This document shows positions 1-64,000 of a DNA stretch of 64,000 nucleotides, piece after piece. Each line of letters starts with the position of its first letter. The first letter of the stretch is position 1. This stretch comes from Escherichia coli. GTDB lineage: Bacteria; Pseudomonadota; Gammaproteobacteria; Enterobacterales; Enterobacteriaceae. The notes below the pieces were generated by a model. That model saw only the letters and a program-made list of their open reading frames with translations, had not been told where the DNA came from and made no database searches. Where the stretch lies: the NCBI RefSeq assembly GCF_041248615.1, contig NZ_CP158426.1; one strand, given 5' to 3'. The position numbers and the translations under genes were made by a program.

Positions 1-227
1 CACAGCTTTTGTGCCGCGCGCTCAAATCCTCGTTCACGTATCACCGCATCCAGTGCCTGTAATGTTCTGTAGTCCGGGCGTTTCATTGCTGTTGTCTGCT
101 CCTGGTAAATGCTTTTTCCTGCACTATGACACAATTTTGTGTCAGGTTGCATATACCGAAGCCGTCGGCGGGTAACATTTGTATTCGTGGTTAAACGCGC
201 AGCTTAAAAGATCAGGGATTTGCGCTA

Positions 228-458
228 ATGCATTTCGCTCAGCGAGTTCGCGCCCTGGTTGTGTTGAATGGCGTGGCGTTATTGCCTCAATTTGCCTGTA
301 AACAGGGGCTTGTGAACGGTGAACTGGTGCGCCTGTTTGCTCCGTGGAGCGGCATACCCAGATTGTTGCATGCCTTATTTGCGGGGCGAAAGGGGATGCC
401 TGCCATTGCGCGATATTTTATGGATGAGTTAACCACGCGGCTTGCCAACGGGGTCTGA
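228..458 (+). pseudogene. yqfE: LysR-family regulator C-terminal fragment (yqfE-like remnant); upstream 1-227 shows only frame-broken pieces
   Basis: 76-aa ORF with LysR effector-domain-like sequence (ALVVLNGVALLP...), no intact N-terminal HTH domain upstream; position between argP side and rpiA matches the K-12 pseudogene. Confidence 0.5.
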
Positions 459-513
459 ATCGCTTTTTTTGTATATAATGCGTGTGAAATTTCATACCAC
501 AGGCGAAACGATC

Positions 514-1173
514 ATGACGCAGGATGAATTGAAAAAAGCAGTAGGATGGGCGGCACTTCAGTATGTCCAGCCCGGCACCATTGTTGGTGTAGGTACAGGT
601 TCCACCGCCGCACACTTTATTGACGCGCTCGGTACAATGAAAGGCCAGATTGAAGGGGCCGTTTCCAGTTCAGATGCTTCCACTGAAAAACTGAAAAGCC
701 TCGGCATTCACGTTTTTGATCTCAACGAAGTCGACAGCCTTGGCATCTACGTTGATGGCGCAGATGAAATCAACGGCCACATGCAAATGATCAAAGGCGG
801 CGGCGCGGCGCTGACCCGTGAAAAAATCATTGCTTCGGTTGCAGAAAAATTTATCTGTATTGCAGACGCTTCCAAGCAGGTTGATATTCTGGGTAAATTC
901 CCGCTGCCAGTAGAAGTTATCCCGATGGCACGTAGTGCAGTGGCGCGTCAGCTGGTGAAACTGGGCGGTCGTCCGGAATACCGTCAGGGCGTGGTGACCG
1001 ATAATGGCAACGTGATCCTCGACGTCCACGGCATGGAAATCCTTGACCCGATAGCGATGGAAAACGCCATAAATGCGATTCCTGGCGTGGTGACTGTTGG
1101 CTTGTTTGCTAACCGTGGCGCGGACGTTGCGCTGATTGGCACACCTGACGGTGTCAAAACCATTGTGAAATGA
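514..1173 (+). CDS. rpiA: ribose-5-phosphate isomerase A
   Basis: ORF track 442..1173; start refined to internal ATG ([12 protein letters not shown]...) giving the 219-aa product. Confidence 0.95.
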
Positions 1174-1428
1174 TCTGACGGGGGAACCTCCCCCGTTAAA
1201 AAAATTCTCTTCATTAAATTTGGTGACATGTGTCACGTTTTTACCTGGCTATTGTCGATTGCTCTAAATAAATCTTCTAAACCAGCATATTCATCCAAGA
1301 ATTACCTTTGCGTGATATTTCCTCAACATCGCGACGCAAACGTTCATATTGCCGCAATATTATTTTTTGATATGTTGAAAGGCGGACGCAAATCCGCACA
1401 CAACATTTCAAAAGACAGGATTGGGTAA

Positions 1429-2661
1429 ATGGCAAAGGTATCGCTGGAGAAAGACAAGATTAAGTTTCTGCTGGTAGAAGGCGTGCACCAAAAGGCGCTG
1501 GAAAGCCTTCGTGCAGCTGGTTACACCAACATCGAATTTCACAAAGGCGCGCTGGATGATGAACAATTAAAAGAATCCATCCGCGATGCCCACTTCATCG
1601 GCCTGCGATCCCGTACCCATCTGACTGAAGACGTGATCAACGCCGCAGAAAAACTGGTCGCTATTGGCTGTTTCTGTATCGGAACAAACCAGGTTGATCT
1701 GGATGCGGCGGCAAAGCGCGGGATCCCGGTATTTAACGCACCGTTCTCAAATACGCGCTCTGTTGCGGAGCTGGTGATTGGCGAACTGCTGCTGCTATTG
1801 CGCGGCGTGCCGGAAGCCAATGCTAAAGCGCACCGTGGCGTGTGGAACAAACTGGCGGCGGGTTCTTTTGAAGCGCGCGGCAAAAAGCTGGGTATCATCG
1901 GCTACGGTCATATTGGTACGCAATTGGGCATTCTGGCTGAATCGCTGGGAATGTATGTTTACTTTTATGATATTGAAAATAAACTGCCGCTGGGCAACGC
2001 CACTCAGGTACAGCATCTTTCTGACCTGCTGAATATGAGCGATGTGGTGAGTCTGCATGTACCAGAGAATCCGTCCACCAAAAATATGATGGGCGCGAAA
2101 GAAATTTCACTAATGAAGCCCGGCTCGCTGCTGATTAATGCTTCGCGCGGTACTGTGGTGGATATTCCGGCGCTGTGTGATGCGCTGGCGAGCAAACATC
2201 TGGCGGGGGCGGCAATCGACGTATTCCCGACGGAACCGGCGACCAATAGCGATCCATTTACCTCTCCGCTGTGTGAATTCGACAACGTCCTTCTGACGCC
2301 ACACATTGGCGGTTCGACTCAGGAAGCGCAGGAGAATATCGGCCTGGAAGTTGCGGGTAAATTGATCAAGTATTCTGACAATGGCTCAACGCTCTCTGCG
2401 GTGAACTTCCCGGAAGTCTCGCTGCCACTGCACGGTGGGCGTCGTCTGATGCACATCCACGAAAACCGTCCGGGCGTGCTAACTGCGCTGAACAAAATCT
2501 TCGCCGAGCAGGGCGTCAACATCGCCGCGCAATATCTGCAAACTTCCGCCCAGATGGGTTATGTGGTTATTGATATTGAAGCCGACGAAGACGTTGCCGA
2601 AAAAGCGCTGCAGGCAATGAAAGCTATTCCGGGTACCATTCGCGCCCGTCTGCTGTACTAA
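1429..2661 (+). CDS. serA: D-3-phosphoglycerate dehydrogenase
   Basis: 410-aa ORF MAKVSLEKDKIKFLLVEGVHQ..., full length. Confidence 0.97.
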   Translation: MAKVSLEKDKIKFLLVEGVHQKALESLRAAGYTNIEFHKGALDDEQLKESIRDAHFIGLRSRTHLTEDVINAAEKLVAIGCFCIGTNQVDLDAAAKRGIPVFNAPFSNTRSVAELVIGELLLLLRGVPEANAKAHRGVWNKLAAGSFEARGKKLGIIGYGHIGTQLGILAESLGMYVYFYDIENKLPLGNATQVQHLSDLLNMSDVVSLHVPENPSTKNMMGAKEISLMKPGSLLINASRGTVVDIPALCDALASKHLAGAAIDVFPTEPATNSDPFTSPLCEFDNVLLTPHIGGSTQEAQENIGLEVAGKLIKYSDNGSTLSAVNFPEVSLPLHGGRRLMHIHENRPGVLTALNKIFAEQGVNIAAQYLQTSAQMGYVVIDIEADEDVAEKALQAMKAIPGTIRARLLY

Positions 2662-2681
2662 TTCCCCTTCTCTGAAAATCA

Positions 2682-2712
2682 ACGGGCAGGTCACTGACTT
2701 GCCCGTTTTTTT
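2682..2712 (+). terminator. rho-independent terminator after serA
   Basis: GC hairpin acgggcaggtcactgacttgcccgt followed by a T7 run. Confidence 0.8.
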
Positions 2713-2835
2713 ATCCCTTCTCCACACCGTTGCCGCGTTGCGCATTCTACTTTGCGAGTCTGCTCCAGAAAATAAATCAAAGTCAGATCAATGCGTTGTG
2801 TTTATTTAATGGGGATTTACGATGGCAGGGCAGCA

Positions 2836-2980
2836 TGGGGCTGTAACGGTAAAGCCCTCACCGAAGCGAGGGCTTGAAGGAGAAGGGTTATGATGCGACT
2901 TGTCATCATACTGATTGTACTGTTACTCATAAGTTTCAGCGCTTATTAACAGTCAGTCTCAGGGGAGGAGCAATCCTCCC
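2836..2980 (-). ncRNA. sibC: SibC antisense sRNA (antitoxin to ibsC); boundaries approximate
   Basis: Sib RNAs are encoded opposite ibs ORFs (established); stem-loops flank the ibsC ORF (gccctcaccgaagcgagggc, gggaggagcaatcctccc); ends not determinable from sequence alone. Confidence 0.45.
2890..2949 (+). CDS. ibsC: type I toxin IbsC, 19-aa hydrophobic peptide (MMRLVIILIVLLLISFSAY)
   Basis: short ORF with SD aaggagaaggg upstream; sequence recognised as Ibs family; lies in the serA–ygfA spacer as in K-12. Confidence 0.75.
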   Translation: MMRLVIILIVLLLISFSAY

Positions 2981-3049
2981 TTACCCTTACTCACTAAATT
3001 AGGTCAAAGAATCAACGATGTCAATCAGGGCGATGCAGGTGTGTCGCCC

Positions 3050-3598
3050 TTACCACTCCCAGACTTTCGACGGTGTAACCACCGCAGGCAGTGGGATATC
3101 CCACTCTTCAACGGGGAGTTTTTCCACCAACTGACAATCATGCGCATAACCCACCGGTTGCATTTTATAGTGCTGCCAGTTTTGTAAGGTCCGATCATAA
3201 AAACCTCCGCCCATTCCCAGGCGCTGACCGTACTCATCAAAGGCGACCAGGGGGGTGATCAGGACGTCTAATCGGGAAAGGGGGAGCACGTCACGCACAT
3301 CCAATTTTGGCTCATGGATCTTCAACCTGTTCATCACCAGTTCGCTTTGCGGATGGTAATTCAGGAACAGCAAATTACCGGCACTAAAGGGATGCAAAAC
3401 TGGAAGATATACGCGCTTACCGGCGCGCCAGAGTTGTTCTATGAGTGGCTGGGTGTCGAGTTCGCCATCAAAAGAGAGGAATACAGCGACCGTATGTGCC
3501 ATCACCACCGGGGGATAAGTCATCATCCGGGTAGCGGCTTGTTGACCCATTTCCTGCTGTTGTTCCGGCGTTAACGCACGACGACGTTGCCGAATCAT
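3050..3598 (-). CDS. ygfA: 5-formyltetrahydrofolate cyclo-ligase
   Basis: ORF track 3050..3796; start refined to MIRQRRRALTPEQ (182 aa) because the upstream part of the ORF overlaps 6S RNA. Confidence 0.9.
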   Translation of the reverse strand: MIRQRRRALTPEQQQEMGQQAATRMMTYPPVVMAHTVAVFLSFDGELDTQPLIEQLWRAGKRVYLPVLHPFSAGNLLFLNYHPQSELVMNRLKIHEPKLDVRDVLPLSRLDVLITPLVAFDEYGQRLGMGGGFYDRTLQNWQHYKMQPVGYAHDCQLVEKLPVEEWDIPLPAVVTPSKVWEW

Positions 3599-3670
3599 TT
3601 TGCGGATTTCTTGTCGGGATAATGTCAGTGGGAGTTCTGGTAGTTGCGTCATGGCTGGTGCCAGATAAGA

Positions 3671-3856
3671 AGGGAATCTCCGAGATGCCGCCGCAGGCTG
3701 TAACCCTTGAACCCTTGGTTCAAGGTGAATGTGTCGTCGCAGTTTTAAGGCTTCTCGGACGGACCGAGCATGCTCACCAACCGCGGAGCGCCACATTCTT
3801 GTGGTATGAAATATCGGCTCAGGGGACTGGCCCGCTTGCGAACATCTCAGAGAAAT
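3671..3856 (-). ncRNA. ssrS: 6S RNA
   Basis: reverse complement reads AUUUCUCUGAGAUGUUCGCAAGCGGGCCAGUCCCCUGAGCC...GGAGAUUCCCU, matching 6S RNA from memory; immediately upstream of and co-oriented with ygfA. Confidence 0.92.
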
Positions 3857-3897
3857 TTTGTCTTCACGGTTACTCTACCACAGTAAACCGAAAAGTG

Positions 3898-4293
<396 letters not shown>

Positions 4294-4394
4294 CTATAGC
4301 TACCCTGATGAGAAGAGACAAGCCCTTTTCTGGTCCACCAGGGCCCAAAGTGGTAGCATATCATGAATATTCCTCCCTTTGACGACGAATGCTT

Positions 4395-4973
4395 ATGTCT
4401 ATACAGAACGAAATGCCTGGTTACAACGAAATGAACCAGTATCTGAACCAACAAGGGACGGGTCTGACCCCAGCTGAGATGCATGGTTTAATCAGCGGGA
4501 TGATATGTGGCGGTAACGATGACAGCTCATGGCTACCGCTACTTCACGACCTGACGAACGAAGGCATGGCTTTCGGTCATGAGCTGGCACAGGCACTGCG
4601 TAAAATGCACTCTGCCACCAGCGATGCCCTGCAGGATGACGGCTTCCTTTTTCAGCTTTATCTGCCTGATGGCGATGATGTCAGCGTTTTCGATCGGGCT
4701 GATGCATTGGCAGGTTGGGTCAATCACTTCCTGCTTGGTCTTGGCGTTACGCAACCGAAGCTGGATAAAGTGACCGGCGAAACCGGTGAAGCTATCGACG
4801 ATCTGCGTAACATTGCGCAACTGGGTTACGACGAAGACGAAGATCAGGAAGAGCTTGAAATGTCGCTTGAAGAGATCATCGAATACGTTCGTGTTGCCGC
4901 GCTGTTATGCCACGACACCTTTACTCATCCGCAACCGACCGCGCCAGAAGTACAAAAACCGACTCTACACTAA
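4395..4973 (+). CDS. ygfB: UPF0149 family protein YgfB
   Basis: ORF track 4389..4973; start at [15 protein letters not shown] (192 aa). Confidence 0.9.
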
Positions 4974-4998
4974 AAACAAAAAACGTAAGGAGAGTGTT

Positions 4999-6324
4999 AT
5001 GAGTGAGATATCCCGGCAAGAGTTTCAGCGTCGCCGTCAGGCCCTGGTGGAGCAAATGCAACCCGGCAGCGCCGCGCTGATTTTTGCTGCACCAGAAGTA
5101 ACACGTAGCGCCGACAGCGAATACCCCTATCGTCAGAACAGTGACTTCTGGTACTTCACCGGCTTTAACGAACCGGAAGCGGTGCTGGTGCTGATTAAAA
5201 GCGATGACACTCATAACCACAGCGTTCTGTTTAACCGCGTTCGCGACCTGACGGCGGAGATCTGGTTTGGCCGTCGCTTAGGCCAGGATGCCGCGCCAGA
5301 GAAACTGGGCGTTGACCGCGCACTGGCATTCAGCGAAATCAATCAGCAACTTTATCAACTACTTAACGGCCTGGATGTGGTTTACCATGCCCAGGGCGAA
5401 TATGCATATGCTGATGAAATCGTGAACAGTGCGCTGGAAAAACTGCGTAAAGGTTCGCGGCAAAATCTCACCGCACCGGCAACGATGATCGACTGGCGTC
5501 CTGTTGTTCATGAAATGCGCCTGTTCAAATCGCCAGAAGAGATTGCCGTACTCCGCCGCGCGGGAGAAATCACCGCCATGGCACATACCCGGGCGATGGA
5601 AAAATGCCGTCCGGGAATGTTCGAGTACCATCTGGAAGGCGAAATTCACCACGAATTTAACCGCCACGGTGCGCGCTATCCGTCCTATAACACCATTGTC
5701 GGCAGCGGTGAAAACGGCTGCATTCTGCACTACACCGAAAACGAGTGTGAAATGCGCGACGGCGATCTGGTGTTGATTGACGCGGGTTGCGAATACAAAG
5801 GTTACGCTGGCGATATTACCCGCACCTTCCCGGTCAACGGCAAATTCACCCAGGCCCAGCGTGAAATCTACGACATTGTGCTGGAGTCTCTCGAAACCAG
5901 CCTGCGCCTGTATCGTCCGGGAACTTCCATTCTGGAAGTCACTGGTGAAGTGGTGCGCATCATGGTTAGCGGCCTGGTAAAACTCGGCATCCTGAAAGGT
6001 GATGTTGATGAACTGATCGCTCAGAACGCCCATCGTCCTTTCTTTATGCATGGCCTTAGCCACTGGTTAGGACTGGATGTCCATGACGTTGGCGTTTATG
6101 GTCAGGATCGCTCGCGCATTCTGGAACCGGGGATGGTACTGACCGTAGAGCCTGGTCTGTATATCGCGCCGGATGCGGATGTGCCAGAACAATATCGCGG
6201 TATCGGCATTCGTATTGAAGACGACATTGTGATTACCGAAACCGGTAACGAAAACCTCACCGCCAGCGTGGTGAAAAAGCCGGAAGAAATCGAAGCGTTG
6301 ATGGCTGCTGCGAGAAAGCAATGA
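4999..6324 (+). CDS. pepP: Xaa-Pro aminopeptidase (aminopeptidase P II)
   Basis: ORF track 4786..6324; start refined to MSEISRQEFQRRRQAL (441 aa) preceded by aaggagag SD. Confidence 0.95.
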   Translation: MSEISRQEFQRRRQALVEQMQPGSAALIFAAPEVTRSADSEYPYRQNSDFWYFTGFNEPEAVLVLIKSDDTHNHSVLFNRVRDLTAEIWFGRRLGQDAAPEKLGVDRALAFSEINQQLYQLLNGLDVVYHAQGEYAYADEIVNSALEKLRKGSRQNLTAPATMIDWRPVVHEMRLFKSPEEIAVLRRAGEITAMAHTRAMEKCRPGMFEYHLEGEIHHEFNRHGARYPSYNTIVGSGENGCILHYTENECEMRDGDLVLIDAGCEYKGYAGDITRTFPVNGKFTQAQREIYDIVLESLETSLRLYRPGTSILEVTGEVVRIMVSGLVKLGILKGDVDELIAQNAHRPFFMHGLSHWLGLDVHDVGVYGQDRSRILEPGMVLTVEPGLYIAPDADVPEQYRGIGIRIEDDIVITETGNENLTASVVKKPEEIEALMAAARKQ

Positions 6325-7499
6325 GCGTAATCATCGTCGGTGGCGGCATGGCGGGCGCGACGCTGGCGCTGGCTATTTCCCGGTTAAGTCACGGGGCGCT
6401 GCCGGTACATTTGATTGAAGCGACTGCGCCAGAGTCACATGCTCATCCGGGCTTTGATGGACGAGCGATAGCGCTGGCGGCGGGTACCTGTCAGCAACTG
6501 GCGCGCATCGGCGTCTGGCAATCTCTGGCGGATTGCGCAACTGCCATCACCACCGTGCATGTCAGCGATCGTGGTCACGCTGGATTTGTCACCCTTGCCG
6601 CAGAAGATTACCAACTGGCGGCGCTGGGACAGGTTGTCGAATTGCACAATGTCGGGCAACGGCTGTTTGCATTGCTGCGTAAAGCACCTGGCGTAACGCT
6701 GCATTGCCCTGATCGCGTGGCTAACGTTGCCCGTACTCAGAGTCACGTTGAAGTGACGCTGGAGAGTGGCGAGACGCTGACGGGCCGCGTGCTGGTAGCC
6801 GCTGATGGCACCCATTCAGCGTTAGCCACCGCGTGCGGCGTTGACTGGCAGCAGGAGCCTTACGAACAACTGGCAGTGATTGCCAACGTTGCTACTTCTG
6901 TTGCGCACGAAGGCCGCGCTTTTGAACGCTTCACGCAACATGGCCCGCTGGCGATGTTGCCGATGTCTGACGGACGCTGTTCGCTGGTCTGGTGTCATCC
7001 ACTGGAACGGCGCGAAGAGGTGCTGTCGTGGAGTGACGAGAAGTTTTGCCGTGAGCTCCAGTCGGCCTTTGGCTGGCGACTTGGAAAAATTACCCACGCC
7101 GGTAAACGCAGTGCTTATCCGCTGGCGTTAACCCGCGCCGCCAGAGCTATTACCCATCGTACCGTGCTGGTGGGCAATGCGGCGCAAACCCTGCACCCGA
7201 TTGCCGGGCAAGGGTTCAACCTCGGTATGCGAGATGTGATGAGTCTTGCGGAAACCCTGACTCAGGCGCAGGAGCGCGGAGAAGACATGGGGGATTACGG
7301 CGTATTGTGCCGTTATCAGCAGCGTCGACAGAGCGATCGCGAAGCAACCATCGGCGTCACGGACAGCCTGGTACATCTTTTTGCCAACCGTTGGGCACCG
7401 CTGGTTGTCGGGCGCAACATCGGACTGATGACGATGGAATTATTCACCCCGGCACGCGATGTGCTGGCGCAGCGCACCCTCGGTTGGGTGGCGCGTTGA
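6321..7499 (+). CDS. ubiH: 2-octaprenyl-6-methoxyphenol hydroxylase
   Basis: 392-aa ORF MSVIIVGGGMAGATLALAIS...; 4-nt overlap with the pepP stop. Confidence 0.95.
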   Translation: MSVIIVGGGMAGATLALAISRLSHGALPVHLIEATAPESHAHPGFDGRAIALAAGTCQQLARIGVWQSLADCATAITTVHVSDRGHAGFVTLAAEDYQLAALGQVVELHNVGQRLFALLRKAPGVTLHCPDRVANVARTQSHVEVTLESGETLTGRVLVAADGTHSALATACGVDWQQEPYEQLAVIANVATSVAHEGRAFERFTQHGPLAMLPMSDGRCSLVWCHPLERREEVLSWSDEKFCRELQSAFGWRLGKITHAGKRSAYPLALTRAARAITHRTVLVGNAAQTLHPIAGQGFNLGMRDVMSLAETLTQAQERGEDMGDYGVLCRYQQRRQSDREATIGVTDSLVHLFANRWAPLVVGRNIGLMTMELFTPARDVLAQRTLGWVAR

Positions 7500-7521
7500 A
7501 GGCGGTTTTAAGGAATAAACA

Positions 7522-8724
7522 ATGCAAAGTGTTGATGTAGCCATTGTTGGTGGCGGCATGGTGGGGCTGGCGGTTGCCTGCGGCTTACAGGGGAGCGGCT
7601 TACGCGTTGCCGTACTGGAGCAGCGCGTACCGGAACCTCTGGCGGCGGATGCACCACCACAACTGCGCGTTTCGGCTATCAATGCCGCCAGCGAAAAATT
7701 ACTCACCCGTCTTGGCGTCTGGCAGGACATTCTCTCTCGTAGGGCCAGTTGTTATCACGGTATGGAAGTGTGGGACAAAGACAGTTTTGGTCACATTTCG
7801 TTTGACGATCAAAGCATGGGCTATAGCCATCTTGGGCATATCGTTGAAAACTCAGTGATTCACTACGCGCTGTGGAACAAAGCGCAGCAGTCGTCAGATA
7901 TCACTCTGTTGGCCCCCGCAGAATTACAGCAGGTCGCCTGGGGAGAAAATGAAACTTTCCTGACGCTGAAAGATGGCAGCATGTTAACGGCGCGTCTGGT
8001 GATTGGCGCGGACGGTGCTAATTCCTGGTTGCGCAACAAAGCAGATATTCCGCTGACTTTCTGGGATTATCAGCATCACGCGCTGGTAGCGACCATTCGC
8101 ACGGAAGAACCGCATGATGCGGTGGCGCGGCAGGTTTTCCATGGCGAAGGCATTCTGGCCTTTTTACCGCTTAGCGATCCGCATCTTTGCTCAATTGTCT
8201 GGTCACTGTCGCCAGAGGAAGCGCAGCGGATGCAGCAGGCAAGTGAAGATGAATTTAATCGCGCGTTAAATATCGCTTTTGATAATCGCCTGGGCTTATG
8301 CAAGGTTGAGAGCGCGCGTCAGGTGTTCCCACTGACGGGGCGTTATGCGCGCCAGTTTGCCGCGCACCGTCTGGTGCTGGTGGGCGACGCCGCGCATACC
8401 ATTCACCCGCTGGCGGGGCAGGGAGTAAATCTCGGCTTTATGGATGCTGCAGAGCTGATTGCTGAACTGAAACGGTTGCATCGTCAGGGGAAAGACATCG
8501 GGCAGTACATTTACCTGCGCCGGTATGAGCGTAGCCGCAAGCACAGTGCGGCGCTGATGCTGGCTGGTATGCAGGGATTCCGCGATCTGTTTTCCGGTAC
8601 CAATCCGGCGAAAAAACTGCTGCGTGATATTGGTTTGAAACTGGCCGACACGCTTCCTGGCGTTAAACCACAACTTATCCGCCAGGCAATGGGATTAAAC
8701 GATTTGCCTGAATGGCTGCGTTAA
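7522..8724 (+). CDS. ubiI: 2-octaprenylphenol hydroxylase (VisC)
   Basis: 400-aa ORF MQSVDVAIVGGGMVGLAVACGLQ..., FAD-binding GXGXXG motif. Confidence 0.95.
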   Translation: MQSVDVAIVGGGMVGLAVACGLQGSGLRVAVLEQRVPEPLAADAPPQLRVSAINAASEKLLTRLGVWQDILSRRASCYHGMEVWDKDSFGHISFDDQSMGYSHLGHIVENSVIHYALWNKAQQSSDITLLAPAELQQVAWGENETFLTLKDGSMLTARLVIGADGANSWLRNKADIPLTFWDYQHHALVATIRTEEPHDAVARQVFHGEGILAFLPLSDPHLCSIVWSLSPEEAQRMQQASEDEFNRALNIAFDNRLGLCKVESARQVFPLTGRYARQFAAHRLVLVGDAAHTIHPLAGQGVNLGFMDAAELIAELKRLHRQGKDIGQYIYLRRYERSRKHSAALMLAGMQGFRDLFSGTNPAKKLLRDIGLKLADTLPGVKPQLIRQAMGLNDLPEWLR

Positions 8725-8767
8725 AAATTTCTCTTCTGCTGTTTATTTGATACCCATCACACTTTCA

Positions 8768-8797
8768 TCTCCCGGTTTTTTCGCCGGGAGATTTTCC
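8768..8797 (+). terminator. rho-independent terminator after ubiI
   Basis: hairpin tctcccgg-ttttttcg-ccgggaga followed by T-rich tract. Confidence 0.7.
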
Positions 8798-8799
8798 TC

Positions 8800-9170
8800 A
8801 TTTGAAATAAACTAATTTCACCTCCGTTTTCGCATTATATTTTCTAATGTCATTATTTTTTGATTTAGTGTTTTTTGACATTTTTTTAGCTCTTAATATT
8901 GCCTTATTCAAATTAGCTTTCTAATGGCATCATCTTTATATAGAAACTGGTGTGTTTTTTGGTTTTTTATTCTGTCGCGATTTTGGCGTTTTTTAACCAT
9001 AAGCTAATGTGATGATCAATTTTACCTTATGGTTAACAGTCTGTTTCGGTGGTAAGTTCAGGCAAAAGAGAACGATTGCGTTGGGGACCGGGAGTGGCTC
9101 CGATGCTGGGTTTCGTGGTGATAATTTCACCATGAAAAGTTGTCAGCCCCGCTTATTCAATGAGGACAAG
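8800..9170 (+). promoter_or_regulatory. gcvTHP promoter/regulatory region (AT-rich; GcvA/Lrp/PurR sites expected here)
   Basis: long AT-rich spacer upstream of gcvT; specific binding sites not individually resolved by eye. Confidence 0.4.
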
Positions 9171-10265
9171 ATGGCACAACAGACTCCTTTGTACGAACAA
9201 CACACGCTTTGCGGCGCTCGCATGGTGGATTTCCACGGCTGGATGATGCCGCTGCATTACGGTTCGCAAATCGACGAACATCATGCGGTACGTACCGATG
9301 CCGGAATGTTTGATGTGTCACATATGACCATCGTCGATCTTCGCGGCAGCCGCACCCGGGAGTTTCTGCGTTATCTGCTGGCGAACGATGTGGCGAAGCT
9401 CACCAAAAGCGGCAAAGCCCTTTACTCGGGGATGTTGAATGCCTCTGGCGGTGTGATAGATGACCTCATCGTCTACTACTTTACTGAAGATTTCTTCCGC
9501 CTCGTTGTTAACTCCGCCACCCGCGAAAAAGACCTCTCCTGGATTACCCAACACGCTGAACCTTTCGGCATCGAAATTACCGTTCGTGATGACCTTTCCA
9601 TGATTGCCGTGCAAGGGCCGAATGCGCAGGCAAAAGCTGCCACACTGTTTAATGACGCCCAGCGTCAGGCGGTGGAAGGGATGAAACCGTTCTTTGGCGT
9701 GCAGGCGGGCGATCTGTTTATTGCCACCACTGGTTATACCGGTGAAGCGGGCTATGAAATTGCGCTGCCCAATGAAAAAGCGGCCGATTTCTGGCGTGCG
9801 CTGGTGGAAGCGGGTGTTAAGCCATGTGGCTTGGGCGCGCGTGACACGCTGCGTCTGGAAGCGGGCATGAATCTTTATGGTCAGGAGATGGACGAAACCA
9901 TCTCTCCTTTAGCCGCCAACATGGGCTGGACTATCGCCTGGGAACCGGCAGATCGTGACTTTATCGGTCGTGAAGCCCTGGAAGTGCAGCGTGAGCATGG
10001 TACAGAAAAACTGGTTGGTCTGGTGATGACCGAAAAAGGCGTGCTGCGTAATGAACTGCCGGTACGCTTTACCGATGCGCAGGGCAACCAGCATGAAGGC
10101 ATTATCACCAGCGGTACTTTCTCCCCGACGCTGGGTTACAGCATTGCGCTGGCGCGCGTGCCGGAAGGTATTGGCGAAACGGCGATTGTGCAAATTCGCA
10201 ACCGTGAAATGCCGGTTAAAGTGACAAAACCTGTTTTTGTGCGTAACGGCAAAGCCGTCGCGTGA
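9171..10265 (+). CDS. gcvT: glycine cleavage system aminomethyltransferase T
   Basis: ORF track 9009..10265; start refined to [13 protein letters not shown] (364 aa). Confidence 0.95.
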
Positions 10266-10288
10266 TTTACTTTTTTGGAGATTGATTG

Positions 10289-10678
10289 ATGAGCAACGTA
10301 CCAGCAGAACTGAAATACAGCAAAGAACACGAATGGCTGCGTAAAGAAGCCGACGGCACTTACACCGTTGGTATTACCGAACATGCTCAGGAGCTGTTAG
10401 GCGATATGGTGTTTGTTGACCTGCCGGAAGTGGGCGCAACGGTTAGCGCGGGCGATGACTGCGCGGTTGCCGAATCAGTAAAAGCGGCGTCAGACATTTA
10501 TGCGCCAGTAAGCGGTGAAATCGTGGCGGTAAACGACGCACTGAGCGATTCCCCGGAACTGGTGAACAGCGAACCGTATGCAGGTGGCTGGATCTTTAAA
10601 ATCAAAGCCAGCGATGAAAGCGAACTGGAATCACTGCTGGATGCGACCGCATACGAAGCATTGCTAGAAGACGAGTAA
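10289..10678 (+). CDS. gcvH: glycine cleavage system lipoyl-carrier protein H
   Basis: 129-aa [20 protein letters not shown]...; the first codon in the ORF track is TTG, ATG at 10289. Confidence 0.95.
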
Positions 10679-10796
10679 CGGCTTTATTCCTCTTCTGCGG
10701 GAGAGGATCAGGGTGAGGAAAATTTATGCCTCACCCTCACTCTCTTCGTAAGGAGAGAGGTTCACAATTCACTGCACGTTTCAGGAACCATCGCTC

Positions 10797-13670
10797 ATGA
10801 CACAGACGTTAAGCCAGCTTGAAAACAGCGGCGCTTTTATTGAACGCCATATCGGACCGGACGCCGCGCAACAGCAAGAAATGCTGAATGCCGTTGGCGC
10901 ACAATCGTTAAACGCGCTGACCGGCCAGATTGTACCGAAAGATATTCAGCTTGCGACCCCGCCGCAGGTTGGCGCACCGGCGACCGAATACGCCGCACTG
11001 GCAGAACTCAAGGCTATTGCCAGTCGCAATAAACGCTTCACGTCTTACATCGGCATGGGTTACACCGCCGTGCAGCTACCGCCGGTTATCCTGCGTAACA
11101 TGCTGGAAAATCCGGGCTGGTATACCGCGTACACTCCGTATCAACCTGAAGTCTCCCAGGGCCGCCTTGAAGCATTGCTCAACTTCCAGCAGGTAACGCT
11201 GGATTTGACTGGACTGGATATGGCCTCTGCTTCTCTTCTGGACGAGGCCACCGCTGCCGCCGAAGCAATGGCGATGGCGAAACGCGTCAGCAAACTGAAA
11301 AATGCCAACCGCTTCTTCGTGGCTTCCGATGTGCATCCGCAAACTCTGGATGTGGTCCGTACTCGTGCCGAAACCTTTGGTTTTGAAGTGATTGTCGATG
11401 ACGCGCAAAAAGTGCTCGACCATCAGGACGTCTTCGGCGTGCTGTTACAGCAGGTAGGCACTACCGGTGAAATTCACGACTACACTGCGCTTATTAGCGA
11501 ACTGAAATCACGCAAAATTGTGGTCAGCGTTGCCGCCGATATTATGGCGCTGGTGCTGTTAACTGCGCCGGGTAAACAGGGCGCGGATATTGTTTTTGGT
11601 TCGGCGCAACGCTTCGGCGTGCCGATGGGCTACGGTGGCCCACACGCGGCATTCTTTGCGGCGAAAGATGAATACAAACGCTCAATGCCGGGCCGTATTA
11701 TCGGTGTATCGAAAGATGCAGCTGGCAATACCGCGCTGCGCATGGCGATGCAGACTCGCGAGCAACATATCCGCCGTGAGAAAGCGAACTCCAACATTTG
11801 TACTTCCCAGGTACTGCTGGCAAACATCGCCAGCCTGTATGCCGTTTATCACGGCCCGGTTGGCCTGAAACGTATCGCTAACCGCATTCACCGTCTGACC
11901 GATATCCTGGCGGCGGGCCTGCAACAAAAAGGTCTGAAACTGCGCCATGCGCACTATTTCGACACCTTGTGTGTGGAAGTGGCCGACAAAGCGGGCGTAC
12001 TGACGCGTGCCGAAGCGGCTGAAATCAACCTGCGTAGCGATATTCTGAACGCGGTTGGGATCACCCTTGATGAAACAACCACGCGTGAAAACGTAATGCA
12101 GCTTTTCAACGTGCTGCTGGGCGATAACCACGGCCTGGACATCGACACGCTGGACAAAGACGTGGCTCACGACAGCCGCTCTATCCAGCCTGCGATGCTG
12201 CGCGACGACGAAATCCTCACCCATCCGGTGTTTAATCGCTACCACAGCGAAACCGAAATGATGCGCTATATGCACTCGCTGGAGCGTAAAGATCTGGCGC
12301 TGAATCAGGCGATGATCCCGCTGGGTTCCTGCACCATGAAACTGAACGCCGCCGCCGAGATGATCCCAATCACCTGGCCGGAATTTGCCGAACTGCACCC
12401 GTTTTGTCCGCCGGAACAGGCTGAAGGTTATCAGCAGATGATTGCGCAGCTGGCTGACTGGCTGGTGAAACTGACCGGTTACGACGCCGTTTGTATGCAG
12501 CCGAACTCCGGCGCACAGGGCGAATACGCGGGCCTGCTGGCGATTCGTCATTATCATGAAAGCCGCAATGAAGGGCATCGCGATATCTGCCTGATCCCGG
12601 CTTCTGCGCACGGAACTAACCCCGCTTCTGCACATATGGCAGGAATGCAGGTGGTGGTTGTGGCGTGTGATAAAAACGGCAACATCGATCTGACTGATCT
12701 GCGCGCGAAAGCGGAACAGGCGGGCGATAACCTCTCCTGTATCATGGTGACTTATCCTTCTACCCACGGCGTGTATGAAGAAACGATCCGTGAAGTGTGT
12801 GAAGTCGTGCATCAGTTCGGCGGTCAGGTTTACCTTGATGGCGCGAACATGAACGCCCAGGTTGGCATCACCTCGCCGGGCTTTATTGGCGCGGACGTTT
12901 CGCACCTCAACCTGCATAAAACTTTCTGCATTCCGCACGGCGGTGGTGGTCCGGGTATGGGACCGATCGGTGTGAAAGCGCATCTGGCACCGTTTGTACC
13001 GGGTCATAGCGTGGTGCAAATCGAAGGCATGTTAACCCGTCAGGGCGCAGTTTCTGCGGCACCGTTCGGTAGCGCCTCTATCCTGCCAATCAGCTGGATG
13101 TACATCCGCATGATGGGCGCAGAAGGGCTGAAAAAAGCAAGCCAGGTGGCAATCCTCAACGCCAACTATATTGCCAGCCGCCTGCAGGATGCCTTCCCGG
13201 TGCTGTATACCGGTCGCGACGGTCGCGTGGCGCACGAATGTATTCTCGATATTCGCCCGCTGAAAGAAGAAACCGGCATCAGCGAGCTGGATATTGCCAA
13301 GCGCCTGATCGACTACGGTTTCCACGCGCCAACGATGTCGTTCCCGGTGGCGGGTACGCTGATGGTTGAACCGACTGAATCTGAAAGCAAAGTGGAACTG
13401 GATCGCTTTATCGACGCGATGCTGGCTATCCGCGCAGAAATCGACCAGGTTAAAGCCGGTGTCTGGCCGCTGGAAGATAACCCGCTGGTGAACGCGCCGC
13501 ACATTCAGAACGAACTGGTCGCCGAGTGGGCGCATCCGTACAGCCGTGAAGTTGCAGTATTCCCGGCAGGTGTGGCAGACAAATACTGGCCGACGGTGAA
13601 ACGTCTGGATGATGTTTACGGTGACCGTAACCTGTTCTGCTCCTGCGTACCGATTAGCGAATACCAGTAA
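10797..13670 (+). CDS. gcvP: glycine dehydrogenase (decarboxylating), P protein
   Basis: 957-aa [25 protein letters not shown]... Confidence 0.97.
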
Positions 13671-13692
13671 TTCACTGATTCGACTATCTTCT

Positions 13693-13715
13693 AAAGGCGC
13701 TTCGGCGCCTTTTTA
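13693..13715 (+). terminator. rho-independent terminator after gcvP
   Basis: hairpin aggcgc-ttcg-gcgcct followed by tttt. Confidence 0.8.
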
Positions 13716-13740
13716 GTCAGATGACAAAGTACAAAAGCGC

Positions 13741-13858
13741 TCAGACAGTCCCCTCACCCCTTTGGGGAGAGGGTTAGGGTGAGGGGAACAGGCCGGCACT
13801 GGCGCGAATATTTACCCTCACCCCGGCCCTCTCCCTGAAAGGGCGAGGGGAAAAGCGT
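13741..13858. repeat. GC-rich imperfect palindromic intergenic repeat (Box C-like), two units
   Basis: cccctcaccc...gggtgagggg and ccctcacccc...gggcgagggg inverted motifs; a related gggtgagg...cctcaccc hairpin also lies between gcvH and gcvP (10710-10740). Confidence 0.5.
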
Positions 13859-13935
13859 GCCAACATTGAAGATTGAGCCAGTTTGTTAGCAATCTCAAAG
13901 ATACGTCAACGAATTAATTTTTCTCGGAAAAACAA

Positions 13936-14679
13936 ATGGCTATAGCACTTGTGACCGGTGGCAGTCGCGGCATCGGGCGGGCAACTGCATTACTGTTGGC
14001 GAAAGAAGAGTATACGGTGGCGGTTAATTATCAACAAAACCTCCATGCGGCGCAGGAAGTGGTGAACTTAATCACGCAAGCCGGTGGCAAGGCATTCGTG
14101 CTCCAGGCGGATATCAGCGACGAAAATCAGGTCATCGCAATGTTTACAGCAATCGATCAGCACGATGAACCGCTAGCAGCGCTGGTCAATAACGCCGGGA
14201 TCTTGTTTACCCAGTGCACCGTTGAAAACCTTACCGCAGAGCGAATCAACCGAGTACTTTCCACCAACGTGACGGGATATTTTCTCTGCTGCCGCGAGGC
14301 GGTAAAACGCATGGCGCTTAAAAATGGTGGCAGTGGCGGCGCTATCGTCAATGTCTCTTCGGTGGCCTCACGGTTGGGTTCGCCAGGGGAATATGTTGAT
14401 TACGCGGCATCGAAAGGGGCGATTGATACGTTAACCACCGGACTATCGCTGGAAGTCGCCGCGCAGGGGATCCGCGTTAACTGCGTGCGGCCAGGGTTTA
14501 TTTATACCGAAATGCACGCCAGCGGCGGCGAGCCTGGACGCGTCGATCGCGTTAAGTCGAACATCCCCATGCAGCGTGGTGGGCAGGCAGAAGAGGTCGC
14601 GCAGGCCATTGTCTGGCTACTAAGTGATAAAGCCTCTTACGTCACGGGAAGTTTTATCGATTTGGCGGGCGGGAAATAA
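13936..14679 (+). CDS. ygfF: short-chain dehydrogenase/reductase (SDR family)
   Basis: 247-aa ORF with TGGSRGIG Rossmann motif. Confidence 0.9.
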   Translation: MAIALVTGGSRGIGRATALLLAKEEYTVAVNYQQNLHAAQEVVNLITQAGGKAFVLQADISDENQVIAMFTAIDQHDEPLAALVNNAGILFTQCTVENLTAERINRVLSTNVTGYFLCCREAVKRMALKNGGSGGAIVNVSSVASRLGSPGEYVDYAASKGAIDTLTTGLSLEVAAQGIRVNCVRPGFIYTEMHASGGEPGRVDRVKSNIPMQRGGQAEEVAQAIVWLLSDKASYVTGSFIDLAGGK

Positions 14680-14697
14680 AACAGGGAAGTTGTCTGA

Positions 14698-14723
14698 CCG
14701 GATGCAACAAGTATTGCATCCGG
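14698..14723. terminator. bidirectional hairpin between convergent ygfF and bglA
   Basis: perfect palindrome ccggatgcaa-caagta-ttgcatccgg. Confidence 0.6.
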
Positions 14724-14735
14724 TACTTCATCGAC

Positions 14736-16196
<1,461 letters not shown>

Positions 16197-16213
16197 TTAC
16201 AGGAAATAGTATC

Positions 16214-16525
16214 ATGCAGCCAAACGACATCACTTTTTTTCAACGTTTCCAGGATGACATTCTGGCTGGGCGTAAAACCATCACCATCCGCGACGAGTCT
16301 GAATCGCACTTCAAAACGGGTGATGTGCTTCGTGTCGGGCGTTTTGAAGATGACGGTTATTTTTGCACGATTGAAGTCACCGCAACCTCAACCGTAACGC
16401 TGGATACGCTGACGGAAAAACATGCAGAGCAGGAAAATATGACCCTGACTGAACTGATAAAGGTCATTGCCGACATCTATCCCGGTCAGACACAGTTTTA
16501 TGTGATTGAATTTAAATGTCTTTAA
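16214..16525 (+). CDS. yqfB: ASCH-domain protein YqfB
   Basis: 103-aa [31 protein letters not shown]... Confidence 0.9.
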
Positions 16526-16685
16526 ATTGAACTCACGCCTGTTAGTTGAAATTTCGCATTTAATTTCATGATTTTTAGGAGATTAGTCTCAAATCAGAAT
16601 TTATTTTAGCTAACAGGTGTTCACTGGAACTATTCTCAGTTACGCTGGAGAGGTATACATGTGCGTGTACGTTTCTCCGGAGTAA

Positions 16686-17348
<663 letters not shown>

Positions 17349-17354
17349 TGGGTA

Positions 17355-17418
17355 TGCCTTTGTAGGCCTGATAAGACGCGCCAGCGTCGCATCAGGCGAT
17401 AAATGCCTGATGCGATAA
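17355..17418. repeat. REP (repetitive extragenic palindromic) element(s)
   Basis: gtaggcctgataagacgcgccagcgtcgcatcaggc plus partial gcctgatgcg, matching the REP consensus. Confidence 0.75.
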
Positions 17419-17424
17419 AGAGAT

Positions 17425-18405
17425 TTACTCTTCGAGCGAATACGGCAGCGGCTCGATATGCAATGTATTCGCATCGTCGCGTACGCGGAAGATGCTATCC
17501 GGTTCCATATCGTTATTCATGACGACCTGTACCACGACCTGACCATCTTCCAGTTTTACCGCAGCCAGCACCGTACCGGTACGACGCCAGTTCTCGCCCA
17601 TTTTCAGCTCTAAGTCTTCACCAGCTTCCGGCAGTCGGCTGGCGCTACCTGCCAGCAACCAGAGCGCACGTTTATTGGCACCACGGAATTTTGCTCGCGC
17701 CACCATCTCTTGTCCGGTATAACAGCCTTTCTTAAAGCTGATACCGCCCAGCGCCTGGAGATTGGTCGCCTGTGGGATAAACTGCCCGCTGTTGGCGGCA
17801 TCAATCACCGGGAAACCCGCTTCAATGTTTAATGCCAGCCACTGTTGGCTATTGTTCAGTTCCGCTTCACCGCGCAGTTTATCGGTCAGCATATTAGCAG
17901 TAGCTTCATCGGTTACGATCAGGAAACGTTCTGCCGGGTGTTCAAACCATAGCAAAGTGGTCGCGCCTTCTTTGACTACCTGTTTTTCTTTCGAAGGCAG
18001 TTCGCTAAAGAGATTTGCCAGCGCGGCGCGCGCCTGAAAACCGGCAACACCAAGCAGCACACGCTCGTCGTCTGGCGCGATGGTCACTTTAGAGAATACC
18101 GCATATTTTTTCAGTTCAGTCAGCTGCGGTTCACGCACGCTGCGCCGTTCAATCCATGCAAAGCCATCGCCGTCGCGGAACAGACGTAAATTGCTCCACA
18201 TTTTACCTTTGGCGTCGCAATGGGCGGCGAGCAGGTGCTGATCTTCTGCCATCTGGCTGACATCTGCTGTCACCTGACCCTGCATATATTTTTCGCTGTC
18301 CGCGCCAGTAATGGTGGCAAGCGCCCAGTCATCAAGCGTCATCAGCGTCAGCGGTAAACGGGCAGAAGCCGTAGGCTGACGGGGAGGAAAAGGTGTAAAA
18401 GCCAT
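17425..18405 (-). CDS. ygfZ: tRNA-modifying folate-binding protein YgfZ
   Basis: 326-aa [37 protein letters not shown]... Confidence 0.93.
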
Positions 18406-18635
18406 AATAGAGTCCTGAGTTGCTTAACGGCGTATTAATGACTAATGGTAAAAGAGCTATGAGGCAATGCAAGTGCTTTCACTACGCGATCTGTGCCTTC
18501 TGCGAGGCGACTTCCAAAAAAATGAAGCCATTGAATTGTTGTGAATTAATTTCGCGATCGCGATGGTGTTTACTGATATTCCCGTAAAAGAAGGCGAAAA
18601 ACACGTTACAATAGCCGGGTACTGGATTTTCGTGA

Positions 18636-19302
<667 letters not shown>

Positions 19303-19341
19303 AGATGACGGCAAAGCATATGCGCTAAGCCGTCAGTGAGA

Positions 19342-19863
19342 TCAGGCGTAATGCTCTGCCATTTCGTTGAGGATTTGCTCGCACCAGCTCTGAATACGCT
19401 CGTCGCTAAGGTCATACTGGTTAGTTTCATCCAGCGCCAGACCCACGAACAGTTGCCCGTCAGCAATCACCGGTTTCGGGCTGGTAAATTCATATCCTTC
19501 CGTTGGCCAGTAGCCGACGAACTTCACGCCTTTGGTCGAGAGTTTGTCATGCAGCATACCGAGCGCATCGAGGAACCACTCGCCGTATCCCAGTTGATCG
19601 CCAAGCCCATACAGCGCAACAATTTTACCTTCAAGGTTCAGGTCGTCGAGCTGATCCCAGACGGCTTCCCAGTCTTCCTGGATTTCACCAAAATCCCAGG
19701 TCGGGATACCCAGAATGAGCACATCGTACTGCTCCATTAATTTCGGGGAGTCGTCCTTGAGGTTATGTAAGGTCACCAGTTCTGGGCCGATAATATCGCG
19801 GATTTTTTCTGCCGCCATTTCGGTGTAACAGGTGCTGGAACCGTAAAAAAGACCCATATTCAT
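19342..19863 (-). CDS. fldB: flavodoxin 2
   Basis: 173-aa [26 protein letters not shown]... Confidence 0.95.
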
Positions 19864-19974
19864 AACGTAAGCTTCTCGATTCTGCTGTGGCTTTTGCAGC
19901 TAGTGTATCAGAATCGCTTTAGTCACGGCACAATAAGGCATAATGGATCAAATGAGTGACCATAAGGGGCGCAA

Positions 19975-20871
19975 GTGAAACAGGATCTGGCACGCATCGA
20001 GCAGTTTCTTGATGCTCTGTGGCTGGAAAAAAATCTGGCTGAAAATACGTTGAACTCTTACCGTCGCGATCTGTCAATGATGGTGGAGTGGTTGCATCAC
20101 CGCGGGTTGACGCTGGCGACGGCGCAAAGTGACGATTTGCAGGCATTACTGGCAGAACGGCTGGAGGGCGGGTATAAAGCCACCAGCTCAGCGCGTTTGC
20201 TGAGTGCAGTGCGCCGATTGTTCCAGTATCTTTATCGCGAAAAGTTTCGTGAAGACGATCCCAGTGCGCATCTCGCTTCACCGAAATTGCCCCAGCGTTT
20301 GCCAAAAGATTTAAGCGAAGCGCAGGTCGAACGTTTATTACAGGCACCATTAATTGATCAGCCACTGGAGCTACGCGATAAAGCCATGCTTGAAGTGTTG
20401 TATGCTACCGGGCTGCGTGTCTCTGAACTGGTCGGACTGACAATGAGTGATATCAGCCTGCGTCAGGGCGTAGTGCGGGTCATTGGTAAAGGCAACAAAG
20501 AGCGCCTGGTACCGTTAGGTGAAGAGGCGGTTTACTGGCTGGAAACCTATCTGGAACATGGGCGTCCGTGGCTGCTGAATGGTGTGTCAATTGACGTGTT
20601 GTTTCCCAGCCAGCGTGCGCAGCAGATGACGCGACAGACCTTCTGGCACCGCATTAAACATTATGCTGTGCTGGCGGGTATCGACAGCGAAAAGCTGTCA
20701 CCGCATGTGTTGCGTCACGCTTTTGCCACTCATTTATTAAATCATGGTGCGGATTTACGCGTGGTGCAGATGCTACTGGGCCACAGCGATCTTTCCACCA
20801 CGCAAATTTATACGCATGTCGCTACCGAGCGTCTGCGACAACTTCATCAACAGCATCACCCGCGGGCGTGA
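19975..20871 (+). CDS. xerD: site-specific tyrosine recombinase XerD
   Basis: 298-aa GTG-initiated ORF MKQDLARIEQFLDALWLEKNLAENTL... with C-terminal RHRY-type catalytic region. Confidence 0.95.
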   Translation: MKQDLARIEQFLDALWLEKNLAENTLNSYRRDLSMMVEWLHHRGLTLATAQSDDLQALLAERLEGGYKATSSARLLSAVRRLFQYLYREKFREDDPSAHLASPKLPQRLPKDLSEAQVERLLQAPLIDQPLELRDKAMLEVLYATGLRVSELVGLTMSDISLRQGVVRVIGKGNKERLVPLGEEAVYWLETYLEHGRPWLLNGVSIDVLFPSQRAQQMTRQTFWHRIKHYAVLAGIDSEKLSPHVLRHAFATHLLNHGADLRVVQMLLGHSDLSTTQIYTHVATERLRQLHQQHHPRA

Positions 20872-20895
20872 TGTCTGAAAAGAACGGGAAGATTT

Positions 20896-21606
20896 ATGAA
20901 GAAAGGTTTTATGTTGTTTACTTTGTTAGCGGCGTTTTCAGGTTTTGCTCAGGCTGATGACGCGGCAATTCAACAAACGTTAGCCAAAATGGGCATCAAA
21001 AGCAGCGATATTCAGCCCGCGCCCGTAGCTGGCATGAAGACAGTTCTGACTAACAGCGGCGTGTTGTACATCACCGATGATGGTAAACATATCATTCAGG
21101 GGCCAATGTATGACGTTAGCGGCACGGCTCCGGTCAATGTCACCAATAAGATGCTGTTAAAGCAGTTGAATGCGCTTGAAAAAGAGATGATCGTTTATAA
21201 AGCGCCGCAGGAAAAACACGTCATCACCGTGTTTACTGATATTACCTGTGGTTACTGCCACAAACTGCATGAGCAAATGGCAGACTATAACGCGCTGGGG
21301 ATCACCGTGCGTTATCTTGCTTTCCCGCGCCAGGGGCTGGACAGCGATGCAGAGAAAGAAATGAAAGCTATCTGGTGTGCGAAAGATAAAAACAAAGCGT
21401 TTGATGATGTGATGGCAGGTAAAAGCGTCGCACCAGCCAGCTGCGACGTGGATATTGCCGACCATTACGTACTTGGCGTCCAGCTTGGCGTTAGCGGTAC
21501 TCCGGCAGTTGTGCTGAGCAATGGCACACTTGTTCCGGGTTACCAGCCGCCGAAAGAGATGAAAGAATTCCTCGACGAACACCAAAAAATGACCAGCGGT
21601 AAATAA
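20896..21606 (+). CDS. dsbC: periplasmic disulfide isomerase DsbC
   Basis: 236-aa ORF with signal peptide and CGYC active site. Confidence 0.95.
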   Translation: MKKGFMLFTLLAAFSGFAQADDAAIQQTLAKMGIKSSDIQPAPVAGMKTVLTNSGVLYITDDGKHIIQGPMYDVSGTAPVNVTNKMLLKQLNALEKEMIVYKAPQEKHVITVFTDITCGYCHKLHEQMADYNALGITVRYLAFPRQGLDSDAEKEMKAIWCAKDKNKAFDDVMAGKSVAPASCDVDIADHYVLGVQLGVSGTPAVVLSNGTLVPGYQPPKEMKEFLDEHQKMTSGK

Positions 21607-21611
21607 TTCGC

Positions 21612-23345
21612 GTGAAACAACAGATACAACTTCGTCGCCGTGAAGTCGATGAAACGGCAGACTTGCCCGCTGAATTGCCTCCCTTGCTGCGCCGTTTATA
21701 CGCCAGCCGGGGCGTGCGCAGTGCGCAAGAACTGGAACGCAGTGTTAAAGGTATGTTGCCCTGGCAGCAACTGAGCGGCGTCGAAAAGGCCGTTGAGATC
21801 CTTTACAACGCTTTTCGCGAAGGAACGCGGATTATTGTGGTCGGCGATTTTGACGCCGACGGCGCGACCAGCACGGCTCTAAGCGTGCTGGCGATGCGCT
21901 CGCTTGGTTGCAGCAATATCGACTATCTGGTACCAAACCGTTTCGAAGACGGTTACGGCTTAAGCCCGGAAGTAGTCGATCAGGCCCATGCCCGTGGCGC
22001 GCAGTTAATTGTCACGGTGGATAACGGTATTTCCTCCCATGCGGGCGTTGAACACGCTCGCTCGTTGGGCATTCCGGTTATTGTTACCGATCACCATTTG
22101 CCGGGCGAAACATTACCCGCAGCGGAAGCGATCATTAACCCTAACTTGCGCGACTGTAATTTCCCGTCGAAATCACTGGCAGGCGTGGGTGTGGCGTTTT
22201 ATCTGATGCTGGCGCTGCGCACCTTTTTGCGCGATCAGGGCTGGTTTGATGAGCGTGGCATCGCAATTCCTAACCTGGCAGAACTGCTGGATCTGGTCGC
22301 GCTGGGAACAGTGGCGGACGTCGTGCCGCTGGACGCTAATAATCGCATTCTGACCTGGCAGGGGATGAGTCGCATCCGTGCCGGAAAGTGCCGTCCAGGG
22401 ATTAAAGCGCTGCTGGAAGTGGCAAACCGTGATGCACAAAAACTCGCCGCCAGCGATTTAGGTTTTGCGCTGGGGCCACGTCTCAATGCTGCCGGACGAC
22501 TGGACGATATGTCCGTCGGTGTGGCGCTCTTGCTGTGCGACAACATCGGCGAAGCGCGCGTGCTGGCAAATGAACTCGATGCGCTAAACCAGACGCGAAA
22601 AGAGATCGAACAAGGAATGCAAGTTGAAGCCCTGACCCTGTGCGAGAAACTGGAGCGAAGTCGCGACACGCTACCCGGCGGGCTGGCAATGTATCACCCC
22701 GAATGGCATCAGGGCGTTGTCGGTATTCTGGCTTCGCGCATCAAAGAGCGTTTTCACCGTCCGGTTATCGCCTTTGCGCCAGCAGGTGATGGTACGCTGA
22801 AAGGTTCAGGTCGCTCCATTCAGGGGCTGCATATGCGTGATGCACTGGAGCGATTAGACACACTCTACCCTGGCATGATACTGAAGTTTGGCGGTCATGC
22901 GATGGCGGCGGGTTTGTCGCTGGAAGAGGATAAATTCGAACTCTTTCAACAACGGTTTGGCGAGCTGGTTACCGAGTGGCTGGACCCTTCGCTATTGCAA
23001 GGCGAAGTGGTGTCAGACGGCCCGTTAAGCCCGGCCGAAATGACCATGGAAGTGGCGCAGCTGCTGCGCGATGCTGGCCCGTGGGGGCAGATGTTCCCGG
23101 AGCCGCTGTTTGATGGTCATTTCCGTCTGCTGCAACAGCGGCTGGTGGGCGAACGTCATTTGAAAGTCATGGTCGAACCGGTCGGCGGCGGTCCGCTGCT
23201 GGATGGTATTGCTTTTAATGTCGATACCGCCCTCTGGCCGGATAACGGCGTGCGCGAAGTGCAACTGGCTTACAAGCTCGATATCAACGAGTTTCGCGGC
23301 AACCGCAGCCTGCAAATTATCATCGACAATATCTGGCCAATTTAG
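21612..23345 (+). CDS. recJ: ssDNA-specific 5'-3' exonuclease RecJ
   Basis: 577-aa GTG-initiated ORF MKQQIQLRRREVDETADLPAELPPL... Confidence 0.95.
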   Translation: MKQQIQLRRREVDETADLPAELPPLLRRLYASRGVRSAQELERSVKGMLPWQQLSGVEKAVEILYNAFREGTRIIVVGDFDADGATSTALSVLAMRSLGCSNIDYLVPNRFEDGYGLSPEVVDQAHARGAQLIVTVDNGISSHAGVEHARSLGIPVIVTDHHLPGETLPAAEAIINPNLRDCNFPSKSLAGVGVAFYLMLALRTFLRDQGWFDERGIAIPNLAELLDLVALGTVADVVPLDANNRILTWQGMSRIRAGKCRPGIKALLEVANRDAQKLAASDLGFALGPRLNAAGRLDDMSVGVALLLCDNIGEARVLANELDALNQTRKEIEQGMQVEALTLCEKLERSRDTLPGGLAMYHPEWHQGVVGILASRIKERFHRPVIAFAPAGDGTLKGSGRSIQGLHMRDALERLDTLYPGMILKFGGHAMAAGLSLEEDKFELFQQRFGELVTEWLDPSLLQGEVVSDGPLSPAEMTMEVAQLLRDAGPWGQMFPEPLFDGHFRLLQQRLVGERHLKVMVEPVGGGPLLDGIAFNVDTALWPDNGVREVQLAYKLDINEFRGNRSLQIIIDNIWPI

Positions 23346-23435
23346 CGTCATCTTCTCTATAAAAAAGAGCGTGGATTGGGTACAATCCCGCTCTTATCAC
23401 CGCATTTTGACTAGCTCAATAAAAGAAATCAGACC

Positions 23436-24534
23436 ATGTTTGAAATTAATCCGGTAAATAATCGCATTCAGGACCTCACGGAACGCTCCGACGTTCTTAG
23501 GGGGTATCTTTGACTACGACGCCAAGAAAGAGCGTCTGGAAGAAGTAAACGCCGAGCTGGAACAGCCGGATGTCTGGAACGAACCCGAACGCGCACAGGC
23601 GCTGGGTAAAGAGCGTTCCTCCCTCGAAGCCGTTGTCGACACCCTCGACCAAATGAAACAGGGGCTGGAAGATGTTTCTGGTCTGCTGGAACTGGCTGTA
23701 GAAGCTGACGACGAAGAAACCTTTAACGAAGCCGTTGCTGAACTCGACGCCCTGGAAGAAAAACTGGCGCAGCTTGAGTTCCGCCGTATGTTCTCTGGCG
23801 AATATGACAGCGCCGACTGCTACCTCGATATTCAGGCGGGGTCTGGCGGTACGGAAGCACAGGACTGGGCGAGCATGCTTGAGCGTATGTATTTGCGCTG
23901 GGCAGAATCGCGTGGTTTCAAAACTGAAATCATCGAAGAGTCGGAAGGTGAAGTGGCGGGTATTAAATCCGTGACGATCAAAATCTCCGGCGATTACGCT
24001 TACGGCTGGCTGCGTACAGAAACTGGCGTTCACCGCCTGGTGCGTAAGAGCCCGTTTGACTCCGGCGGTCGTCGCCACACGTCGTTCAGCTCCGCGTTTG
24101 TTTACCCGGAAGTTGATGATGATATCGATATCGAAATCAATCCGGCGGATCTGCGCATCGACGTTTATCGCGCATCCGGCGCGGGCGGTCAGCACGTTAA
24201 CCGTACCGAATCTGCGGTGCGTATTACTCACATCCCAACCGGGATCGTGACTCAGTGCCAGAACGACCGTTCCCAGCACAAGAACAAAGACCAGGCCATG
24301 AAGCAGATGAAAGCGAAGCTTTATGAACTGGAGATGCAGAAGAAAAATGCTGAGAAACAGGCGATGGAAGATAACAAATCTGACATCGGCTGGGGCAGCC
24401 AGATTCGTTCTTATGTCCTTGATGACTCCCGCATTAAAGATCTGCGCACCGGGGTAGAAACCCGCAACACGCAGGCCGTGCTGGACGGCAGCCTGGATCA
24501 ATTTATCGAAGCAAGTTTGAAAGCAGGGTTATGA
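23436..24534 (+). CDS. prfB: peptide chain release factor 2; programmed +1 frameshift (frame 0 is 23436..23510, then +1 frame 23512..24534), 365 aa
   Basis: [25 protein letters not shown] then in-frame TGA at 23511-23513; the +1 frame continues [11 protein letters not shown]... and joins ORF 23653..24534. Confidence 0.93.
23499..23514 (+). promoter_or_regulatory. prfB autoregulatory +1 frameshift site
   Basis: sequence AGG GGG TAT CTT TGA C: internal SD-like element, slippery CUU, in-frame UGA in poor context. Confidence 0.9.
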
Positions 24535-24543
24535 GGAACCAAC

Positions 24544-26061
24544 ATGTCTGAACAACACGCACAGGGCGCTGACGCGGTAGTCGATCTTAACAATGAACTG
24601 AAAACGCGTCGTGAGAAGCTGGCGAACCTGCGCGAGCAGGGGATTGCCTTCCCGAACGATTTCCGTCGCGATCATACCTCTGACCAATTGCACGCAGAAT
24701 TCGACGGTAAAGAGAACGAAGAACTGGAAGCGCTGAACATCGAAGTCGCCGTTGCCGGCCGCATGATGACCCGTCGTATTATGGGTAAAGCGTCTTTCGT
24801 TACCCTGCAGGACGTTGGCGGTCGCATTCAGTTGTACGTTGCCCGTGACGATCTGCCGGAAGGCGTTTACAACGAGCAGTTCAAAAAATGGGACCTCGGT
24901 GACATCCTCGGCGCGAAAGGTAAACTGTTCAAAACCAAAACTGGCGAACTGTCTATCCACTGCACCGAGCTGCGTCTGCTGACCAAAGCACTGCGTCCGC
25001 TGCCGGACAAATTCCACGGCTTGCAGGACCAGGAAGCGCGCTATCGTCAGCGTTATCTGGATCTCATCTCTAACGATGAATCCCGCAACACCTTTAAAGT
25101 GCGCTCGCAGATCCTCTCTGGTATTCGTCAGTTCATGGTGAATCGCGGCTTTATGGAAGTTGAAACGCCGATGATGCAGGTGATCCCTGGCGGTGCCGCT
25201 GCGCGTCCGTTTATCACTCACCATAACGCGCTGGATCTCGACATGTACCTGCGTATCGCGCCGGAACTGTACCTCAAGCGTCTGGTGGTCGGTGGCTTCG
25301 AGCGTGTATTCGAAATCAACCGTAACTTCCGTAACGAAGGTATTTCCGTACGTCATAACCCAGAGTTCACCATGATGGAACTCTATATGGCTTACGCAGA
25401 TTACAAAGATCTGATCGAGCTGACCGAATCGCTGTTCCGTACTCTGGCACAGGATATTCTCGGTAAGACGGAAGTGACCTACGGCGACGTGACGCTGGAC
25501 TTCGGTAAACCGTTCGAAAAACTGACCATGCGTGAAGCGATCAAGAAATATCGTCCGGAAACCGACATGGCGGATCTGGACAACTTCGACTCTGCGAAAG
25601 CGATTGCTGAATCTATCGGCATCCACGTTGAGAAGAGCTGGGGTCTGGGCCGTATTGTTACCGAGATCTTCGAAGAAGTGGCAGAAGCACATCTGATCCA
25701 GCCGACCTTCATTACTGAATATCCGGCAGAAGTTTCTCCGCTGGCGCGTCGTAACGACGTTAACCCGGAAATCACAGACCGCTTTGAGTTCTTTATCGGT
25801 GGTCGTGAAATCGGTAACGGCTTTAGCGAGCTGAATGACGCGGAAGATCAGGCGCAGCGCTTCCTGGATCAGGTTGCCGCGAAAGACGCAGGCGACGACG
25901 AAGCGATGTTCTACGACGAAGATTACGTCACCGCACTGGAACATGGCTTACCGCCGACAGCAGGTCTGGGAATTGGTATCGACCGTATGGTAATGCTGTT
26001 CACCAACAGCCATACCATCCGCGACGTTATTCTGTTCCCGGCGATGCGTCCGGTGAAATAA
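24544..26061 (+). CDS. lysS: lysine--tRNA ligase
   Basis: 505-aa [36 protein letters not shown]... Confidence 0.97.
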
Positions 26062-26081
26062 GCATTACGTTATGCTCACAA

Positions 26082-26108
26082 CCCCGGCAAATGTCGGGGT
26101 TTTTTATT
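26082..26108 (+). terminator. rho-independent terminator after lysS
   Basis: hairpin ccccggcaaatgtcgggg followed by ttttttattt. Confidence 0.85.
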
Positions 26109-26652
26109 TAAGCTGGGTAAATGCAGATAATCGTTTTCTGGCTTCGCGATTTGTCGCCTGCATCACCATCCACGGACTGAACGCCCACGGTGTGGCATCA
26201 ATACCGTGTAATACATCTGCTAAATCACACCATTGATAATCCATCACTTCATCATCGTTGATCTGTAACGCACTGGTCGTGCGTGCGGCAAATACCGGAC
26301 ACACTTCATTTTCCACAATGCCATTCGGATCGGTGGCGCGGTAGCGAAAGTCAGGATAGACCGGTTCTGGTGCTGTTATTTCCACACCCAGTTCAAAGCG
26401 GCAACGGCGGATCACCGCGTCTTCGTTGCTTTCGCCCAGTTGTGGGTGCCCACAAACCGAGTTAGTCCACACGCCCGGCCATGCTTTTTTGCTAAGGGCG
26501 CGGCGGGTAACTAATAATTGCCCTTTGGCATTAAACAGCCAACTGGAGAACGCGAGATGTAAGAGAGTGTCTGCCGTGTGTGCGGCATACTTTTCCAGCG
26601 TACCCGTGGGAACTCCCTGTGCATTCAATAAAATGACGTGTTCCGTTTGCAT
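26104..26652 (-). CDS. idi: isopentenyl-diphosphate delta-isomerase
   Basis: 182-aa [29 protein letters not shown]... Confidence 0.95.
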
Positions 26653-26900
26653 AATTTCTCACATGTAATTCTAATCACTCATCATTATAGATAATTGAAG
26701 AGTGAAATGATTAACCAAGTGAGCGTTTATCGACAACCGCCCGTTTTGAGCGGATGTCGACAGGTAAAACCATTTAAAAAAGCAGCATCATATATTTGAA
26801 GCGACTTTCAATGGCCATTGCAACACAGTCAGAAATGACAGGAATAGAGAGAGTAAAAAGCAACAACAGACTGAATATAGCGCGCATTAAAAGATTCATA

Positions 26901-28349
26901 TTATTCTCCATGCTCATTTTTCTTCAGCTTGCGCATCAGAAGCCACATACGTACTGTCCTGACTTTTAAATCTTTATCAGAGACGGATTCCTTCACCAGA
27001 TCAGCATGATGCTGATAGCCATTAAAGAAGACGTTCAGCACAACGGCGCTAAGGGTTGCGAGCATAATGCCGCTATGCAGCAACGGTTGCAGTACGGCCG
27101 GTAACTTAGAAAAGAAATCGTGAGAGAGCGTCGGAGTCATGCCAACGCCGAGACTGATCGCCACAATATAGAGGTTGTAACGGTTGGTGGTGTAGTTACA
27201 GCGCGACAGAATTCGAATCCCTGTCGCCAGTACCATGCCGAACATCACCAGCCCAGCACCGCCCAGCACAAATTGCGGAATGGAGGCGACCAGCACCGCC
27301 ATTTTTGGCACCATGCCAAACAGGATTAATATAATTCCCGAAGAAATACACACCCAGCGGCTATGAACGCGCGTCACGCTAACCAGGCCAACGTTTTGTG
27401 AAAATGACGTGTGGGGGAAGCTGTTAAACGTTCCGCCTATCATTGTCCCTACGCCATCGACACGCAGCCCGCGAATAATATCGTGTGAAGAGAGTTTACG
27501 ACCGACTATTTCACCCAGTGCCAGGAACATCCCCATCGACTCGATAAACACGATGATTAACACGGCAGTCATGGTCAGAATGGAAACGGGATCGAAAATC
27601 GGCATACCAAATGACATCGGCGTGACAATCGCAAACCATGAAGCATCATGTAGCCCGGATAAATTGACTTCATTCATCATCCACGAAAGTAAAAAGCCAA
27701 ATACAATCCCCAGTAATACGGCGACGTTGGACATAAATCCTTTCGCATAGCGAGTAATGAGCAAGATAAAAATTAAGACAGCAAAGGAGATACCTAAATA
27801 AACGGGATTACCATATTGCGGATTTCCTTTACCTCCGGCGGCCCAGTCAATACCCACCTGAATGATGCTAAGCCCGATAGAAGTAATCACCACACCGGTA
27901 ACCAGTGGCGGGAATAAAGGCATCAAGCGACCGATAAGTGGCGCTAATAATGTGGTGATAAAACCCGCGGCGATAGTGGCACCAAATATCCCCAGCAGGC
28001 CGATATCCGGGTTCATCCCAATGGCTATCATTGGTGTTACAGCGGCGAAGGTCACCGACATAATCACCGGCAGGCGGATCCCCATAAAGCGGCCGATACC
28101 GATACATTGCAATAATGTGACGATCCCGCAGCAAAAGAGATCCGAGCTAATGAGCATCGCAATAGCTTCTTTTGAGAGGCCCAGTCGGTCGCCAATCATA
28201 AGAGGAACAGCGACTGCACCTGCGTACATGACAAGGACGTGTTGCAGACCGAGTATGATCAGCTTTCCTGGTGATAATATGCGGTCAACCTCATCAGTTG
28301 GGCGGTCTTGCCCAGAAGATGAGGGAAGTTGGGAATCTATGGCGCTCAT
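26901..28349 (-). CDS. uacT: uric acid:H+ symporter (NCS2/NAT family)
   Basis: ORF track 26901..28478; start refined to MSAIDSQLPSSSGQDRPTDE (482 aa). Confidence 0.9.
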   Translation of the reverse strand: MSAIDSQLPSSSGQDRPTDEVDRILSPGKLIILGLQHVLVMYAGAVAVPLMIGDRLGLSKEAIAMLISSDLFCCGIVTLLQCIGIGRFMGIRLPVIMSVTFAAVTPMIAIGMNPDIGLLGIFGATIAAGFITTLLAPLIGRLMPLFPPLVTGVVITSIGLSIIQVGIDWAAGGKGNPQYGNPVYLGISFAVLIFILLITRYAKGFMSNVAVLLGIVFGFLLSWMMNEVNLSGLHDASWFAIVTPMSFGMPIFDPVSILTMTAVLIIVFIESMGMFLALGEIVGRKLSSHDIIRGLRVDGVGTMIGGTFNSFPHTSFSQNVGLVSVTRVHSRWVCISSGIILILFGMVPKMAVLVASIPQFVLGGAGLVMFGMVLATGIRILSRCNYTTNRYNLYIVAISLGVGMTPTLSHDFFSKLPAVLQPLLHSGIMLATLSAVVLNVFFNGYQHHADLVKESVSDKDLKVRTVRMWLLMRKLKKNEHGE

Positions 28350-28784
28350 CAGTGTTTCTCCTTTCGCCCGCCAGAGTAAAAAGCAACCGTTTACGTTCAT
28401 GAAACTGTCTAAATACATGCTCGTGGAGTGCCAGTTTTTGCGAGGAAGGGGAGTTAGAGACAGGAATTGCGGAGGCAATCACATAATCGTGGTTAAACCA
28501 CGAAAATGAGAAGAGAACCTGACAATGGAATTATCTGTAATTTTCTCATATTGATATTTCATTAATCATTCTGGCATGTCGCACTCTCGCATTTAATCGT
28601 TTTTATCTGGATAGCATTCTTTTGATCGGCAATGTTGAAATAATGAAAGCTGCATAGATTGAGGGGCAATAATTTGAACTCAGTCGCAAAATTATAATTA
28701 AATCGGCCATGCTACCTAATATATGCCCATTTATTGCATCGCGAAATTTGAGAAGACATAACTCATTAAATGAAAGGGATGCAA

Positions 28785-30704
28785 ATGAATAAGTTTATCG
28801 CTGCTGAAGCTGCGGAATGTATAGGCTGTCATGCTTGTGAAATTGCCTGTGCGATGGCACATAATCAAGAAAACTGGCCGCTGAGTCACAGTGACTTTCG
28901 ACCACGTATCCACGTTGTAGGGAAAGGCCAGGCTGCGAATCCGGTGGCCTGCCATCACTGCAACAATGCCCCTTGCGTTACGGCTTGTCCGGTTAATGCT
29001 CTGACTTTCCAGCCCGATAGCGTACAACTGGACGAGCAAAAATGTATTGGTTGTAAAAGATGCGCAATCGCTTGCCCCTTTGGCGTCGTTGAGATGGTCG
29101 ATACGATTTCGCAGAAATGCGACCTTTGTAACCAGCGCAGTTCCGGCACGCAAGCCTGTATTGAAGTCTGTCCAACACAGGCGTTACGGCTGATGGACGA
29201 TAAAGGGTTGCAGCAGATAAAGGTGGCCCGCCAGCGCAAAACGGCAGCAGGAAAAGCGTCATCAGACGCTCAGCCATCTCGCAGTGCAGCGTTGCTCCCC
29301 GTTAACTCGCGTAAAGGCGCAGATAAAATTTCAGCGAGTGAACGGAAAACCCACTTTGGCGAAATCTATTGCGGGTTGGATCCACAACAAGCGACTTATG
29401 AGAGTGACCGCTGTGTTTATTGCGCCGAAAAAGCTAACTGCAACTGGCATTGCCCGCTGCATAACGCTATTCCGGATTACATCCGTCTGGTACAGGAAGG
29501 AAAGATTATTGAAGCGGCAGAACTTTGCCACCAGACCAGTTCCTTACCAGAAATCTGCGGCAGGGTATGCCCACAGGACCGTCTTTGTGAAGGCGCATGT
29601 ACTTTGAAAGATCACTCTGGCGCAGTCTCTATCGGGAATCTGGAACGCTACATCACCGATACCGCGCTGGCGATGGGCTGGCGTCCCGATGTCAGCAAAG
29701 TTGTTCCCCGTATCGAAAAAGTGGCGGTGATTGGCGCAGGGTCTGCAGGGTTAGGGTGTGCTGATATTCTGGCGCGCGCAGGAGTTCAGGTTGATGTCTT
29801 TGATCGCCATCCAGAAATTGGCGGTATGCTGACTTTTGGCATCCCTCCTTTCAAACTCGATAAAACGGTATTAAGCCAGCGGCGAGAGATATTCACCGCA
29901 ATGGGAATCGACTTTCATCTTAACTGTGAAATTGGCCGCGATATTACCTTTAGCGATTTAACTTCTGAATATGATGCAGTTTTCATCGGCGTGGGGACTT
30001 ACGGGATGATGCGAGCAGATCTGCCGCATGAAGATGCGCCCGGTGTCATTCAGGCTCTACCGTTCCTGACTGCCCATACCCGCCAGCTCATGGGATTGCC
30101 GGAGTCTAAAGAGTATCCGCTGACGGACGTGGAAGGTAAGCGAGTCGTGGTATTGGGCGGTGGCGATACGACAATGGATTGTTTGCGGACTTCCATCCGC
30201 CTCAATGCCGCCAGCGTGACCTGCGCGTATCGTCGTGATGAAGTCAGTATGCCGGGCTCGCGCAAAGAGGTGGTTAATGCGCGCGAGGAAGGTGTCGAGT
30301 TTCAGTTCAATGTTCAACCGCAATATATCGCTTGTGACGAAGATGGGCGTTTAACTGCGGTGGGCCTGATTCGTACCGCCATGGGTGAGCCGGGGCCGGA
30401 TGGTCGCCGTCGTCCTCGTCCGGTAGCGGGTTCAGAGTTTGAATTGCCCGCCGATGTTCTGATTATGGCCTTTGGTTTCCAGGCGCATGCCATGCCGTGG
30501 TTGCAGGGCAGCGGAATTAAACTCGATAAATGGGGCCTGATTCAAACCGGTGACGTCGGGTATTTACCTACCCAGACGCATCTGAAAAAAGTCTTTGCTG
30601 GTGGTGATGCAGTTCATGGCGCGGATCTGGTTGTCACTGCAATGGCCGCAGGAAGGCAGGCGGCGCGCGATATGTTAACTCTGTTTGATACGAAGGCATC
30701 GTGA
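28785..30704 (+). CDS. ygfT: fused 4Fe-4S ferredoxin / FAD-NAD(P)H oxidoreductase (GltD-like)
   Basis: ORF track 28770..30704; start chosen at [19 protein letters not shown] (639 aa) with SD aaaggga; multiple CxxCxxCxxxCP clusters. Confidence 0.88.
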
Positions 30705-31192
30705 TGAAATCGTTAATTATCGTTAATCCGGCTGACTGTATTGGCTGCCGTACTTGTGAAGTAGCCTGTGTGGTCGCTCACCCTTCAGAACAGGAGTTGA
30801 ATGCCGATGTCTTTTTACCCCGGCTGAAGGTACAGCGACTGGACAGCATCAGTGCGCCGGTGATGTGCCATCAGTGTGAAAACGCCCCTTGTGTTGGCGC
30901 TTGCCCCGTGGGGGCGCTGACGATGGGCGAGCAGGTGGTGCAGACCAATTCTGCCCGTTGTATTGGCTGTCAGAGTTGCGTCAGTGCGTGCCCGTTTGGA
31001 ATGATCACCATTCAGTCGTTGCCGGGGGATACCCGACAACAAATTGTGAAATGCGATCTCTGTGAACAGCGGGAAGAGGGGCCAGCCTGCGTTGAATCTT
31101 GCCCAACACAGGCGCTGCAGTTGCTTACTGAAAGAGAACTCAGGCGAGTCCGCCAGCAGCGTATTGTTGCCAGCGGTGAGAATCCTCTCTGA
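30704..31192 (+). CDS. ygfS: 4Fe-4S ferredoxin-type protein
   Basis: 162-aa [23 protein letters not shown]...; start overlaps the ygfT stop (TGATG). Confidence 0.9.
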
Positions 31193-31196
31193 AAGA

Positions 31197-31226
31197 AATC
31201 TCCGCGCTGAAAGGCGCGGAGAATCT
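31197..31226. terminator. bidirectional terminator hairpin between convergent ygfS and ghxQ
   Basis: perfect hairpin tctccgcgc-tgaaag-gcgcggaga. Confidence 0.7.
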
Positions 31227-31227
31227 A

Positions 31228-32595
31228 TTAGATTGCCCAACCACCCGCGTAAAATGCGACCAGTGCGGCAGTAATGATCACCGTACCAATATTCAGCTTT
31301 TGCCATTCGCGTGCAAAGACGCGGCCTACGACCAGTGTCACAAAGCCCAGCATAATACCGGTAACGATATTACAAGTCAGAACGATGAACACGGCACACA
31401 CCAGGCCAGCCATAGCGTCAATAAAATCATTGAAATCCAGCTTCGAGACGTTACTTAACATCAGCAAACCTACGTACATCAGAGCGGGTGCAGTGGCGTA
31501 ACCAGGGATCAAAAATGACAGCGGTGATAAAAACAGAATTAACAGGAATAACGCCCCCACTACGGTTGCGGTTAAACCTGTTTTACCCCCGGCGGCGGTT
31601 CCTGCCGCTGATTCGATATAAACCGCTGCGGGCGCTGCGCCCACCAGGCCGGAGAATATTGAACTTACTGAGTCACTGGTCAGGGCTTTGCCGCCGTTGA
31701 TGATCTGGTTGTCTTTATCCAACAAATTCGCCTGACCGGCGACGGCACGGATGGTGCCAGTAGCGTCGAACACTGCGGTCATCACCAATGCCAGTACACT
31801 CGGAAGTACAGTTGGCTGGAGTGCACCCATAATATCGAGGCTGAAAATCAGAGACTTACCATCTTCGCCAGTCAGGCTTGGCATCGCCACCAGACCGTGG
31901 TATTTCACCGCTGGGTCAAAGATTAAGCCGATGATCGAAATTGCAATAATCACCAACAAGATCCCGCCGGGTACGCGACACTTCTCCAGGCCGAAGATGA
32001 CCGCCAGCCCCAGCAAGCTCATCATCACCGGGAAGGAGGTAAACGCACCGAGCGCCACTGGCAAGCCTTCAATCGGGTTTTTGATAACCATACCCACACC
32101 GTTAGCAGCAATCAGCAGCAGAAACAGCCCGATACCGATACCTGTACCGTGAGCGATACCCATCGGCAAATTACGTAAGATCCAGGTACGCACACCGGTT
32201 ACGGAAATGGCGGTGAAGATGACGCCCATCAGAAATACCGCGCCCAGTGCGACAGGAACGCTAATTTGTTGCCCGAGTACCAGACTGAATGCGGTAAACG
32301 CCGTCAAGGAAATCGCGCAACCAATCGCCATTGGCAAATTAGCCCATAATCCCATCAGCAACGAGCCGAAGCCCGCGACCAGACAGGTGGCAACAAACAC
32401 AGCTGCGGGAGGAAAACCTGCTTTGCCCAGCATTCCCGGAACGACGATAACGGAATAAACCATGGCCAGAAAGGTCGTTAAGCCAGCCAGTACTTCCTGA
32501 CGAACGGTACTGCCACGAGCGGTAATTTTAAAATAATTATCCAGCGCGCCCTGTGGCTTTGGTGCGTCCGGTGTTTGTAGGATGTCTCCAGACAT
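31228..32595 (-). CDS. ghxQ: guanine/hypoxanthine permease
   Basis: 455-aa [37 protein letters not shown]... Confidence 0.92.
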
Positions 32596-32630
32596 AATGA
32601 TGTCCTCACGAGGATGTTAAAGTTTTATTA

Positions 32631-33950
32631 TTAGTTGCGTTCGTACACCAGACGACCATCAACGTAGGTGCGGTAGATCGAACGGTCATCGCCCAACGTC
32701 ATCATCACGAACAATTTGTCGACTAAAGAAACAGAGTTGTCATAGCGCAGCTGCTGTAGCGGAGTGGCGGTGGGTTCCATCACCACGAAATCAGCCTCTT
32801 TGCCAGGTAAAAAGTTGCCAATCAAATCGTCAAGGCCCAGAGATTTCGCTCCGCCGAGCGTGGCCAGGTAAAACGCTTCATATGCCGAGAGGCGATAGCC
32901 TTGTAATTGCAATACTTTGTAGGCTTCGTTCAGCGTTTGCAGCATGTTGAAAGTGGTTCCGGCACCGATATCCGTTCCCATGCCCACTTTAACTTTCTTC
33001 TGCCATGCTTTTTTCAAGTTGAATAAGCCGCTGCCGAGGTAAAGGTTGGAGGTCGGACAGAAAGCAATGCTGGATTTGGTTTCGCTGAGACGATCCCACT
33101 CTTTTTCTTCGAGATGGACGCAGTGAGCAAAGACACAGTTTTTACCGGTCAGGCCGTACTGATGGTAAACATCCAGATAACCATCATGGTCAGGATAAAG
33201 CGATTTCACCCAGGCAATTTCATCTTTGTTTTCACAGAGATGGGTATGTACCCACGTATCCGGATATTCTTCTTTCAGGCGTTGCGCCATCGCCATCTGT
33301 TCAGGAGATGAGGTCGGGGCGAAGCGTGGCGTAATCGCATATAGCAGACGACCATTTTTGTGCCAGCGTTCGATCAGTTCTTTGCTTTGGTGATAGCTGC
33401 TTTCGGCAGTGTCGAGCAGATAATCCGGTGCGTTGCGGTCCATCATCACCTTACCGGCAATCATACGCATATTGATATGACTGGCGGCTTCAAACAGCGC
33501 ATCAACAGATTGCGGATGAACAGTGCCAAACACCAGCGCCGTGGTGGTTCCGTTACGTAAAAGCTGCTTGATGAAGAACGCCGACATTTCGCGGGCGTAC
33601 TCTAAATCCTCATAACGACGTTCAGTAGGGAAGGTGTGTTTATTCAACCACTCCAGCAATTGCTCACCATAGGCCCCCACCATTTCACTTTGCGGATAAT
33701 GGATATGTGTATCGACAAAGCCCGGTACTATCAGTTTGCCGCGATAGTCGCGCACGCGAATGGTGTCAGGAATTTGATGCTTTCCGTTTTCCCATTCGCC
33801 AAACCATTCCACTTTTCCCTGTTTAATGAGTAATAAACCATCCTCAATAAACCGCAGCGCAGAGGCAATCTCTTCCGGGTTATCGATCGTACGGGTGACA
33901 TCAATAAAACTGCCTCGTACCGCTTTTAACGTGTGTTCTCCTGACATCAT
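32631..33950 (-). CDS. guaD: guanine deaminase
   Basis: ORF track 32631..34070; start refined to MMSGEHTLKAVRGSF (439 aa). Confidence 0.92.
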   Translation of the reverse strand: MMSGEHTLKAVRGSFIDVTRTIDNPEEIASALRFIEDGLLLIKQGKVEWFGEWENGKHQIPDTIRVRDYRGKLIVPGFVDTHIHYPQSEMVGAYGEQLLEWLNKHTFPTERRYEDLEYAREMSAFFIKQLLRNGTTTALVFGTVHPQSVDALFEAASHINMRMIAGKVMMDRNAPDYLLDTAESSYHQSKELIERWHKNGRLLYAITPRFAPTSSPEQMAMAQRLKEEYPDTWVHTHLCENKDEIAWVKSLYPDHDGYLDVYHQYGLTGKNCVFAHCVHLEEKEWDRLSETKSSIAFCPTSNLYLGSGLFNLKKAWQKKVKVGMGTDIGAGTTFNMLQTLNEAYKVLQLQGYRLSAYEAFYLATLGGAKSLGLDDLIGNFLPGKEADFVVMEPTATPLQQLRYDNSVSLVDKLFVMMTLGDDRSIYRTYVDGRLVYERN

Positions 33951-33964
33951 TGACTCCTTTACTG

Positions 33965-35365
33965 TTAATCCATCTCTTCCGCTGAGGTAATACCAGGCAG
34001 AACGTTTTCCTGTCGGTAGCCACCAGGGAGGATAATATTTAATAAAATCGTAGTTAACCCGCCGGCACAAATAGGGTTTTCAACTAATACATAAATAGAG
34101 GCTGGCAATATTTTAAAAATTTCGGGATCGTAGGAGACGCCAAGCCCTAAACCTAAAGAAGTGGCGACAATAAGTGTTTCACGGCGCTTTAAACCGTTGG
34201 TGATGATGATGCGAATCCCTGCGATGGCAATCATGGAAAACATCAACGTCATTGCGCCTCCCAGAACTGCCGAGGGAATGGTCGTGAAGAAGCCGCCAAT
34301 CATCGGAAATAAGCCGAGGATAACCAGCATTACCGCGATGGTTCGCCCGACATAACGTGAAGCGACGCCAGTCATCTGAATAACCCCATTATTTTGCGCA
34401 AACGTGGTTAATGGTAATGAACCGACAGCGGAGGCGATAACAGAAACCAGACCATCTGCCAGCACGCCGCCTTTCAGCCGGGACTGATACTCTTCCCCCT
34501 GAATGGGGCGGCGGGAAACCATTGCCGTGGCGGTGATATCGCCGACTGCTTCCAGCACGCTAAGCAGATAAATCGTGCCAACCACCAGGAACTGATGGAA
34601 GCTAAAACTAAAGCCGTATTTGAACGGATGCGGGATGGTGATTAACGGCAAATTGCGCATACTGCTGAAATCCACCATGCCCAGGCATAACGATGCGATA
34701 TAGCCGACACATAGCCCAATGGCGATCCCTCCCATGCGTAGCAACGGACTGCGACAGCAGTTAAAGCCGATCACCACAATTAAAACCAATAAACCAACGC
34801 CGAGATGTTCGTAATTGCCGAACGTACCGCTGCTTTTGGCTGCAAATCCTCCACCAAAATCGATAATGCCGACTTTAATCAGGCTTAAGCCGATCATCAG
34901 TACCACAATACCGCTGACGGTAGGCGTAATAACCCGACGTAAATAGGGCAAGATAAATGAAGATCCGACAACCAGAAATGCGCCAACGAAGGAGACGCCG
35001 AGAAGCGACGACATGATTAACTCTTCGTGAAAACCGTCGCTTTTCATGCTGCTGCCCAGCGCAATCATGACCGTAACAAATGAAAAATTGACTGACTGAA
35101 TTGAGAGTAGGCCAGAACCGACGATGCCGTAGCGGTTTACTTGTAACCAGGTACCAATACCAGAGGCGATCATCGCCATAGAAACAAGATAGGCAGTTGT
35201 TTCAGCGGAAAGCTGTAAGGCCGCACCCACGATTAACGCGGGGGTTACCATCGGAACGAAAATTGCCAACAGATGGGTAATGGCACCAACGAGAGCCTGA
35301 TGAAAGGGAGGGCGATCCTCCAGTTCAAATATAAGGTCAGAACCTGCATGGTTTATATCAGACAT
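33965..35365 (-). CDS. xanQ: xanthine permease
   Basis: ORF track 33965..35422; start refined to MSDINHAGSDLIFELEDRPP (466 aa). Confidence 0.92.
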   Translation of the reverse strand: MSDINHAGSDLIFELEDRPPFHQALVGAITHLLAIFVPMVTPALIVGAALQLSAETTAYLVSMAMIASGIGTWLQVNRYGIVGSGLLSIQSVNFSFVTVMIALGSSMKSDGFHEELIMSSLLGVSFVGAFLVVGSSFILPYLRRVITPTVSGIVVLMIGLSLIKVGIIDFGGGFAAKSSGTFGNYEHLGVGLLVLIVVIGFNCCRSPLLRMGGIAIGLCVGYIASLCLGMVDFSSMRNLPLITIPHPFKYGFSFSFHQFLVVGTIYLLSVLEAVGDITATAMVSRRPIQGEEYQSRLKGGVLADGLVSVIASAVGSLPLTTFAQNNGVIQMTGVASRYVGRTIAVMLVILGLFPMIGGFFTTIPSAVLGGAMTLMFSMIAIAGIRIIITNGLKRRETLIVATSLGLGLGVSYDPEIFKILPASIYVLVENPICAGGLTTILLNIILPGGYRQENVLPGITSAEEMD

Positions 35366-35489
35366 CCCTTCACTCCTTTTAAAGTAAATTTGATCATCTG
35401 AATTAGTAAAATAAATTCCCACGAATTTGGGGCGCAGGACGCCTTGAGAACGGCTTATCTCATTTTCGCAGTCACTATTTAGTCATCGT

Positions 35490-35520
35490 TCAAACAGAGA
35501 AACAGGCCGCCGAAGCGGCC
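35490..35520 (-). terminator. rho-independent terminator after xdhD
   Basis: hairpin ggccgc-cgaa-gcggcc followed on the minus strand by a T-rich tract. Confidence 0.6.
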
Positions 35521-35529
35521 ATTTATTAT

Positions 35530-45476: not shown

Positions 45477-47102
45477 ATGAATATTTTCACAGAGGCTGCA
45501 AAACTCGAAGAGCAAAATTGTCCGTTTGCTATGGCGCAAATTGTTGATAGCCGAGGCTCGACTCCCCGCCATTCTGCACAAATGTTAGTGCGCGCCGATG
45601 GTTCTATCGTCGGTACAATTGGTGGCGGAATGGTTGAGCGGAAGGTGATTGAAGAGTCGCTTCAGGCATTGCAGGAACGTAAGCCGCGATTATTCCATGG
45701 ACGTATGGCTCGTAACGGTGCGGATGCTGTCGGGTCAGATTGTGGAGGTGCAATGTCAGTATTTATCAGCGTCCATGGTATGCGTCCACGTCTGGTGTTG
45801 ATTGGCGCGGGGCATGTCAACCGGGCGATAGCCCAGAGTGCGGCGCTATTAGGATTTGATATTGCCGTTGCTGATATTTATCGCGAAAGCCTCAATCCTG
45901 AACTATTCCCACCATCAACCACGCTTCTCCATGCTGAGTCGTTTGGTGCGGCAGTGGAAGCACTGGATATTCGCCCTGATAATTTTGTCCTGATTGCCAC
46001 GAATAATCAGGATCGTGAAGCCCTCGACAAACTCATTGAACAGCCCATTGCATGGTTGGGGTTGCTGGCAAGTCGTCGCAAGGTTCAGCTTTTCCTGCGT
46101 CAATTGCGTGAGAAAGGCGTGGCTGAAGAACATATTGCCCGTTTACATGCGCCCGTTGGTTACAACATAGGTGCGGAAACGCCGCAGGAGATCGCCATCA
46201 GCGTGCTGGCAGAAATATTACAGGTGAAAAATAACGCGCCGGGTGGGCTGATGATGAAACCTTCTCATCCTTCCGGACACCAGCTGGTGGTGATTCGCGG
46301 TGCGGGAGATATCGCCAGTGGTGTGGCGCTACGTCTGTATCATGCGGGTTTTAAAGTGATCATGCTGGAAGTGGAAAAACCGACAGTGATTCGTTGTACC
46401 GTGGCGTTTGCCCAGGCCGTGTTCGATGGCGAAATGACGGTCGAAGGCGTCACTGCTCGCCTGGCAACCAGCTCTGCGGAAGCGATGAAACTTACCGAAC
46501 GCGGATTCATTCCTGTGATGGTAGATCCCGCCTGTTCATTGCTTGATGAACTGAAACCGCTTTGCGTGGTGGACGCTATTCTGGCGAAACAGAATTTGGG
46601 AACGCGGGCAGATATGGCACCAGTAACAATCGCGCTTGGGCCGGGCTTTACTGCTGGGAAGGATTGTCATGCGGTAATTGAAACAAATCGCGGGCACTGG
46701 CTCGGTCAGGTGATTTACTCTGGTTGTGCGCAGGAGAATACCGGTGTTCCTGGCAATATTATGGGGCATACCACCCGACGGGTGATCCGTGCTCCTGCTG
46801 CAGGCATTATGCGATCCAACGTGAAATTAGGCGATCTGGTGAAAGAGGGCGATGTGATTGCCTGGATTGGTGAGCATGAAATTAAAGCACCGTTGACGGG
46901 GATGGTGCGTGGCTTGTTGAACGACGGCCTGGCAGTGGTTGGTGGTTTTAAAATTGGTGATATCGATCCTCGTGGTGAAACCGCTGATTTCACCAGCGTT
47001 TCTGATAAAGCCCGGGCGATTGGCGGCGGCGTACTTGAGGCGTTAATGATGTTGATGCATCAGGGCGTGAAAGCGACAAAAGAAGTGCTGGAAGTGGCTT
47101 AA
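45477..47102 (+). CDS. yqeB: XdhC/CoxI-family accessory protein YqeB (selenium-dependent molybdenum hydroxylase system)
   Basis: 541-aa ORF MNIFTEAAKLEEQNCPFAMAQIVDSRGSTPRHSA... Confidence 0.9.
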   Translation: MNIFTEAAKLEEQNCPFAMAQIVDSRGSTPRHSAQMLVRADGSIVGTIGGGMVERKVIEESLQALQERKPRLFHGRMARNGADAVGSDCGGAMSVFISVHGMRPRLVLIGAGHVNRAIAQSAALLGFDIAVADIYRESLNPELFPPSTTLLHAESFGAAVEALDIRPDNFVLIATNNQDREALDKLIEQPIAWLGLLASRRKVQLFLRQLREKGVAEEHIARLHAPVGYNIGAETPQEIAISVLAEILQVKNNAPGGLMMKPSHPSGHQLVVIRGAGDIASGVALRLYHAGFKVIMLEVEKPTVIRCTVAFAQAVFDGEMTVEGVTARLATSSAEAMKLTERGFIPVMVDPACSLLDELKPLCVVDAILAKQNLGTRADMAPVTIALGPGFTAGKDCHAVIETNRGHWLGQVIYSGCAQENTGVPGNIMGHTTRRVIRAPAAGIMRSNVKLGDLVKEGDVIAWIGEHEIKAPLTGMVRGLLNDGLAVVGGFKIGDIDPRGETADFTSVSDKARAIGGGVLEALMMLMHQGVKATKEVLEVA

Positions 47103-47109
47103 ATGAAAA

Positions 47110-47317
47110 TGGCCGGATGGTATTACCCACCCGGCCTGAGACTGATGACAAACGCCAAATTGCCTGATGCGCTACGCTTATCAGGCCTACAAGTGCATTG
47201 CAATCTATTGAATTTGCGATGTTTTGTAGGACGGATAAGGCGCTCGCGCCGCATCCGGCATCAACAAAGCGCACTTACTTGACAATCTTTGGCCGGATGG
47301 TATTACCCACCCGGCCT
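47110..47317. repeat. BIME-like unit: two inverted REP elements (47161-47190, 47226-47260) flanked by a 28-bp perfect direct repeat
   Basis: tggccggatggtattacccacccggcct at 47110-47137 and again at 47290-47317; REP consensus between (gcctgatgcgctacgcttatcaggcctac / gtaggacggataaggcgctcgcgccgcatccggca). Confidence 0.75.
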
Positions 47318-47322
47318 TTAAA

Positions 47323-48255
47323 TTACTGACAAATCACCGTTCCTGTTTTGCCTTCAATCCCTTCTTTCGCTTTGCTCAATACGGTAATCAGTGCTTCACG
47401 ACCTGCGCGAGAGCGAGCAAACGAGGCGGCAGCTTCCACTTTAGGCAGCATAGAACCTTTCGCAAAATGACCTTCTTCGATAAAGCGTTCAGCATCACTT
47501 AATGACAGGCGATCGAGCCACTGTTCATTCTCTTTACCGAAGTTAATGGCCACTTTTTCTACCGCAGTCAGAATGATCAGCATATCGGCATCAATCATTT
47601 CTGCTAAACGGGCGCTGGCCCAGTCTTTATCGATAACCGCGCTGGCACCACGCAGATGGTTACCTTCACGAATAACAGGGATACCACCACCGCCAACGGT
47701 GATCACCACCTGACCTGCATCTACCAGAGCTTTAACCGTTTCTTTTTCAATGATATCAACCGGTTTTGGCGAGGCAACAACACGGCGATAGCCGCGACCA
47801 GCATCTTCTTTCAGAGTGTAACCCTGTTTTGTCAGTTGCTCTGCTTCTTGCTCGGTAAAGAACGAACCGATCGGCTTGGTCGGGTTGAGGAATGCCGGAT
47901 CGTTAGCGTCGACTTCGACCTGAGTAACCAGCGTTGCTACAGGTTTATTAATGCCCCGAGAAAGCAGTTCTTCTCTTAAAGCGTTTTGTAGATCGTAACC
48001 AATATAACCCTGGCTTAATGCAACACAGACAGACATCGGCAGCATTGGCGAGTGCGCTTCAGTTTTTGCGGCAGCTTCAAAGGCCTGGTTAATCATGCCC
48101 ACCTGCGGCCCGTTACCATGAGTGACGATAACTTCATGTCCCTGGGCAATTAAATCAACAATTGCCTGAGAAGTAATTTTTACCGCTTTCATTTGCCCGG
48201 CCAGGTCATCGCCCAGCGCATTCCCGCCCAGGGCGAGAACAATTTTCTTACTCAT
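47323..48255 (-). CDS. yqeA: carbamate kinase-like protein
   Basis: 310-aa ORF MSKKIVLALGGNALGDDLAGQMKAV... Confidence 0.93.
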   Translation of the reverse strand: MSKKIVLALGGNALGDDLAGQMKAVKITSQAIVDLIAQGHEVIVTHGNGPQVGMINQAFEAAAKTEAHSPMLPMSVCVALSQGYIGYDLQNALREELLSRGINKPVATLVTQVEVDANDPAFLNPTKPIGSFFTEQEAEQLTKQGYTLKEDAGRGYRRVVASPKPVDIIEKETVKALVDAGQVVITVGGGGIPVIREGNHLRGASAVIDKDWASARLAEMIDADMLIILTAVEKVAINFGKENEQWLDRLSLSDAERFIEEGHFAKGSMLPKVEAAASFARSRAGREALITVLSKAKEGIEGKTGTVICQ

Positions 48256-48302
48256 TTTTCCTCACTCATCATTCTTGATTGTGTATAGATCCCTGGCAGT
48301 GG

Positions 48303-49688
48303 TTAGAGCACGGGAGGGACAAACGGTTTGCGTCGCAGGAAACGACCTCGCCCGGCTTTGCCTGTAAAGGTGCCGTCACAGAAAATCGTTTCACCACGGG
48401 ATAAGGTTCTGACAATCGCGCCCTGACAGGTAAAACCCTCCCATGGCGAGTAGTCGGCGTTGTCGTGGAGATGGCGATGCTGAATTTGTTGGCTCTGACG
48501 TGGGTCGATAATCACCACGTCGCCGTCGGAACCGGGCGCTAATAATCCTTTTTGCGGCCACAGGCCAAACAACCTGGCGGGCATTGCGCTGGTTAATTCA
48601 ACAAAGCGTTCCGGTGTTATACGTCCCGTCATCACGCCACTGGAAAACAGTAACTGCATGCGGTTTTCCACACCGGGTAAGCCATTTGGGCAGCGACTGA
48701 AATCGCCTTTAGAAATTTGCAGGCGTTGAGCCATCGAGAAGGTGCAGTGATCGGTTGCCACCACGTCAATCGCACCATCGCTGATGCCACACCACAGTTT
48801 GTCCTGCTCGCGTACGTTACGCAGCGGTGGGCTAAGAATGAACTTCATGCCATCTTCTGTATCGTAACTGCGTTCGTCCAACAGGAGATATTGTGGGCAG
48901 GTTTCAACCCAGACTGGCTGGTGATTCGCACGGGCAAGACGCAGATAATCCAGACCTAAGCCGTTAGACAGGTGCACGATATAGAGCGGGGCGTTACCGG
49001 CAATTTGTGCCAGGTTAATCATGCGGGCGATGGCTTCCGCTTCGCATTCCAGAGGGCGACTCAAGGCATGATAGCGCGGCGCGGTTAACCCTGCGGCGAT
49101 AAATTCCGCCCGCTTGCTGGCGATAGCCGCATCATTTTCCGGGTGCACGGTGGTCAGCGCGCCGGATTCATGCAAGCGGCGTAATGCCTGCAAAACCTCG
49201 TCATCGTTGAGTTTGTATTGATAGGTTAAATAGAGTTTAAAACTGCTCAGTCCTTCCTCGACCATCATCGGGATTTCGTCGAGGATTGCGTGATTAATGT
49301 GCTGGATCACACCGTGAAAGCTGTAATCGATGACCGCTTTATGGGCGGCATAACCACGATAAACCTCCAGTTGATGGCGTAACCGACAGCCGTTTGGGCC
49401 AAATCCCATATGGTCAATAATGGTTGTTGTACCGCCACACGCAGCTGCGCGGGTACCGGTAAAAAAATCATCACAACTGCGCGCGATGCCGACATCAATA
49501 TTGAAATGCGTATGGACATCCACGCCGCCAGGGAAAACGTAACAGCCAGTGGCATCAATTTCTTCATACGGGAGCTGCGGCGAAATATTGTTGCCCAACT
49601 GGCGAACAATCCCGCTTTCAATCAGCAAATCCTGTTTGGCTTGTCCATCTGCGTTAACGACAGTGCCGTTTTTGATCAATACGCGCAT
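48303..49688 (-). CDS. hyuA: D-phenylhydantoinase / dihydropyrimidinase-family amidohydrolase
   Basis: ORF track 48303..49700; start refined to MRVLIKNGTVVNADG (461 aa). Confidence 0.92.
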   Translation of the reverse strand: MRVLIKNGTVVNADGQAKQDLLIESGIVRQLGNNISPQLPYEEIDATGCYVFPGGVDVHTHFNIDVGIARSCDDFFTGTRAAACGGTTTIIDHMGFGPNGCRLRHQLEVYRGYAAHKAVIDYSFHGVIQHINHAILDEIPMMVEEGLSSFKLYLTYQYKLNDDEVLQALRRLHESGALTTVHPENDAAIASKRAEFIAAGLTAPRYHALSRPLECEAEAIARMINLAQIAGNAPLYIVHLSNGLGLDYLRLARANHQPVWVETCPQYLLLDERSYDTEDGMKFILSPPLRNVREQDKLWCGISDGAIDVVATDHCTFSMAQRLQISKGDFSRCPNGLPGVENRMQLLFSSGVMTGRITPERFVELTSAMPARLFGLWPQKGLLAPGSDGDVVIIDPRQSQQIQHRHLHDNADYSPWEGFTCQGAIVRTLSRGETIFCDGTFTGKAGRGRFLRRKPFVPPVL

Positions 49689-49740
49689 AGCAAACTCCAA
49701 AAACCCTCCGGCGAACCGGAGGGGAATAAGTGAAGAGTAA

Positions 49741-50952
49741 TTACTCTGTTGCCAGCCAGCTTAACGGGATTGCAGCGTACATCGCGGCACAGGTCACCAG
49801 GTGAGATTTCCAGGTTTTTTCGTTAGGTGCATGCGCTTCAGGTTCTTTACCCGGGCCAAAGCCGATCACCGGAATGCCGTGACGGCCCATGATAGATACG
49901 CCGTTAGTTGAGAAGGTCCACTTATCAACAACCGGCGCTTTGCCAAACAGCCCTTCGTAGGCATTCACCAGTGCTTTAACGGTGAAGTGATCTTCTTCCA
50001 CTTTCCAGGTCGGGAAGTAGCATTCGGTTGGGTAAACCAGGCCAGTCCAGGACGGACGGTCGTAGTTGTACATAGAAACAACCGCGTTAGCTTTCTGTAC
50101 TGCAGGCAGGGCGCGGATTTCGTCCAGCGCGCCTTCCCAGGTTTCGCCCCAGGTCAGACGACGGTCGATTGAAACTGCGCAGCTGTCTGCTACAGCGCAA
50201 CGGCTTGGGGATGTGAAGAAGATTTCAGAAACGGTGAGGGTGCCTTTGCCGAGGAATTCGTCATAACCCAGACGTTGGGAGAGTTCTTGTAATTCGCCAA
50301 GAATCGGACCCATTTTGAAAATGGCGTTATCACCGCGTTCTGGTGCAGAACCGTGGCAGCTAACACCCTGAACATCAATACGAATTTCCATACGACCGCG
50401 CTGACCACGGTATACCTGGCAGTCGGTTGGTTCGGTACTGACCACAAATTCCGGGCGAATGCCGGATTGTTCAATAATGTACTGCCAGCACAGACCGTCG
50501 CAGTCTTCTTCCTGCACCGTACCGGTAACCAGCAGGGTATATTCATCTTCCAGACCGAGGTCTTTAATGATTTTACCGGCATAAACCATAGAGGCCATGC
50601 CACCTTCCTGGTCGGAAGTACCGCGACCACCAATCAGTTCATCAGTTTCCATGCCTTCGTACGGATCGAAGTCCCAGTTTTTGATGTTGCCAATGCCGAC
50701 GGTATCGATATGAGCGTCCATTGCCACCAGACGCGGGCCGTGGCCGATATAACCGAGAACGTTGCCCATCGGGTCGATTTCAACTTTATCGAAGCCGACT
50801 TTTTCCATCTCTTCTTTAATACGATGTACTACGCGTTTCTCGTCGCAGCTTTCACTGGGAATAGCAACCATGTCGCGCAGGAAGCGAGTCATATCCGCCT
50901 GGTAATCTTTTGCTTTTTCAAGAATCAGTTTGAATGGAATATTCTTAGCCAT
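49741..50952 (-). CDS. ygeY: M20-family peptidase/deacylase YgeY
   Basis: 403-aa [38 protein letters not shown]... Confidence 0.92.
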
Positions 50953-51009
50953 TATTTTTCTCCAGATTTTTTACTCCCCGTTTTGCAGGGAGCAGTTCCA
51001 ATAGGGTGA

Positions 51010-52206
51010 TTAAGGTGCTACAGCGTGTTTGCCTTCCCAGACAACTTCGCGGTAGTGCTTCACGTCGGTGTCGCCTTCAGTGCTGATAACCAGCACCACG
51101 GCATCTTTGTTCAGCGCCAGTTTTTCCATCAGGCTTTGACGTTGCGGGTGATAATGAACCGCTGCGAGAACGCCCAAACCGACAGCGCCGGATTCACCGG
51201 AGATGATGCGCGGGTCGTTGCCGTACGGATTACCCAGCACGCGCATACCTAATGCGGCAACGCTGTCCTGGCAGGAGATGAATTGGGTGGCGCAGTTACG
51301 TAGGATTTCCCAGCCCAGCGGGTTAGGTTCGCCACAGGCCAGGCCTGCCATGATGGTGGCCATATCACCGCCAACGTTGACGATGTCGCCTTTGACGCCG
51401 GAGCGATAAATACAGTCAGCTTTGTCAGGTTCAACAATAATGCTGTGCAGATTTTGCGGGCTATAGACGTCGACCAGATAACCCAGCACACCACCGGCCA
51501 TTGCTCCGACACCGGCTTGCAGCAGAACGTGCGTCGGGGTTACGCCCATTTCACGCATTTGCTCGACGGCTTCATCTGCCAGGGTTGCGTAGCCTTGCAT
51601 GATCCAGGTTGGGATTTTGGTGTAACCTTCCCATGCCGTGTCCTGTACCACTTCCCAGCCGTGCTGCTGCGCGTGTTGCATGGTCAGGCGAACGGTATCG
51701 TCATAGTTCATATCCGTGACGATGCACTCGGCACCGAGGTTCAGAATGGCGTCAACGCGTTCCTGAGCAGAACCTTTCGGCATGTAAATCACCGCATTCT
51801 GTCCGAGTTGCTGTGCTGCCCACGCCACACCGCGCCCGTGGTTGCCGTCGGTGGTGGTCGCGAAAGTCATTTTTTCGCCGATGGCATTTTTCAGGTGCTC
51901 AAATGACAGCGTTTCGATATCAAGATGATATTTTTCACACAATAATTGAGCGATGGCGTACGCACCGCCAAGCATTTTGAAGGCGTTCAGACCGAATCGT
52001 TTTGATTCGTCTTTGACGAGAATTTTCTTCACACCAAAAAGGTTTGCGAGATCGTCCAGCGCACAAAGCGGTGTTGGGCGATAACCAGCTATTTTCTGGT
52101 GGAACTGGCGCGCCAGTTTGGCCTGGCTTTGCGAAAAGAGCGGTGATGTTTCGCCGTTGAAAAATTTGTTATCGGCGATATCAATCTTCAATGAGAAAAC
52201 GGACAT
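51010..52206 (-). CDS. ygeX: diaminopropionate ammonia-lyase (PLP-dependent)
   Basis: 398-aa ORF MSVFSLKIDIADNKFFNGETSPLFS... Confidence 0.92.
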   Translation of the reverse strand: MSVFSLKIDIADNKFFNGETSPLFSQSQAKLARQFHQKIAGYRPTPLCALDDLANLFGVKKILVKDESKRFGLNAFKMLGGAYAIAQLLCEKYHLDIETLSFEHLKNAIGEKMTFATTTDGNHGRGVAWAAQQLGQNAVIYMPKGSAQERVDAILNLGAECIVTDMNYDDTVRLTMQHAQQHGWEVVQDTAWEGYTKIPTWIMQGYATLADEAVEQMREMGVTPTHVLLQAGVGAMAGGVLGYLVDVYSPQNLHSIIVEPDKADCIYRSGVKGDIVNVGGDMATIMAGLACGEPNPLGWEILRNCATQFISCQDSVAALGMRVLGNPYGNDPRIISGESGAVGLGVLAAVHYHPQRQSLMEKLALNKDAVVLVISTEGDTDVKHYREVVWEGKHAVAP

Positions 52207-52263
52207 ATCCTATCCTTTTGGCCTCTGGAAATAGAGGGCCGACCAGCTGATCGGCCCGAGGGG

Positions 52264-53454
52264 TTATTTCACGCGTTCTTGCGCTTCTTTCAGCAGTTGC
52301 TCGAGCAGTGCACCTGGTTTGGCGTATTTACGGGACAGGATCATCGCGGCGATGATATAAGGCTTCCAGCTGGCTTCTTTGTAGGTAGCGATACGGTATT
52401 TTTCGAATACGCCTTCAGTCACTTCACCTTCTTTACAGGATACGCCGCTGATATCAGCTGGCAGGCAGTGCATGTACAGGGCTTCGCCATCACGGGTCAG
52501 TTCCATCATCTCTTCAGTACAATGCCAGTCTTTGTGTTGCGCGTTCTGTGCCAGACACTGTTTTTCCAGTGCTTTTAAGCCTTCGTGATCGTTCGCACGC
52601 AGCAATTCAGTACGCTCTTCCATCACTTTGTAAGGTGCCCATGACTTCGGATAAACGATGTCTGCGTCTTTGAAGGCTTCTTCCATGCTGGTGACCTGAC
52701 GGAAGCTACCACCGGAGGCTTTAGCATTGTTTTTCGCCACTTCAACCACATCCGGGATCAGGTCGTAGCCTTCCGGATGGGCCAGGGTGACATCCATACC
52801 GAAGCGAGTCATCAGACCGATGATGCCTTGTGGTACAGAGAGCGGTTTGCCATAGCTTGGAGAGTAGGCCCAGGTCATGGCGATTTTTTTACCTTTCAGG
52901 TTTTCCAGTGAACCAAAGTGTTCACGTAACCACGCGAGGTCAGCCATTGACTGAGTCGGGTGGTCAATATCGCATTGCAGGTTCACTAAAGCCGGACGCT
53001 GTGGCAGTACACCCTGCTTGTAACCGTCATCAAGTGCAGCGCCAACTTCACGCATATAGGCGTTGCCTGCGCCCAGATACATATCGTCGCGAATACCAAT
53101 AGCGTCGGCGCAGAAGGAGATCATATTGGCGGTTTCACGCACGGTTTCGCCGTGAGCGATTTGTGATTTGCCTTCGTCGAGATCTTGTTGTGCAAGGCCG
53201 AGCAGGTTAAGCGCGGAAGCATAAGAGAAGCGGGTACGGGTGGAGTTGTCGCGGAATACGGAAATACCTAATCCACTATTAAAGACTTTGGTTGAGATGT
53301 TTTCAGCACGCAGTGCTTTTAATGCTGCGGCAACGTCCAGTACTTGTTTCAGTTCATCTGGCGTCTGTTCCCACGTTAACAAAAAATCTTTCTCGTGAAG
53401 GTGAGAGGTCAGCGAATTGATATCCTTAATCAGCTCATTAACAGTTTTCATCAT
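52264..53454 (-). CDS. ygeW: carbamoyltransferase-like protein YgeW
   Basis: 396-aa ORF MMKTVNELIKDINSLTSHLHEKDFLLTWEQ... Confidence 0.92.
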   Translation of the reverse strand: MMKTVNELIKDINSLTSHLHEKDFLLTWEQTPDELKQVLDVAAALKALRAENISTKVFNSGLGISVFRDNSTRTRFSYASALNLLGLAQQDLDEGKSQIAHGETVRETANMISFCADAIGIRDDMYLGAGNAYMREVGAALDDGYKQGVLPQRPALVNLQCDIDHPTQSMADLAWLREHFGSLENLKGKKIAMTWAYSPSYGKPLSVPQGIIGLMTRFGMDVTLAHPEGYDLIPDVVEVAKNNAKASGGSFRQVTSMEEAFKDADIVYPKSWAPYKVMEERTELLRANDHEGLKALEKQCLAQNAQHKDWHCTEEMMELTRDGEALYMHCLPADISGVSCKEGEVTEGVFEKYRIATYKEASWKPYIIAAMILSRKYAKPGALLEQLLKEAQERVK

Positions 53455-53542
53455 AAAGTCCCGGTAGTGGAATGACAGGCAAAGTGGTTTATTTCACTGT
53501 GACTTGCCAAAGTGATTGGTGTTTTCACAGCTATACCTGGGA

Positions 53543-53560
53543 CTAACAATAAGTGTGCCA
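53543..53560 (-). promoter_or_regulatory. weak candidate sigma-54 promoter for the ygeW operon
   Basis: minus strand TGGCAC-actta-TTGTT; -24 element is good but the -12 has GT instead of GC; low confidence. Confidence 0.25.
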
Positions 53561-53929
53561 GAATTATCCGCGCGGCTGAAAAAGACTAATTTGACGGATA
53601 ATGTGTGGGGTTGATCACAAATTGATGCCAGCTTCTGGTTGTTTGTAAAATACGAAAACGTTTGGCTTTTTTTATCACGTTATTTATTTGCTGCTAAGTA
53701 TCAGAAATAAGATAAAGGGGCAGGCTATCTCTCTTCAGTTTGATAAACTCACCGCCGTAATTCTCATATTGATATAGAAATGTGATATCTCTTCCATAAT
53801 TTCATTAGAAAATGATAAAAATCTTATGTTTTTATCAAAGCCAATTTCGCCTGAGTTAATATCATCATGATCTGTGAACCATCAACGTCTTCAATGATCG
53901 ACTTTTAAGTAAGTCTGGAAGGTAAAGCT

Positions 53930-55708
53930 ATGGAGCTTGCTACTACGCAGTCAGTATTGATGCAAATTCAACCGACAATTCAGCGTTTTGCCAGAATGCT
54001 TGCCAGCGTTTTGCAGCTTGAGGTTGAGATCGTTGATGAAAACTTGTGTCGCGTTGCCGGAACGGGCGCGTATGGGAAGTTTCATGGTCGCCAGTTGAGC
54101 GGCAACTCACGCCTGCTCCGCCACGTCCTGGAAACGAAAACTGAAAAAGTTGTGACACAGTCTCGCTTCGATCCCCTTTGCGAAGGTTGCGATAGTAAAG
54201 AAAATTGCCGCGAAAAAGCATTTCTGGGTACGCCTGTCATTTTACAGGGTCGTTGTGTTGGGGTGATAAGTTTGATTGCCGTTACCCACGAGCAACAAGA
54301 GCATATCAGTGATAATTTACGCGAATTTTCTGATTATGTTCGCCATATATCCACCATTTTTGTTTCGAAACTTCTGGAGGAACAGGGGCCAGGAGATAAC
54401 ATCAGTAAAATATTTGCGACCATGATCGATAATATGGATCAGGGCGTATTAGTTGTAGATGATGAAAATCGGGTTCAGTTTGTTAATCAGACTGCCTTAA
54501 AAACACTTGGTGTTGTGCAAAATAATATTATTGGGAAACCTATCCGTTTCAGACCATTAACATTTGAGAGTAATTTTACCCATGGACATATGCAGCATAT
54601 TGTTTCATGGGACGATAAAAGTGAATTAATCATTGGTCAATTGCATAACATTCAGGGCCGACAATTATTTTTAATGGCGTTTCACCAATCGCATACCAGT
54701 TTTTCTGTAGCAAATGCACCTGATGAACCGCATATTGAACAATTGGTTGGCGAGTGCCGTGTTATGCGGCAATTAAAACGACTCATTAGCCGTATTGCAC
54801 CCAGCCCATCCAGCGTTATGGTGGTTGGTGAAAGCGGCACGGGTAAAGAAGTCGTCGCCCGTGCAATCCATAAGTTGAGCGGAAGACGGAATAAACCCTT
54901 TATTGCTATCAACTGTGCCGCGATTCCGGAGCAGCTTCTGGAGAGCGAACTGTTCGGTTATGTTAAAGGTGCATTTACTGGCGCTTCTGCCAACGGTAAA
55001 ACAGGGTTGATTCAGGCGGCGAATACGGGCACGCTGTTTCTCGATGAAATAGGTGATATGCCATTAATGTTGCAGGCTAAATTACTGCGCGCTATTGAGG
55101 CACGTGAAATTCTGCCGATTGGTGCCAGTAGCCCAATACAAGTCGACATTCGCATCATTTCTGCAACTAATCAGAATTTGGCCCAGTTCATTGCCGAAGG
55201 TAAATTCCGCGAAGATCTCTTCTACCGACTTAATGTTATCCCGATAACTCTGCCACCGCTGCGTGAACGTCAGGAAGATATTGAACTATTGGTGCATTAC
55301 TTTTTACATCTGCATACCCGTCGTCTGGGATCGGTTTATCCTGGCATTGCTCCCGATGTCGTCGAAATATTGCGTAAGCATCGTTGGCCCGGAAACCTGC
55401 GCGAGTTAAGCAATTTGATGGAATATCTGGTTAACGTGGTTCCTTCAGGTGAAGTTATCGACAGCACGCTATTGCCGCCAAATCTGCTGAATAATGGCAC
55501 AACGGAGCAAAGTGATGTAACAGAGGTCAGTGAGGCGCACCTGTCACTCGATGATGCGGGCGGCACGGCGCTGGAGGAGATGGAAAAGCAAATGATCCGC
55601 GAGGCGCTTTCACGTCATAACAGCAAGAAGCAAGTTGCTGATGAACTGGGCATCGGCATTGCTACGCTCTATCGCAAGATTAAGAAATATGAGTTGTTAA
55701 ACACATAA
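53930..55708 (+). CDS. ygeV: sigma-54-dependent transcriptional regulator (bacterial enhancer-binding protein)
   Basis: 592-aa ORF with AAA+ sigma-54 interaction domain (GESGTGKE, GAFTGA motifs) and C-terminal HTH. Confidence 0.93.
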   Translation: MELATTQSVLMQIQPTIQRFARMLASVLQLEVEIVDENLCRVAGTGAYGKFHGRQLSGNSRLLRHVLETKTEKVVTQSRFDPLCEGCDSKENCREKAFLGTPVILQGRCVGVISLIAVTHEQQEHISDNLREFSDYVRHISTIFVSKLLEEQGPGDNISKIFATMIDNMDQGVLVVDDENRVQFVNQTALKTLGVVQNNIIGKPIRFRPLTFESNFTHGHMQHIVSWDDKSELIIGQLHNIQGRQLFLMAFHQSHTSFSVANAPDEPHIEQLVGECRVMRQLKRLISRIAPSPSSVMVVGESGTGKEVVARAIHKLSGRRNKPFIAINCAAIPEQLLESELFGYVKGAFTGASANGKTGLIQAANTGTLFLDEIGDMPLMLQAKLLRAIEAREILPIGASSPIQVDIRIISATNQNLAQFIAEGKFREDLFYRLNVIPITLPPLRERQEDIELLVHYFLHLHTRRLGSVYPGIAPDVVEILRKHRWPGNLRELSNLMEYLVNVVPSGEVIDSTLLPPNLLNNGTTEQSDVTEVSEAHLSLDDAGGTALEEMEKQMIREALSRHNSKKQVADELGIGIATLYRKIKKYELLNT

Positions 55709-55718
55709 CCTCAGTGAA

Positions 55719-55745
55719 TCCGGCCTGAATTCAGGCCGGATATCC
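55719..55745. terminator. bidirectional terminator between convergent ygeV and xdhC
   Basis: perfect hairpin tccggcctga-at-tcaggccgga. Confidence 0.7.
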
Positions 55746-55747
55746 TT

Positions 55748-56227
55748 TTACTTCGTTTTCTCGCAATCCAGAACTGTATTTACAATCATCTGATACCCCG
55801 TGCAGCGACAAAGATTTCCCGCCAGTCCGCGACGAATTTCCGTAATGGTTAATGGCTTCTCGCGTGGTTTCGCCAGCATTGCCGTGGTAGCCATAATCAG
55901 GCCAGGCGTACAAAACCCGCACTGCACTGCGCCGGATTTCGCATAAGCCTGCTGAACATGAGAAAGTTTTCCGCCTTTCGCTTCACCTTCCAGCGTGCGG
56001 ATCTCTTTTCCTTCAGCCCAGGCGGCAAGGTATAAGCAACTGTCTATTGCTGTGCCGTCGACCAACACCGTACAGGCACCACATTCACCCACGCAGCACC
56101 CTTGTTTGACACTTAGCAGTCCTTGTTCGCGGAGTAATTCCGAGAGCGGCGTGCCTGGTGCGGCGTGAAGCTGAAAAGGCATCCCGTTAATGGTGCATTC
56201 GATGGTAATTGTTTCGCTGTGATTCAT
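55748..56227 (-). CDS. xdhC: xanthine dehydrogenase Fe-S subunit (2Fe-2S)
   Basis: 159-aa ORF with ferredoxin-type cysteine clusters ([17 protein letters not shown]). Confidence 0.93.
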
Positions 56228-57102
56228 TGCAATTTTCCCCCCGCCGCGGCGACGGCTTCGCTAATCACTTTTTTGGTCATCGTCTGGATGAGATGCAGAC
56301 GAAACTCTTTACTGGCCCGCCATGAAGAACGCGGGGCGACATCTTGCAGGACAGATTCGCTGATAGCTTCCAGCGTTTGCAGGTTTAATGGCGCATTTTG
56401 TGCAGTCTGTTCGGCATGTTGGCAGCGAATCGGCGTTGGCGCGGCAACACCAAATGCCAGGCGTAATTCGCTGAAATTGCCGTTATCCAGTCGGCAATGT
56501 GCGGCGCAGCCAATCGTTGAAATATCCATTGCGTCGCGCATGGCATATTTAAAATGCGCGCTGCCCGCGTGTTCTTTCGGCTGTGGCGGAAAATGAAAGG
56601 CGACGAGGATTTCGTCATGCTCAAGAGACACTTTGCCCGGCCCGGTGTGAAAGCCATTAATCGGGACGAAACGAACACCGCGCGGGGAGTGGATCTCCAG
56701 TTTCGCGTCATAAATTAGCGTTGGCGTGGCAGAATCTGCGCTGGTGGCACCGTTGCAAATATTTCCACCGTAGGTAGCGACGTTACGGATCTGCGGTCCA
56801 GCAATGGACGTGGCCGCAGCACATAACGCCGGGAGATGACGTTGAGTTATAGGATCTTCTATTAGCTGGGTAAATGTCGTTGCAGAGCCGATACGTAGCG
56901 AGCCATCTTCCGCCAGCGTAATTCCCCGCAGCTCCGCCAGATTATGAATATCAACAATATGGCGATAACGGTCATTGTGATGGTGGAGCTGAATCAGTAC
57001 GTCAGTGCCACCGGCGAGCAGTTTGGCCTGCGGGTTGTCAGCCAGCAGGTTGATGGCATCGGCAAGGGTTGCTGCGCGATGGTAAGAAGCAAAATCAAAC
57101 AT
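56224..57102 (-). CDS. xdhB: xanthine dehydrogenase FAD-binding subunit
   Basis: 292-aa [37 protein letters not shown]... Confidence 0.93.
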
Positions 57103-57112
57103 GATGTTATCC

Positions 57113-59371
57113 TCAAATCAATCCTGCCAGATGGAACTCTTCATATAACCGTTTTGGCGTCAGCGGCAGTGTATTGATTGCAACACCGGTAGCCATCTTC
57201 ACCGCGTTACGAATAGCAGCGGCAACAGGAATTATTGGTGGCTCACCCAGTGACTTATGTCCGTATGCGGATTGCGGCTCATTGATTTCGACGAACGCGC
57301 TTTCCAGTTGTGGCAGATCCGGCATGGTCGGCATTTTGTAATCCAGCAGATTGGGGTTACGGACCACGCCGCTTTTAGCATCGATGATCATCTCTTCAAA
57401 TAGCGCCCAGCCAATGCCCATTCCCATTCCGCCGTGTACCTGACCTTCTGCCAGCAGTGGATTAAGAATATGCCCTGAATCATGAACGTTGAGGATGCGG
57501 TTGATGGTGACTTTGCACAGCGCAATATCGACCGTCAGATCAACAAAGGTACAGCCAAACGCCGGTGGGTTAGTGGTGGTTTTGATGGAGCTTTCAGCAG
57601 AGAGCTGCCCGCCGCGTTCAGGGTGGTAGAAAGCGTCCATCGCCAAATCTTTTAACGACATTAACGGCTCTTCCGGTCGTTCAACCAGCACGATATGGCC
57701 TTTTATCAGGGTCAGATTCATCGCTGACTGATGTAGCATGACTGCGGCGTGAGCGATGATTTTCTCTTTTAATAATAGTGCCGCACTGCGCAGCGCAGGC
57801 GCGGCAACATAGCTCTGGCGTGAGGCAAATGCGCCGGGATCGAACGGCGTAACGTCGGTATCTTGAGTTGAAATAACGCGAACGTCGCTGACCGGAACCC
57901 CCACGGTTTCTGCCACCATTTGCGAGAAGACGGTGTCGGCACCCTGACCGATTTCCGTCGCGCCGCTTTGCACGTTGATGGTTCCATCCTGATTCATCAG
58001 AAGGCGCGCGCCTGCTATTTCTACGCCGACAGGCCAGGTGTTAGAGGTGTAGCTAAAACAGGCGATGCCAACGCCGCGGCGCAAATTGCCTTGCTGGTTC
58101 TGGCATTCTGCACGGCGTTTTTCCCATTCAAAGATTTTCCGGCCTTTTTCAAGACACTCCGGCAACCCTGCGCTGTAAATACGTTTGCCCGTGAGCGGAT
58201 TAGCATCTCCTTCGCGGGCGGCGTTGCGTAAACGAATTTCAACAGGATCAATACCTAACGCTGTCGCGGCGTCATCAAGCATAGACTCAACGGCAAATAC
58301 GACTTGTGGCGCGCCATAACCACGCATCGCACCAGCCGAGGGGAGGTTGGTATAGCAGGTCTTTGAACTGTAAGCGTAGGCACAACGAGGATAAAGGTAA
58401 GCGACTTTATTCCCCCCCGCAGAAGCGATGGAGTGCCCGTGAGATGCATAAGCGCCGGTGTTAGACAGAACATCCAGACTATAACCTTTCAATGTTCCGT
58501 CGCGGTTCACGCCCATTTGCCCGTCAATGGTAAAAGCGTGGCGGGTACGGGTTGCGAGGAAACACTCTTCACGGCTAAGGGAAACTTTCACCGGAATGCC
58601 GCCAAGCTTGCTGGTCAGGAATGCCGCCATTGGCTCTTCCAGTACATCCTGTTTATTACCAAAACCGCCACCGACAAATGGTTTGATGACTCGTACGCAT
58701 GACCAGGGAATATCCAGCGCCTGACCAACCACGCGGCGAACAATGTGCGGGATCTGGGTGCTGGAAACGATGGTAATTCGCGAGTCATCCTCCATCCACG
58801 CCAGCGATGTTACGCTTTCCATGTGACAATGTTGAATAACGGGGGTCTGATAGTGCCCCTGTACCTGGTAGTCGGCGGCATCGATTGTTTGTTGGACATT
58901 ACCCGTCGACATCGTGCTTTGTTTCAGTAAATTGCCACCGTTATGGATTGGTGCAGCGTCTTCTGCCAGCGCCGCTTCTGGCGTGGTGATAACGGGTAAT
59001 TCTTGCCACTCAATGCTGACCAATTGCGCCGCTTTTTCTGCCGTGAGTTCATCGCGGGCCACGACGATGGCAACGGCGTCACCATGATGACGAACATGGC
59101 GAGTTAGCAGTGCGCGATCGGCGGTATCGCGCTTGTTTTCGTCAAGTGTCCAGGCATGCCCAGCTGTAGCGAATGGAATATCAGGCACATCTTCCCAGGT
59201 AAAAATCGCCAGTACGCCCGGCAAACTTCTGGCTTGTTCATCATTAATACTTACGGCATAACCATGTGCGATAGGGCTACGTACATATTTCGCATAACAC
59301 ATGCCCGCCATAACATAATCGTCAGTATATCGTGCCCGCCCGGTGACCTTAGCAATGGCATCGACGCGCAT
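57113..59371 (-). CDS. xdhA: xanthine dehydrogenase molybdenum-binding subunit
   Basis: ORF track 57113..59410; start chosen at MRVDAIAKVTGRARYTDDY (752 aa); an upstream in-frame ATG at 59410 with a stronger SD is an alternative. Confidence 0.9.
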   Translation of the reverse strand: MRVDAIAKVTGRARYTDDYVMAGMCYAKYVRSPIAHGYAVSINDEQARSLPGVLAIFTWEDVPDIPFATAGHAWTLDENKRDTADRALLTRHVRHHGDAVAIVVARDELTAEKAAQLVSIEWQELPVITTPEAALAEDAAPIHNGGNLLKQSTMSTGNVQQTIDAADYQVQGHYQTPVIQHCHMESVTSLAWMEDDSRITIVSSTQIPHIVRRVVGQALDIPWSCVRVIKPFVGGGFGNKQDVLEEPMAAFLTSKLGGIPVKVSLSREECFLATRTRHAFTIDGQMGVNRDGTLKGYSLDVLSNTGAYASHGHSIASAGGNKVAYLYPRCAYAYSSKTCYTNLPSAGAMRGYGAPQVVFAVESMLDDAATALGIDPVEIRLRNAAREGDANPLTGKRIYSAGLPECLEKGRKIFEWEKRRAECQNQQGNLRRGVGIACFSYTSNTWPVGVEIAGARLLMNQDGTINVQSGATEIGQGADTVFSQMVAETVGVPVSDVRVISTQDTDVTPFDPGAFASRQSYVAAPALRSAALLLKEKIIAHAAVMLHQSAMNLTLIKGHIVLVERPEEPLMSLKDLAMDAFYHPERGGQLSAESSIKTTTNPPAFGCTFVDLTVDIALCKVTINRILNVHDSGHILNPLLAEGQVHGGMGMGIGWALFEEMIIDAKSGVVRNPNLLDYKMPTMPDLPQLESAFVEINEPQSAYGHKSLGEPPIIPVAAAIRNAVKMATGVAINTLPLTPKRLYEEFHLAGLI

Positions 59372-59466
59372 GCATGATTCACCCGTAGCGGTTGCTTCCC
59401 GCGCTTCCATAGAAATCCCCTCGATTTGAACATTTGGTTCTTATGGCAAAGATTTAGTCTAAGCAG

Positions 59467-59481
59467 GCAAGATTTACGCCA
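59467..59481 (-). promoter_or_regulatory. candidate sigma-54 promoter for xdhABC
   Basis: minus strand TGGCGT-aaatc-TTGCC with GG-N10-GC spacing matching the -24/-12 consensus, ~45-85 nt upstream of the xdhA start. Confidence 0.45.
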
Positions 59482-59824
59482 GAAACGACGATAAGCGTTA
59501 GGGGAGGTAGGAAGTGTGATGACGTTAAAAAAACACAGATATGATACGAAACAGGACTCTGAATAGGGGCAGTGATACGTATCAATATGAGTGGCGATAA
59601 AATCAATGTGATAAATTGGGATTATTACGCATCAGGATGGGAAATAGGGTAAAAAGTCAGGAAGTTCGATACCTCTACAGCGAATATTTTGCTGATGATA
59701 CTTCCCTTTGCCAAATGAAATTAACCTCTTTCTCTATTACCACGTTTTTCCAGAAGCAAGAGATTGGGTATCAAGAGGCTGGCTGCTATGATAAGGCGTC
59801 TTGTTTTTTAAGCGAGGAAAGATT

Positions 59825-60580
59825 TTGAGTGCGGGACGCCTGAATAAAAAATCTCTGGGTATCGTGATGTTGTTATCGGTTGGACTGCTTTTGGCGGGCT
59901 GTTCGGGTAGCAAATCATCCGATACAGGAACGTATTCCGGCTCCGTTTACACCGTGAAACGGGGGGATACGCTATATCGTATTTCGCGCACCACGGGAAC
60001 CAGCGTAAAAGAACTGGCGCGACTGAACGGCATTTCCCCCCCTTACACCATTGAAGTTGGTCAGAAACTAAAACTGGGTGGGGCGAAAAGTAGCAGTATT
60101 ACACGTAAATCAACCGCCAAATCAACGACCAAAACCGCATCGGTTACACCGTCATCAGCGGTACCGAAATCATCCTGGCCGCCAGTAGGGCAACGTTGTT
60201 GGTTATGGCCAACGACAGGGAAAGTTATCATGCCGTATTCGACAGCAGATGGCGGCAATAAAGGGATTGATATCTCAGCTCCACGGGGTACACCTATTTA
60301 CGCCGCGGGTGCAGGAAAGGTGGTGTATGTGGGCAACCAGCTGCGTGGCTACGGTAATCTCATCATGATTAAACACAGTGAAGATTACATTACGGCTTAC
60401 GCCCATAATGACACGATGCTGGTAAATAATGGGCAAAGCGTGAAGGCTGGGCAAAAAATCGCCACTATGGGGAGCACGGATGCGGCATCTGTTCGCCTGC
60501 ATTTCCAGATTCGTTACCGTGCAACGGCAATTGATCCGCTACGTTACTTGCCGCCTCAGGGCAGCAAGCCAAAATGCTGA
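59825..60580 (+). CDS. ygeR: LysM/M23 peptidase-family lipoprotein
   Basis: ORF track 59801..60580; start at TTG 59825 (MSAGRLNKKSLGIVMLLSVGLLLAGC, lipobox) after SD gaggaaag; 251 aa. Confidence 0.88.
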   Translation: MSAGRLNKKSLGIVMLLSVGLLLAGCSGSKSSDTGTYSGSVYTVKRGDTLYRISRTTGTSVKELARLNGISPPYTIEVGQKLKLGGAKSSSITRKSTAKSTTKTASVTPSSAVPKSSWPPVGQRCWLWPTTGKVIMPYSTADGGNKGIDISAPRGTPIYAAGAGKVVYVGNQLRGYGNLIMIKHSEDYITAYAHNDTMLVNNGQSVKAGQKIATMGSTDAASVRLHFQIRYRATAIDPLRYLPPQGSKPKC

Positions 60581-60658
60581 TGGCGAATTAATCAGCAGTC
60601 AGCAGCGTGGCACTTGCTAAGGAGAGCGTAAGGTTTATAATGCCTTACGCATCTCGAA

Positions 60659-60732
60659 GCGGGCGTAGTTCAATGGTAGAACGAGAGCTTCCCAAGCTCT
60701 ATACGAGGGTTCGATTCCCTTCGCCCGCTCCA
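60659..60732 (+). tRNA. glyU: tRNA-Gly (anticodon CCC)
   Basis: GCGGGCGTAGTTCAATGGTAGAACGAGAGCTTCCCAAGCTCTATACGAGGGTTCGATTCCCTTCGCCCGCTCCA; cloverleaf with anticodon loop CUUCCCAAG and encoded CCA. Confidence 0.95.
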
Positions 60733-60747
60733 GAATCTCCCCTGGTG

Positions 60748-60770
60748 GAGAAGACTAAAAAAGTCTTCTC
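60748..60770 (+). terminator. hairpin after glyU
   Basis: gagaagac-taaaaaa-gtcttctc perfect stem; no clear T tract. Confidence 0.5.
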
Positions 60771-61229
60771 TGTCAGCAACTTAAACAGTTACCTATTTAA
60801 TTTGCTTAGGAGTTCTACCATTGTGATCCGCCCTTAGTAACTGTCACGTTAAGTTACACGGTGAGATGACAGTATAACCTAACGTTGGCGGCAGTTGCAC
60901 CTCTCACACCGCGATAGCACAACGTGAAGATAAAGCCCATCCTGGCATTGTAATGTCATCGACAGACTGAACACACGCATTTAAGCCCGATGTGCGGCCT
61001 TGTGGCTGCGTAAACAGGTTTATGGTGATATTGGTCCTTGCAAACCATATGCAAGCTCTATCAGCGTTTCAGCCACGCTCCCAACGGGTACACGGTTATC
61101 CTGATAAGGTGTGATCTTTCTGACAATCTGATGAAGTCGCTACGCTCCCGCTTGTTGCTGTATCACCAACGGGGCTTTATGGTTTCTATTGTCTATAATA
61201 ATCTCACAATTCCCCTGCATGAGGTTGAT

Positions 61230-61436
61230 ATGACTGTTAGCTACAAGATTACTTATGAGCATAGAGACGGTGATCAAATTAGAATGGAAGAGGTTTTATT
61301 CCATTCAGAGCATGAACCAACAAAAGATGAAATTCATGATGCAGTAAGAAAAGATACTGTGAGATTTAATTCTCCATCTAATGGAGTAACGGCTGTTTCA
61401 GGGTTTAAAGTGATTTCGGTTGTCCCTGTTCCATGA
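61230..61436 (+). CDS. hypothetical small protein (68 aa)
   Basis: ATG preceded by gagg SD; the longer 132-aa version of ORF 61038..61436 has no convincing start context; convergent hairpin at the 3' end. Confidence 0.35.
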   Translation: MTVSYKITYEHRDGDQIRMEEVLFHSEHEPTKDEIHDAVRKDTVRFNSPSNGVTAVSGFKVISVVPVP

Positions 61437-61447
61437 ATGGTTATAGA

Positions 61448-61464
61448 AGGGGCTGGAAGCCCCT
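61448..61464. terminator. hairpin between the convergent small ORF and lipoprotein gene
   Basis: aggggct-gga-agcccct. Confidence 0.5.
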
Positions 61465-61469
61465 AATTA

Positions 61470-61790
61470 TTACTTCTTAATATCGCCAGTGCATTGATAT
61501 TCGATAGTCACAAGTGTTTGCATACAACCAGATGAAGAAGGTTGTGAACATTGAGAAGTGAATCCACCAAAAGGCTCGGCTCCTGAATATCCCCAAGCGG
61601 CACAACGCGCTTTGGCTGCATTCATGCCTTGTTGTGGATCTACAACAGGACTTTCAAACATACCGTAAGAATAACTCATCCTAACTGTGCCGTCTGATTT
61701 GCTTCCACCAGTTGGAACGAGTTGTTTTTTTGTTGCACATCCAGAAATAATCAATGTTGAAGCAAGTAACAGCATTAAACTTTTGCGCAT
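61470..61790 (-). CDS. cysteine-rich predicted lipoprotein (106 aa)
   Basis: signal peptide with lipobox LIISGC; four further Cys in the mature part; no family recognised. Confidence 0.6.
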   Translation of the reverse strand: MRKSLMLLLASTLIISGCATKKQLVPTGGSKSDGTVRMSYSYGMFESPVVDPQQGMNAAKARCAAWGYSGAEPFGGFTSQCSQPSSSGCMQTLVTIEYQCTGDIKK

Positions 61791-62442
61791 GTAAATAATC
61801 CCAAGAGATAATGGTTATGTATTGATTTAAAGCGTTTTTAGATTAATGCATTAACTTAGCAAAATTAAGTCTTTTCTGATTGTTTGCAGAGTAAAAATGA
61901 GTTGCTTTCGAAATTATTTCGGATGTTTATTGTATTACGGTTTTTCAAACCGTCTAACTATTGTCGCTATTGAATGGGCAATAATAGCAAGAGGATTCAT
62001 TTCGTCATTGGAGGCAACAAAAAGTCGGTAACTGATAGCTACAACGAATGAAGCAATAACGAGAAAGCGGATAGTGCTAAGATGTTTTGAAGATAAATGC
62101 ATAACGCCCCCTAAATGAATGTGAGGGGGATTAAATCATGCAAATTTGTTGTGTGCAATACTGGTAATTTATCCTAATAGTCTACTATTCACCTCAATCT
62201 ACGTCAACCAATATTTGATGTAGATTTGATTTTCTTTTAAAAACAATATTTTGCAATTTGTTGGGTTTTGGGGTTAGGTTGTTTTTTGGACGTTTCCATC
62301 AAGTGTAAAGATACGTTTAGCCTTCATAGTGAGTTCAGTTACTGTCTTTTTCTCTGAAATCGGCGCATACGTGATCATCGCTTAACGAGAAGAGCAGCGC
62401 CGTCAGGTCCATGCAGCGACAATTCTGAAATATCAGGAGGCA

Positions 62443-62994
62443 TTACGCTTCCTGCTCTTTCTTGATACGTTGCACCGTTTGTGTGCTGACACTGAAATCT
62501 TTTGCTACGCTCCGAATTGATCCACCATTCGCGAGAGCGGCAGCAATTCCCGCTCGATCAATTGCTTTTCCATTACCACGTTTTGCTATACGTCCAGCGG
62601 CCTTAGCTGCGGCGATCCCCTCACGCTGGCGCTCAAGCATCATTTCACGTTCCATTTGTGCCACTGCTGCAAGCACTGTGAGCATCATATTCCCTGCGGG
62701 AGAGTTCTTCCCTGTCTTAAAGTCTTCTTTATGGAAATGCACAGACACGCCGCGCTTTGTTAATTGCTCAACCGTTGCCAGTAGGTCGGCTGTATTACGG
62801 CAAAGTCGATCAATACTGTGAACATGCAAAACATCACCTTCCCGCACATAGTTCATCATTGCCTCAAACTGTGGGCGCTGGGTATTCTTGCCTGACGCTT
62901 TATCTTCAAAGACTTTATCAAGAGCTACTCCAGCTAATTGACGGTCTGTGTTTTGTTGCACAGTCGATACCCTAATGTATCCAATATTAGCCAT
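62443..62994 (-). CDS. serine recombinase, resolvase/invertase family (183 aa)
   Basis: N-terminal catalytic motif GYIRVSTVQQNTDRQ with the active-site Ser, FEDKASG, DRLCR, and a C-terminal HTH (GGSIRSVAKDFSVSTQTVQRI). Confidence 0.85.
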   Translation of the reverse strand: MANIGYIRVSTVQQNTDRQLAGVALDKVFEDKASGKNTQRPQFEAMMNYVREGDVLHVHSIDRLCRNTADLLATVEQLTKRGVSVHFHKEDFKTGKNSPAGNMMLTVLAAVAQMEREMMLERQREGIAAAKAAGRIAKRGNGKAIDRAGIAAALANGGSIRSVAKDFSVSTQTVQRIKKEQEA

Positions 62995-63019
62995 TTTCTT
63001 TATTCCTTCTGTGTTGATT

Positions 63020-63130
63020 TGTGTGTAGTGATTATTGATCGTGTTGATTAGGTGTGTAAAGGACTTTTTTCACTACGAAATTCGAAGGTTTTTAGTGTGG
63101 TGATTTAGCCTGCTTTATCACTACACGTCT
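63020..63130. promoter_or_regulatory. structured inverted-repeat region upstream of the recombinase gene (candidate res-like / autoregulatory site)
   Basis: 10-bp perfect inverted repeat gtgtagtgat (63023-63032) / atcactacac (63117-63126), internal cactac/gtagtg motifs, and a central cgaaattcg palindrome (63076-63084). Confidence 0.4.
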
Positions 63131-63516
63131 TGCATGAGAATCATGTAGTTACATTTTGGTAAAATTAGCAAGCTATTAAATAGTGTGTTTATTTTGAAAA
63201 AATAATTTTTTGTTGCATTAAAGGAAACTTGTTCAATAAATGATAGAACGTTTATTGAGCAACAATTTTGCAGTGATGCGCTATATGCCGCATTACATAA
63301 GGCTTTGCTGATGATAATGTAAAAGTGAAGAAAGCTAACATTGCTCTTTTAAGCTACTTTTCATTGAATTTTTAGTATGGAATTACATAGGGATAAACTA
63401 TGAATATTCTATGATTTACACGAGATATTCTTGCTGTTTAATTCCGGCTTTGGAGATCAGGCATTCGCAAGAATACGCTAACGCGTTGCCTGAAAAGCCA
63501 TTGCACATAATAGAGG

Positions 63517-63835
63517 TGAGCGTATAGCGAACTATCAATGTGATCATTGCACGAATGATAATGAGTGGATATAGATTCTATATATCGTTAGATTGTAGTT
63601 TGATAGTTAATGTGTAATGTAGATTGTATGAGCGTATAGCGAATGTTAGTTAGATCAACAACAAACTAACCTTTAAATCTCTTTTATCTTCTCATAGATA
63701 TGGCTATGCGTAGCAACCGAAGGTTAGCCAATCATCTCTATGCAGCCGTAAGGCTGTTTTGCATGTAATAGTTGTTTGTTGTTGTTAGACAGTTACCAAT
63801 TTATAGATCAGAGATAGATGTGAGCGTTGAGCGAT
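63517..63835 (+). repeat. iteron-like direct repeats (3 copies)
   Basis: tgagcgtatagcgaa at 63517-63531 and 63629-63643 (exact), degenerate tgagcgttgagcgat at 63821-63835. Confidence 0.6.
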
Positions 63836-63924
63836 ACACTAATCATAACAACATCTTCTTACTTTTTAGTTAGTTGTTAGTAGGTTATTGTTATGCGCGC
63901 TATTAGCGCATGTATAAAGGTATC

Positions 63925-63999
63925 ATTTTTATCTAAAGGGCTTTAGACATTTTTGATACCTTTTTCATCTCTAAAAAAGTGTAATTTTTATCTAAAGGG
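63925..63999 (+). repeat. short tandem direct repeats atttttatctaaaggg
   Basis: exact 16-mer at 63925-63940 and 63984-63999, with a degenerate copy tttttcatctctaaaaaa between them. Confidence 0.6.
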
Positions 64000-64000
64000 G

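Follow-up and report, generated by a model that had tools for sequence, protein, structure and literature searches.

The window, a stretch of 64,000 nucleotides of Escherichia coli DNA, carries on its minus strand xdhA, which encodes the molybdenum-binding subunit of xanthine dehydrogenase and is directly followed by xdhB (FAD subunit, 56224..57102); in K-12 records the annotated order is xdhA-xdhB-xdhC, with xdhC encoding the Fe-S subunit. An E. coli strain deleted for xdhA fails to consume xanthine (PMC12507026). The xdhA region shows one mismatch in 2.7 kb relative to E. coli K-12 MG1655 (position 58066), and the window protein has Ile449 where the common K-12 sequence has Val449. The protein scores 1485.8 bits against the NCBIfam XdhA equivalog NF007426 (cut-off 916), residues 5-765 corresponding to profile positions 2-761 of 761; coverage by the NCBIfam XdhA equivalog models is residues 5-765 and 10-765. 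Three Pfam domains are recognized: PF01315 (Ald_Xan_dh_C, a/b hammerhead) at residues 23-139, PF02738 (MoCoBD_1) at 159-397 and PF20256 (MoCoBD_2) at 423-700. Two ATG codons in this frame, with ATG 59410 lying 13 codons 5′ of ATG 59371, are candidates for the start of the gene:

57113..59410, minus strand: xdhA, long form, 765 codons plus stop (2298 nt), xanthine dehydrogenase molybdenum-binding subunit; the protein opens MEAREATATGESCMRVDAIAKV
59408..59410, minus strand: Met1, an ATG proposed as the true start and found in 26/26 colinear orthologs
59372..59407, minus strand: codons 2-13, EAREATATGESC, the disputed extension, with coding-type variation in 26 orthologs
59381..59383, minus strand: codon 10, GGT (Gly10), a near-invariant residue at the N-terminus of xanthine oxidase-family Mo subunits
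59369..59371, minus strand: codon 14, ATG (Met14, MRVDAIAKV), the start of b2866 in NC_000913.3, read here as an internal Met

A stop codon lies 10 codons 5′ of ATG 59410 with no ATG, GTG or TTG in between, so a start 5′ of 59410 was ruled out for Escherichia.

Existing records are divided between the two starts. The K-12 MG1655 record (b2866 in NC_000913.3, NP_417342.1 / AAC75904.1) has the same gene, frame and stop as the window, but starts 39 nt downstream at Met14, giving a 752-aa protein that lacks residues 1-13, including the conserved Gly10; the UniRef entry is also the 752-aa form. In contrast, all seven E. coli records sampled from RefSeq/PGAP carry the 2298-nt CDS, and RefSeq XdhA (WP_000388150.1 / NF007426) is the same 765-aa product as in the window, starting at the ATG equivalent to 59410. 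Exact look-up with the MG1655 sequences placed the long protein on at least 1000 contigs, compared with 51 for the short one. The suggestion that xdhA is usually annotated short thus holds only for K-12 as curated and for UniRef, but not for the sampled PGAP records. The long start is already known: NCBI automatic annotation corrects the legacy error in other E. coli genomes. In E. coli K-12, 223 starts were revised from the 2006 to the 2014 record, and TetRP added about 150 candidates (PMC4909307); as in xdhA, an early annotation had chosen a start no more than 60 nt from an in-frame one with better support. In the supplements examined, xdhA itself is listed neither as revised nor as flagged by TetRP, probably because its sigma-54/YgeV-dependent operon is not expressed in standard cultures.

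No direct data on the start site or N-terminus of xdhA were found, because the gene is silent under standard laboratory conditions: the TetRP, TRAINSPOTTER N-terminomics and Giess et al. supplements examined hold no xdhA entry, and the INRI-seq tables give xdhA in vivo Ribo-RET values of 0. The INRI-seq templates begin 30 nt 5′ of the short start, which thereby leaves the ATG at −39 and its Shine-Dalgarno (SD) sequence outside them. The biochemical studies examined, on C. sporogenes XdhAC, E. coli XdhD or deletion mutants, did not characterize the N-terminus of E. coli XdhA.

To compare the ribosome-binding sites of the two ATG codons, SD strength was calculated as the best duplex with the 16S 3′ end, ACCUCCUUA:

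59417..59422, minus strand: upstream SD, GAGGGG, separated from ATG 59410 by the 6-nt spacer ATTTCT; −8.0 kcal/mol
59379..59384, minus strand: GGGTGA, an SD-like string before Met14 with a 7-nt spacer; −3.8 kcal/mol

These positions and sequences agree with the earlier note, which had called the upstream GAGGGG well placed and the GGGTGA before 59371 weak. Among 740 internal in-frame positions of xdhA, 1.8% have a duplex of −8.0 kcal/mol or better and 15.5% have one of −3.8 kcal/mol or better, so the upstream SD stands above background and the downstream string does not. ATG 59410 is accordingly preceded by the purine-rich anti-SD complement at about 5-9 nt that is canonical for SD-led starts, whereas Met14 lacks the above-background ribosome-binding site of its own that would mark a second functional start. 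In the predicted fold of the mRNA 5′ end, the unpaired probabilities of SD and AUG are 0.59 and 0.41 for the upstream site versus 0.25 and 0.17 for the downstream site. The difference in SD strength is found in all 26 colinear orthologs, in each of which the upstream SD is the stronger. Its equivalents (AAGGGG, AGGAGA, AGGGGG) are kept in all of them, with a mean of −7.9 kcal/mol, and the AGGGG of the upstream SD is invariant in alignment A2. The string before codon 14, which spans the final base of the Thr9 codon, the whole Gly10 codon and two bases into the Glu11 codon, drifts synonymously (AGGTGA, CGGTGA, CGGCGA, TGGCGA; mean −3.5 kcal/mol).

These results bear on the possibility that both AUG codons are used to produce two XdhA proteoforms of 765 and 752 aa, as in genes with genuine in-frame alternative starts. 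Such dual use would be consistent with retention of the Met14 ATG in 23 of the 26 colinear orthologs, with the marginal SD-like string at a 7-nt spacing from it, and with INRI-seq in vitro, in which isolated templates support initiation at several weak ATGs inside the 5′ region of xdhA (+60, +76 and +127 relative to the short start). Against it, the string is at background level, is built from conserved Gly and Glu codons and drifts as those codons permit, and the Met14 site is predicted to be the more structured of the two. Met14 also lies only 39 nt 3′ of a strong start, and ribosomes elongating from there would cover it. Production of two proteoforms is thus very improbable, although minor internal initiation at Met14 could occur in E. 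coli.

Conservation of the 13 extra codons in other enterobacteria, which the earlier note had named as a check, was examined in the 26 colinear orthologs from about 10 genera (Escherichia, Citrobacter, Cedecea, Kluyvera, Klebsiella indica, Trabulsiella, Atlantibacter, Yokenella and Pluralibacter), a set that includes many close relatives (21 distinct 39-nt sequences, 13 distinct peptides). Two loci, L033 and L034, have interrupted matches. The comparison favors the longer N-terminus: the ATG is present throughout, and codons 2-13 contain neither stops nor indels in any of the 26. Column variability across these codons is 0.09, 0.07 and 0.38 for the first, second and third positions, respectively, and the entropy at position 3 (1.19) exceeds that at positions 1 and 2 (0.33) in this frame only (Mann-Whitney p=4.6e-5); the codon differences comprise 94 synonymous and 53 nonsynonymous changes. 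In contrast, the DNA just 5′ of ATG 59410 is uniformly variable, contains indels and lacks periodicity (p=0.95).

This pattern is difficult to reconcile with the K-12 annotation being right, that is, with initiation at AUG 59371 only and an upstream ATG and SD that form a conserved non-initiating leader feature or lie off the mRNA. The 752-aa form is the one given by UniRef and by MG1655 as curated, and no experiment contradicts it, but a non-coding leader would not give third-position bias and zero indels over 39 nt beside an indel-rich leader. Moreover, an in-frame AUG behind an SD of −8 kcal/mol, with no stop before Met14, would yield the long protein whenever it was used.

Codon 14 itself is not conserved as a start codon, as would be expected if it served as a second functional start. 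It is CTG in two and TTG in one of the 26 colinear orthologs, CTG or TTG (Leu) being the codons in Trabulsiella; outside this set it is TTG or TTA in Buttiauxella, and both Hafnia and Enterobacillus have AAA (Lys). The proteins of Buttiauxella, Hafnia and Enterobacillus begin further upstream, with MSERMGNTPLGLPCLRVD, MSLGSPLKRVD and MSTGLSAVGSPFKRVD, behind good SDs of −6.0 to −9.1 kcal/mol. As some orthologs have no start codon at position 14, the upstream start is obligatory there, which counts against both the short start alone and the paired proteoforms.

The N-terminal residues encoded by the extension belong to a motif shared across the protein family. Each of 16 close XdhA homologs, which share the N-terminus MAIGKSVxRVD, has the Gly10 residue; these sequences were found by a search with the first 100 residues that returned mostly gene fragments, only the more distant partial XdhA sequences being informative. 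In the wider family (32-57% identity), 112 of 121 members have Gly in the Gly10 column, within the motif [VI]-G-x-x-x-x-R/K-x-D, and the Met14 column is Pro in 69/121. No N-terminus among 120 homologs falls on or beyond the Met14 column, and the conserved Gly is preceded by a median of 7 residues in homologs and by 9 in E. coli, with the proviso that homolog N-termini in large databases are themselves gene-caller predictions. Homologs of solved structure align from XdhA residues 8-10 (range across alignments 8-13). The N-terminal motif is common to XdhA and 4-hydroxybenzoyl-CoA reductase alpha (1rm6_A), quinoline 2-oxidoreductase (1t3q_B), PaoC (5g5h_C) and bovine XDH (1fo4_A), although the identity of these proteins to XdhA is only about 30-45%; in 1t3q_B, siGtSvlRreD aligns with atGeScmRvDa of XdhA. 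The PDB copy searched contains no E. coli XdhA structure. The AlphaFold model has a mean pLDDT of 97.2, with residues 1-4 below 50, four more below 90 and 757 at or above 90, counts that suggest that residues from about 9 to 13, including Gly10, are ordered. A 752-aa product would therefore lack the near-invariant glycine together with about five residues that appear to be ordered, further reducing the case for a second proteoform, and initiation at AUG 59371 alone would leave the conserved Gly10 motif untranslated.

The promoter region bears on whether the upstream ATG lies on the transcript:

59466..59482, minus strand: sigma-54 promoter CTGGCGTAAATCTTGCC (−24 GG / −12 GC), 5′ of both ATG codons
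59411..59455, minus strand: predicted 5′ leader of the xdhABC mRNA, 45 nt, located by reference to the sigma-54 −12 element

PMC4591121 reports an identical 17-mer with a sigma-54 ChIP-seq peak, located 84 nt 5′ of the short xdhA start as annotated, which corresponds to 45 nt before the long start. The pattern TGGCGT-N5-TTGCY is present 5′ of xdhA in 31/31 orthologs examined, where the predicted leader is 28-59 nt long, with indels between genera. Promoter geometry suggests a transcription start near 59455. A sigma-70 scan of the intergenic region gave one weak match, at chance level; the sigma-54 promoter accounts for the leader. The leader gave no Rfam match at E<=1. The position of the ChIP-supported promoter 5′ of both ATG codons would put both on the mRNA and adds to the observations against exclusive use of AUG 59371, which is highly improbable.

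Together, the conservation of the ATG and SD in orthologs, the coding-type substitution, the loss of codon 14 as a start codon and the presence of Gly10 support the proposal of an XdhA N-terminus 13 residues longer. Very probably, xdhA is translated from AUG 59410 to give 765 aa, with ATG 59371 encoding internal Met14, and the 752-aa K-12 start is a legacy choice that was never revised. On this reading, RNA polymerase with sigma-54 would start xdhABC transcription near 59455, the promoter being presumably activated by YgeV, which is encoded beside xdhC. The anti-SD of the 30S subunit would then pair with GAGGGG (59422-59417) within the 45-nt leader and bring the AUG, 6 nt further on, into the P site; we infer both this ribosome usage in vivo and the activation by YgeV. 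Residues 1-8 or so of XdhA would be a short flexible tail that differs from lineage to lineage, and the conserved fold would be entered from about residue 9, opening with the family motif [V/I/T]-G-x-S/P-x-x-R-x-D. A further proposal, that enterobacterial XdhA has a lineage-specific acidic tail (residues 1-8 or so, MEAREATA) before the conserved Gly motif, that low-level initiation at Met14 also occurs in E. coli, and that either the choice of start or the tail tunes XdhB/XdhC assembly, cofactor insertion or stability through two functionally distinct proteoforms, is speculative and highly improbable.

The significance of the longer XdhA is practical rather than conceptual, and it introduces no new biological principle. 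Most proteomics databases, clone collections and models for E. coli derive from the K-12 reference and UniRef/UniProt-style entries, and the 752-aa form used there is without 13 residues, among them a near-invariant glycine and some five that are predicted to belong to the ordered fold. Constructs that follow the 752-aa annotation would be truncated at the N-terminus, with possible defects in folding or assembly; the diagnostic peptide EATATGESCMR would be unidentifiable in proteomics searches against the 752-aa entry; and the likely real xdhA start is missing from annotation-based in vitro libraries such as that of INRI-seq. XdhABC is receiving renewed attention in gut bacterial purine and urate metabolism (PMC12507026; bioRxiv 10.1101/2025.04.24.650524), and correction of the b2866 reference would therefore be useful.

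The xdhA reading frame on the minus strand of the window contains two candidate start codons, an upstream ATG that yields a 765-aa protein and a second ATG, Met14 of that protein, that yields the 752-aa form of the K-12 annotation. The gene is identified as xdhA by its score against NCBIfam NF007426 (1485.8 bits, cut-off 916), by the presence of all three Pfam domains expected for XdhA and by xdhB directly downstream; the region was found in 5353 of 5426 complete E. coli genomes. Over 2.7 kb the window differs from E. coli K-12 MG1655 at a single base (58066, minus strand, xdhA codon 449), where A in place of G gives Ile449 instead of Val449; at this base, at least, its sequence is thus distinct from that of MG1655. 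Exact copies of the window's 765-aa protein are recorded on 40 contigs, whereas the count for the MG1655-type long form is at least 1000.

Features of the xdhA start region
57113..59410, minus strand: xdhA open reading frame, 765 codons, starting MEAREATATGESCMRVDAIAKV
59482-59466, minus strand: sigma-54 -24/-12 element CTGGCGTAAATCTTGCC, upstream of xdhA
59422-59417, minus strand: upstream Shine-Dalgarno sequence (SD) GAGGGG, 6 nt before the ATG at 59410
59410-59408, minus strand: upstream ATG, 6-nt spacer after GAGGGG
59384-59379, minus strand: GGGTGA before Met14, composed of the final Thr9 base, the whole Gly10 codon and the first two Glu11 bases
59371-59369, minus strand: second in-frame ATG (Met14), 7-nt spacer after GGGTGA

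The earlier note had credited the upstream ATG with the stronger ribosome-binding site, and this is borne out by the calculated pairing with the 16S 3' end (−8.0 kcal/mol, versus −3.8 kcal/mol for the downstream site). Among all internal in-frame positions of xdhA, 15.5% reach −3.8 kcal/mol and 1.8% reach −8.0 kcal/mol; as GGGTGA is made of Thr9, Gly10 and Glu11 codon bases, it reads as a by-product of coding. The upstream site is also the more accessible in the folded 5' end of the predicted mRNA, with unpaired probabilities for SD/AUG of 0.59/0.41, against 0.25/0.17 downstream. No in-frame start candidate lies further upstream, making 59410 the most upstream start possible.

Taking one genome per species, an ortholog scan gave 30 xdhA loci from enterobacteria, 25 of them colinear through the extension (codons 2-13, 59372..59407); with the window these make 26 sequences, many of them closely related, with 21 different 39-nt sequences and 13 different peptides among them. 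Two loci with interrupted matches (L033 and L034) do not affect the conclusions. In all 26 sequences the upstream codon is ATG and the upstream SD (AAGGGG, GAGGGG, AGGAGA or AGGGGG) outscores the downstream site (means −7.9 versus −3.5 kcal/mol). Minor-allele fractions at codon positions 1/2/3 are 0.09/0.07/0.38 in the extension; codons 14-39 give 0.02/0.01/0.34, and upstream DNA stays flat at ~0.5. The third-position excess in codons 2-13 is significant in frame (p = 4.6e-5) but not in the other two frames (p > 0.9) or in upstream DNA (p = 0.95). The extension is free of stops and indels; the adjacent upstream leader carries 11-14-nt indels between genera. Judged by these substitution patterns, codons 2-13 evolve in a coding-type manner, and the conservation of the extra codons in other enterobacteria, which the earlier note had proposed as a check, is confirmed. 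Position 14 itself varies: codon 14 is CTG at two Trabulsiella loci and TTG at a third, and the equivalent residue is Leu (TTG/TTA) in Buttiauxella and Lys (AAA) in Hafnia and Enterobacillus. In the latter three genera (Buttiauxella, Hafnia, Enterobacillus) the gene starts at a more upstream site with a good SD ahead of it (MSERMGNTPLGLPCLRVD, MSLGSPLKRVD, MSTGLSAVGSPFKRVD).

The same picture extends to the wider family. XdhA homologs from further afield, Deltaproteobacteria and Clostridia among them (46-67% identity to the window sequence), mostly start M-A-I-G-K-S-V-x-R-V-D; Gly10 (long-form numbering) is kept in 16 of 16, and none outside the enterobacteria has Met at position 14 in this comparison. 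When 1.84 billion representatives were searched exhaustively, the best 150 matches mostly aligned from query residues 4-10. Aligning the query with 120 full-length members (32-57% identity) puts Gly in the Gly10 column in 112 of 121 sequences, V or I at position 9 in 111 and Pro at position 14 in 69. Residues preceding Gly10 are present in every homolog (median 7; 9 in the E. coli long form), and none of the 120 full-length members starts at or after the Met14 column. Two NCBIfam XdhA models begin at residues 5 and 10, homologs of solved structure align from residues 8-10, and siGtSvlRreD of quinoline 2-oxidoreductase aligns with atGeScmRvDa of XdhA. Without this motif the 752-aa form would stand alone. 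AlphaFold2 with the 121-sequence alignment returned a mean pLDDT of 97.2 and a pTM of 0.95: residues 1-4 fall below 50 and four more below 90, the other 757 reach at least 90, and the first ten-residue block averages 62. The four below 90 are most likely residues 5-8, in which case the modeled chain would be ordered from around residue 9, residues 1-8 would be a flexible tail differing between lineages, and the fold would include residues 9-13 (TGESC).

The sigma-54 element matches exactly a 17-mer that Bonocora et al. 2015 (PMC4591121) list for xdhA together with a ChIP-seq peak for sigma-54, at a distance of 84 nt from the short start of the annotation. Its position predicts that transcription begins around 59455, which leaves a leader of 45 nt ahead of the ATG at 59410 and completes a normal promoter–leader–SD–AUG gene model for the long form. 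TGGCGT-N5-TTGCY lies upstream of xdhA in 31 of 31 enterobacterial orthologs, with predicted leaders to the upstream start of 28-59 nt; no Rfam match was found in the xdhA leader. As the predicted mRNA includes both ATGs, the promoter alone does not discriminate between them. The gene for a sigma-54 activator, ygeV, lies just past xdhC, and xdhABC belongs to a putative YgeV iModulon that is seldom active under laboratory conditions (PMC10602906), which accounts for the scarcity of expression data.

Separately, an out-of-frame 60-codon ORF (59251-59433, minus strand), with its ATG at 59433 inside the leader, overlaps the xdhA start region; it lacks an SD, its ATG is kept in Escherichia and Citrobacter only, and it is probably meaningless. 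In E. coli DETEC-P61 (NZ_CP116152.1) an annotated IS1 family transposase splits the match to 59100-59700 in two; this IS1 insertion, in the promoter or 5' region of xdhA, probably inactivates or rewires xdhABC expression. In E. coli WP5-S18-ESBL-08 (L003, 1373-1549) PGAP places a hypothetical protein of 58 aa (WP_001329734.1) in the actS–xdhA intergenic region on the actS strand, with no counterpart annotated in K-12 records. Upstream of glyU/actS in K-12 strain CP178206 (L001, 1-1813), IS2 and ygeQ remnants adjoin tRNA-Gly (glyU), where L003 and another E. coli locus (L002) carry yqeG or a glycoside hydrolase gene, marking this flank as a variable insertion hotspot.

The published sources searched gave no direct experimental evidence for either start: the TetRP, TRAINSPOTTER and Giess et al. 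supplements contain no xdhA entries, and recent purine-degradation papers contain no characterization of the E. coli XdhA N-terminus. INRI-seq templates extend just 30 nt ahead of the annotated start and so omit the −39 ATG and its SD. The xdhA peaks listed for that in vitro assay are at internal ATGs, +60, +76 and +127 nt from 59371 (MG1655 3000404, 3000420 and 3000471; one in frame, two out of frame), the strongest being +127, with 34 CPM in 5/5 replicates. All three score zero in Ribo-RET in vivo and are likely artefacts of isolated short templates.

The curated MG1655 record (b2866) gives 2259 nt and 752 aa, whereas all seven sampled RefSeq PGAP E. coli genomes (95-100% identity to the window) give 2298 nt and 765 aa, with a start equivalent to 59410. 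In a large protein collection the 752-aa sequence is on 51 contigs (AAC75904.1, other K-12 records, a UniRef entry) and the 765-aa sequence, titled "MULTISPECIES ... [Enterobacteriaceae]", on at least 1000. The "usually annotated" of the earlier note therefore holds for the curated K-12 and UniRef entries but not for current automatic annotation; the ambiguity is one of a legacy record against PGAP, and had already been noticed. RefSeq PGAP and NCBIfam already settle on the long start, and the short one is an ordinary residual start-site error of a kind common in K-12, where 223 start sites were changed from 2006 to 2014 (PMC4909307). Together, the SD contrast, ortholog conservation, coding-type evolution and the family Gly10 motif support the longer N-terminus. 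It is highly probable that translation physiologically begins at the ATG at 59410, with Met14 an internal residue; minor dual initiation is improbable, and exclusive use of the short start at 59371 is very improbable. In practice, b2866 and the UniProt-style entry should be corrected, the 765-aa form used for expression and the peptide EATATGESCMR included in proteomic searches.

Follow-up and report, generated by a model that had tools for sequence, protein, structure and literature searches.

In Escherichia coli, the tRNA-Gly gene glyU is listed in comparative papers as the site of a prophage or genomic island (PMC8767318; 10.1101/860726), and the AT-rich accessory DNA of the ETT2 island occupies the same site in O157 and EAEC 042 and, as a remnant, in K-12 (PMC2808357). 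That K-12 carries an ETT2 remnant here was stated in a preliminary description of the locus studied, and is confirmed; it reads glyU-ygeQ-ygeP-IS2-...-yqeI-yqeH. Compact elements of a different kind are the phage satellites, among them P4, the PICIs and cfPICIs, and PLE, a satellite of the virulent myophage ICP1 in Vibrio cholerae. In the literature, nothing was found on satellites of Stephanstirmvirinae or on the element family reported below, and the earlier wording "possibly uncharacterised" appears right.

The window analysed is a stretch of 64,000 nt, identical to positions 1024001-1088000 of NZ_LT599825.1 (E. coli NRZ14408). Its last part, positions 60733-64000, is probably the glyU-proximal arm of a defective copy of a 13.5-kb integrative, phage-related element, truncated by an IS1-associated deletion, in which a res site and a replication origin may be recognised. 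The features of the region are the following.

60659..60732, + strand: glyU, tRNA-Gly(CCC), the integration target (ARAGORN; Rfam tRNA, 71.6 bits)
60711..60732, + strand: attL core, the 22-nt tRNA 3' end TCGATTCCCTTCGCCCGCTCCA, with an exact second copy downstream in relatives
60733..61178, no strand: left arm, GC 47%, without a convincing ORF, diverging from K-12 right after the tRNA
61179..61436, + strand: 85-aa hypothetical protein WP_024017360, cargo (RefSeq annotation)
61470..61790, - strand: YecR-family lipoprotein, 106 aa, 5 Cys, cargo (Pfam PF13992, E 2.2e-23)
61935..62102, - strand: hydrophobic ORF of 55 aa without annotation, 3' of the recombinase gene, conserved in relatives
62443..62994, - strand: small serine recombinase of the resolvase/invertase type, 183 aa, full length (Pfam, PHROG)
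63011..63124, no strand: res-like array of six octamers GT[AG][GT]TGA[AT], four forward and two reverse, over the recombinase promoter
63199..63421, no strand: block A, noncoding, left edge of the conserved core, kept in the family
63406..64000, continuing to ~64268 past the window, no strand: start of a variable block with many hairpins, palindromes and iterons, putative replication origin (repeats, folding)
63916..63963, no strand: 23+2+23 palindrome AAAGGTATCATTTTTATCTAAAG GG CTTTAGACATTTTTGATACCTTT, an inverted repeat and the first of two ~60-bp tandem units

Upstream of glyU lie ygeR/actS and xdhA. GC content is 0.393 at 60733-64000 vs 0.514 at 1-60732, where the lowest value in sliding windows of 3268 nt (n=288) was 0.457. 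The coding fraction of the segment is ~0.40, the unannotated small ORF included, and no ORF of at least 60 aa is found at 62995-64000. At least 80% of the segment is present in 90 of 5,426 complete E. coli genomes, and divergence between NRZ14408 and K-12 begins immediately 3' of the tRNA, K-12 having ygeQ, ygeP and the ETT2 remnant there. The picture given in the preliminary description, of strain-specific DNA adjoining tRNA-Gly, AT-rich and sparsely coding, with a serine recombinase, a Cys-rich lipoprotein, a small ORF and about 1 kb free of ORFs, was borne out by these data.

Two close relatives, O26:H11 and Ec-FL1-1X, carry an intact element beginning with the same DNA. A search for the glyU 3'-end repeat at the distal border, proposed earlier, revealed a 22-nt copy in both of them, delimiting the predicted insertion at the tRNA. 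In O26:H11 the two copies are located at locus positions 19979-20000 and 33471-33492, 13,492 bp apart; in Ec-FL1-1X they are found at 15979 and 29523, ~13.5 kb apart, and the 10 bases after the second, ATTTATCTTC, are those with which the K-12 glyU flank begins. NRZ14408 has the attL copy only. Just inside attR, the relatives encode a 406-aa tyrosine recombinase (PHROG 1, E 1.5e-38), absent in NRZ14408; Ec-FL1-1X, which holds the full element and a serine recombinase protein identical to that of NRZ14408, continues into GH15, eivF and sctC. The intact element is flanked by glyU on one side and by the GH15 end of ETT2 on the other. It is an insertion different from ETT2, as had been supposed; it does not take the place of ETT2.

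The tyrosine integrase would insert the intact element at the 22-nt core in the glyU 3' end, rebuilding the tRNA at attL and leaving a 22-nt copy at attR, beside the GH15 end of ETT2. The left arm is probably the att/integrase arm region. Some genomes have only the first ~460 nt of the segment, and its first 45 nt are also present in O157:H7. Metagenome contigs of ~12.6 kb are not circular, as they show no terminal overlap of at least 20 nt; one of them (L018) starts exactly at tRNA-Thr, and another (L022) has tRNA-Thr 22 nt from its end.

The annotated order in NRZ14408 is glyU, hypothetical protein, yecR, recombinase, 2.5 kb, IS1, truncated yqeI, yqeH and yqeG. The IS1, with ends at locus positions 7507 and 8274, lies 1.5 kb past the window end, where it stands in place of the element's right-hand two thirds and of all of ETT2 up to mid-yqeI. 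The segment had been described as cut off by the window end, which is correct, but it is cut a second time in the genome itself, and its full gene content is therefore known from relatives only. No T3SS genes (eiv, epa, epr, ygeH and others) are found between glyU and yqeI in NRZ14408, where ETT2 is absent but for part of yqeI, plus yqeH; in Ec-FL1-1X and O26 they are present beyond attR. Since the two flanks of the IS1 are unlike (cactaaaaa / gacaaatgc), a deletion is indicated rather than a simple IS1 insertion, and from the junctions we infer that ETT2 was lost in a later, IS1-associated deletion. This event would have taken the Rep-like, capsid-like and tape-measure-like genes, the integrase, attR and ETT2 to mid-yqeI, and the remnant, the left third of the element, would no longer be able to excise, replicate or move. 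The loss of ETT2 in NRZ14408 would so be explained by an insertion at glyU, followed by a single IS1-associated deletion of most of the element and of ETT2.

The three small ORFs next to the left arm would represent the surviving part of a variable cargo zone, coding for the 85-aa protein, the YecR-type lipoprotein and a presumed 55-aa membrane peptide. The 85-aa protein had no match in PADLOC, NCBIfam, Pfam or the PHROGs. Two family loci, L025 and L044, again have two ORFs with identical lengths and spacing (101/106 aa), of which L026 shows the 106-aa ORF only. A signal peptide and the lipobox LIISGC can be read from the translation of the YecR-family protein. In thrW-type relatives the 55-aa ORF is annotated (WP_000550450); its frame is preserved there, and protein identity is 58-60%. 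PADLOC gave no match for the four proteins of the window segment; a known defence gene, PD-T4-3, lies upstream of the core in one relative.

The serine recombinase matches the Pfam Resolvase domain at residues 4-135 (E 1e-38), an HTH at 144-180 and PHROG 125 (E 8e-62). Its best solved homologues are the Tn3 and gamma-delta resolvases (E 2e-27, full length), and 179 residues can be aligned with Tn3 resolvase, among them the serine of the N-terminal VST motif. The adjoining array holds 6 octamers in ~115 bp vs ~0.1 expected, given 40 on both strands of the whole 48-kb locus, an enrichment of ~60-fold, and a promoter-like site on the - strand (NRZ14408 locus positions 5061-5032) falls within the array region. 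The octamers lack the arrangement of Tn3 res into three clean inverted pairs; in a relative with a different recombinase, a different repeated motif is found at the same place. We infer that the array is a putative recombinase-binding res site, which would serve both autoregulation of the recombinase and multimer resolution of an excised, replicating circle. The slot beside block A is occupied by the serine recombinase in most relatives and by a 207-aa tyrosine recombinase (phrog_216, E 2e-28) in others, a non-orthologous replacement such as expected if the slot must supply a small site-specific recombinase. The recombinase is missing from three family members (L005, L011 and L022) and is therefore not essential to the element.

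Block A (~220 nt) is found at 77-90% identity in all 36 of the 36 loci reaching this position, whatever stands to its left. Its variants differ by single-base indels and have no common ORF; a small ORF, open in some variants but broken by indels and devoid of a start in others, was considered and rejected. The variable block which follows is restricted to glyU-type elements, while the thrW type has a different block of ~270 nt with its own repeats. The Rep-like proteins of the two types are 24-33% identical, so that block type and Rep-like protein type differ together. In the glyU-type block, TGAGCGTATAGCGAA is repeated 3 times, and tandem units of 23 nt and 60 nt are present; the second ~60-bp unit starts at 63972 and is cut by the window end. 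The number of ~60-bp units is one in O26:H11 and two in NRZ14408, the DNA being otherwise 99.8% identical. The heptamer ATTGCAC is enriched (6 vs 0.4), and DnaA boxes (TTWTNCACA, 1 mismatch) are not (14 vs 9.8 +/- 3.2 in shuffles). The Rep-like protein is a wHTH protein of 221 aa that lacks a primase domain and matches the replication-initiator PHROGs 270 and 391. The iteron- and palindrome-rich block may hence be regarded as a putative origin, which would be recognised by the initiator now lost from NRZ14408. For an origin together with a regulatory region, the gene-free stretch, ~2.4 kb in full, is long. By blastn against 50,697 phage records, no match to the noncoding 2.4 kb was found; likewise, blocks A and Z were unmatched in a sensitive local blastn search against phage muut. 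At a point further to the right in family members, a conserved hairpin and T-run, with two compensatory pairs, come after a promoter, and for these reasons a short leader RNA is likely to be encoded there.

Some part of the element is matched in 822 of the 5,426 complete E. coli genomes (~15%), at thrW and thiM as well as at glyU. The exact 31-nt pattern, searched in 100,044 species-representative genomes, was found in one E. coli contig only; spread beyond E. coli is thus not seen at this stringency. Family proteins are homologous to products of the early genes gp095 and gp094, to the tape-measure protein gp017 and to gp018 of the rV5-like Stephanstirmvirinae, with DNA identity of up to 95% over 430 nt. 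There has been recent exchange of DNA between the family and virulent rV5-like phages. The virion-like genes are capsid-like and tape-measure-like, with a tail-tip-like gene in the thrW type. The capsid match to phages is weak in the glyU type and absent, at E <= 1e-5, for the capsid-like protein of the thrW type. PHROG and NCBIfam scans of the element proteins gave no hit to terminase, portal or lysis genes. Although phage muut has tRNA-Gly and tRNA-Thr genes, it contains no stretch of at least 12 nt matching the att core of glyU.

Taken at the sequence level, these data suggest a new phage-satellite family. More specifically, and with some reserve, since we would put it below an even chance, its members could be undescribed satellites exploiting virulent myophages of the Stephanstirmvirinae, e.g. 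Justusliebigvirus and Phapecoctavirus. Such satellites would be 8-13.5 kb long, with glyU, thrW or the thiM riboswitch as their integration sites. A copy of the early gene pair gp095/gp094 of the phage (N-terminal domain) would act as their own origin-binding initiator, ending in a D-x-I/L-P-F motif resembling an SSB tail. They would have divergent capsid, tape-measure and tail-tip proteins of their own, a small recombinase for multimer resolution, and a long noncoding region for control and origin functions, in which block A is a candidate packaging signal or helper-sensing site.

The same observations can be read in other ways. That the whole family, remnant included, derives from the decay of an ordinary temperate prophage is unlikely: capsid-, tape-measure- and tail-tip-like genes next to a tyrosine integrase would fit, and decay could account for the absence of terminase, portal and lysis genes, but the element genes are intact, and hundreds of genomes show, at three different loci in all, the same compact layout of 12-13.5 kb including both att copies, a single conserved architecture which random decay is not expected to produce. 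In addition, the structural homologues match large virulent Stephanstirmvirinae only, a group of which we know no temperate members. The listing of a "prophage" at glyU (PMC8767318) agrees with decay. It is quite improbable that the ORF-free 1 kb, or the 2.4 kb in full, codes for structured noncoding RNA, such as a P4-like RNA-based immunity. The folding energy of the variable block (z = -4.1), several short hairpins with GNRA-like loops, repeated short motifs and the likely leader RNA further right speak for it; however, the z-score is equal on both strands, as palindromic DNA would lead one to expect, conservation across the family is lowest where structure is strongest, Rfam at E <= 1 returned only the tRNA over the remnant and the whole O26 element, and RNAalifold on 28 block A variants gave no convincing structure on either strand.

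An invertase acting on a phase-variable switch, with the repeat-rich noncoding stretch as the invertible segment, is very unlikely, even if the best PHROG family of the serine recombinase is named "DNA invertase", Gin is among the solved homologues, and inverted repeats abound in the noncoding region. At ~200 aa, the tyrosine recombinase found in its slot in other relatives is also similar in size to the FimB and FimE invertases. Against this, no minus-strand match of at least 60 nt occurs among 49 related loci, near-identical genomes are colinear over 99-100%, Tn3 and gamma-delta resolvases outscore the invertases, and the half-site array adjoins the gene, as in res. The resolvase-type recombinase with its adjoining array, together with the 29 of 963 matching places that are on plasmids, might instead indicate a Tn3-type transposon remnant or plasmid resolution cassette unrelated to the neighbouring element; this is highly improbable, as transposase and terminal inverted repeats are missing and recombinase, block A and core are colinear in all relatives, inside the att-bounded unit. 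Finally, an assignment of the segment to ETT2, or to the ordinary K-12 ygeQ/ygeP region, has the shared chromosomal position in its favour and is refuted by the divergence from K-12 directly after the tRNA, by the lack of any T3SS gene in the segment, and by Ec-FL1-1X, in which element and ETT2 lie side by side with attR between them.

The family is common, and the described satellite types do not fit it. Should its members be satellites or phage-interfering islands, they would be an E. coli counterpart of the Vibrio PLE-ICP1 system and would have consequences for the efficacy and host range of rV5-like phages, virulent phages used in phage therapy collections. As phages (e.g. Bas60, muut) and element-carrying strains are available, this would be readily testable.

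Compared with known systems, the element has no gene in common with ETT2. With the Tn3/gamma-delta resolvase-res systems and those for plasmid multimer resolution it shares a serine recombinase of the resolvase type, here of 183 aa, and the six half-site-like repeats over the promoter form a candidate res site; it differs in having no transposase, in the half-site (GTRKTGAW) and in its arrangement, and the function is a predicted one. P4-like satellites, PICIs and cfPICIs have in common with it a tyrosine integrase at a tRNA site, a size of 10-15 kb and variable cargo near an att end, and a small AlpA/Xis-like HTH is also weakly matched here (E 0.009). In contrast, PHROG and NCBIfam scans of the 17 O26 element proteins detected no Sid, Psu, Delta or alpha primase of P4, and the same scans no Pri-Rep primase, terS or Rpp of PICIs; the portal, protease, terminase and connectors of cfPICIs were likewise not matched, one capsid-like gene being the only counterpart. 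Moreover, the integrase is at the tRNA-distal end, and the structural homologues point to Stephanstirmvirinae rather than to P2 or lambdoid helpers. In its putative lifestyle only, the element resembles PLE, likewise a chromosomal island of <20 kb with its own initiator and origin (putative here) and a link to a large virulent myophage, here suggested by gene sharing. PLE resides in a different host, no common genes were detected, and it is not known to carry capsid or tape-measure homologues. PLE integrates by a large serine integrase, whereas a tyrosine integrase is used here at tRNA and riboswitch sites and the serine recombinase is of the 183-aa resolvase type; the set of large serine integrase, RepA_N initiator and Vibrio/ICP1 genes that characterises PLE is not that of the element. 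As is general for phage satellites, the element is without a full set of virion and packaging genes.

The DNA following the tRNA-Gly(CCC) gene glyU, located downstream of xdhA and ygeR/actS, has a GC content of 39.3% from 60733 to the window end, against 51.4% over the remaining window; among 288 upstream windows of the same length, none falls below 45.7%. Coding density of 60733-64000 is about 40%, and no ORF of at least 60 aa was found within the last 1,006 bases of the window. The following genes were identified at the junction and in the segment:

60659-60732, plus strand: tRNA-Gly(CCC), glyU (ARAGORN and Rfam)
61179-61436, plus strand: 85-aa ORF without family match
61470-61790, minus strand: YecR-family lipoprotein with 5 Cys (PF13992, E 2e-23)
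61935-62102, minus strand: unannotated 55-aa hydrophobic ORF, conserved at the protein level in relatives
62443-62994, minus strand: 183-aa serine recombinase (Pfam Resolvase domain and HTH), whose closest solved homologues are Tn3 and gamma-delta resolvase

These features agree with the preliminary description, which had interpreted the segment as an accessory insertion distinct from the K-12 sequence and had placed an ETT2 remnant at this position in K-12. The K-12 gene order, glyU-ygeQ-ygeP-IS2-ygeO...yqeI-yqeH-yqeG, confirms the latter; the interpretation proved essentially right. The K-12 and window sequences part directly 3' of the tRNA, and at least 80% of the segment is present in only 90 of 5,426 complete E. 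coli genomes. The window itself is identical to positions 1024001-1088000 of the E. coli NRZ14408 chromosome (NZ_LT599825.1). Of the sequence that follows glyU, the first 45 nt (60733-60777), which include a GGAGAAGAC...GTCTTCTC hairpin, recur at 97.8% identity 3' of glyU in O157:H7 (match H70), where the element is absent, and a few other genomes carry the first ~460 nt after glyU alone. An inverted copy of the 5' part of glyU (GTTCTACCATTGTGATCCGCCC), 82% complementary, lies at 60812-60833, 80 nt downstream of the tRNA, and may be due to chance or be an old tRNA fragment.

An intact version of the element is found in O26:H11 FWSEC0001. To the right of the segment, small ORFs are followed by a 221-aa winged-helix protein matching replication-initiator PHROGs (Rep-like protein), by 342-aa capsid-like, small Xis/AlpA-like and 613-aa tape-measure-like proteins and, at the element end, by a tyrosine integrase on the minus strand. 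The distal repeat of the glyU 3' end, for which a search had been proposed, is present just past the integrase, where an exact second copy of the last 22 nt of glyU (attR) is located 13,492 bp downstream. Strain Ec-FL1-1X and NRZ14408 encode identical recombinase proteins; in Ec-FL1-1X, the element is directly followed by a GH15 gene, eivF and sctC. ETT2 of EAEC 042 has the GH15 gene at one of its ends (PMC2808357), and the ETT2 next to the element in Ec-FL1-1X is apparently intact. The bases after the attR copy here read ATTTATCTTC, just as the 10 bases that start the K-12 flank 3' of glyU; gene order and attR flank thus place the insertion of the element between glyU and ETT2. In O26, the element and a degraded ETT2 are separated by a second island, which has an integrase of its own.

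In the NRZ14408 chromosome, a further 1.5 kb past the window end is free of annotated genes and leads up to an IS1, behind which lie a yqeI pseudogene that has lost its C-terminus, then yqeH and yqeG and, after these, core genes. Similarity to the intact elements ends at position 7506 of this locus (L001), where the IS1 inverted repeat GGTAATGAC starts; the right end of IS1, at 8274, falls within yqeI, and the 9-bp flanks are unlike. Taken together, these findings are the signature of an IS1-associated deletion, which would have taken about 9 kb of the element, including initiator, structural genes, integrase and attR, as well as all of ETT2. Such a loss would leave the segment in the window as an immobile, dead-end remnant, and among the 5,426 genomes the junction is crossed by a match only in NRZ14408 itself.

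The remnant was compared with 48 related loci, taken from E. coli genomes, from IMG/VR and from metagenomes scanned with a conserved 31-nt pattern, and a modular layout was observed. From the att site to window position ~63199 extends a cargo zone, the content of which differs throughout among family members: some carry an ORF pair with the lengths and spacing of the 85-aa/YecR pair, others carry other genes. At locus L009, a 236-aa protein encoded 4.3-5.0 kb left of the conserved block at 63199-63421, upstream of the core, has a match to PD-T4-3, an anti-phage defence gene (E 4e-127), and may belong to the element or to a neighbouring island. The slot directly left of 63199 is usually occupied by a serine recombinase, in some members by a 207-aa tyrosine recombinase (phrog_216, E 2e-28; metagenome contigs L016, L019, L023 and L048, ~0.6-1.2 kb left of the conserved block), and in a few by neither. 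Six octamers GT[AG][GT]TGA[AT], against ~0.1 expected, are packed into 115 bp (63011-63124) immediately upstream of the recombinase start, where they overlap a promoter-like site; in one relative the serine recombinase is a different one, and so is the repeat at this position. The array may be a res-like binding site for autoregulation and multimer resolution. The alternative of an inversion switch is disfavoured by the fact that no inverted segment was seen among the 49 loci.

The recombinase slot is followed by a long noncoding region. Its first block (63199-63421) shows 77-90% identity in every family member whose sequence reaches there, with single-base indels and no ORF common to the members; neither an Rfam match nor a convincing consensus RNA structure was found for it. 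From 63406 on, a variable block differs by element type, together with the Rep-like protein, which is 24-33% identical between types. The variable block is rich in palindromes and tandem units, such as a 60-bp unit that contains a 23+2+23 palindrome and occurs in two copies in NRZ14408 and in one in O26. Its folding z-score of -4.1 is equal on both strands, which points to symmetry at the DNA level, and these features suggest a putative origin with type-specific iterons. The heptamer ATTGCAC occurs six times in the noncoding DNA of the element, against 0.4 expected:

window 62153, beyond the recombinase gene: reverse
window 63500 and 63546, just left of the repeat core of the variable block: forward
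L001 6597, 6719 and 6736, right of the core: reverse

Outside the window, a leader (L001 7220-7365) contains a sigma-70-like promoter, TTGACA-17-TATTGT, and, about 60 nt after it, a hairpin with a T-run, both common to all members. The hairpin precedes the first ORF and has two compensatory pairs in one variant (alignment A6). It resembles a promoter-proximal terminator or a short leader RNA, and the arrangement suggests an attenuated early operon. The intact O26:H11 element also contains a second stretch, of ~880 nt (L002 27322-28201), that is without annotated genes; the small early ORFs lie on one side of it and the capsid module on the other.

Matches to at least part of the 4.8-kb remnant occur in 822 of the 5,426 genomes. 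Full relatives were also found at thrW (~12 kb) and at the thiM TPP riboswitch (8.4 kb, without structural genes). The att-bounded members, 8-13.5 kb in size, occupy three sites:

L002 20001-33492: glyU, O26:H11 FWSEC0001
L004 13158-~25300: thrW, strain D8
L006 ~6946-15366: thiM, TUM12355

The complete genome of phage muut (Justusliebigvirus, Stephanstirmvirinae) was searched with proteins of the family by local tblastn. Two neighbouring early phage genes are matched by neighbours in the family, gp095 by a 56-aa ORF (44%) and gp094 by the N-terminal domain of the Rep-like protein (75-88%). The tape-measure-like protein matches gp017 (TMP; 27-30%) and the 218-aa protein of the thrW type matches gp018 (62%), the TMP-gp018 order being as in the phage. 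For the glyU-type capsid-like protein, a weak match (E 9e-7, 23% identity across 230 aa) was obtained where the muut record starts, and identity to the major head protein of these phages is 24-26% in a phage collection. At the DNA level, one element shares 430 nt with muut at 94.9% and others share 167-261 nt at 90-96%, patches which indicate recent exchange. No terminase, portal or lysis genes were found in the elements.

Cargo or noncoding DNA of two elements (L005 15397-15442 and L006 11034-11081) is also linked to muut by smaller patches, 46-48 nt long and 81-93% identical, which fall at muut 64295-64373, within a gene-free 1.8 kb between gp127 and gp126 that contains an annotated repeat. 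The muut tRNA cluster (L056 8243-11279) includes tRNA-Gly and tRNA-Thr, the isoacceptor types of the elements' host targets; no match of at least 12 nt to the glyU att core was found in muut. Rep-like proteins end in ...YDSIPF, ...YDSLPF and ...DFDIPF (L002 24902-25567, L005 17636-18205 and L006 14046-14708, respectively). These endings resemble DDDIPF, the C-terminal tip through which E. coli SSB recruits its partners in replication and repair, and may mimic this tail.

No literature on satellites of Stephanstirmvirinae was found, and a prophage or island at glyU is mentioned only generically (PMC8767318; 10.1101/860726); the family is frequent and compact, and apparently uncharacterised. Being a dead-end remnant, the segment in the window is of limited interest in itself; it is of value because it leads to a family whose noncoding control region is long and unusual and which is clearly tied to virulent phages of the therapeutic type. 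The most economical reading of the sequence comparisons, to which we give roughly an even chance, is that these elements are satellites, or phage-interfering islands, of rV5-like virulent phages. In their architecture they differ from P4-like satellites, from PICIs and cfPICIs, and from PLE, the defining features of each of these groups being absent.

What the first reader, a model, noticed from the sequence alone, without database searches (positions are those of the whole stretch)
61230..61436. Small 68-aa ORF with an SD sequence, convergent with the lipoprotein gene
MTVSYKITYEHRDGDQIRMEEVLFHSEHEPTKDEIHDAVRKDTVRF... starts 6 nt after a gagg SD and ends at a shared hairpin. The ORF-track version (132 aa from 61038) has an N-terminal extension with no start signals, so the short form is more plausible. 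Function unknown.
Basis: seen in the sequence. Interest (0 to 1): 0.3.

Follow-up and report, generated by a model that had tools for sequence, protein, structure and literature searches.

The report
Real small gene behind structured RNA
The 68-codon reading frame is a genuine, conserved small-protein gene of unknown function at the tRNA-side end of a mobile element in E. coli, and just upstream of it lies a ~230-base folded RNA, absent from the RNA family catalogue searched, that may control it.

Summary
The reading frame is ATG 61230 to TGA 61436, with GAGG 5 nt upstream and a shared hairpin at 61448-61464, convergent with a YecR-family lipoprotein gene.

The short form is right. Relatives of 61-69 aa exist only in Enterobacterales, in about 36 clusters. 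They start at the equivalent methionine, and each of the eight loci inspected has its own ribosome-binding site. dN/dS is 0.05-0.09. The RefSeq 85-aa start and the 132-aa version are cut by stop codons in orthologous loci.

The protein is acidic and soluble. It is predicted as a beta-hairpin, a helix and a strand. It matches no known family and no partner gene is conserved, so its function remains inferred.

Context: it is the first gene of a 13.5-kb integrase-bearing, phage-like element. The element sits in tRNA-Gly and is flanked by 22-bp direct repeats.

Unexpected: bases 60963-61192 form a covariation-supported, pseudoknotted RNA with no Rfam 15 match.
- It occurs in about 17% of complete E. 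coli genomes and in other Enterobacterales.
- It lies downstream of tRNA-Gly, -Leu or -Thr genes and upstream of variable, partly defence-like cargo.
- A terminator-like stem competes with one of its helices, which suggests a leader that gates the small gene.

The parts
61230..61436 (+). Coding sequence of the 68-aa small protein (ORF68), stop codon included
   Evidence: Sequence read. Homologues of 61-69 aa start at this Met. dN/dS is 0.05-0.09. In-frame stops lie upstream in orthologous loci.
61221..61224 (+). Shine-Dalgarno-like GAGG, 5 nt before the ATG
   Evidence: Seen. Equivalent purine-rich motifs lie 5-9 nt upstream of the ATG in the seven other homologous loci inspected.
61448..61464 (.). 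GC-rich hairpin between the two convergent genes, a likely bidirectional terminator
   Evidence: Found by the terminator scan. The Pseudescherichia orthologue has a clearer hairpin plus T-run at the same place (alignment).
60963..61192 (+). Conserved pseudoknotted RNA element upstream of ORF68, followed by a U-rich tail. Helix coordinates:
- Px_b: 60963-60968 with 61125-61130
- Px_a: 60969-60976 with 61109-61116
- P0: 60978-60980 with 61179-61181
- P1: 60983-60988 with 61172-61177
- P2: hairpin at about 60993-61010
- P3: 61023-61030 with 61161-61168
- P4: 61037-61042 with 61050-61055
- P5: 61056-61064 with 61101-61109
- P6: 61071-61074 with 61094-61097
- P7: 61080-61082 with 61086-61088
- alternative terminator-like stem: 61144-61154 with 61167-61175
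   Evidence: No Rfam 15 match. Helix variants with compensatory changes are listed. Pair counts: 90.7% of cells paired against 33-38% in slid controls, 15 pairs changed on both sides, covariation score 0.214 against 0.113 (0 of 500 shuffles). Indels of 1 and 2 nt between orthologues exclude a coding function.
60659..60732 (+). tRNA-Gly(CCC). Its last 22 nt (60711-60732) are the left copy of the direct repeat that bounds the element
   Evidence: ARAGORN and Rfam. In the identical locus L001, the 22-nt repeat TCGATTCCCTTCGCCCGCTCCA occurs again 13.5 kb away, next to a tyrosine integrase gene.
61470..61790 (-). Convergent YecR-family lipoprotein gene. This cargo slot varies in related elements
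   Evidence: Pfam PF13992, E = 1.8e-23. In Klebsiella the same position holds a TIR-DUF3298 protein, and in Pseudescherichia a 367-aa protein of unknown family.
62443..62994 (-). Serine recombinase (resolvase/invertase type) of the element
   Evidence: Pfam Resolvase E = 5.9e-39 and PHROG 125 DNA invertase E = 7.7e-62. A serine recombinase recurs a few kb downstream of the RNA element in related loci.

Best explanation
SHOWN. ORF68 is a real protein-coding gene, translated from ATG 61230 into a 68-aa, acidic, soluble protein. It belongs to an unnamed family found only in Enterobacterales. It is the first gene at the tRNA-proximal end of a 13.5-kb integrated phage-like element inserted in tRNA-Gly(CCC). 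Its short transcription unit ends at the hairpin shared with the convergent lipoprotein gene.

INFERRED. Transcription reaches ORF68 through the ~230-nt pseudoknotted RNA at 60963-61192. In that RNA a terminator-like stem (61144-61175, followed by a U-rich tract) is mutually exclusive with helix P1 of the folded domain. The RNA would therefore act as a leader that decides between termination and read-through into ORF68, and into other cargo genes in related elements. Transcription may be fed by the upstream tRNA promoter.

SPECULATIVE. The protein has no catalytic or nucleic-acid-binding signature and no conserved partner gene. It most likely works by binding stoichiometrically to a host or phage protein, as a small modulator carried in a cargo slot that elsewhere holds defence-like genes.
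For: Real gene:
- 20 hits in an exhaustive HMMER search, including 61-68-aa proteins at 40-68% identity that align from residue 18.
- 36 clusters in a profile search, all from Enterobacterales where the source names an organism.
- Conserved motifs YKITYEH, EPT and ISVVPVP.
- dN/dS of 0.05-0.09.
- A Shine-Dalgarno-like motif in each of the eight loci inspected.
- Stop codons in the upstream frame of orthologues.

Protein:
- AlphaFold2 model with pLDDT 80.5, strands 3-13 and 16-26, helix 32-44, strand 59-67.
- pI of 4.0-6.1 and negative GRAVY in all 30 members.

Element:
- 22-bp direct repeat of the tRNA 3' end.
- Tyrosine integrase, replication initiator, major head protein and tape-measure-like protein.

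RNA:
- Covariation.
- GNRA and UUCG loop swaps in P7.
- G-U pairs only on the + strand.
- The terminator-like stem is predicted, in the local fold, and in several single-sequence folds.
- In the divergent copies L017 and L035, a G-to-C change in the shared 3' strand is compensated in both alternative partners: columns 17/235 and columns 247/275.
- The RNA is on the same strand as a tRNA gene and about 405-450 nt downstream of it in 12 loci.
- A co-oriented gene follows about 50-120 nt downstream in annotated genomes.
Against: - No transcript or protein data were available.
- No sigma-70-type promoter was found between the tRNA and ORF68.
- The folding energy of the RNA is no better than that of shuffled sequence (z = -0.07).
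- The terminator-like stem has a 12-nt loop and an imperfect U-tract.
- A -10-like TATAAT at 61194-61199 could give ORF68 its own promoter.
- The Pseudescherichia copy of the RNA lacks one strand of P3, yet keeps an intact ORF68.
- ORF68 homologues in Serratia, Erwinia and Shimwellia are lone chromosomal genes without the RNA, so the protein does not need it.
- I derived the RNA structure partly from the same sequences on which the pairs were counted.
Confidence: 0.55

Rival explanations
1. The real product is a longer protein: the 85-aa form from ATG 61179 as annotated in RefSeq, or the 132-aa form from TTG 61038.
For: PGAP annotates the 85-aa form (WP_024017360.1). The frame is open back to 61038 in E. 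coli. Clusters P0001 and P0002 were called as 85 aa.
Against: - Homologues are 61-69 aa and align only from residue 18.
- The upstream frame carries stop codons in Klebsiella and Pseudescherichia, for example ...FMAAIV*T*EH....
- ATG 61179 is part of helix P0 of an RNA element that is conserved whatever gene follows it.
- Indels of 1 and 2 nt occur in the upstream region between orthologues.
Confidence: 0.04
2. ORF68 is one half of a two-gene module, either a defence system or a toxin-antitoxin-like pair, with the convergent downstream gene.
For: In mobile-element contexts a convergent gene always follows: YecR-like in E. coli, a TIR-DUF3298 protein with PADLOC TIR hits in Klebsiella, and a 367-aa protein in Pseudescherichia. 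The slot after the RNA holds defence candidates elsewhere, such as PDC-S32/AbiJ-NTD4.
Against: - The partner is a different, unrelated protein in each genus.
- ORF68 and the YecR-like protein have no PADLOC match.
- Homologues in Serratia, Erwinia and Shimwellia are single genes between housekeeping genes.
Confidence: 0.15
3. The upstream RNA is an independent, trans-acting non-coding RNA of the mobile element that ends at its own terminator. ORF68 is then transcribed separately from a promoter with the -10 TATAAT at 61194-61199.
For: - A -10-like hexamer (TATAAT, TAAAAT, TAAACT or TAATAT) recurs at a fixed distance after the RNA.
- The RNA forms a closed structure with paired ends.
- The cargo after it is heterogeneous.
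- One plasmid copy has no co-oriented gene downstream.
Against: - No -35 element at 16-18 nt.
- The terminator stem and P1 cannot coexist, and both are kept by compensatory change, which is what a switch would show.
- A co-oriented gene follows in nearly all copies.
Confidence: 0.3
4. The ORF is a chance open frame in AT-rich island DNA and makes no protein.
For: - Only about 124 of 5426 complete E. coli genomes carry it, nearly all at 100% identity.
- No family match in Pfam, NCBIfam, PHROGs or PADLOC.
- Some copies are disrupted by an IS element or by truncation.
Against: Protein-level conservation across at least ten genera with saturated synonymous sites. Length, start, ribosome-binding site and C-terminus are conserved. 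The structure model is confident.
Confidence: 0.02

Closest known systems
Unnamed 'hypothetical protein' clusters in RefSeq/UniRef, for example WP_024017360.1 (E. coli), WP_257758485.1 (Pseudescherichia), AWL55868.1 (Klebsiella quasipneumoniae) and WP_199016548.1 (Shimwellia)
   Same: These are the same family. They are 61-69 aa and share the YKITYEH...EPT...ISVVPVP pattern.
   Different: None has a name, a Pfam or NCBIfam model, or a tested function. The E. coli entry is annotated with a start 17 codons too far upstream.
Small phage-encoded host-modulating proteins such as T7 Gp2 (RNA polymerase inhibitor) and phi29 p6
Listeria-Bacteroides repeat / InlB B-repeat domains (Pfam PF09479, PF18998)
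   Same: HMMER gives weak multi-stretch hits to large proteins made of such repeats. The N-terminal hairpin YKITYEHRDG...EEV resembles KY.ITF.NEDG...E.EYG.
   Different: The profile-profile comparison gives only 30% probability over 24 columns. There is no Pfam hit even at E = 10. Those domains are extracellular tandem repeats, whereas ORF68 is a single cytosolic domain.
Riboswitch or attenuator-type 5' leaders with competing terminator and anti-terminator helices (general knowledge of the class)
   Same: The upstream RNA has a conserved multi-helix domain, a terminator-like stem that shares a strand with helix P1, and a co-oriented gene downstream.
   Different: It matches none of the 4227 Rfam families. 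The downstream genes are unrelated to one another, so a metabolite ligand is unlikely. It belongs to a mobile element and always lies next to a tRNA attachment site. No ligand or factor is known.
Variable 'hotspots' of anti-phage genes in P2 phages and P4-like satellites (recalled from the literature, not read here)
   Same: A fixed position near the attachment site of an integrative phage-like element holds highly variable cargo. That cargo includes defence candidates: PDC-S32/AbiJ-NTD4, a TIR protein, DUF4145 and DUF3800.
   Different: This is a different element family: integrase at the far end, a serine recombinase, and its own capsid gene. The hotspot is preceded by a structured RNA. Where a P4-like satellite is present, the RNA lies outside it, beyond its attR.

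Membership tests
ORF68 small-protein family (unnamed, Enterobacterales) | Length 61-69 aa with an N-terminal M-x-x-x-[YF]-K-[IV]-x-Y-E-H strand, an E-P-[TS] helix cap and a C-terminal [IV]-[SA]-[VI]-x-P-x-P | tested here: met
   Alignments A2 and A4. The window protein is 40-72% identical to 29 members.
ORF68 small-protein family (unnamed, Enterobacterales) | Purifying selection on the reading frame | tested here: met
   dN/dS of 0.05 (Pseudescherichia), 0.09 (Klebsiella) and 0.08 between those two. Synonymous sites are saturated in more distant pairs.
Listeria-Bacteroides repeat / InlB B-repeat (PF09479, PF18998) | Match to the Pfam model, or a profile-profile match over the whole domain | tested here: not met
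   No Pfam hit at E <= 10 for any of 30 members. hhalign gives 30% probability over the N-terminal 24 columns only.
T7 Gp2-like RNA polymerase inhibitors | Gp2 fold and binding to the beta-prime jaw of RNA polymerase | tested here: inconclusive
Known anti-phage defence system components (PADLOC-DB 2.0) | Match to a defence-protein model, and a conserved partner gene | tested here: not met
   No PADLOC hit for ORF68 or the YecR-like neighbour. The neighbour differs in each genus.
Phage protein families (PHROGs, BFVD structures) | Sequence or fold match to a phage protein family | tested here: not met
   PHROGs gives only a chance-level hit in the non-coding extension. The best BFVD Foldseek E-value is 0.013. 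One IMG/VR hit lies at the edge of a predicted provirus.
Terminator/anti-terminator leader RNA (for the upstream element) | Conserved structured domain supported by covariation | tested here: met
   57 pairs with 90.7% of cells paired against 33-38% in slid controls. 15 pairs have changes on both sides. Covariation score is 0.214 against 0.113 (0 of 500 shuffles).
Terminator/anti-terminator leader RNA (for the upstream element) | Mutually exclusive terminator and domain helices, and regulated read-through | tested here: inconclusive
   The two helices share the strand 61172-61175, and both are kept by compensatory change in L017 and L035. Read-through itself cannot be tested here. The U-tract is imperfect.
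Any Rfam 15 RNA family (for the upstream element) | Covariance-model match | tested here: not met
   No hit at E <= 1 in window 60500-62500 apart from the tRNA and a chance snoRNA hit. No hit at gathering score in eight divergent loci.
Lambda sib-type retroregulation across attP | Integrase gene transcribed towards the attachment site, so that its transcript runs into the structured element | tested here: not met
   The integrase start codon is next to attR, and the gene is transcribed away from it (L001 24118-25338 on the - strand, repeat at 25424-25445).

The most novel reading that the evidence does not exclude
The ~230-nt pseudoknotted element at 60963-61192 is an undescribed class of structured RNA carried by a family of tRNA-integrating phage-like elements of Enterobacterales. 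It would act as a switchable leader, possibly fed by read-through from the host tRNA promoter, that gates expression of whatever cargo sits in the adjacent hotspot. Here the cargo is ORF68. Elsewhere it is a defence candidate such as PDC-S32/AbiJ-NTD4, or a DUF4145 or DUF3800 protein. ORF68 would then be a new small effector under this control.
Probability: 0.35. Interest if true: 0.8.

Novelty: new member of a known kind. Interest (0 to 1): 0.5.

Why it matters
On its own, ORF68 is one more validated small protein. It corrects a RefSeq start codon and defines a family of about 36 clusters restricted to Enterobacterales. That family could be given a model and tested.

The larger point is what sits 38 nt upstream. 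A complex, covariation-supported RNA is present in about one in six complete E. coli genomes, including Nissle 1917, ATCC 25922 and EPEC E2348/69. From the sampled hit lists, it appears to be absent from K-12, and it is absent from Rfam.

The RNA marks the entry to a variable cargo slot of tRNA-integrated elements. If it is a regulatory switch, two things follow:
- It links integration next to a tRNA gene with controlled expression of accessory and defence genes.
- It offers a compact new regulatory part, and ORF68 is a simple single-gene reporter of its output.

Tried and rejected
Searches for the protein that found nothing useful:
- Pfam, NCBIfam, PHROGs and PADLOC scans gave no family.
- The PDB sequence search gave nothing below E = 0.3.
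- Foldseek against viral structures gave nothing significant.
- Homology to Listeria-Bacteroides repeats was suggested by HMMER, but hhalign gave only 30% probability over the hairpin, so I rejected it as a classification.

Context ideas that did not hold:
- Invertible segment: no convincing inverted repeats flank ORF68/yecR or the serine recombinase.
- Phage carriage: there is no DNA match in 50,697 phage records. The single IMG/VR hit is an edge artefact of a neighbouring provirus.

Checks on the RNA that were weak or uninformative:
- The thermodynamic test gave a z-score of about 0 on both strands, so stability alone is no evidence.
- RNAalifold on the plain MAFFT alignment of 20 sequences recovered few helices because the divergent copies were misaligned. 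I assigned helices by hand and by local searches instead.
- A swap test was only weakly discriminating, because many copies share the same helix variant.

Other points:
- I first thought the island boundary was 74 nt after the tRNA (hit H105). That turned out to be an IS1 truncation in that strain.
- Literature searches for the accession, the three tRNA loci and related RNA motifs found nothing relevant.

Full report
**Observation**

The window is E. coli DNA: xdhA, actS and tRNA-Gly(CCC) at 60659-60732, followed by island DNA. The reading frame runs from ATG 61230 to TGA 61436, which is 68 codons. GAGG lies at 61221-61224, 5 nt before the ATG. A GC-rich hairpin at 61448-61464 separates its stop codon from the stop of a convergent gene at 61470-61790. 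That gene encodes a YecR-family lipoprotein (Pfam E = 1.8e-23). The description is therefore accurate. An open frame of this length is common here by chance, so everything depends on comparative evidence.

**It is a gene**

A word-indexed search found only near-identical Escherichia sequences. An exhaustive HMMER search of 1.84 billion representatives found 20 proteins, and a profile search found 36 clusters.
- The family members are 61-69 aa long.
- They come from Escherichia, Klebsiella, Pseudescherichia, Enterobacter, Dryocola, Pantoea, Erwinia, Kalamiella, Serratia, Rahnella and Shimwellia.
- None carries a name or a Pfam domain.
- They share M-x-x-x-Y-K-I-T-Y-E-H, E-E-V-L, E-P-T, an A-V-R-x-D-T-x-R-F helix and a C-terminal I-S-V-V-P-V-P.
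- Between E. coli, Pseudescherichia and Klebsiella, synonymous sites are saturated (pS 0.69-0.75) while pN is 0.14-0.18. This gives dN/dS of 0.05-0.09.

**Start codon**

All full-length relatives align from residue 18 of the RefSeq 85-aa form, which is the Met at 61230. Each of the eight loci inspected has its own purine-rich motif 5-9 nt upstream. In Klebsiella and Pseudescherichia the frame upstream of that Met contains stop codons. Their upstream DNA differs from E. coli by indels of 1 and 2 nt. The ATG at 61179 chosen by PGAP is part of a conserved RNA helix, described below.

**The protein**

All 30 members examined are acidic (pI 4.0-6.1) and hydrophilic. AlphaFold2 with the family alignment gives a confident model (pLDDT 80.5). 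It has a long beta-hairpin at residues 3-26, a helix at 32-44, a low-confidence loop and a C-terminal strand at 59-67.

No comparison identified a known relative:
- Viral structures give nothing significant.
- PDB sequences give nothing.
- Pfam, NCBIfam, PHROGs and PADLOC have no model for it.
- A weak resemblance of the N-terminal hairpin to Listeria-Bacteroides repeats did not survive a profile-profile test, which gave 30% probability over 24 columns.

**Context**

In the identical locus of an O26:H11 genome, the 22-nt 3' end of the tRNA is repeated 13.5 kb downstream, next to a tyrosine integrase gene. Between the repeats lie, in order:
- about 500 nt without genes;
- ORF68;
- the YecR-like gene;
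- a serine recombinase;
- 2.3 kb without ORFs;
- a replication initiator;
- small genes;
- a major head protein;
- a tape-measure-like protein;
- the integrase.

A second island with its own integrase follows.

In Klebsiella and Pseudescherichia, ORF68 homologues occupy the same first position after tRNA-Thr, tRNA-Gly or an attR copy. The convergent neighbour differs: a TIR-DUF3298 protein, a 367-aa protein, or small proteins. In Serratia, Erwinia and Shimwellia the homologue is a lone gene between housekeeping genes. No partner gene is conserved.

ORF68 occurs in about 124 of 5426 complete E. coli genomes, nearly all at 100% identity. Some metagenomic copies are cut by an IS element exactly at the ATG.

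**The upstream RNA**

Aligning the orthologous loci showed that the non-coding stretch before ORF68 is better conserved than ORF68 itself. The stretch occurs in 906 of 5426 E. coli genomes, and nothing is annotated under the match in the hits inspected. Examples include Nissle 1917, ATCC 25922 and E2348/69, and there are also 42 plasmid sites. A motif scan found it in 20 species genomes. Eighteen are Enterobacterales. The other two are a Collinsella MAG and a Chryseobacterium assembly, which I took to be contaminant contigs without testing this. It matches no Rfam 15 family and no phage record.

Its helices show many compensatory changes:
- P3: TGGTGATA/TATCACCA, TAGTGGTA/TACCACTA, TGGTGGT/ACCACCA, TGATGGGA/TCCCATCA and TGTTGGG/CCCAGCA.
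- P4: CTTGCA/TGCAAG, CCTACA/TGTAGG, CCGG/CCGG and CCAGTCC/GGGCTGG.
- P2: a hairpin of variable length.
- P6: AGCC/GGTT against GCTC/GAGC.
- P7: capped by GAAA, GCAA or UUCG loops.
- Px: a 5' strand that pairs across P1 to make a pseudoknot. Variants are GATCACAC/GTGTGATC, TTAGTGA/TCACTAA, TCAGTGAA/TTCACTGA and TTAACCGTTC/GAACGGTTAA.

On a 16-sequence alignment, 90.7% of cells pair, against 33-38% when partners are slid by 1-3 columns. Fifteen pairs change on both sides, and the covariation score is 0.214 against 0.113 in shuffles (0 of 500). Three caveats apply. I derived the structure from these sequences. The sequences are related to one another. The folding energy is not exceptional. G-U pairs fit only the + strand.

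**A possible switch**

The strand 61172-61175 belongs to helix P1, where it pairs with 60983-60988. It also belongs to a local stem (61144-61154 with 61167-61175) that is followed by UUUAUGGUUUCUAUU. In the two most divergent copies, a G-to-C change in this shared strand is compensated in both partners. That is the pattern expected if both conformations matter.

Position and orientation are consistent with a leader:
- In 12 loci the RNA lies about 405-450 nt downstream of tRNA-Gly(CCC), tRNA-Leu(CAA) or tRNA-Thr(CGT), on the same strand. In other loci it lies just after an attR copy of such a tRNA.
- A co-oriented gene starts about 50-120 nt after it.
- These downstream genes are unrelated to one another and include defence candidates: PDC-S32/AbiJ-NTD4, DUF4145 and DUF3800.

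I therefore infer a leader that gates a cargo hotspot. ORF68, with its own terminator, is the single gated gene in this window. Read-through from the tRNA promoter is a further inference. No other promoter was found, and the hairpin after the tRNA lacks a U-run. The main rival is an independent non-coding RNA followed by a weak promoter with the -10 at 61194-61199.

**Function of ORF68**

Nothing shown here fixes the function. The protein is acidic and has no enzymatic or nucleic-acid-binding signature. It has no conserved partner, lies in a cargo slot of a phage-like element, and also exists as lone chromosomal copies. Together these point most plausibly to a small protein that acts by binding another protein. 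I hold this loosely.

**Verdict**

The finding is a real and correctly delimited small gene of an uncharacterised family. By itself it is of modest interest. The adjacent RNA is the more unusual object and raises the value of the locus.

Noticed in passing
window 60963-61192 (+): A ~230-nt pseudoknotted, covariation-supported RNA element with no Rfam 15 match. It occurs in 906 of 5426 complete E. coli genomes and in other Enterobacterales. It lies downstream of tRNA-Gly, -Leu or -Thr genes and upstream of variable cargo genes.
   Followed up: yes
window 61179-61229: RefSeq/PGAP annotates this gene as 85 aa (WP_024017360.1), starting at ATG 61179. That ATG is part of an RNA helix, and the 17-codon extension is interrupted by stop codons in orthologous loci.
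   Followed up: yes
window 60711-60732; L001 11932-11953 and 25424-25445: A 22-bp direct repeat of the tRNA-Gly 3' end bounds a 13.5-kb phage-like element. The element carries a tyrosine integrase at the far end, a serine recombinase, a replication initiator, a major head protein and a tape-measure-like protein. A second island with its own integrase follows in tandem.
   Followed up: partly
window 60779-60796; L001 25359-25376: An 18-mer, ACTTAAACAGTTACCTAT, lies about 47 nt after the tRNA end. It recurs at 89% identity about 47 nt before the right-hand repeat. These could be arm-type integrase binding sites.
   Followed up: no
window 62995-64000 (continues to L001 16491): About 2.3 kb after the serine recombinase has no ORF of 50 aa or more. 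Inside the window this stretch contains a palindrome with 23-nt arms at 63916-63963. Just beyond the window it contains a perfect 23-nt tandem repeat (L001 15368-15413).
   Followed up: no
L004 and L005 (metagenome contigs), position equivalent to window 61232: An IS3-family element ends exactly at the ORF68 start codon. It replaces the ATG and everything upstream, while the rest of the gene and yecR are unchanged.
   Followed up: partly
L006 1-209 (metagenome contig, coverage about 2): The C-terminal half of ORF68, from EIHDAVRK onward, is fused in frame to an unrelated N-terminal half (MDSKEASILREFCHLSESDLMY). This could be a real mosaic or an assembly chimera.
   Followed up: no
L045 (Raoultella) 7503-7524 and L043 (Buttiauxella) 3142-3183: These copies keep only the last 50-75 nt of the RNA element, each followed by a cargo gene. 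In L045 the partial copy lies 1.7 kb downstream of a complete copy. This hints at cassette-like insertion or recombination within the 3' end of the element.
   Followed up: partly
L007 5760-5960 (Pseudescherichia): This copy of the RNA lacks the 5' strand of helix P3 through a 12-nt deletion, and it has mismatches in Px. ORF68 downstream is nevertheless intact and under purifying selection.
   Followed up: partly
L015 6253-7077, L018 6272-7417, L051 3352-3987, L053 3910-4680: The genes near the RNA element in other genomes include a PADLOC candidate defence gene (PDC-S32/AbiJ-NTD4), a TIR-DUF3298 protein (convergent, just beyond ORF68), a DUF4145 protein and a DUF3800 protein. The position behaves like a defence and cargo hotspot.
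   Followed up: partly

Follow-up and report, generated by a model that had tools for sequence, protein, structure and literature searches.

What is the small, cysteine-rich lipoprotein gene that lies beside a tRNA-Gly gene in this Escherichia coli chromosome, and what might it gain for the mobile element that carries it? We examined the gene within a stretch of 64,000 nucleotides, referred to throughout as the window, and the features on which the argument depends are collected in Table 1. The open reading frame is 321 bp long, starts with ATG, and yields a product that begins MRKSLMLLLASTLIISGCATKK. Its N-terminus, MRKSLMLLLASTLIISGC, combines a basic n-region (R2 and K3), a hydrophobic core, and the lipobox I15-S16-G17-C18.

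Table 1. Features of the lipoprotein gene and its surroundings, in window coordinates
Feature	Position	Strand	Basis or remark
tRNA-Gly(CCC), island integration site	60659..60732	+	ARAGORN, Rfam
att core TCCCTTCGCCCGCTCCA, last 17 nt of tRNA-Gly	60716-60732	+	Repeated at far end of intact copies
tRNA-proximal end of low-GC, phage-related integrative island	60733..64000	.	Runs off window
Convergent small ORF, 85 aa (PGAP, WP_024017360.1) from 61179, or 68 aa from ATG 61230	61179..61436	+	
GC-rich hairpin AGGGGCTGGAAGCCCCT between convergent genes	61448..61464	.	Terminator scan and sequence
YecR-family lipoprotein precursor CDS, 106 aa	61470..61790	-	ORF list, Pfam, PGAP, phmmer
Mature lipoprotein, residues 18-106	61473..61739	-	Cys18 predicted to be lipidated
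PF13992 match, residues 28-100	61491-61709	-	Pfam
Lipobox I-S-G-C codons	61737-61748	-	Direct reading of sequence
Signal peptide, residues 1-17 (MRKSLMLLLASTLIISG)	61740..61790	-	Direct reading of sequence
Two weak sigma-70-like candidate promoters upstream of lipoprotein gene	61929..62008	-	Promoter scan
55-aa ORF with hydrophobic segment, between recombinase and lipoprotein gene	61935..62102	-	ORF list
Serine recombinase (resolvase/invertase type), 183 aa	62443..62994	-	PHROG 125, PGAP

The sequence-only reading of the window had described a Sec/LspA-type lipoprotein signal with a lipobox, and this description holds: the elements are visible in the sequence, and a cysteine aligned with C18 is found in 200 of 203 YecR-family members. 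Pattern and alignment together identify the window protein as a lipoprotein with a predicted type II signal peptide. An NCBIfam search returned two unrelated lipoprotein models that align to residues 1-20 and 1-34 only, that is, to the signal peptide and lipobox; both matches fall below the model cut-offs and, being confined to the signal peptide, do not bear on family-level identity. In E. coli, the residue that follows the lipid-bearing cysteine (+2) sets sorting by the Lol system, and Ala at this position, not Asp, sends a lipoprotein to the outer membrane. As the window protein has Ala at +2, sorting to the outer membrane is predicted under this rule; across the YecR family, Ala occupies the position in 160 of 203 members and Asp in none of the 203. 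Past C18, the mature protein runs for 88 residues and has four further cysteines (C63, C81, C89, and C100), which agrees with the earlier description of a mature domain of about 88 residues with four cysteines. These four were invariant in a 45-sequence alignment and align with cysteines of Salmonella and E. coli YecR, and the full set of five is kept in 194 of 203 family members.

Comparison against Pfam matched the protein to YecR (PF13992; E = 2.2e-23, 82.8 bits), with residues 28-100 aligned over model positions 1-73 of 73, and to no other Pfam family. In RefSeq, the identical protein WP_001232281.1 carries the PGAP name "YecR family lipoprotein." In the PDB, phmmer matched the protein to YecR from entry 7BGL (E = 9e-10), in an alignment that pairs all four cysteines; 7BGL is the Salmonella flagellar LP ring, which contains YecR in 26 copies. 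The mature domain has a beta-beta-alpha-beta-beta arrangement, and in an AlphaFold2 model built from the 45-sequence alignment (mean pLDDT 90.2), the predicted fold is that of the 7BGL YecR chain. PDB fold searches with this model gave no match beyond YecR, and the PHROG and PADLOC searches gave none for the lipoprotein. On every criterion tested, the window protein is a full-length member of the YecR family.

An unknown or novel family, as the sequence-only reading had supposed, is ruled out by the Pfam, PDB sequence, and fold searches. That reading had itself named a strong match to a well-characterized housekeeping lipoprotein family as what would tell against it, and the full-length PF13992 match, the PGAP name, and the 7BGL fold are matches of that kind; structure prediction, which it had proposed as a check, returned the fold of YecR and not a novel one. 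The assignment is an ordinary one, with the protein already annotated in RefSeq and no new protein family involved. The gene itself is confirmed as real and not a chance open reading frame by the Pfam match, by orthologs at 75-91% identity in five genera (Cronobacter, Pantoea, Lonsdalea, Serratia, and Enterobacter), and by the 799 representatives (50% identity clusters) recovered in a YecR-family search at E <= 1e-3.

The setting of the gene is that of an integrated element. Among 5,426 complete E. coli genomes, 5,410 match window positions 60600-64000, and the great majority of these share only the first 133 nt, ending at 60732. The island proposed from the sequence is therefore confirmed on two counts, as shared homology stops at the 3′ end of tRNA-Gly and GC content drops there: the xdh/ygeR core genes stand at about 0.53, the DNA past the tRNA at 0.33-0.41. 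A complete copy of the element is present in the O26:H11 strain FWSEC0001, where it measures 13.5 kb and is bounded by 17-nt direct repeats, the repeat at the far end adjoining the distal integrase. Among the genes of the intact 13.5-kb island are one like a replication initiator, one for a major capsid protein of the lambda gpE type, one resembling a tape measure, and one for a tyrosine integrase. In strain NRZ14408, which matches the window at 100%, IS1 cuts the island ~1.5 kb past the window end, ~4.8 kb from the tRNA, and IS1 or IS2 truncates the island in several strains. An IMG/VR viral contig also encodes an identical protein over residues 12-106. Islands at thrW, together with some at glyU, contain the recombinase module at ~92% DNA identity and lack the lipoprotein gene, which indicates that variable cargo is carried between the att site and the recombinase and that the gene occupies this slot. 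These comparisons establish the lipoprotein gene as cargo of a phage-related integrative island, placed between the tRNA-Gly att site and the serine recombinase. Rfam finds no structured RNA in this end of the island apart from the tRNA.

Convergence with a 68-aa ORF and a position downstream of the recombinase, both noted in the earlier reading, are as described. The convergent ORF, in its 85-aa form, has no match in Pfam, PHROG, or PADLOC and is absent beside the YecR-like genes of the other genera examined. Judged from its sequence, the hairpin that separates the two genes is likely a bidirectional terminator. The recombinase matches the PHROG 125 "DNA invertase" family (E = 8e-62) and is named "recombinase family protein" by PGAP; the lipoprotein gene lies ~650 nt downstream of it on the same strand. 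Within this interval, the stretch that holds the 55-aa ORF is ~92% identical at the DNA level in the thrW islands, whose annotation has a 52-aa hypothetical protein there, and the ORF has no PHROG or PADLOC match. The candidate promoters read TAGACG-16-TACAAT (61956-61929) and ATGACG-16-TATTAT (62008-61981), and sigma-70-like matches are no more frequent in the region than in shuffled sequence. Neither a strong promoter nor a Shine-Dalgarno sequence for the lipoprotein gene was evident from the sequence and the promoter scan.

We then compared the window gene with the yecR gene of the E. coli core genome. Core yecR is carried by 5,419 of the 5,426 complete genomes (99.9%). It lies in the arrangement ftnB-yecJ-yecR-ftnA, and the window gene is found not in that arrangement but at a glyU island; the island ORF occurs in 124 genomes (2.3%), from diverse pathotypes and animal hosts, and is at least 99% identical in 123 of the 124. 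The window protein is only 29% identical to K-12 YecR. The window gene is an accessory, horizontally acquired paralog that coexists with core yecR elsewhere in the chromosome. Among the representatives and homologs retrieved, identity to core YecR is 35% at most, whereas many of them match the window protein at 40-57%. Two motifs are near-invariant in the family, G29-S30-x-x-D33-G34 and W66-G67-Y68, and the window protein keeps both, whereas the flagellar YecR of E. coli and Salmonella keeps only the last Gly of GGSxxDG and the Trp of WGY. The structurally characterized protein thus represents a diverged branch, and the window protein is the family-typical form.

Published work on this diverged branch concerns the flagellum and the envelope. 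YecR forms an extra layer of single-domain lipoprotein on each FlgH, outside the L ring, with a proposed role in lipid remodeling around the unusually thin hydrophobic band of the L ring (bioRxiv 10.1101/2020.12.05.413195). L rings still form in a yecR mutant, and protection of the outer membrane has been proposed as the role of the protein (PMC11756786). In E. coli, yecR is a direct target of FlhDC, and mutation of flhD or flhC lowers its expression from 653 to 1-2 units (PMC4183435); disruption of yecR is generally deleterious under antibiotics and raises multi-drug susceptibility (PMC2680486). The window protein and flagellar YecR (b1904, 7BGL) share their Pfam family, a similar length (106 versus 107 aa), a lipoprotein signal, and four aligned non-lipid cysteines. 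The window protein differs in its glyU island locus, in its 28-29% identity, in its retention of GGSxxDG and WGY, and in belonging to a clade that rides mobile elements, also in non-flagellate hosts. Upstream of the window gene, no sigma-28 consensus was found at up to 3 mismatches. An FlhDC-like half site is present at 62047-62061, and the consensus scan that located it returned 18 such sites across the window against 13 expected, which is the level of chance; regulated promoters may escape a consensus scan of this kind.

The distribution of the clade was examined across phages, islands, and plasmids. Homologs at 64-91% identity sit at the edges of small islands in Cronobacter, Enterobacter, Klebsiella, Citrobacter, Pantoea, Lonsdalea, and Serratia, and these islands hold Phage_cap_E capsid, integrase, DUF5906 primase-like, and resolvase genes. 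A single peptide pattern found relatives encoded on 114 IMG/VR viral contigs. Of the 80 viral loci kept, 42 have lambda-like tail genes, those for tape measure H and the tip proteins, adjoining the YecR-like gene, and the order in most of these 42 is H-M-L-K-[YecR-like]-I-J; by PHROG match, the neighbors are indeed genes for the tape measure, minor tail, tail assembly, and central tail fiber J. In Klebsiella pneumoniae prophages, the YecR-like gene has the tail chaperone G/T on one side and the tape measure on the other, and in two phages recorded for Synechococcus, it precedes the tape measure. Further phage positions are just past a Q-like antiterminator next to Ant, and near the integrase, and in Bordetella phage BPP-1, the clade member Bbp28 is a lone gene on the opposite strand. 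As the YecR-like protein has an export and lipidation signal, it cannot be a virion part, and its phage locations are those of morons.

Carriage extends to plasmids. Circular plasmids of ~2.1 kb from Salmonella, Shigella, and Klebsiella contain a single convincing ORF, a 56%-identical copy; the encoded protein, WP_016245705.1, is indexed in 1,697 contig-collection blocks, mostly contigs of less than 5 kb, and Rfam gave no match to an RNAI-type replicon on the 2.1-kb plasmid. Xanthomonas plasmids also carry a clade member, and Herbaspirillum is likewise among the environmental or plant-associated hosts. Klebsiella pneumoniae and Synechococcus are not known to have flagella. The clade is apparently not limited to flagellated hosts, with intact members in the chromosomes and prophages of the former and in phages recorded for the latter. 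The clade of the window protein is a recurrent cargo of mobile elements, including satellite-like islands.

What such a cargo might do is a matter of analogy. Our tentative proposal, which we regard as possible, is that the protein, as a lipoprotein of the outer membrane, docks on a barrel there and thereby excludes incoming phage or DNA. The precursor would be exported by Sec and matured by Lgt, LspA, and Lnt, all established pathways; Lol would sort the mature lipoprotein to the outer membrane's inner leaflet, and the four remaining cysteines would form two periplasmic disulfides. The domain might then dock, laterally or from the periplasm, on an outer-membrane beta-barrel assembly, which is the least certain step. 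The outcome would be an envelope-level gain for the mobile element, the likeliest being exclusion of phage or DNA, as with Llp, Cor, and Rtp45. Docking on a barrel is proposed because Salmonella YecR packs on the outside of the FlgH barrel at membrane level; as the clade is single-gene cargo and occurs also in non-flagellate hosts, the L ring is probably not the target, or at least not the only one. An exclusion or immunity-type role for the window gene draws circumstantial support from the repeated occurrence of the clade on phages, satellite-like islands, and tiny plasmids.

The comparison with known exclusion lipoproteins has two sides. Cor (of phi80, N15, and T1), whose target is FhuA, reportedly docks on the barrel at its periplasmic interface. 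Llp and Rtp45 are small, disulfide-containing outer-membrane lipoproteins that bind FhuA and LptDE, respectively, at the periplasmic interface and prevent phages from adsorbing (PMC12685063). Like Llp (T5), Cor, and Rtp45 (Rtp), the window protein is a small, probably disulfide-bonded lipoprotein encoded by a mobile element, with a predicted location at the inner leaflet of the outer membrane. The genes for these three are often found beside tail or receptor-binding genes, and relatives of the window gene occupy the tail-tip operon of lambda-like prophages. The window protein differs from all three in sequence and fold, with no homology to a known exclusion lipoprotein in the PHROG, PADLOC, or PDB fold searches, and it is encoded by an island gene with no tail or receptor-binding gene near the window copy.

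Co-variation with the phage receptor-binding protein was assessed in 17 lambda-like prophage loci. Identity among the YecR-like proteins followed that of tail protein K (r = 0.91) and that of the J C-terminus (r = 0.85), and the YecR-like protein was 81% identical between groups whose J C-termini are ~29% identical. In these 17 loci, co-variation with the receptor-binding end of J gave no signal beyond shared ancestry. Since K is tracked as closely as J, the YecR-like protein does not resemble an exclusion factor matched to the receptor of its own phage, and our confidence in simple masking of that receptor is lowered. In the literature searched, no paper assigns a function to proteins named "YecR-like" or "YecR family" or to Bbp28. 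The one relative located by experiment is found on the flagellar L ring, an observation that counts against the exclusion reading.

The interest of the locus lies in this disparity: the only YecR with a known location is an accessory of the flagellar L ring, and the family-typical form is spread by mobile elements, even where flagella are lacking. If the mobile copies do exclude phage or DNA by way of barrels, they would add a new fold beside Llp, Cor, and Rtp45, and would offer a clue to the origin of the flagellar belt protein. A broader version of the proposal, which we consider doubtful, is that the mainstream YecR clade, the window protein included, forms an unrecognized class of mobile-element lipoproteins for envelope defense, which from the outer membrane's inner leaflet would clamp barrels and keep out incoming phages or DNA, with flagellar YecR as a domesticated and diverged offshoot that seals the L ring. 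If true, this would account both for 2-kb plasmids that carry the gene as their sole cargo and for its regular place in prophage tail operons. With 321 bp in what is apparently a single-gene module, the idea would be cheap to test.

Other roles at the envelope must be weighed against exclusion. The window protein might act as a functional flagellar paralog that attaches to FlgH and either enters the core YecR belt, takes its place, or competes with it, in which case the outer-membrane seal around the flagellum, or sensitivity to flagellotropic phages, would change. It belongs to the family of the L-ring YecR in 7BGL and has essentially its fold, E. coli is flagellated and has FlgH, and core YecR, a class 2 product under FlhDC control, is present on every FlgH; the increased multi-drug susceptibility on yecR disruption (PMC2680486) further suggests that the belt matters for the barrier. 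Against such a role stand the identity of only 29% to core YecR, the retention of GGSxxDG and W66-G-Y where core YecR has lost them, the scans that found no sigma-28 promoter and FlhDC-like half sites at chance level, the intact clade members of Klebsiella pneumoniae and the recorded Synechococcus phages, and the plasmids of 2.1 kb on which a clade gene is the sole cargo. We consider an L-ring role improbable, and less likely than exclusion. Rather unlikely, in our estimate, is a moron that serves host fitness or virulence (serum resistance, stress resistance, or barrier function) in the manner of Bor/Iss or TraT, and not exclusion. Such a role would suit a predicted outer-membrane lipoprotein at typical moron positions, and the island copy is at least 99% identical in 123 of 124 genomes from diverse pathotypes and animal hosts; the YecR-like proteins also lack specific co-variation with the phage receptor-binding domain. 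Like Bor/Iss (lambda) and TraT (F-like plasmids), the window gene is single-gene outer-membrane lipoprotein cargo at moron positions, but its product comes from an unrelated family, matching PF13992 alone and showing no homology to either. The literature search returned no phenotype, and the presence of the clade in environmental or plant-associated bacteria and phages (Herbaspirillum and the Xanthomonas plasmids) argues against a mammal-specific role.

Two further explanations concern the locus more than the envelope. In one, the lipoprotein gene would be phase variable because the Hin/Gin-like serine invertase next to it inverts a promoter segment, much as hin flips the promoter segment that controls fljB. 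The recombinase does match the "DNA invertase" family of PHROG, its gene lies upstream on the strand of the lipoprotein gene, and a 17-nt inverted repeat (62019-62035/62335-62351, 88% complementary) surrounds 299 nt between the two genes. However, no hix-like inverted repeats surround the recombinase gene, and all complete copies examined are collinear (92 genomes covering at least 80% of 61400-63400), with no inverted allele among the copies listed; the partial copies examined reflect IS1 or IS2 insertions or different cargo. In Pantoea, moreover, the resolvase and YecR-like genes are divergent, and in other genera the neighbor is a tyrosine recombinase. We give this explanation almost no credence, and a Hin-type invertible promoter switch was rejected for the lack of flanking inverted repeats and inverted alleles. 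Very improbable as well is a decaying passenger without current function on an IS1-truncated remnant of the island. Decay would fit the truncation of the island by IS1 or IS2 in several strains, among them the one matching the window, and the lack of an evident strong promoter or Shine-Dalgarno sequence. Yet ~120 genomes have an intact ORF at 99.7-100% identity, even where deletion has removed the rest of the island; it keeps every family-invariant residue, and the orthologs of other genera show conservation of the protein sequence.

The gene for the YecR-family lipoprotein has relatives on several kinds of mobile element. Circular plasmids of ~2.1 kb from Salmonella, Shigella flexneri, and Klebsiella pneumoniae have only one convincing open reading frame, which encodes a YecR-family lipoprotein with 56% identity to the window protein; this lipoprotein was found in 1697 indexed blocks of the contig collection, with the majority on contigs shorter than 5 kb. 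No Rfam match to a replicon RNA was obtained for the ~2.1-kb plasmid. In lambda-like prophages (42 IMG/VR loci), the YecR-like gene is found mostly in one slot of the tail-tip operon, in the order H-M-L-K-[YecR-like]-I-J, and the gene after it often belongs to phrog_914, whose function is unknown. In prophages of K. pneumoniae, the YecR-like gene has the tail chaperone G/T on one side and the tape measure gene on the other. Bbp28 of Bordetella phage BPP-1, the diversity-generating-retroelement phage, is a YecR-family lipoprotein with 37% identity, and its gene stands alone on the opposite strand, with terminase and endonuclease genes to one side and a primase gene to the other. A 53%-identical copy occurs in two phages recorded for Synechococcus, which is surprising given that this host is a cyanobacterium. 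The coordinates of these and other features are collected below.

Locations of YecR-like genes and of features of the glyU islands
Feature	Locus	Position
Plasmid YecR-family gene	L020 (NZ_CP100751.1, 2109 bp)	447-770
YecR-like gene, lambda-like prophages (mostly tail-tip slot)	L064; 41 further IMG/VR loci within L025-L102	6001-6327 (L064)
YecR-like gene, K. pneumoniae prophages	L106/L107	7001-7324
bbp28, Bordetella phage BPP-1	L021	5001-5357
YecR-family gene, Synechococcus phage Ssp-JY37	L022	5001-5306
613-aa tape-measure-like protein gene	L001	21649-23490
O26:H11 tandem islands	L019 (NZ_CP031922.1)	2301 and 11386 (around 926300 and 935385)
Strain PT62 integrase-bearing element	L017	1275-5044
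IS1/truncated winged-helix regulator junction	L003	24922-26166, just past window end
Low-GC stretch	Window; L001	63000-64000, runs on past window end; 13700-16000

The 613-aa protein encoded by the intact 13.5-kb island (L001) matched tape-measure families of PHROGs (E = 8e-65), but PGAP calls it "flotillin family protein" in a sister island (L015). The island carries a capsid gene, but no portal or terminase was recognizable among its genes scanned against PHROGs, and on this gene content it is a satellite-like or defective element.

glyU is a hot spot for tandem integration. The first island is followed in O26:H11 by a second, which brings its own integrase, a DUF4145 gene, a Rha regulator, and an IS66 element; at its end the 17-nt att core occurs for the third time. 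In strain PT62, a further integrase-bearing element separates the YecR module from the tRNA. In E. coli, the ETT2 region lies beyond glyU. In the strain whose sequence is identical to the window, IS1 connects the island remnant with a truncated winged-helix regulator gene adjoining yqeH, so that the greater part of both the island and the ETT2 region is missing.

Homology with related islands ends at three recurrent points: at 61964, seen against the thrW islands; at ~62337-62342, within the right arm of a 17-nt inverted repeat (62335-62351); and at 62428, shortly beyond the recombinase stop codon. These breakpoints suggest that the cargo end is swapped by modular exchange. The GGTAACTG/CAGTTACC motif recurs in the window at 60786, 60834, 62022, 62335, and 63788.

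Downstream of the recombinase start lies a ~2.3-kb stretch of very low GC (0.33), which has no open reading frame longer than 43 aa within the window and gave no match in an Rfam search. Within it lie a 23-nt palindrome (63916-63963) and, at 63930-64000, several repeats of the motif CCTTTAGATAAAAAT; the matching unannotated stretch of the intact island also has tandem 23-mers and other short repeats. The island may have its origin or a regulatory region here.

Just within the tRNA-proximal end, 129 nt from the original, is a partial inverted copy of the tRNA-Gly 5′ half (60812-60833 against 60661-60682; 22 nt, 82% complementary) that includes the exact 12-mer CAATGGTAGAAC. The other glyU islands that were inspected (L001, L003, and L018) share this arrangement.

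Follow-up and report, generated by a model that had tools for sequence, protein, structure and literature searches.

The serine recombinase gene near the end of the window (the whole 64,000-nt stretch of Escherichia coli DNA that was analysed) and the 118 bp upstream of it probably form a self-repressing res/resolvase cassette that would resolve multimers of the episomal form of the element carrying it, and that is left in this strain as an orphan relic. The protein family, the architecture and conservation of the site, its single copy, the genomic context, the position of the predicted promoter and the association with replicons are established. The coordinates of the features can be seen in Table 1.

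Table 1 Features of the recombinase locus. Coordinates are positions of the window. Column Strand denotes the coding strand where one applies. Column Details denotes the sequence elements or the source of the assignment.
Feature	Coordinates	Strand	Details
tRNA-Gly(CCC) glyU, 3' end = attL	60659-60732	+	ARAGORN
Remnant of integrated phage-like element	60733-64000, past window end		RefSeq annotation of the source record and the intact O26 element
Small serine recombinase gene, 183 aa	62443-62994	-	ORF list, Pfam, PDB alignment; RefSeq WP_115720992.1
Putative accessory site III	63009-63032		Tandem (direct) half-sites CTGTGTTGAT (63009-63018) and GTGTAGTGAT (63023-63032); just downstream of the -10
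Site III, gene drawn to the right	63032-63009		ATCACTACAC-ACAA-ATCAACACAG
Predicted sigma-70-like promoter of the recombinase gene	63031-63060	-	-35 TTTACA 63060-63055, 18-nt spacer, -10 AATAAT 63036-63031
Putative accessory site II	63040-63076		Inverted half-sites CGTGTTGAT (63040-63048) and TCACTAC (63070-63076); 21-bp spacer with the -35 hexamer
AT-rich spacer between sites I and II, ~17-18 bp	63077-63094		Holds most of cgaaattcg (63076-63084)
Putative res site I, likely crossover site	63095-63126		GTGTGGTGAT-TTAGCCTGCTTT-ATCACTACAC; two inverted 10-bp half-sites, 12-bp spacer
Site I, gene drawn to the right	63126-63095		GTGTAGTGAT-AAAGCAGGCTAA-ATCACCACAC
Further conserved cassette sequence, upstream of site I	63127-63235		Sequence conservation

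The ORF list gives an intact reading frame of 183 aa with the N-terminus MANIGYIRVSTVQQ, which RefSeq labels 'recombinase family protein' (WP_115720992.1). The first-pass annotation had called this protein a small serine recombinase and had listed the motifs IRVST, VSTVQQ, EDKASG and AVAQMERE. All four are present, and the Pfam Resolvase domain PF00239 is matched over residues 4-135 with an E-value of 9.8e-39. The profile search that it had proposed gave a weak result for the C-terminal HTH, as HTH_7 (PF02796) reached only 0.042 and HTH_23 an E-value of 6.8e-5 (residues 144-180). In the comparison with PDB structures, the alignment to Tn3 resolvase spans the DNA-binding domain, up to residue 183. 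The curated cut-off was reached by no family in an NCBIfam scan. Residues S10, R8, R63 and R66 pair with S10, R8, R68 and R71 of gamma-delta/Tn3 resolvase, and they are invariant across 12 members of the clade. Taken with the length and the HTH, the PF00239 match and the catalytic residues identify the protein as a small serine recombinase of the resolvase/invertase family. Compared to the copy in the intact O26 element, it has a single substitution, K80E, and the position concerned is variable. A role in anti-phage defence was dropped because in this strain PADLOC matched neither the recombinase nor the genes immediately beside it.

The closest PDB relatives, all aligned over the full length, are Tn3 resolvase (5cy1; E 2e-27, 99 bits) and gamma-delta resolvase (2gm4, 1zr2, 1gdt; E 3e-27, 99 bits, the set together with Tn3 ranging from 2e-27 to 2e-26), followed by Gin invertase (E 1e-24, 91 bits) and Sin (2r0q; E 5e-18, 69 bits). 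These near-equal scores for resolvases and Gin suggest that the recombinase is roughly equidistant from resolvases and invertases. The earlier view that it is closer to resolvases is therefore only marginal on the scores and rests mainly on the architecture of the site; its placement outside the Pin/Gin invertase cluster does hold, and the matches to phage proteins are all below 60% identity. The residues of the R (2-3') interface, R2, R32, K54 and E56, are required for the Tn3 synaptosome (PMC9943657), and the alignment replaces them with A2, K27, Y49 and R51, of which Y49 and R51 do not vary within the clade of this recombinase. Given this replacement, the contacts between dimers must differ from those of Tn3, and any synaptosome formed here would not be a copy of Tn3's.

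The region upstream of the gene contains six 10-bp half-sites resembling GTGTRGTGAT, arranged in three sub-sites over positions 63009-63126 (118 bp), which at the level of sequence matches a composite res beside its gene. The exact motif GTGTRGTGAT occurs three times within 104 bp of this region, compared to once elsewhere in 43 kb. The cactac/gtagtg copies listed by the first-pass annotation are found in this region as well. It had also described a perfect 10-bp inverted repeat, which is GTGTAGTGAT / ATCACTACAC at 63023-63032 and 63117-63126. In order to assess this repeat, 5000 dinucleotide shuffles were made of the 136 bp upstream of the gene, and a perfect inverted repeat of at least 10 bp was present in 8 of them (P ~0.0016). 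The repeat is therefore real; however, its arms do not form one dyad, as one is the outer arm of site I and the other is half of site III. The site I dyad itself occurs once in the window (64 kb) and once in the O26 locus (43 kb) with up to 3 mismatches allowed, with 0.01 copies expected by chance, and a matching dyad of 32-33 bp lies at equal distance from the ATG in all eight aligned homologues. We note that the boundaries of the sub-sites were drawn from sequence alone.

The arrangement of site II is also found in two of the closest homologues, L009 and L017 (in L017 as GTGTAGTGAT...TTGACA...ATCACTACAT). For site III, the pattern ATCAnnACAn-ACAA-ATCAnnACA ahead of the start codon is common to the window and to homologues L017, L009, L018 and L019. 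The spacer between sites I and II has kept its length and its A/T richness in L017 and L009, but neither its sequence nor the cgaaattcg palindrome. The palindrome is indeed present, as the first-pass annotation had stated, but not with the central role that was given to it in the layout: because it lies in the spacer and is not conserved in homologues, it is probably incidental. The AT-rich spacer could serve as a bend or as a site for a host factor. The predicted promoter, which scored 10 of 12 matches in a consensus scan, falls within sites II and III, and the hexamers at the corresponding positions of homologues read TTGACA or TTTACA and TATAAT or CATAAT. With the promoter located inside these two sites, occupancy by the recombinase should repress its own gene. 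Conservation does not end at site I. When the window is compared to five further copies from E. coli, the recombinase gene is 94.9-98.6% identical and the 240 bp directly ahead of the ATG 94.6-99.2%, whereas the 180 bp beyond these fall to 77-78%. The cassette, as delimited by these values, is the gene and about 240 bp upstream, and it is modular and optional.

In order to compare the site across a wider range of relatives, homologues were fetched from genomes and metagenomes and their upstream regions were aligned side by side. With the gene drawn at the right, the orientation of the half-sites is -> <- -> <- <- <-, and both order and spacing are kept in homologues of 58-81% identity. These include L017 from an Enterobacteriaceae isolate and L009 from a 4.66-kb Salmonella plasmid (both 68% amino acid identity), L018 and L019 (63-64%), and L005, L015, L016 and L020 (60-81%). 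The positions of half-site k-mers repeat across the homologues at about -130, -82 and -37/-25 from the ATG. The sequence of the half-site changes together with the HTH: proteins with STQTVQRIKKE have GT(A/G)GTGA, those with STRTVMNIKAE have GTTGTAA, and those with STNTISRIKKE have GTAGCGA, with GTATTCA as the half-site in other homologue groups. Because the half-site co-varies with the C-terminal HTH, the upstream repeats are almost certainly the recombinase's own putative binding sites, and this co-variation is the strongest non-experimental evidence for them. The proposal of the first-pass annotation that a res-like or autoregulatory region lies upstream is borne out in this respect by a three-sub-site layout that is conserved down to about 58% identity, co-varies with the HTH and holds the promoter inside its accessory sites.

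The locus resembles the Tn3/gamma-delta systems in protein family and size, in having the site directly upstream of the gene, in its three dimer-type sub-sites and in the promoter inside the site, a position from which autorepression is predicted as for Tn3/gamma-delta. Site I of Tn3 res lies distal to the recombinase gene, as does the crossover-type dyad here. The centres of sites I and II are 53 bp apart in gamma-delta res and about 52 bp apart in the window. The total length is also similar, as Tn3 res has 114 bp with three dimer-binding sites (PMC9943657) and the present array 118 bp. Unlike those systems, the cassette lacks both a Tn3-family transposase and terminal inverted repeats, and it belongs to an integrative phage-like element and to small plasmids rather than to a replicative transposon. 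A Tn3-family DDE transposase and 38-bp terminal inverted repeats are absent from the window, from the flank in the source record and from the intact elements, which agrees with the earlier statement that this is not a Tn3 transposon. The protein identity is low (99 bits), with R2, K54 and E56 changed as described above, and the two accessory sites differ as well, with half-sites in direct repeat in site III and 21 bp between those of site II. Two of these features, the direct rather than inverted site III and the unusual width of site II, are points against the resolvase reading.

Sin and beta (pSM19035) are likewise small plasmid-borne serine resolvases for multimer resolution. In Sin, HU or IHF acts between the crossover site and the sub-site that follows, in a gap that is A/T-rich as it is here. 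The half-sites in the accessory site of Sin are in direct repeat (PMC9943657), comparable to the tandem half-sites of site III. The protein match to Sin is weaker (2r0q, E 5e-18), however, and Sin uses two dimer sites and a host bending protein, whereas three recombinase-type sub-sites are present here, including a further inverted one.

The cassette lies 1.7 kb downstream of the tRNA-Gly(CCC) gene glyU, the site at which the ETT2 island is classically inserted. It is part of a remnant with the gene order 85-aa ORF, YecR-like lipoprotein, 55-aa hydrophobic ORF, res-recombinase cassette and the start of a ~2.3-kb non-coding origin/regulatory region. An intact form is present in the O26:H11 strain FWSEC0001, where about 13.5 kb lie between 22-bp direct repeats of the tRNA-Gly 3' end: the last 22 nt of the tRNA gene, TCGATTCCCTTCGCCCGCTCCA, are repeated 13.5 kb downstream beside a tyrosine integrase. 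The order in O26 is tRNA-Gly, 85-aa ORF, YecR-like lipoprotein, serine recombinase (minus strand), 2.3 kb without ORFs, small ORFs, a 221-aa Rep/O-like protein (weak matches to PHROG 270/391; Pfam HTH_36), a major capsid protein of the lambda E type (full-length match to Pfam Phage_cap_E, 1e-11; PHROG 29), a 613-aa protein (match to a PHROG labelled tape-measure, no Pfam match) and the integrase. No portal or terminase was recognisable in the element family. The non-coding stretch of O26 has two perfect iterons of 23 bp and then an AT-rich run, and relatives of the Rahnella type and from Escherichia sp. have analogous blocks, which we read as a plasmid-like origin. The cassette adjoins the iterons, the AT-rich stretch and the Rep-like gene. 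From the iteron origin and the Rep-like initiator, these elements should replicate as episomes after excision.

Related elements are located at thrW in O104:H4, at the thiM TPP riboswitch in strain 789 (a minimal 7.6-kb form keeping recombinase, origin and rep) and on an IncF plasmid. The recombinase with its upstream region is present in about 290 of 5,426 complete E. coli genomes. The same backbone carries a 60%-identical recombinase with different half-sites in Escherichia sp. E1V33. The cassette is thus optional cargo of integrative phage-like elements of Enterobacteriaceae, about 8-14 kb long and with their own tyrosine integrase. In strain 3R the recombinase is absent from an element of the same backbone, which is a further point against the resolvase reading, as it means that the cassette is dispensable and its benefit to the element unproven. 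An Rfam search (E <= 1) for structured RNA in the 2.3-kb non-coding region found the tRNA alone, and a 224-bp segment shared with plasmids had no support as a folded single-strand element (fold z-score -0.6). Recombination at the 59-bp palindromic units (63913 onward), which differ by one unit between this strain and O26, was rejected, since the units have no half-site motif and slippage or homologous recombination is simpler.

Homologues of 64-80% identity are also found on very small circular plasmids. The recombinase is the sole annotated gene of pDETEC86 (1,985 bp), where a similar half-site array lies ahead of the gene. A Salmonella circle of 4,663 bp was recovered as two circular permutations, and other plasmids with homologues have 5.3-5.8 kb; the upstream architecture is shared by the homologues on these plasmids too. 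Multimer resolution would be the expected job of a resolvase on such small replicons.

DNA binding, crossover at site I, resolution activity and autorepression are proposed here by analogy. As in Tn3/gamma-delta and Sin, recombinase dimers would occupy the three sub-sites of GTGTRGTGAT-like half-sites. Site I, the distal 32-bp dyad, would be the place where strands are cut and exchanged, and sites II and III would have an architectural role that limits synapsis to two directly repeated copies of res on one supercoiled circle. The dimers bound at site I would then form an active tetramer that cuts with Ser10, rotates and religates, and dimers or higher multimers of the replicating circular element would thereby be split to monomers. 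Occupancy of sites II and III would also repress the recombinase promoter. A single putative res is found per replicon copy, as both the site I dyad and the spacer motif are unique within the element, and a search of E. coli genomes gave no orphan copies of res.

We also considered a DNA invertase of Hin/Gin/Pin or Mpi type, which would flip either the 84 bp between the 10-bp repeats, with the promoter, or a segment with its own gene. The fold and length, the score of Gin close to that of Tn3 resolvase, the phage-related context and the name of the top PHROG (phrog_125, 'DNA invertase') are all compatible with such an enzyme, and the perfect 10-bp inverted repeats do flank the promoter. However, when the 84 bp between the repeats were inverted in a query and this was run against E. 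coli genomes, the flipped form was found in none of the ~290 complete genomes with the locus, the best coverage being 85% in two pieces, and an invertible promoter between the repeats was rejected on this result. The arms of the repeat fall in different sub-sites of the conserved six-half-site array. Each element has a single dyad of the site I type (<=3 mismatches), whereas Hin/Gin/Cin/Pin systems have an inverted pair of crossover sites; neither an invertible segment nor variation in orientation was seen in the ~290 genomes. Those systems also differ in that the gene here has an array of several half-sites upstream and no adjoining tail-fibre or flagellin gene, with ~10 kb separating the recombinase gene from a tail-fibre-like gene. 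The cassette of res and gene is reversed relative to tRNA and integrase in the Rahnella, Enterobacter and L005 relatives, which would fit inversion, but the reversal takes res along and the recombinases there are just ~80% identical, so it is better seen as an evolutionary rearrangement of the module. A look-alike, TTTAGCCT/GTGTAAAG, lies downstream at ~62305-62340; Hin-like inversion of a gene segment was dropped, since a search allowing 3 mismatches gave no second dyad and since res and the gene are reversed together. An invertase is in our estimate very improbable.

A further candidate is an enzyme of integration or fusion that moves the excised element or the small plasmids into other replicons through res-like sites, and we give this little credence. 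It would account for the element copy on an IncF plasmid and for the 2-kb plasmid with only the recombinase that is found inserted in large plasmids. However, the 2-kb recombinase unit within large plasmids has two flanking copies of IS26 and is joined at a point other than res, so that cointegration by IS26 is indicated and not an insertion through res. The chromosomal elements end in tRNA-derived repeats beside a tyrosine integrase with res internal, and these att repeats and the integrase rule out the serine recombinase as the element's integrase. Moreover, a multi-sub-site res is a device that prevents intermolecular fusion (PMC9943657). It is also unlikely, if less remote, that the protein is mainly a DNA-binding regulator of its own and perhaps of origin-proximal promoters, and in this strain maybe a functionless leftover. 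The promoter embedded in the putative binding sites, the orphaned state of the cassette after the loss of rep, int and attR through IS1, and the dispensability of the cassette in some elements would agree with this. Against it, the catalytic residues are all intact and invariant across the clade, three sub-sites with a symmetric distal dyad off the promoter exceed the needs of repression, and a pure regulator would have no evident role as the sole gene of 2-kb plasmids. A resolvase with its res therefore remains our preferred reading.

In order to describe the state of the element in this strain, the flank past the window end was read from the chromosome of E. coli NRZ14408 (NZ_LT599825.1), which is a 100% match to the window. 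An IS1, the nearest transposase, interrupts the first small ORF past the origin region, about 1-2 kb beyond the window end, and abuts a truncated winged-helix pseudogene followed by yqeH. This strain has therefore lost rep, the capsid gene, the integrase and attR, along with the greater part of ETT2. The putative res and the recombinase ORF are both intact, and the IS1-associated loss of rep, capsid gene, integrase and attR has orphaned them. The cassette here is an orphan relic with nothing left to resolve. As to local genome history, what is left of the glyU island here is a remnant eroded by IS1, and most of ETT2 has been lost as well.

The system belongs to the known class of res/resolvase stability cassettes and is a routine module on its own. 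Literature searches on the element family and on the recombinase clade found nothing specific. It is conceivable, although we would not count on it, that an undescribed res architecture (inverted crossover dyad, wide inverted accessory dyad and tandem accessory pair) with a non-Tn3 R interface serves an undescribed family of Enterobacteriaceae integrative elements, with a tyrosine integrase, an unusually large (1.7-2.3 kb), repeat-rich non-coding origin, a Rep-like initiator, a lambda-E-type capsid gene and no recognisable portal or terminase. To our knowledge, chromosomal prophages normally need no resolvase. If the above is true, the gene set is that expected of a new kind of phage satellite which replicates like a plasmid and hence would need one. 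The element family with its large repeat-rich origin region is the less ordinary part and lies largely outside the present finding. The comparative set provides natural res sites with at least four specificities on one conserved scaffold, which may help in the design of orthogonal small serine recombinases and in work on synaptosome assembly. The cassette also flags poorly annotated, plasmid-like elements bearing a capsid gene at glyU, thrW and thiM in several hundred genomes of E. coli, O26:H11 and O104:H4 among them.

Beyond the recombinase cassette, which consists of the serine recombinase gene and its upstream putative res within the phage-like element at the tRNA-Gly gene glyU, the sequence contains no ORF for about 2.3 kb (coordinates of this and the other features are collected in the table below). 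This stretch is AT-rich, with numerous short GC-rich dyads and repeats, and an Rfam search of it returned no match. Three copies of TGAGCG(N3)AGCGA are found here, together with two perfect 23-bp iterons (TTCCTACCTACCCAGGAAATGAG) accompanied by an AT-rich run, and a consensus promoter, TTGACA...TATTGT, precedes the element's first small ORF. We consider that the ORF-free stretch is probably the origin and control region of the element.

Coordinates of features in and around the element. Window coordinate equals source-record (L001) coordinate plus 40499.
Feature	Record	Position	Remark
Inverted partial copy of the tRNA-Gly 5' half	window	60812-60833	complementary to 60661-60682
224-bp unannotated segment	window	60976-61199	
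55-aa hydrophobic ORF	window	61935-62102	(-) strand
ORF-free stretch	window	63127-64000	continues to ~L001 24860
Conserved block	window	63226-63425	
TGAGCG(N3)AGCGA copies	window	63517, 63629, 63821	
Tandem 59-bp units	window	63913-64000	continue to L001 ~23532
23-bp iterons and AT-rich run	window-equivalent	from ~64207	
IS1B	L001	25007-25775	just past window end
Cargo slot, strain 789	L013	13109-14834	
Sequence shared with phages, O26:H11 element	L002	24997-25490	small ORF and Rep-like gene region

The conserved block is kept even where the recombinase is a different one (Escherichia sp. E1V33) or is missing (strain 3R), and it is present in about 70 more E. coli genomes than the recombinase. 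It carries (A/T)TTACA(C/T)AGG repeats, three copies in the window and five in E1V33. In the source strain, two 59-bp units lie in tandem, and each contains a nested palindrome of about 48 bp (GGTATCA..TCTAAAG GG CTTTAGA..TGATACC, plus a GTGTAA..TTACAC variant), whereas the O26:H11 element has only one hybrid unit, in which the left half comes from unit 1 and the right half from unit 2. The two strains differ by the deletion or duplication of one unit, with the crossover at the unit centre. The half-site motif of the recombinase is absent from these palindromic units.

E. coli and Salmonella harbour circular plasmids, about 2 kb in size, on which a homologous recombinase (68% identity) is the sole annotated gene (pDETEC86, NZ_CP116175.1, 1,985 bp, record L094; also records L097 and L098). 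These plasmids further contain 1.2 kb of non-coding DNA that is GC-rich and laden with repeats; no recognisable Rep gene was found in them, and no RNAI by Rfam. The same unit is also trapped between IS26 copies in resistance plasmids (IncF/IncX and IncHI1).

At the tRNA-proximal end, the inverted tRNA-Gly copy (22 nt, 82% complementary) lies about 80 bp 3' of the tRNA gene, in the attL-proximal end of the element. The 224-bp segment is directly upstream of an 85-aa ORF and overlaps its start. Roughly 60 plasmids, from Escherichia, Salmonella, Citrobacter, Enterobacter, Serratia, Morganella and further genera, carry copies with about 90% identity, unannotated in every case; the segment has no inverted termini and its fold is not unusual (z -0.6). 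The 55-aa hydrophobic ORF is conserved beside the recombinase cassette in the thrW and plasmid copies, where its counterpart is annotated as hypothetical protein WP_000550450.1 (about 52 aa); it might encode a small peptide of the membrane or a toxin.

In this strain IS1B interrupts the element's first small ORF and adjoins a truncated winged-helix pseudogene and yqeH; the remainder of the element is therefore deleted here, as is most of the ETT2 type III secretion island.

In strain 789, whose 7.6-kb variant lies in the thiM TPP riboswitch, a cargo slot adjoining the recombinase contains a control-protein-like HTH together with an HNH protein; the latter matches type IV methyl-directed restriction enzymes in PADLOC (1e-23). 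A DUF4062 protein, a PHROG-19381 protein of 263 aa or a secreted protein of 183 aa is found in other variants. This slot may be a defence-gene hotspot. The intact O26:H11 element has 167-260 bp in common with lytic phages of about 150 kb at 90-96% identity, including Escherichia phages muut, inny, Mt1B1_P17 and PaulScherrer and Justusliebigvirus VEcB, and this shared sequence is a hint that the phages and the element have exchanged DNA or that they relate as helper and satellite.

Follow-up and report, generated by a model that had tools for sequence, protein, structure and literature searches.

The analyzed window, a stretch of 64,000 nucleotides of Escherichia coli DNA, ends on the right in a region without recognizable genes. 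The last 13,006 bases of the window are identical to positions 1074995-1088000 of the E. coli sequence NZ_LT599825.1 (locus L001); window coordinates are obtained by adding 50994 to L001 coordinates, and igr coordinates are window positions minus 62994. The gene order in L001 is xdhA, actS, tRNA-Gly(CCC), a gene for an 85-aa hypothetical protein, a YecR lipoprotein gene and a minus-strand gene for a 183-aa serine recombinase. To the right of the recombinase lie 2336 bp without annotation or ORFs (L001 12001-14336), an ORF of 48-59 aa, and an IS1 element that abuts yqeI/yqeH, which are remnants of the neighboring type III secretion (ETT2) island. The features of the window are listed in the table.

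Features of the island remnant and of the ORF-free region in the window (window coordinates)
Feature	Position	Strand	Remarks
tRNA-Gly (CCC)	60659..60732	+	integration site, left island boundary; L001 9665-9738
Cargo slot	61179..61790		85-aa hypothetical protein (+), YecR-family lipoprotein 61470-61790 (-)
Small serine recombinase, 183 aa	62443..62994	-	resolvase/invertase family; transcription directed away from the ORF-free stretch
Block A	62995..63220 (igr 1-226)		recombinase promoter 63060->63031 (-) and GTAGTGA/TCACTAC half-sites in both orientations
Block B	63221..63421 (igr 227-427)		kept in every E. coli island variant
Block C-left	63422..63912		lineage-restricted; short hairpins, dispersed motifs
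Compound hairpin GGCTTT..CAGGCA..ACGC-TAAC-GCGT..TGCCTG..AAAGCC	63446..63499		inner helices predicted; outer GGCTTT/AAAGCC pairing found by eye
15-mer copy 1, TGAGCGTATAGCGAA	63517..63531	+	exact; left end of UTME-12 deletion
15-mer copy 2, TGAGCGTATAGCGAA	63629..63643	+	exact
15-mer copy 3, TGAGCGTTGAGCGAT	63821..63835	+	3 mismatches; right end of UTME-12 deletion
11-bp perfect inverted repeat, CAACAACAAAC/GTTTGTTGTTG	63656..63784		encloses three short hairpins
48-bp near-palindrome in the first 59-bp unit	63916..63963		perfect 16-bp core TCTAAAG-GG-CTTTAGA; candidate operator
Start of second 59-bp unit, second palindrome	63972..64000		cut by window edge

Positions 62995-64000 were described in the initial annotation as an AT-rich kilobase that lacks ORFs of 60 aa or more, and both properties were confirmed: the G+C content is 33.3%, compared with 50.8% in the window as a whole, and at a 30-aa cut-off the only ORFs are those of 37, 38, 43 and 33 aa, with the longest stop-free stretch reaching 75 aa. 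In L001 a further 1.3 kb of ORF-free DNA follows beyond the window edge, up to window-equivalent position ~65330, and in the full 2336-bp region the longest stop-free stretch is 80 aa, versus a mean of 85.5 aa in shuffled copies. We consider it scarcely credible that the ORFs of 33-43 aa represent genes for small proteins of less than 60 aa. Stop-free lengths match those of shuffled sequence; the PGAP annotation of ~40 listed genomes has no feature of any kind, small ORFs included, in this stretch; the 33-aa ORF is disrupted by a 7-nt insertion in strain 08-00022; and the 38-aa ORF, as read from the sequence, has no Shine-Dalgarno site. No hidden tRNA or tmRNA was detected by ARAGORN in eight loci. 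Promoter-like sites inside 62900-64000 were found on the minus strand only, for the recombinase, and no terminator was found in this interval. The region would carry DNA sites for proteins, not genes.

The islands of E. coli O26:H11 H19 and O104:H4 are ~12.5 kb long; they begin with this recombinase and ORF-free stretch and end with a tyrosine integrase gene. The intact islands of O26 and O104:H4 have the gene order recombinase (minus strand), non-coding region (NCR), small ORFs, Rep, capsid protein, 613-aa protein and tyrosine integrase, and are integrated at tRNA-Gly or tRNA-Thr (tRNA-Thr in O104:H4). The PHROG matches of the ~220-aa Rep are replication-initiator, O-like and DnaD-like families. 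The capsid protein belongs to phrog_29 and Pfam Phage_cap_E (lambda-gpE-type), and shares 24-26% identity with major head proteins from Phapecoctavirus-like, rV5-like and Pbunavirus phages, the first two groups holding its nearest phage relatives. The 613-aa protein has no Pfam match, no recognized portal, terminase or tail set is present in the islands, and no Pfam family of the ParA/ParB type is listed for any island gene, which leaves the partition-site reading without its cognate proteins. The cargo-slot proteins of the window have no PHROG match, and the content of this slot differs between islands. Positions 62995-64000 are probably the leftmost kilobase of a non-coding control region of 2.3 kb, which belongs to a phage-satellite-like island integrated at a tRNA gene.

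Of the island, the window retains a stump without Rep, capsid and integrase, and no Rep gene is left in this genome. In NZ_LT599825.1 the 2.3-kb ORF-free stretch is followed on the right by a first small gene that IS1 truncates. With Rep, capsid and integrase lost to IS1, this genome keeps the region as a non-functional relic. The expectation that the controlled genes lie beyond the window end proved right in that their place is to the right of the window, from where IS1 has removed them here.

Parts of the NCR were found in 721 of 5426 complete E. coli genomes (~13%). A search for the exact conserved NCR pattern in one genome per species returned E. coli only, and an 18-mer scan of metagenomes yielded 55 true homologues along with many chance matches. 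A search of the repeats against plasmid or phage origins had been proposed; BLAST of the NCR gave no match in the phage collection and only two E. coli records among plasmids, one of them a mislabelled chromosome. Homologues of the capsid protein with 53-60% identity led to related islands in at least five other enterobacterial genera: Citrobacter, Klebsiella, Enterobacter, Cronobacter and Dryocola. Their order is cargo slot, small serine or tyrosine recombinase (minus strand), gap, small ORFs, HTH_36/MarR-like gene, capsid, ~620-aa protein and DUF6538 integrase, with a Dit-like protein between the latter two in some islands. The gap between recombinase and operon in these genera is always long, 1.5-2.6 kb, and ORF-free or nearly so, with a Dam gene located inside it in Klebsiella. 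Since this long near-ORF-free gap recurs across genera, the long NCR is a hallmark of the island family. In Citrobacter, Cronobacter and K. aerogenes the NCR is flanked by a 153-aa gene that matches Pfam HTH_36 and, weakly or faintly, MarR/MarR_2.

Literature searches found no specific description of the island family or of its NCR. The window segment alone is a dead remnant that led to a seemingly undescribed family of ~12.5-kb islands, and the interest lies with this family and its conserved structured module (described below) rather than with the window kilobase. If the islands are satellites of virulent or temperate coliphages, their NCR would encode replication control, immunity and perhaps inter-island competition.

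By pairwise BLAST and alignments of 81 loci, we found that the NCR is a mosaic of blocks. Blocks A, B and C are followed by a variable iteron array, ~75 bp of very AT-rich DNA, a conserved hairpin-rich E module of ~500 bp and a conserved F block, beyond which come a second promoter and the first small ORF. Iterons and Rep are exchanged between islands, whereas blocks B, E and F persist. Within the window, candidate sites were assigned to the blocks by position and symmetry.

Block A is common only to loci that possess the same 183-aa recombinase. This protein belongs to phrog_125 (4e-62), its best PHROG match being 'DNA invertase', and it is as near to the Tn3 and gamma-delta resolvases (2e-27 to 2e-26) as to DNA invertase chains (1e-24 to 5e-24). 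Half-sites GTAGTGA/TCACTAC are located at 63025(+), 63071(-), 63098(+), 63118(-) and 63147(+). As in the res regions of Tn3 and gamma-delta, the recombinase gene (E 2e-27 to Tn3 resolvase for its product) is adjacent to and divergent from the half-site DNA, which lies directly upstream of its start; a three-subsite res architecture would be putative in block A. Block A would supply the promoter of the divergent recombinase, and its repeated half-sites make it a candidate res or autoregulatory site.

A small serine (179/183 aa) or tyrosine (186-205 aa) recombinase always adjoins the NCR, and the two types substitute for each other. Serine and tyrosine recombinases also replace each other in plasmid multimer-resolution systems, and their exchange at this position of the island fits a multimer-resolution role for which block A is a candidate site. 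Since a recombinase constantly accompanies the NCR and the best PHROG match of the 183-aa protein is an invertase, one could alternatively view the region as an invertible phase-variation switch of this small recombinase, and phase-variable operons were indeed among the initial suggestions. However, not a single inverted segment was found among the 81 loci, IS3 copies aside, no long flanking inverted repeats of recombination-site quality were found, and the enzyme is no nearer to invertases than to resolvases. A phase-variation switch thus lacks support and is extremely unlikely.

Block B keeps 80-91% mean pairwise identity while its flanks are replaced. It holds the most conserved 18-mer of the region, ATGTAAAAGTGAAGAAAG, as well as direct ATTACAYA motifs at 63292 and 63382 and a weaker third copy at 63416. 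The direct ATTACAYARGG motifs would serve a factor common to the islands, for which they are candidate sites only.

Block C (igr 428 to ~1210) is missing from most island variants. Homologues of 63430-63915 were detected in 75 of 5426 genomes, all but one of them with at least 95% identity, and 38 of these 75 genomes have the O-like Rep arrangement. The three copies of a ~15-bp repeat, spaced by 112 and 192 bp, that had drawn attention to this region were recovered and are far above chance: allowing three mismatches, the window contains seven matches versus 1.75 expected, and none of 100 shuffles reaches seven. In strain 08-00022 the third copy reads TGAGCGTATAGCGAT, which equals the consensus. 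The looser motif GAGCG-N2-4-RGCGA is strongly enriched here: block C has three copies, versus a single one in the remaining 63 kb of the window. Two more copies, one per orientation, are located in the E module belonging to this locus, and the surrounding 25 kb contain no others. In strain UTME-12, 304 bp are deleted exactly from 15-mer copy 1 to copy 3. The inverted repeat between copies 2 and 3 encloses the hairpins GCTA-TGCG-TAGC, AACC-GAA-GGTT and CAGCC-GTAA-GGCTG, and this segment, with z-scores of -2.05 and -2.34, folds equally on both strands.

Several motifs of block C recur in the E module. The core of the 15-mer, CGCTCA on the other strand, is conserved in the E modules of several genera, while TGTGYAAT and ATCTAACGAT are common to C and E in opposite orientations. 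Because profile HMMs of the E module gave no significant match in block C of the window (E about 0.7-1), we claim for block C and the E module a shared motif vocabulary, not homology. The TGAGCG-N3-AGCGA motifs of block C would thereby share a vocabulary with a conserved module that adjoins the origin.

The initial annotation had regarded the 15-mers as iteron-like and the region as an origin, a partition site or regulatory DNA. The general assignment stands, in that the region belongs to the cis-acting DNA through which a mobile element governs its expression and replication, but the 15-mers themselves were rejected as iterons: they are 112 and 192 bp apart with no adjoining AT-rich unwinding stretch, and the motif is found with both O-like and helicase replication modules, without co-variation with Rep. 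Inside the window we found no close regular repeats, AT-rich element and cognate initiator of the kind that mark iteron origins. A more specific version of the same idea, in which the C module is the origin of an island variant that encodes a 494-aa DEAD/DEAH helicase with a C-terminal HTH and the 15-mers are its iterons, draws on strains Z1323CEC0012 and 08-00022, where blocks A/B and C make up the whole NCR and are directly followed by the helicase module. The C-terminus of this helicase matches HTH DNA-binding domains, and the 15-mers are direct repeats between which recombination has occurred. The spacing, on the other hand, is far wider than iteron phasing, the unwinding stretch is missing, E modules from islands with an O-like Rep contain the motif in either orientation, and about half of the C-bearing genomes carry the O-like Rep arrangement. 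We judge a helicase-linked origin in block C improbable and favor the shared-motif interpretation given above. The 15-mer is a direct half-repeat without an obvious cognate protein.

The repeats at the window edge were also interpreted differently from the initial annotation. They are indeed tandem: the 16-mer ATTTTTATCTAAAGGG, exact at 63925 and 63984 (0.04 expected), is part of a 59-bp unit repeated in tandem; the window edge truncates the second copy, and strains carry one or two copies. However, the 16-mers turned out to be halves of palindromes that resemble operators, not iterons. A near-consensus rightward promoter, TTGACA-18-TATAGT, is located at L001 13177-13206, ~170 bp past the window, and all six copies of TCTAAAG, including two extra half-sites, fall within 270 bp upstream of it. 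Sites clustered upstream of a promoter are the usual operator layout. By this arrangement, the TCTAAAG-GG-CTTTAGA palindromes probably act as operators for the rightward promoter.

True iterons were identified past position 64000, where the initial annotation had proposed to look. L001 has two 23-bp semi-palindromic iterons at 13213-13258, which corresponds to 64207-64252 in window coordinates, followed by an AT-rich stretch of ~75 bp (L001 13259-13330). Among 55 loci, the class of the iterons that precede the AT-rich stretch varies in step with the Rep cluster. Four to six copies of ACAGAAnnnTGTTA accompany the 186-189-aa Rep (cluster 1) in 17 of 17 loci, and three to five copies of CCCCTATCA accompany the 220-223-aa Rep (cluster 2) in 7 of 7 loci; GGTCAnnGTGAnC is found with Reps of 208 and 229 aa, and two to four copies of GGAAATGAGTTCC with a Rep of 221-222 aa. 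The iterons are internally palindromic, and all tested Rep clusters match replication-initiator PHROGs. It is therefore likely from this pairing that the island origin is situated 200-330 bp beyond the window edge and consists of iterons matched to an O-like Rep together with AT-rich DNA. In L001-type islands, Rep would act on the two 23-bp iterons and then use the ~75 bp of AT-rich DNA as an unwinding stretch.

A lambda-type origin combines O-protein iterons with an AT-rich region. The island arrays resemble it in having two to seven repeats of ~19-23 bp, each palindromic, ahead of an AT-rich stretch, in the O-like PHROG matches of the initiator, and in the specificity pairs that are swapped between relatives. 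In contrast to lambda, the island iterons, which lie outside the window, are intergenic, ~1 kb upstream of the Rep gene and not inside it, and match no phage in INPHARED. The comparison with INPHARED was made with the iteron arrays of O26 11368, and its outcome led us to discard the idea that the islands copy the origins of helper phages.

The closest architectural counterpart is the NCR of the Vibrio cholerae PLE, which spans 2.7-3 kb and has four repeat families, with an origin of initiator-bound semi-palindromic iterons in one quarter of its length; a MarR-like gene flanks it, and an ncRNA that maps between inverted repeats is abundant (PMC7145576, PMC7567579). Both systems have a multi-kb ORF-free region with origin iterons between a leftward cluster and rightward operons, several repeat families of which semi-palindromic repeats in one part form the origin, and a flanking MarR-like/HTH gene (here the 153-aa gene of Citrobacter, Cronobacter and K. 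aerogenes). They differ in the initiator, which is O-like/DnaD-like by PHROG here and RepA_N in PLE, in the host, here Enterobacterales, and in the lambda-gpE-type capsid gene of the islands; no sequence similarity was found or expected. The NCR can be called PLE-like in architecture only, by analogy, and satellite behavior of the islands, with dependence on a helper, is putative. The PLE layout offers a comparable guide for experiments.

In a cross-genus alignment of the hairpin-rich E module, 40 base pairs were predicted on both strands and 87% of the cells are Watson-Crick pairs. Double changes affect 12 pairs, versus 1-4 in slid controls, and two of 500 shuffles reach 12. Stems are swapped with the loop kept, as in ACCG-TGAAA-CGGT, CTCG-TGAAA-CGAG and GCG-TGAAA-CGC, another swap replaces TACGCC/GGCGTA by TTCGCC/GGCGAA, and two E. 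coli haplotypes differ by the exchange of a whole hairpin. The E module is thus a conserved structured element, which may take the form of RNA, single-stranded DNA or a cruciform. Because its base-pair changes are compensatory across genera, some of the NCR may function in RNA or single-stranded DNA form and not as duplex binding sites.

The P4 satellite has a long leader and immunity based on CI RNA. The islands are similar in that a long untranslated stretch, whose repeated segments are complementary to one another, precedes the replication operon. Neither a processed small RNA nor terminators are in evidence, however, and the islands have no similarity to P4 and lack a strand signal. Transcription of the hairpin-rich NCR (the E module and, by extension, block C) as a large structured regulatory RNA or long leader, which would control island gene expression or immunity like the P4 CI RNA or the PLE transcript between inverted repeats, has a precedent in PLE and P4 (PMC7567579). 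In loci L001 and L002 a near-consensus promoter reads into the E module, and motifs of block C are complementary to E-module segments. Against this reading, Rfam 15, including GOLLD and ROOL, gave no match apart from tRNA-Gly at E<=1, and permissive thresholds applied to the full NCR and a second ORF-free gap added chance-level matches only. Counts of G-U versus A-C in the shared helices (15 vs 30, 32 vs 22 and 12 vs 17) reveal no strand asymmetry, alifold energies are alike on both strands, and the orientation of hairpin loops differs from strain to strain. The E. coli type 1 E modules have a covariation term of -0.53 and 4 of 91 covarying pairs, with almost no variation present among them, and the C module, itself nearly uniform in sequence, gave no significant hits with the E-module profiles. 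An RNA function of this kind is a doubtful option, and sites for DNA-binding proteins are preferred for the NCR as a whole.

The same question was considered for the window itself, where many short hairpins, some of them with GNRA-like loops, lie within a CAACAA/TTGTTG helix. A structured RNA within the window is not supported: Rfam yielded nothing, the folds have z-scores of only -1.0 to -2.3 that are similar on both strands, sliding-window z-scores being uninformative, and neither a promoter nor a terminator was found on the plus strand inside the window. We tentatively suggest, as a minority view, that the E module and its degenerate relatives in block C form a new family of structured elements of ~450-600 nt, acting either at the RNA level, as leader or regulator, or as an origin structure in single-stranded DNA, that would control replication or immunity of widespread, undescribed satellite islands with swappable iteron-Rep cassettes. 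The core of the E module is near-identical to the left half of lacO1, which we judged to be a coincidence.

The cargo carried between the tRNA gene and the small recombinase gene differs by island, being a YecR lipoprotein, HNH, RelA_SpoT, Hok/Gef or DUF4145 gene, and this variable slot resembles an accessory or defence hotspot. In the Klebsiella island, a Dam gene is found inside the non-coding gap, with the recombinase lying between it and the cargo slot. The recombinase is itself exchanged: in L026 and L148, two related island loci, a 186-205-aa tyrosine recombinase takes the position of the 183-aa serine recombinase beside blocks A and B of the non-coding control region (NCR). This replacement was observed in part of the E. 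coli islands and in every other genus sampled.

Coordinates of island features (L001, NZ_LT599825.1 locus matching the window's end)
Feature	Sequence	Coordinates	Equivalent loci
Cargo slot	window	61179-61790	L009, L147, L148, L149, L151, L154, L160
Segment deleted in UTME-12 (L147)	window	63527-63830	
E-module core (minus strand)	L001	13467-13489	
IS1 junction, just past the window	L001	14527-15224	
Five iteron classes	L024	7230-7770	
Second ORF-free gap	L002	14060-14939	

The NCR of the island at tRNA-Thr in E. coli O26:H11 11368 (L024) contains five distinct iteron classes within 3 kb, including 22-bp GGGGGTAGGTCATAGTGAGCTA units, five in tandem, despite the presence of a single Rep gene (cluster 3). 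These arrays could serve as decoys or handcuffing arrays against rival islands.

Relative to the window, strain UTME-12 has lost 304 bp; the boundaries of this deletion fall exactly within the first and third copies of the 15-mer repeat. A second deletion in this strain has removed the downstream promoter region. Exact inversions of hairpin loops were identified between strains in block B (CATTACACA versus TGTGTAATG, L006) and in an E-module hairpin (ACCG-TTTCA-CGGT versus ACCG-TGAAA-CGGT, comparing L153 and L160); such inversions bear the signature of template-switch micro-inversion at palindromes. Beyond its first small ORF, the island is cut short by an IS1 element that adjoins a partial yqeI; therefore, the loss of the island also took with it part of the adjacent type III secretion (ETT2) island.

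The intact O26 H19 island (L002) possesses a second gap without ORFs (880 bp), which is missing from the window genome. It has no Rfam match. Promoter-like sites and clean rho-independent terminators, two of each, occur in this gap and suggest two candidate small RNA genes. Finally, the E-module core TTGTGAGCGGAAA shares 12 of 13 positions with the left half of the lac operator O1, a likeness that is probably coincidental.
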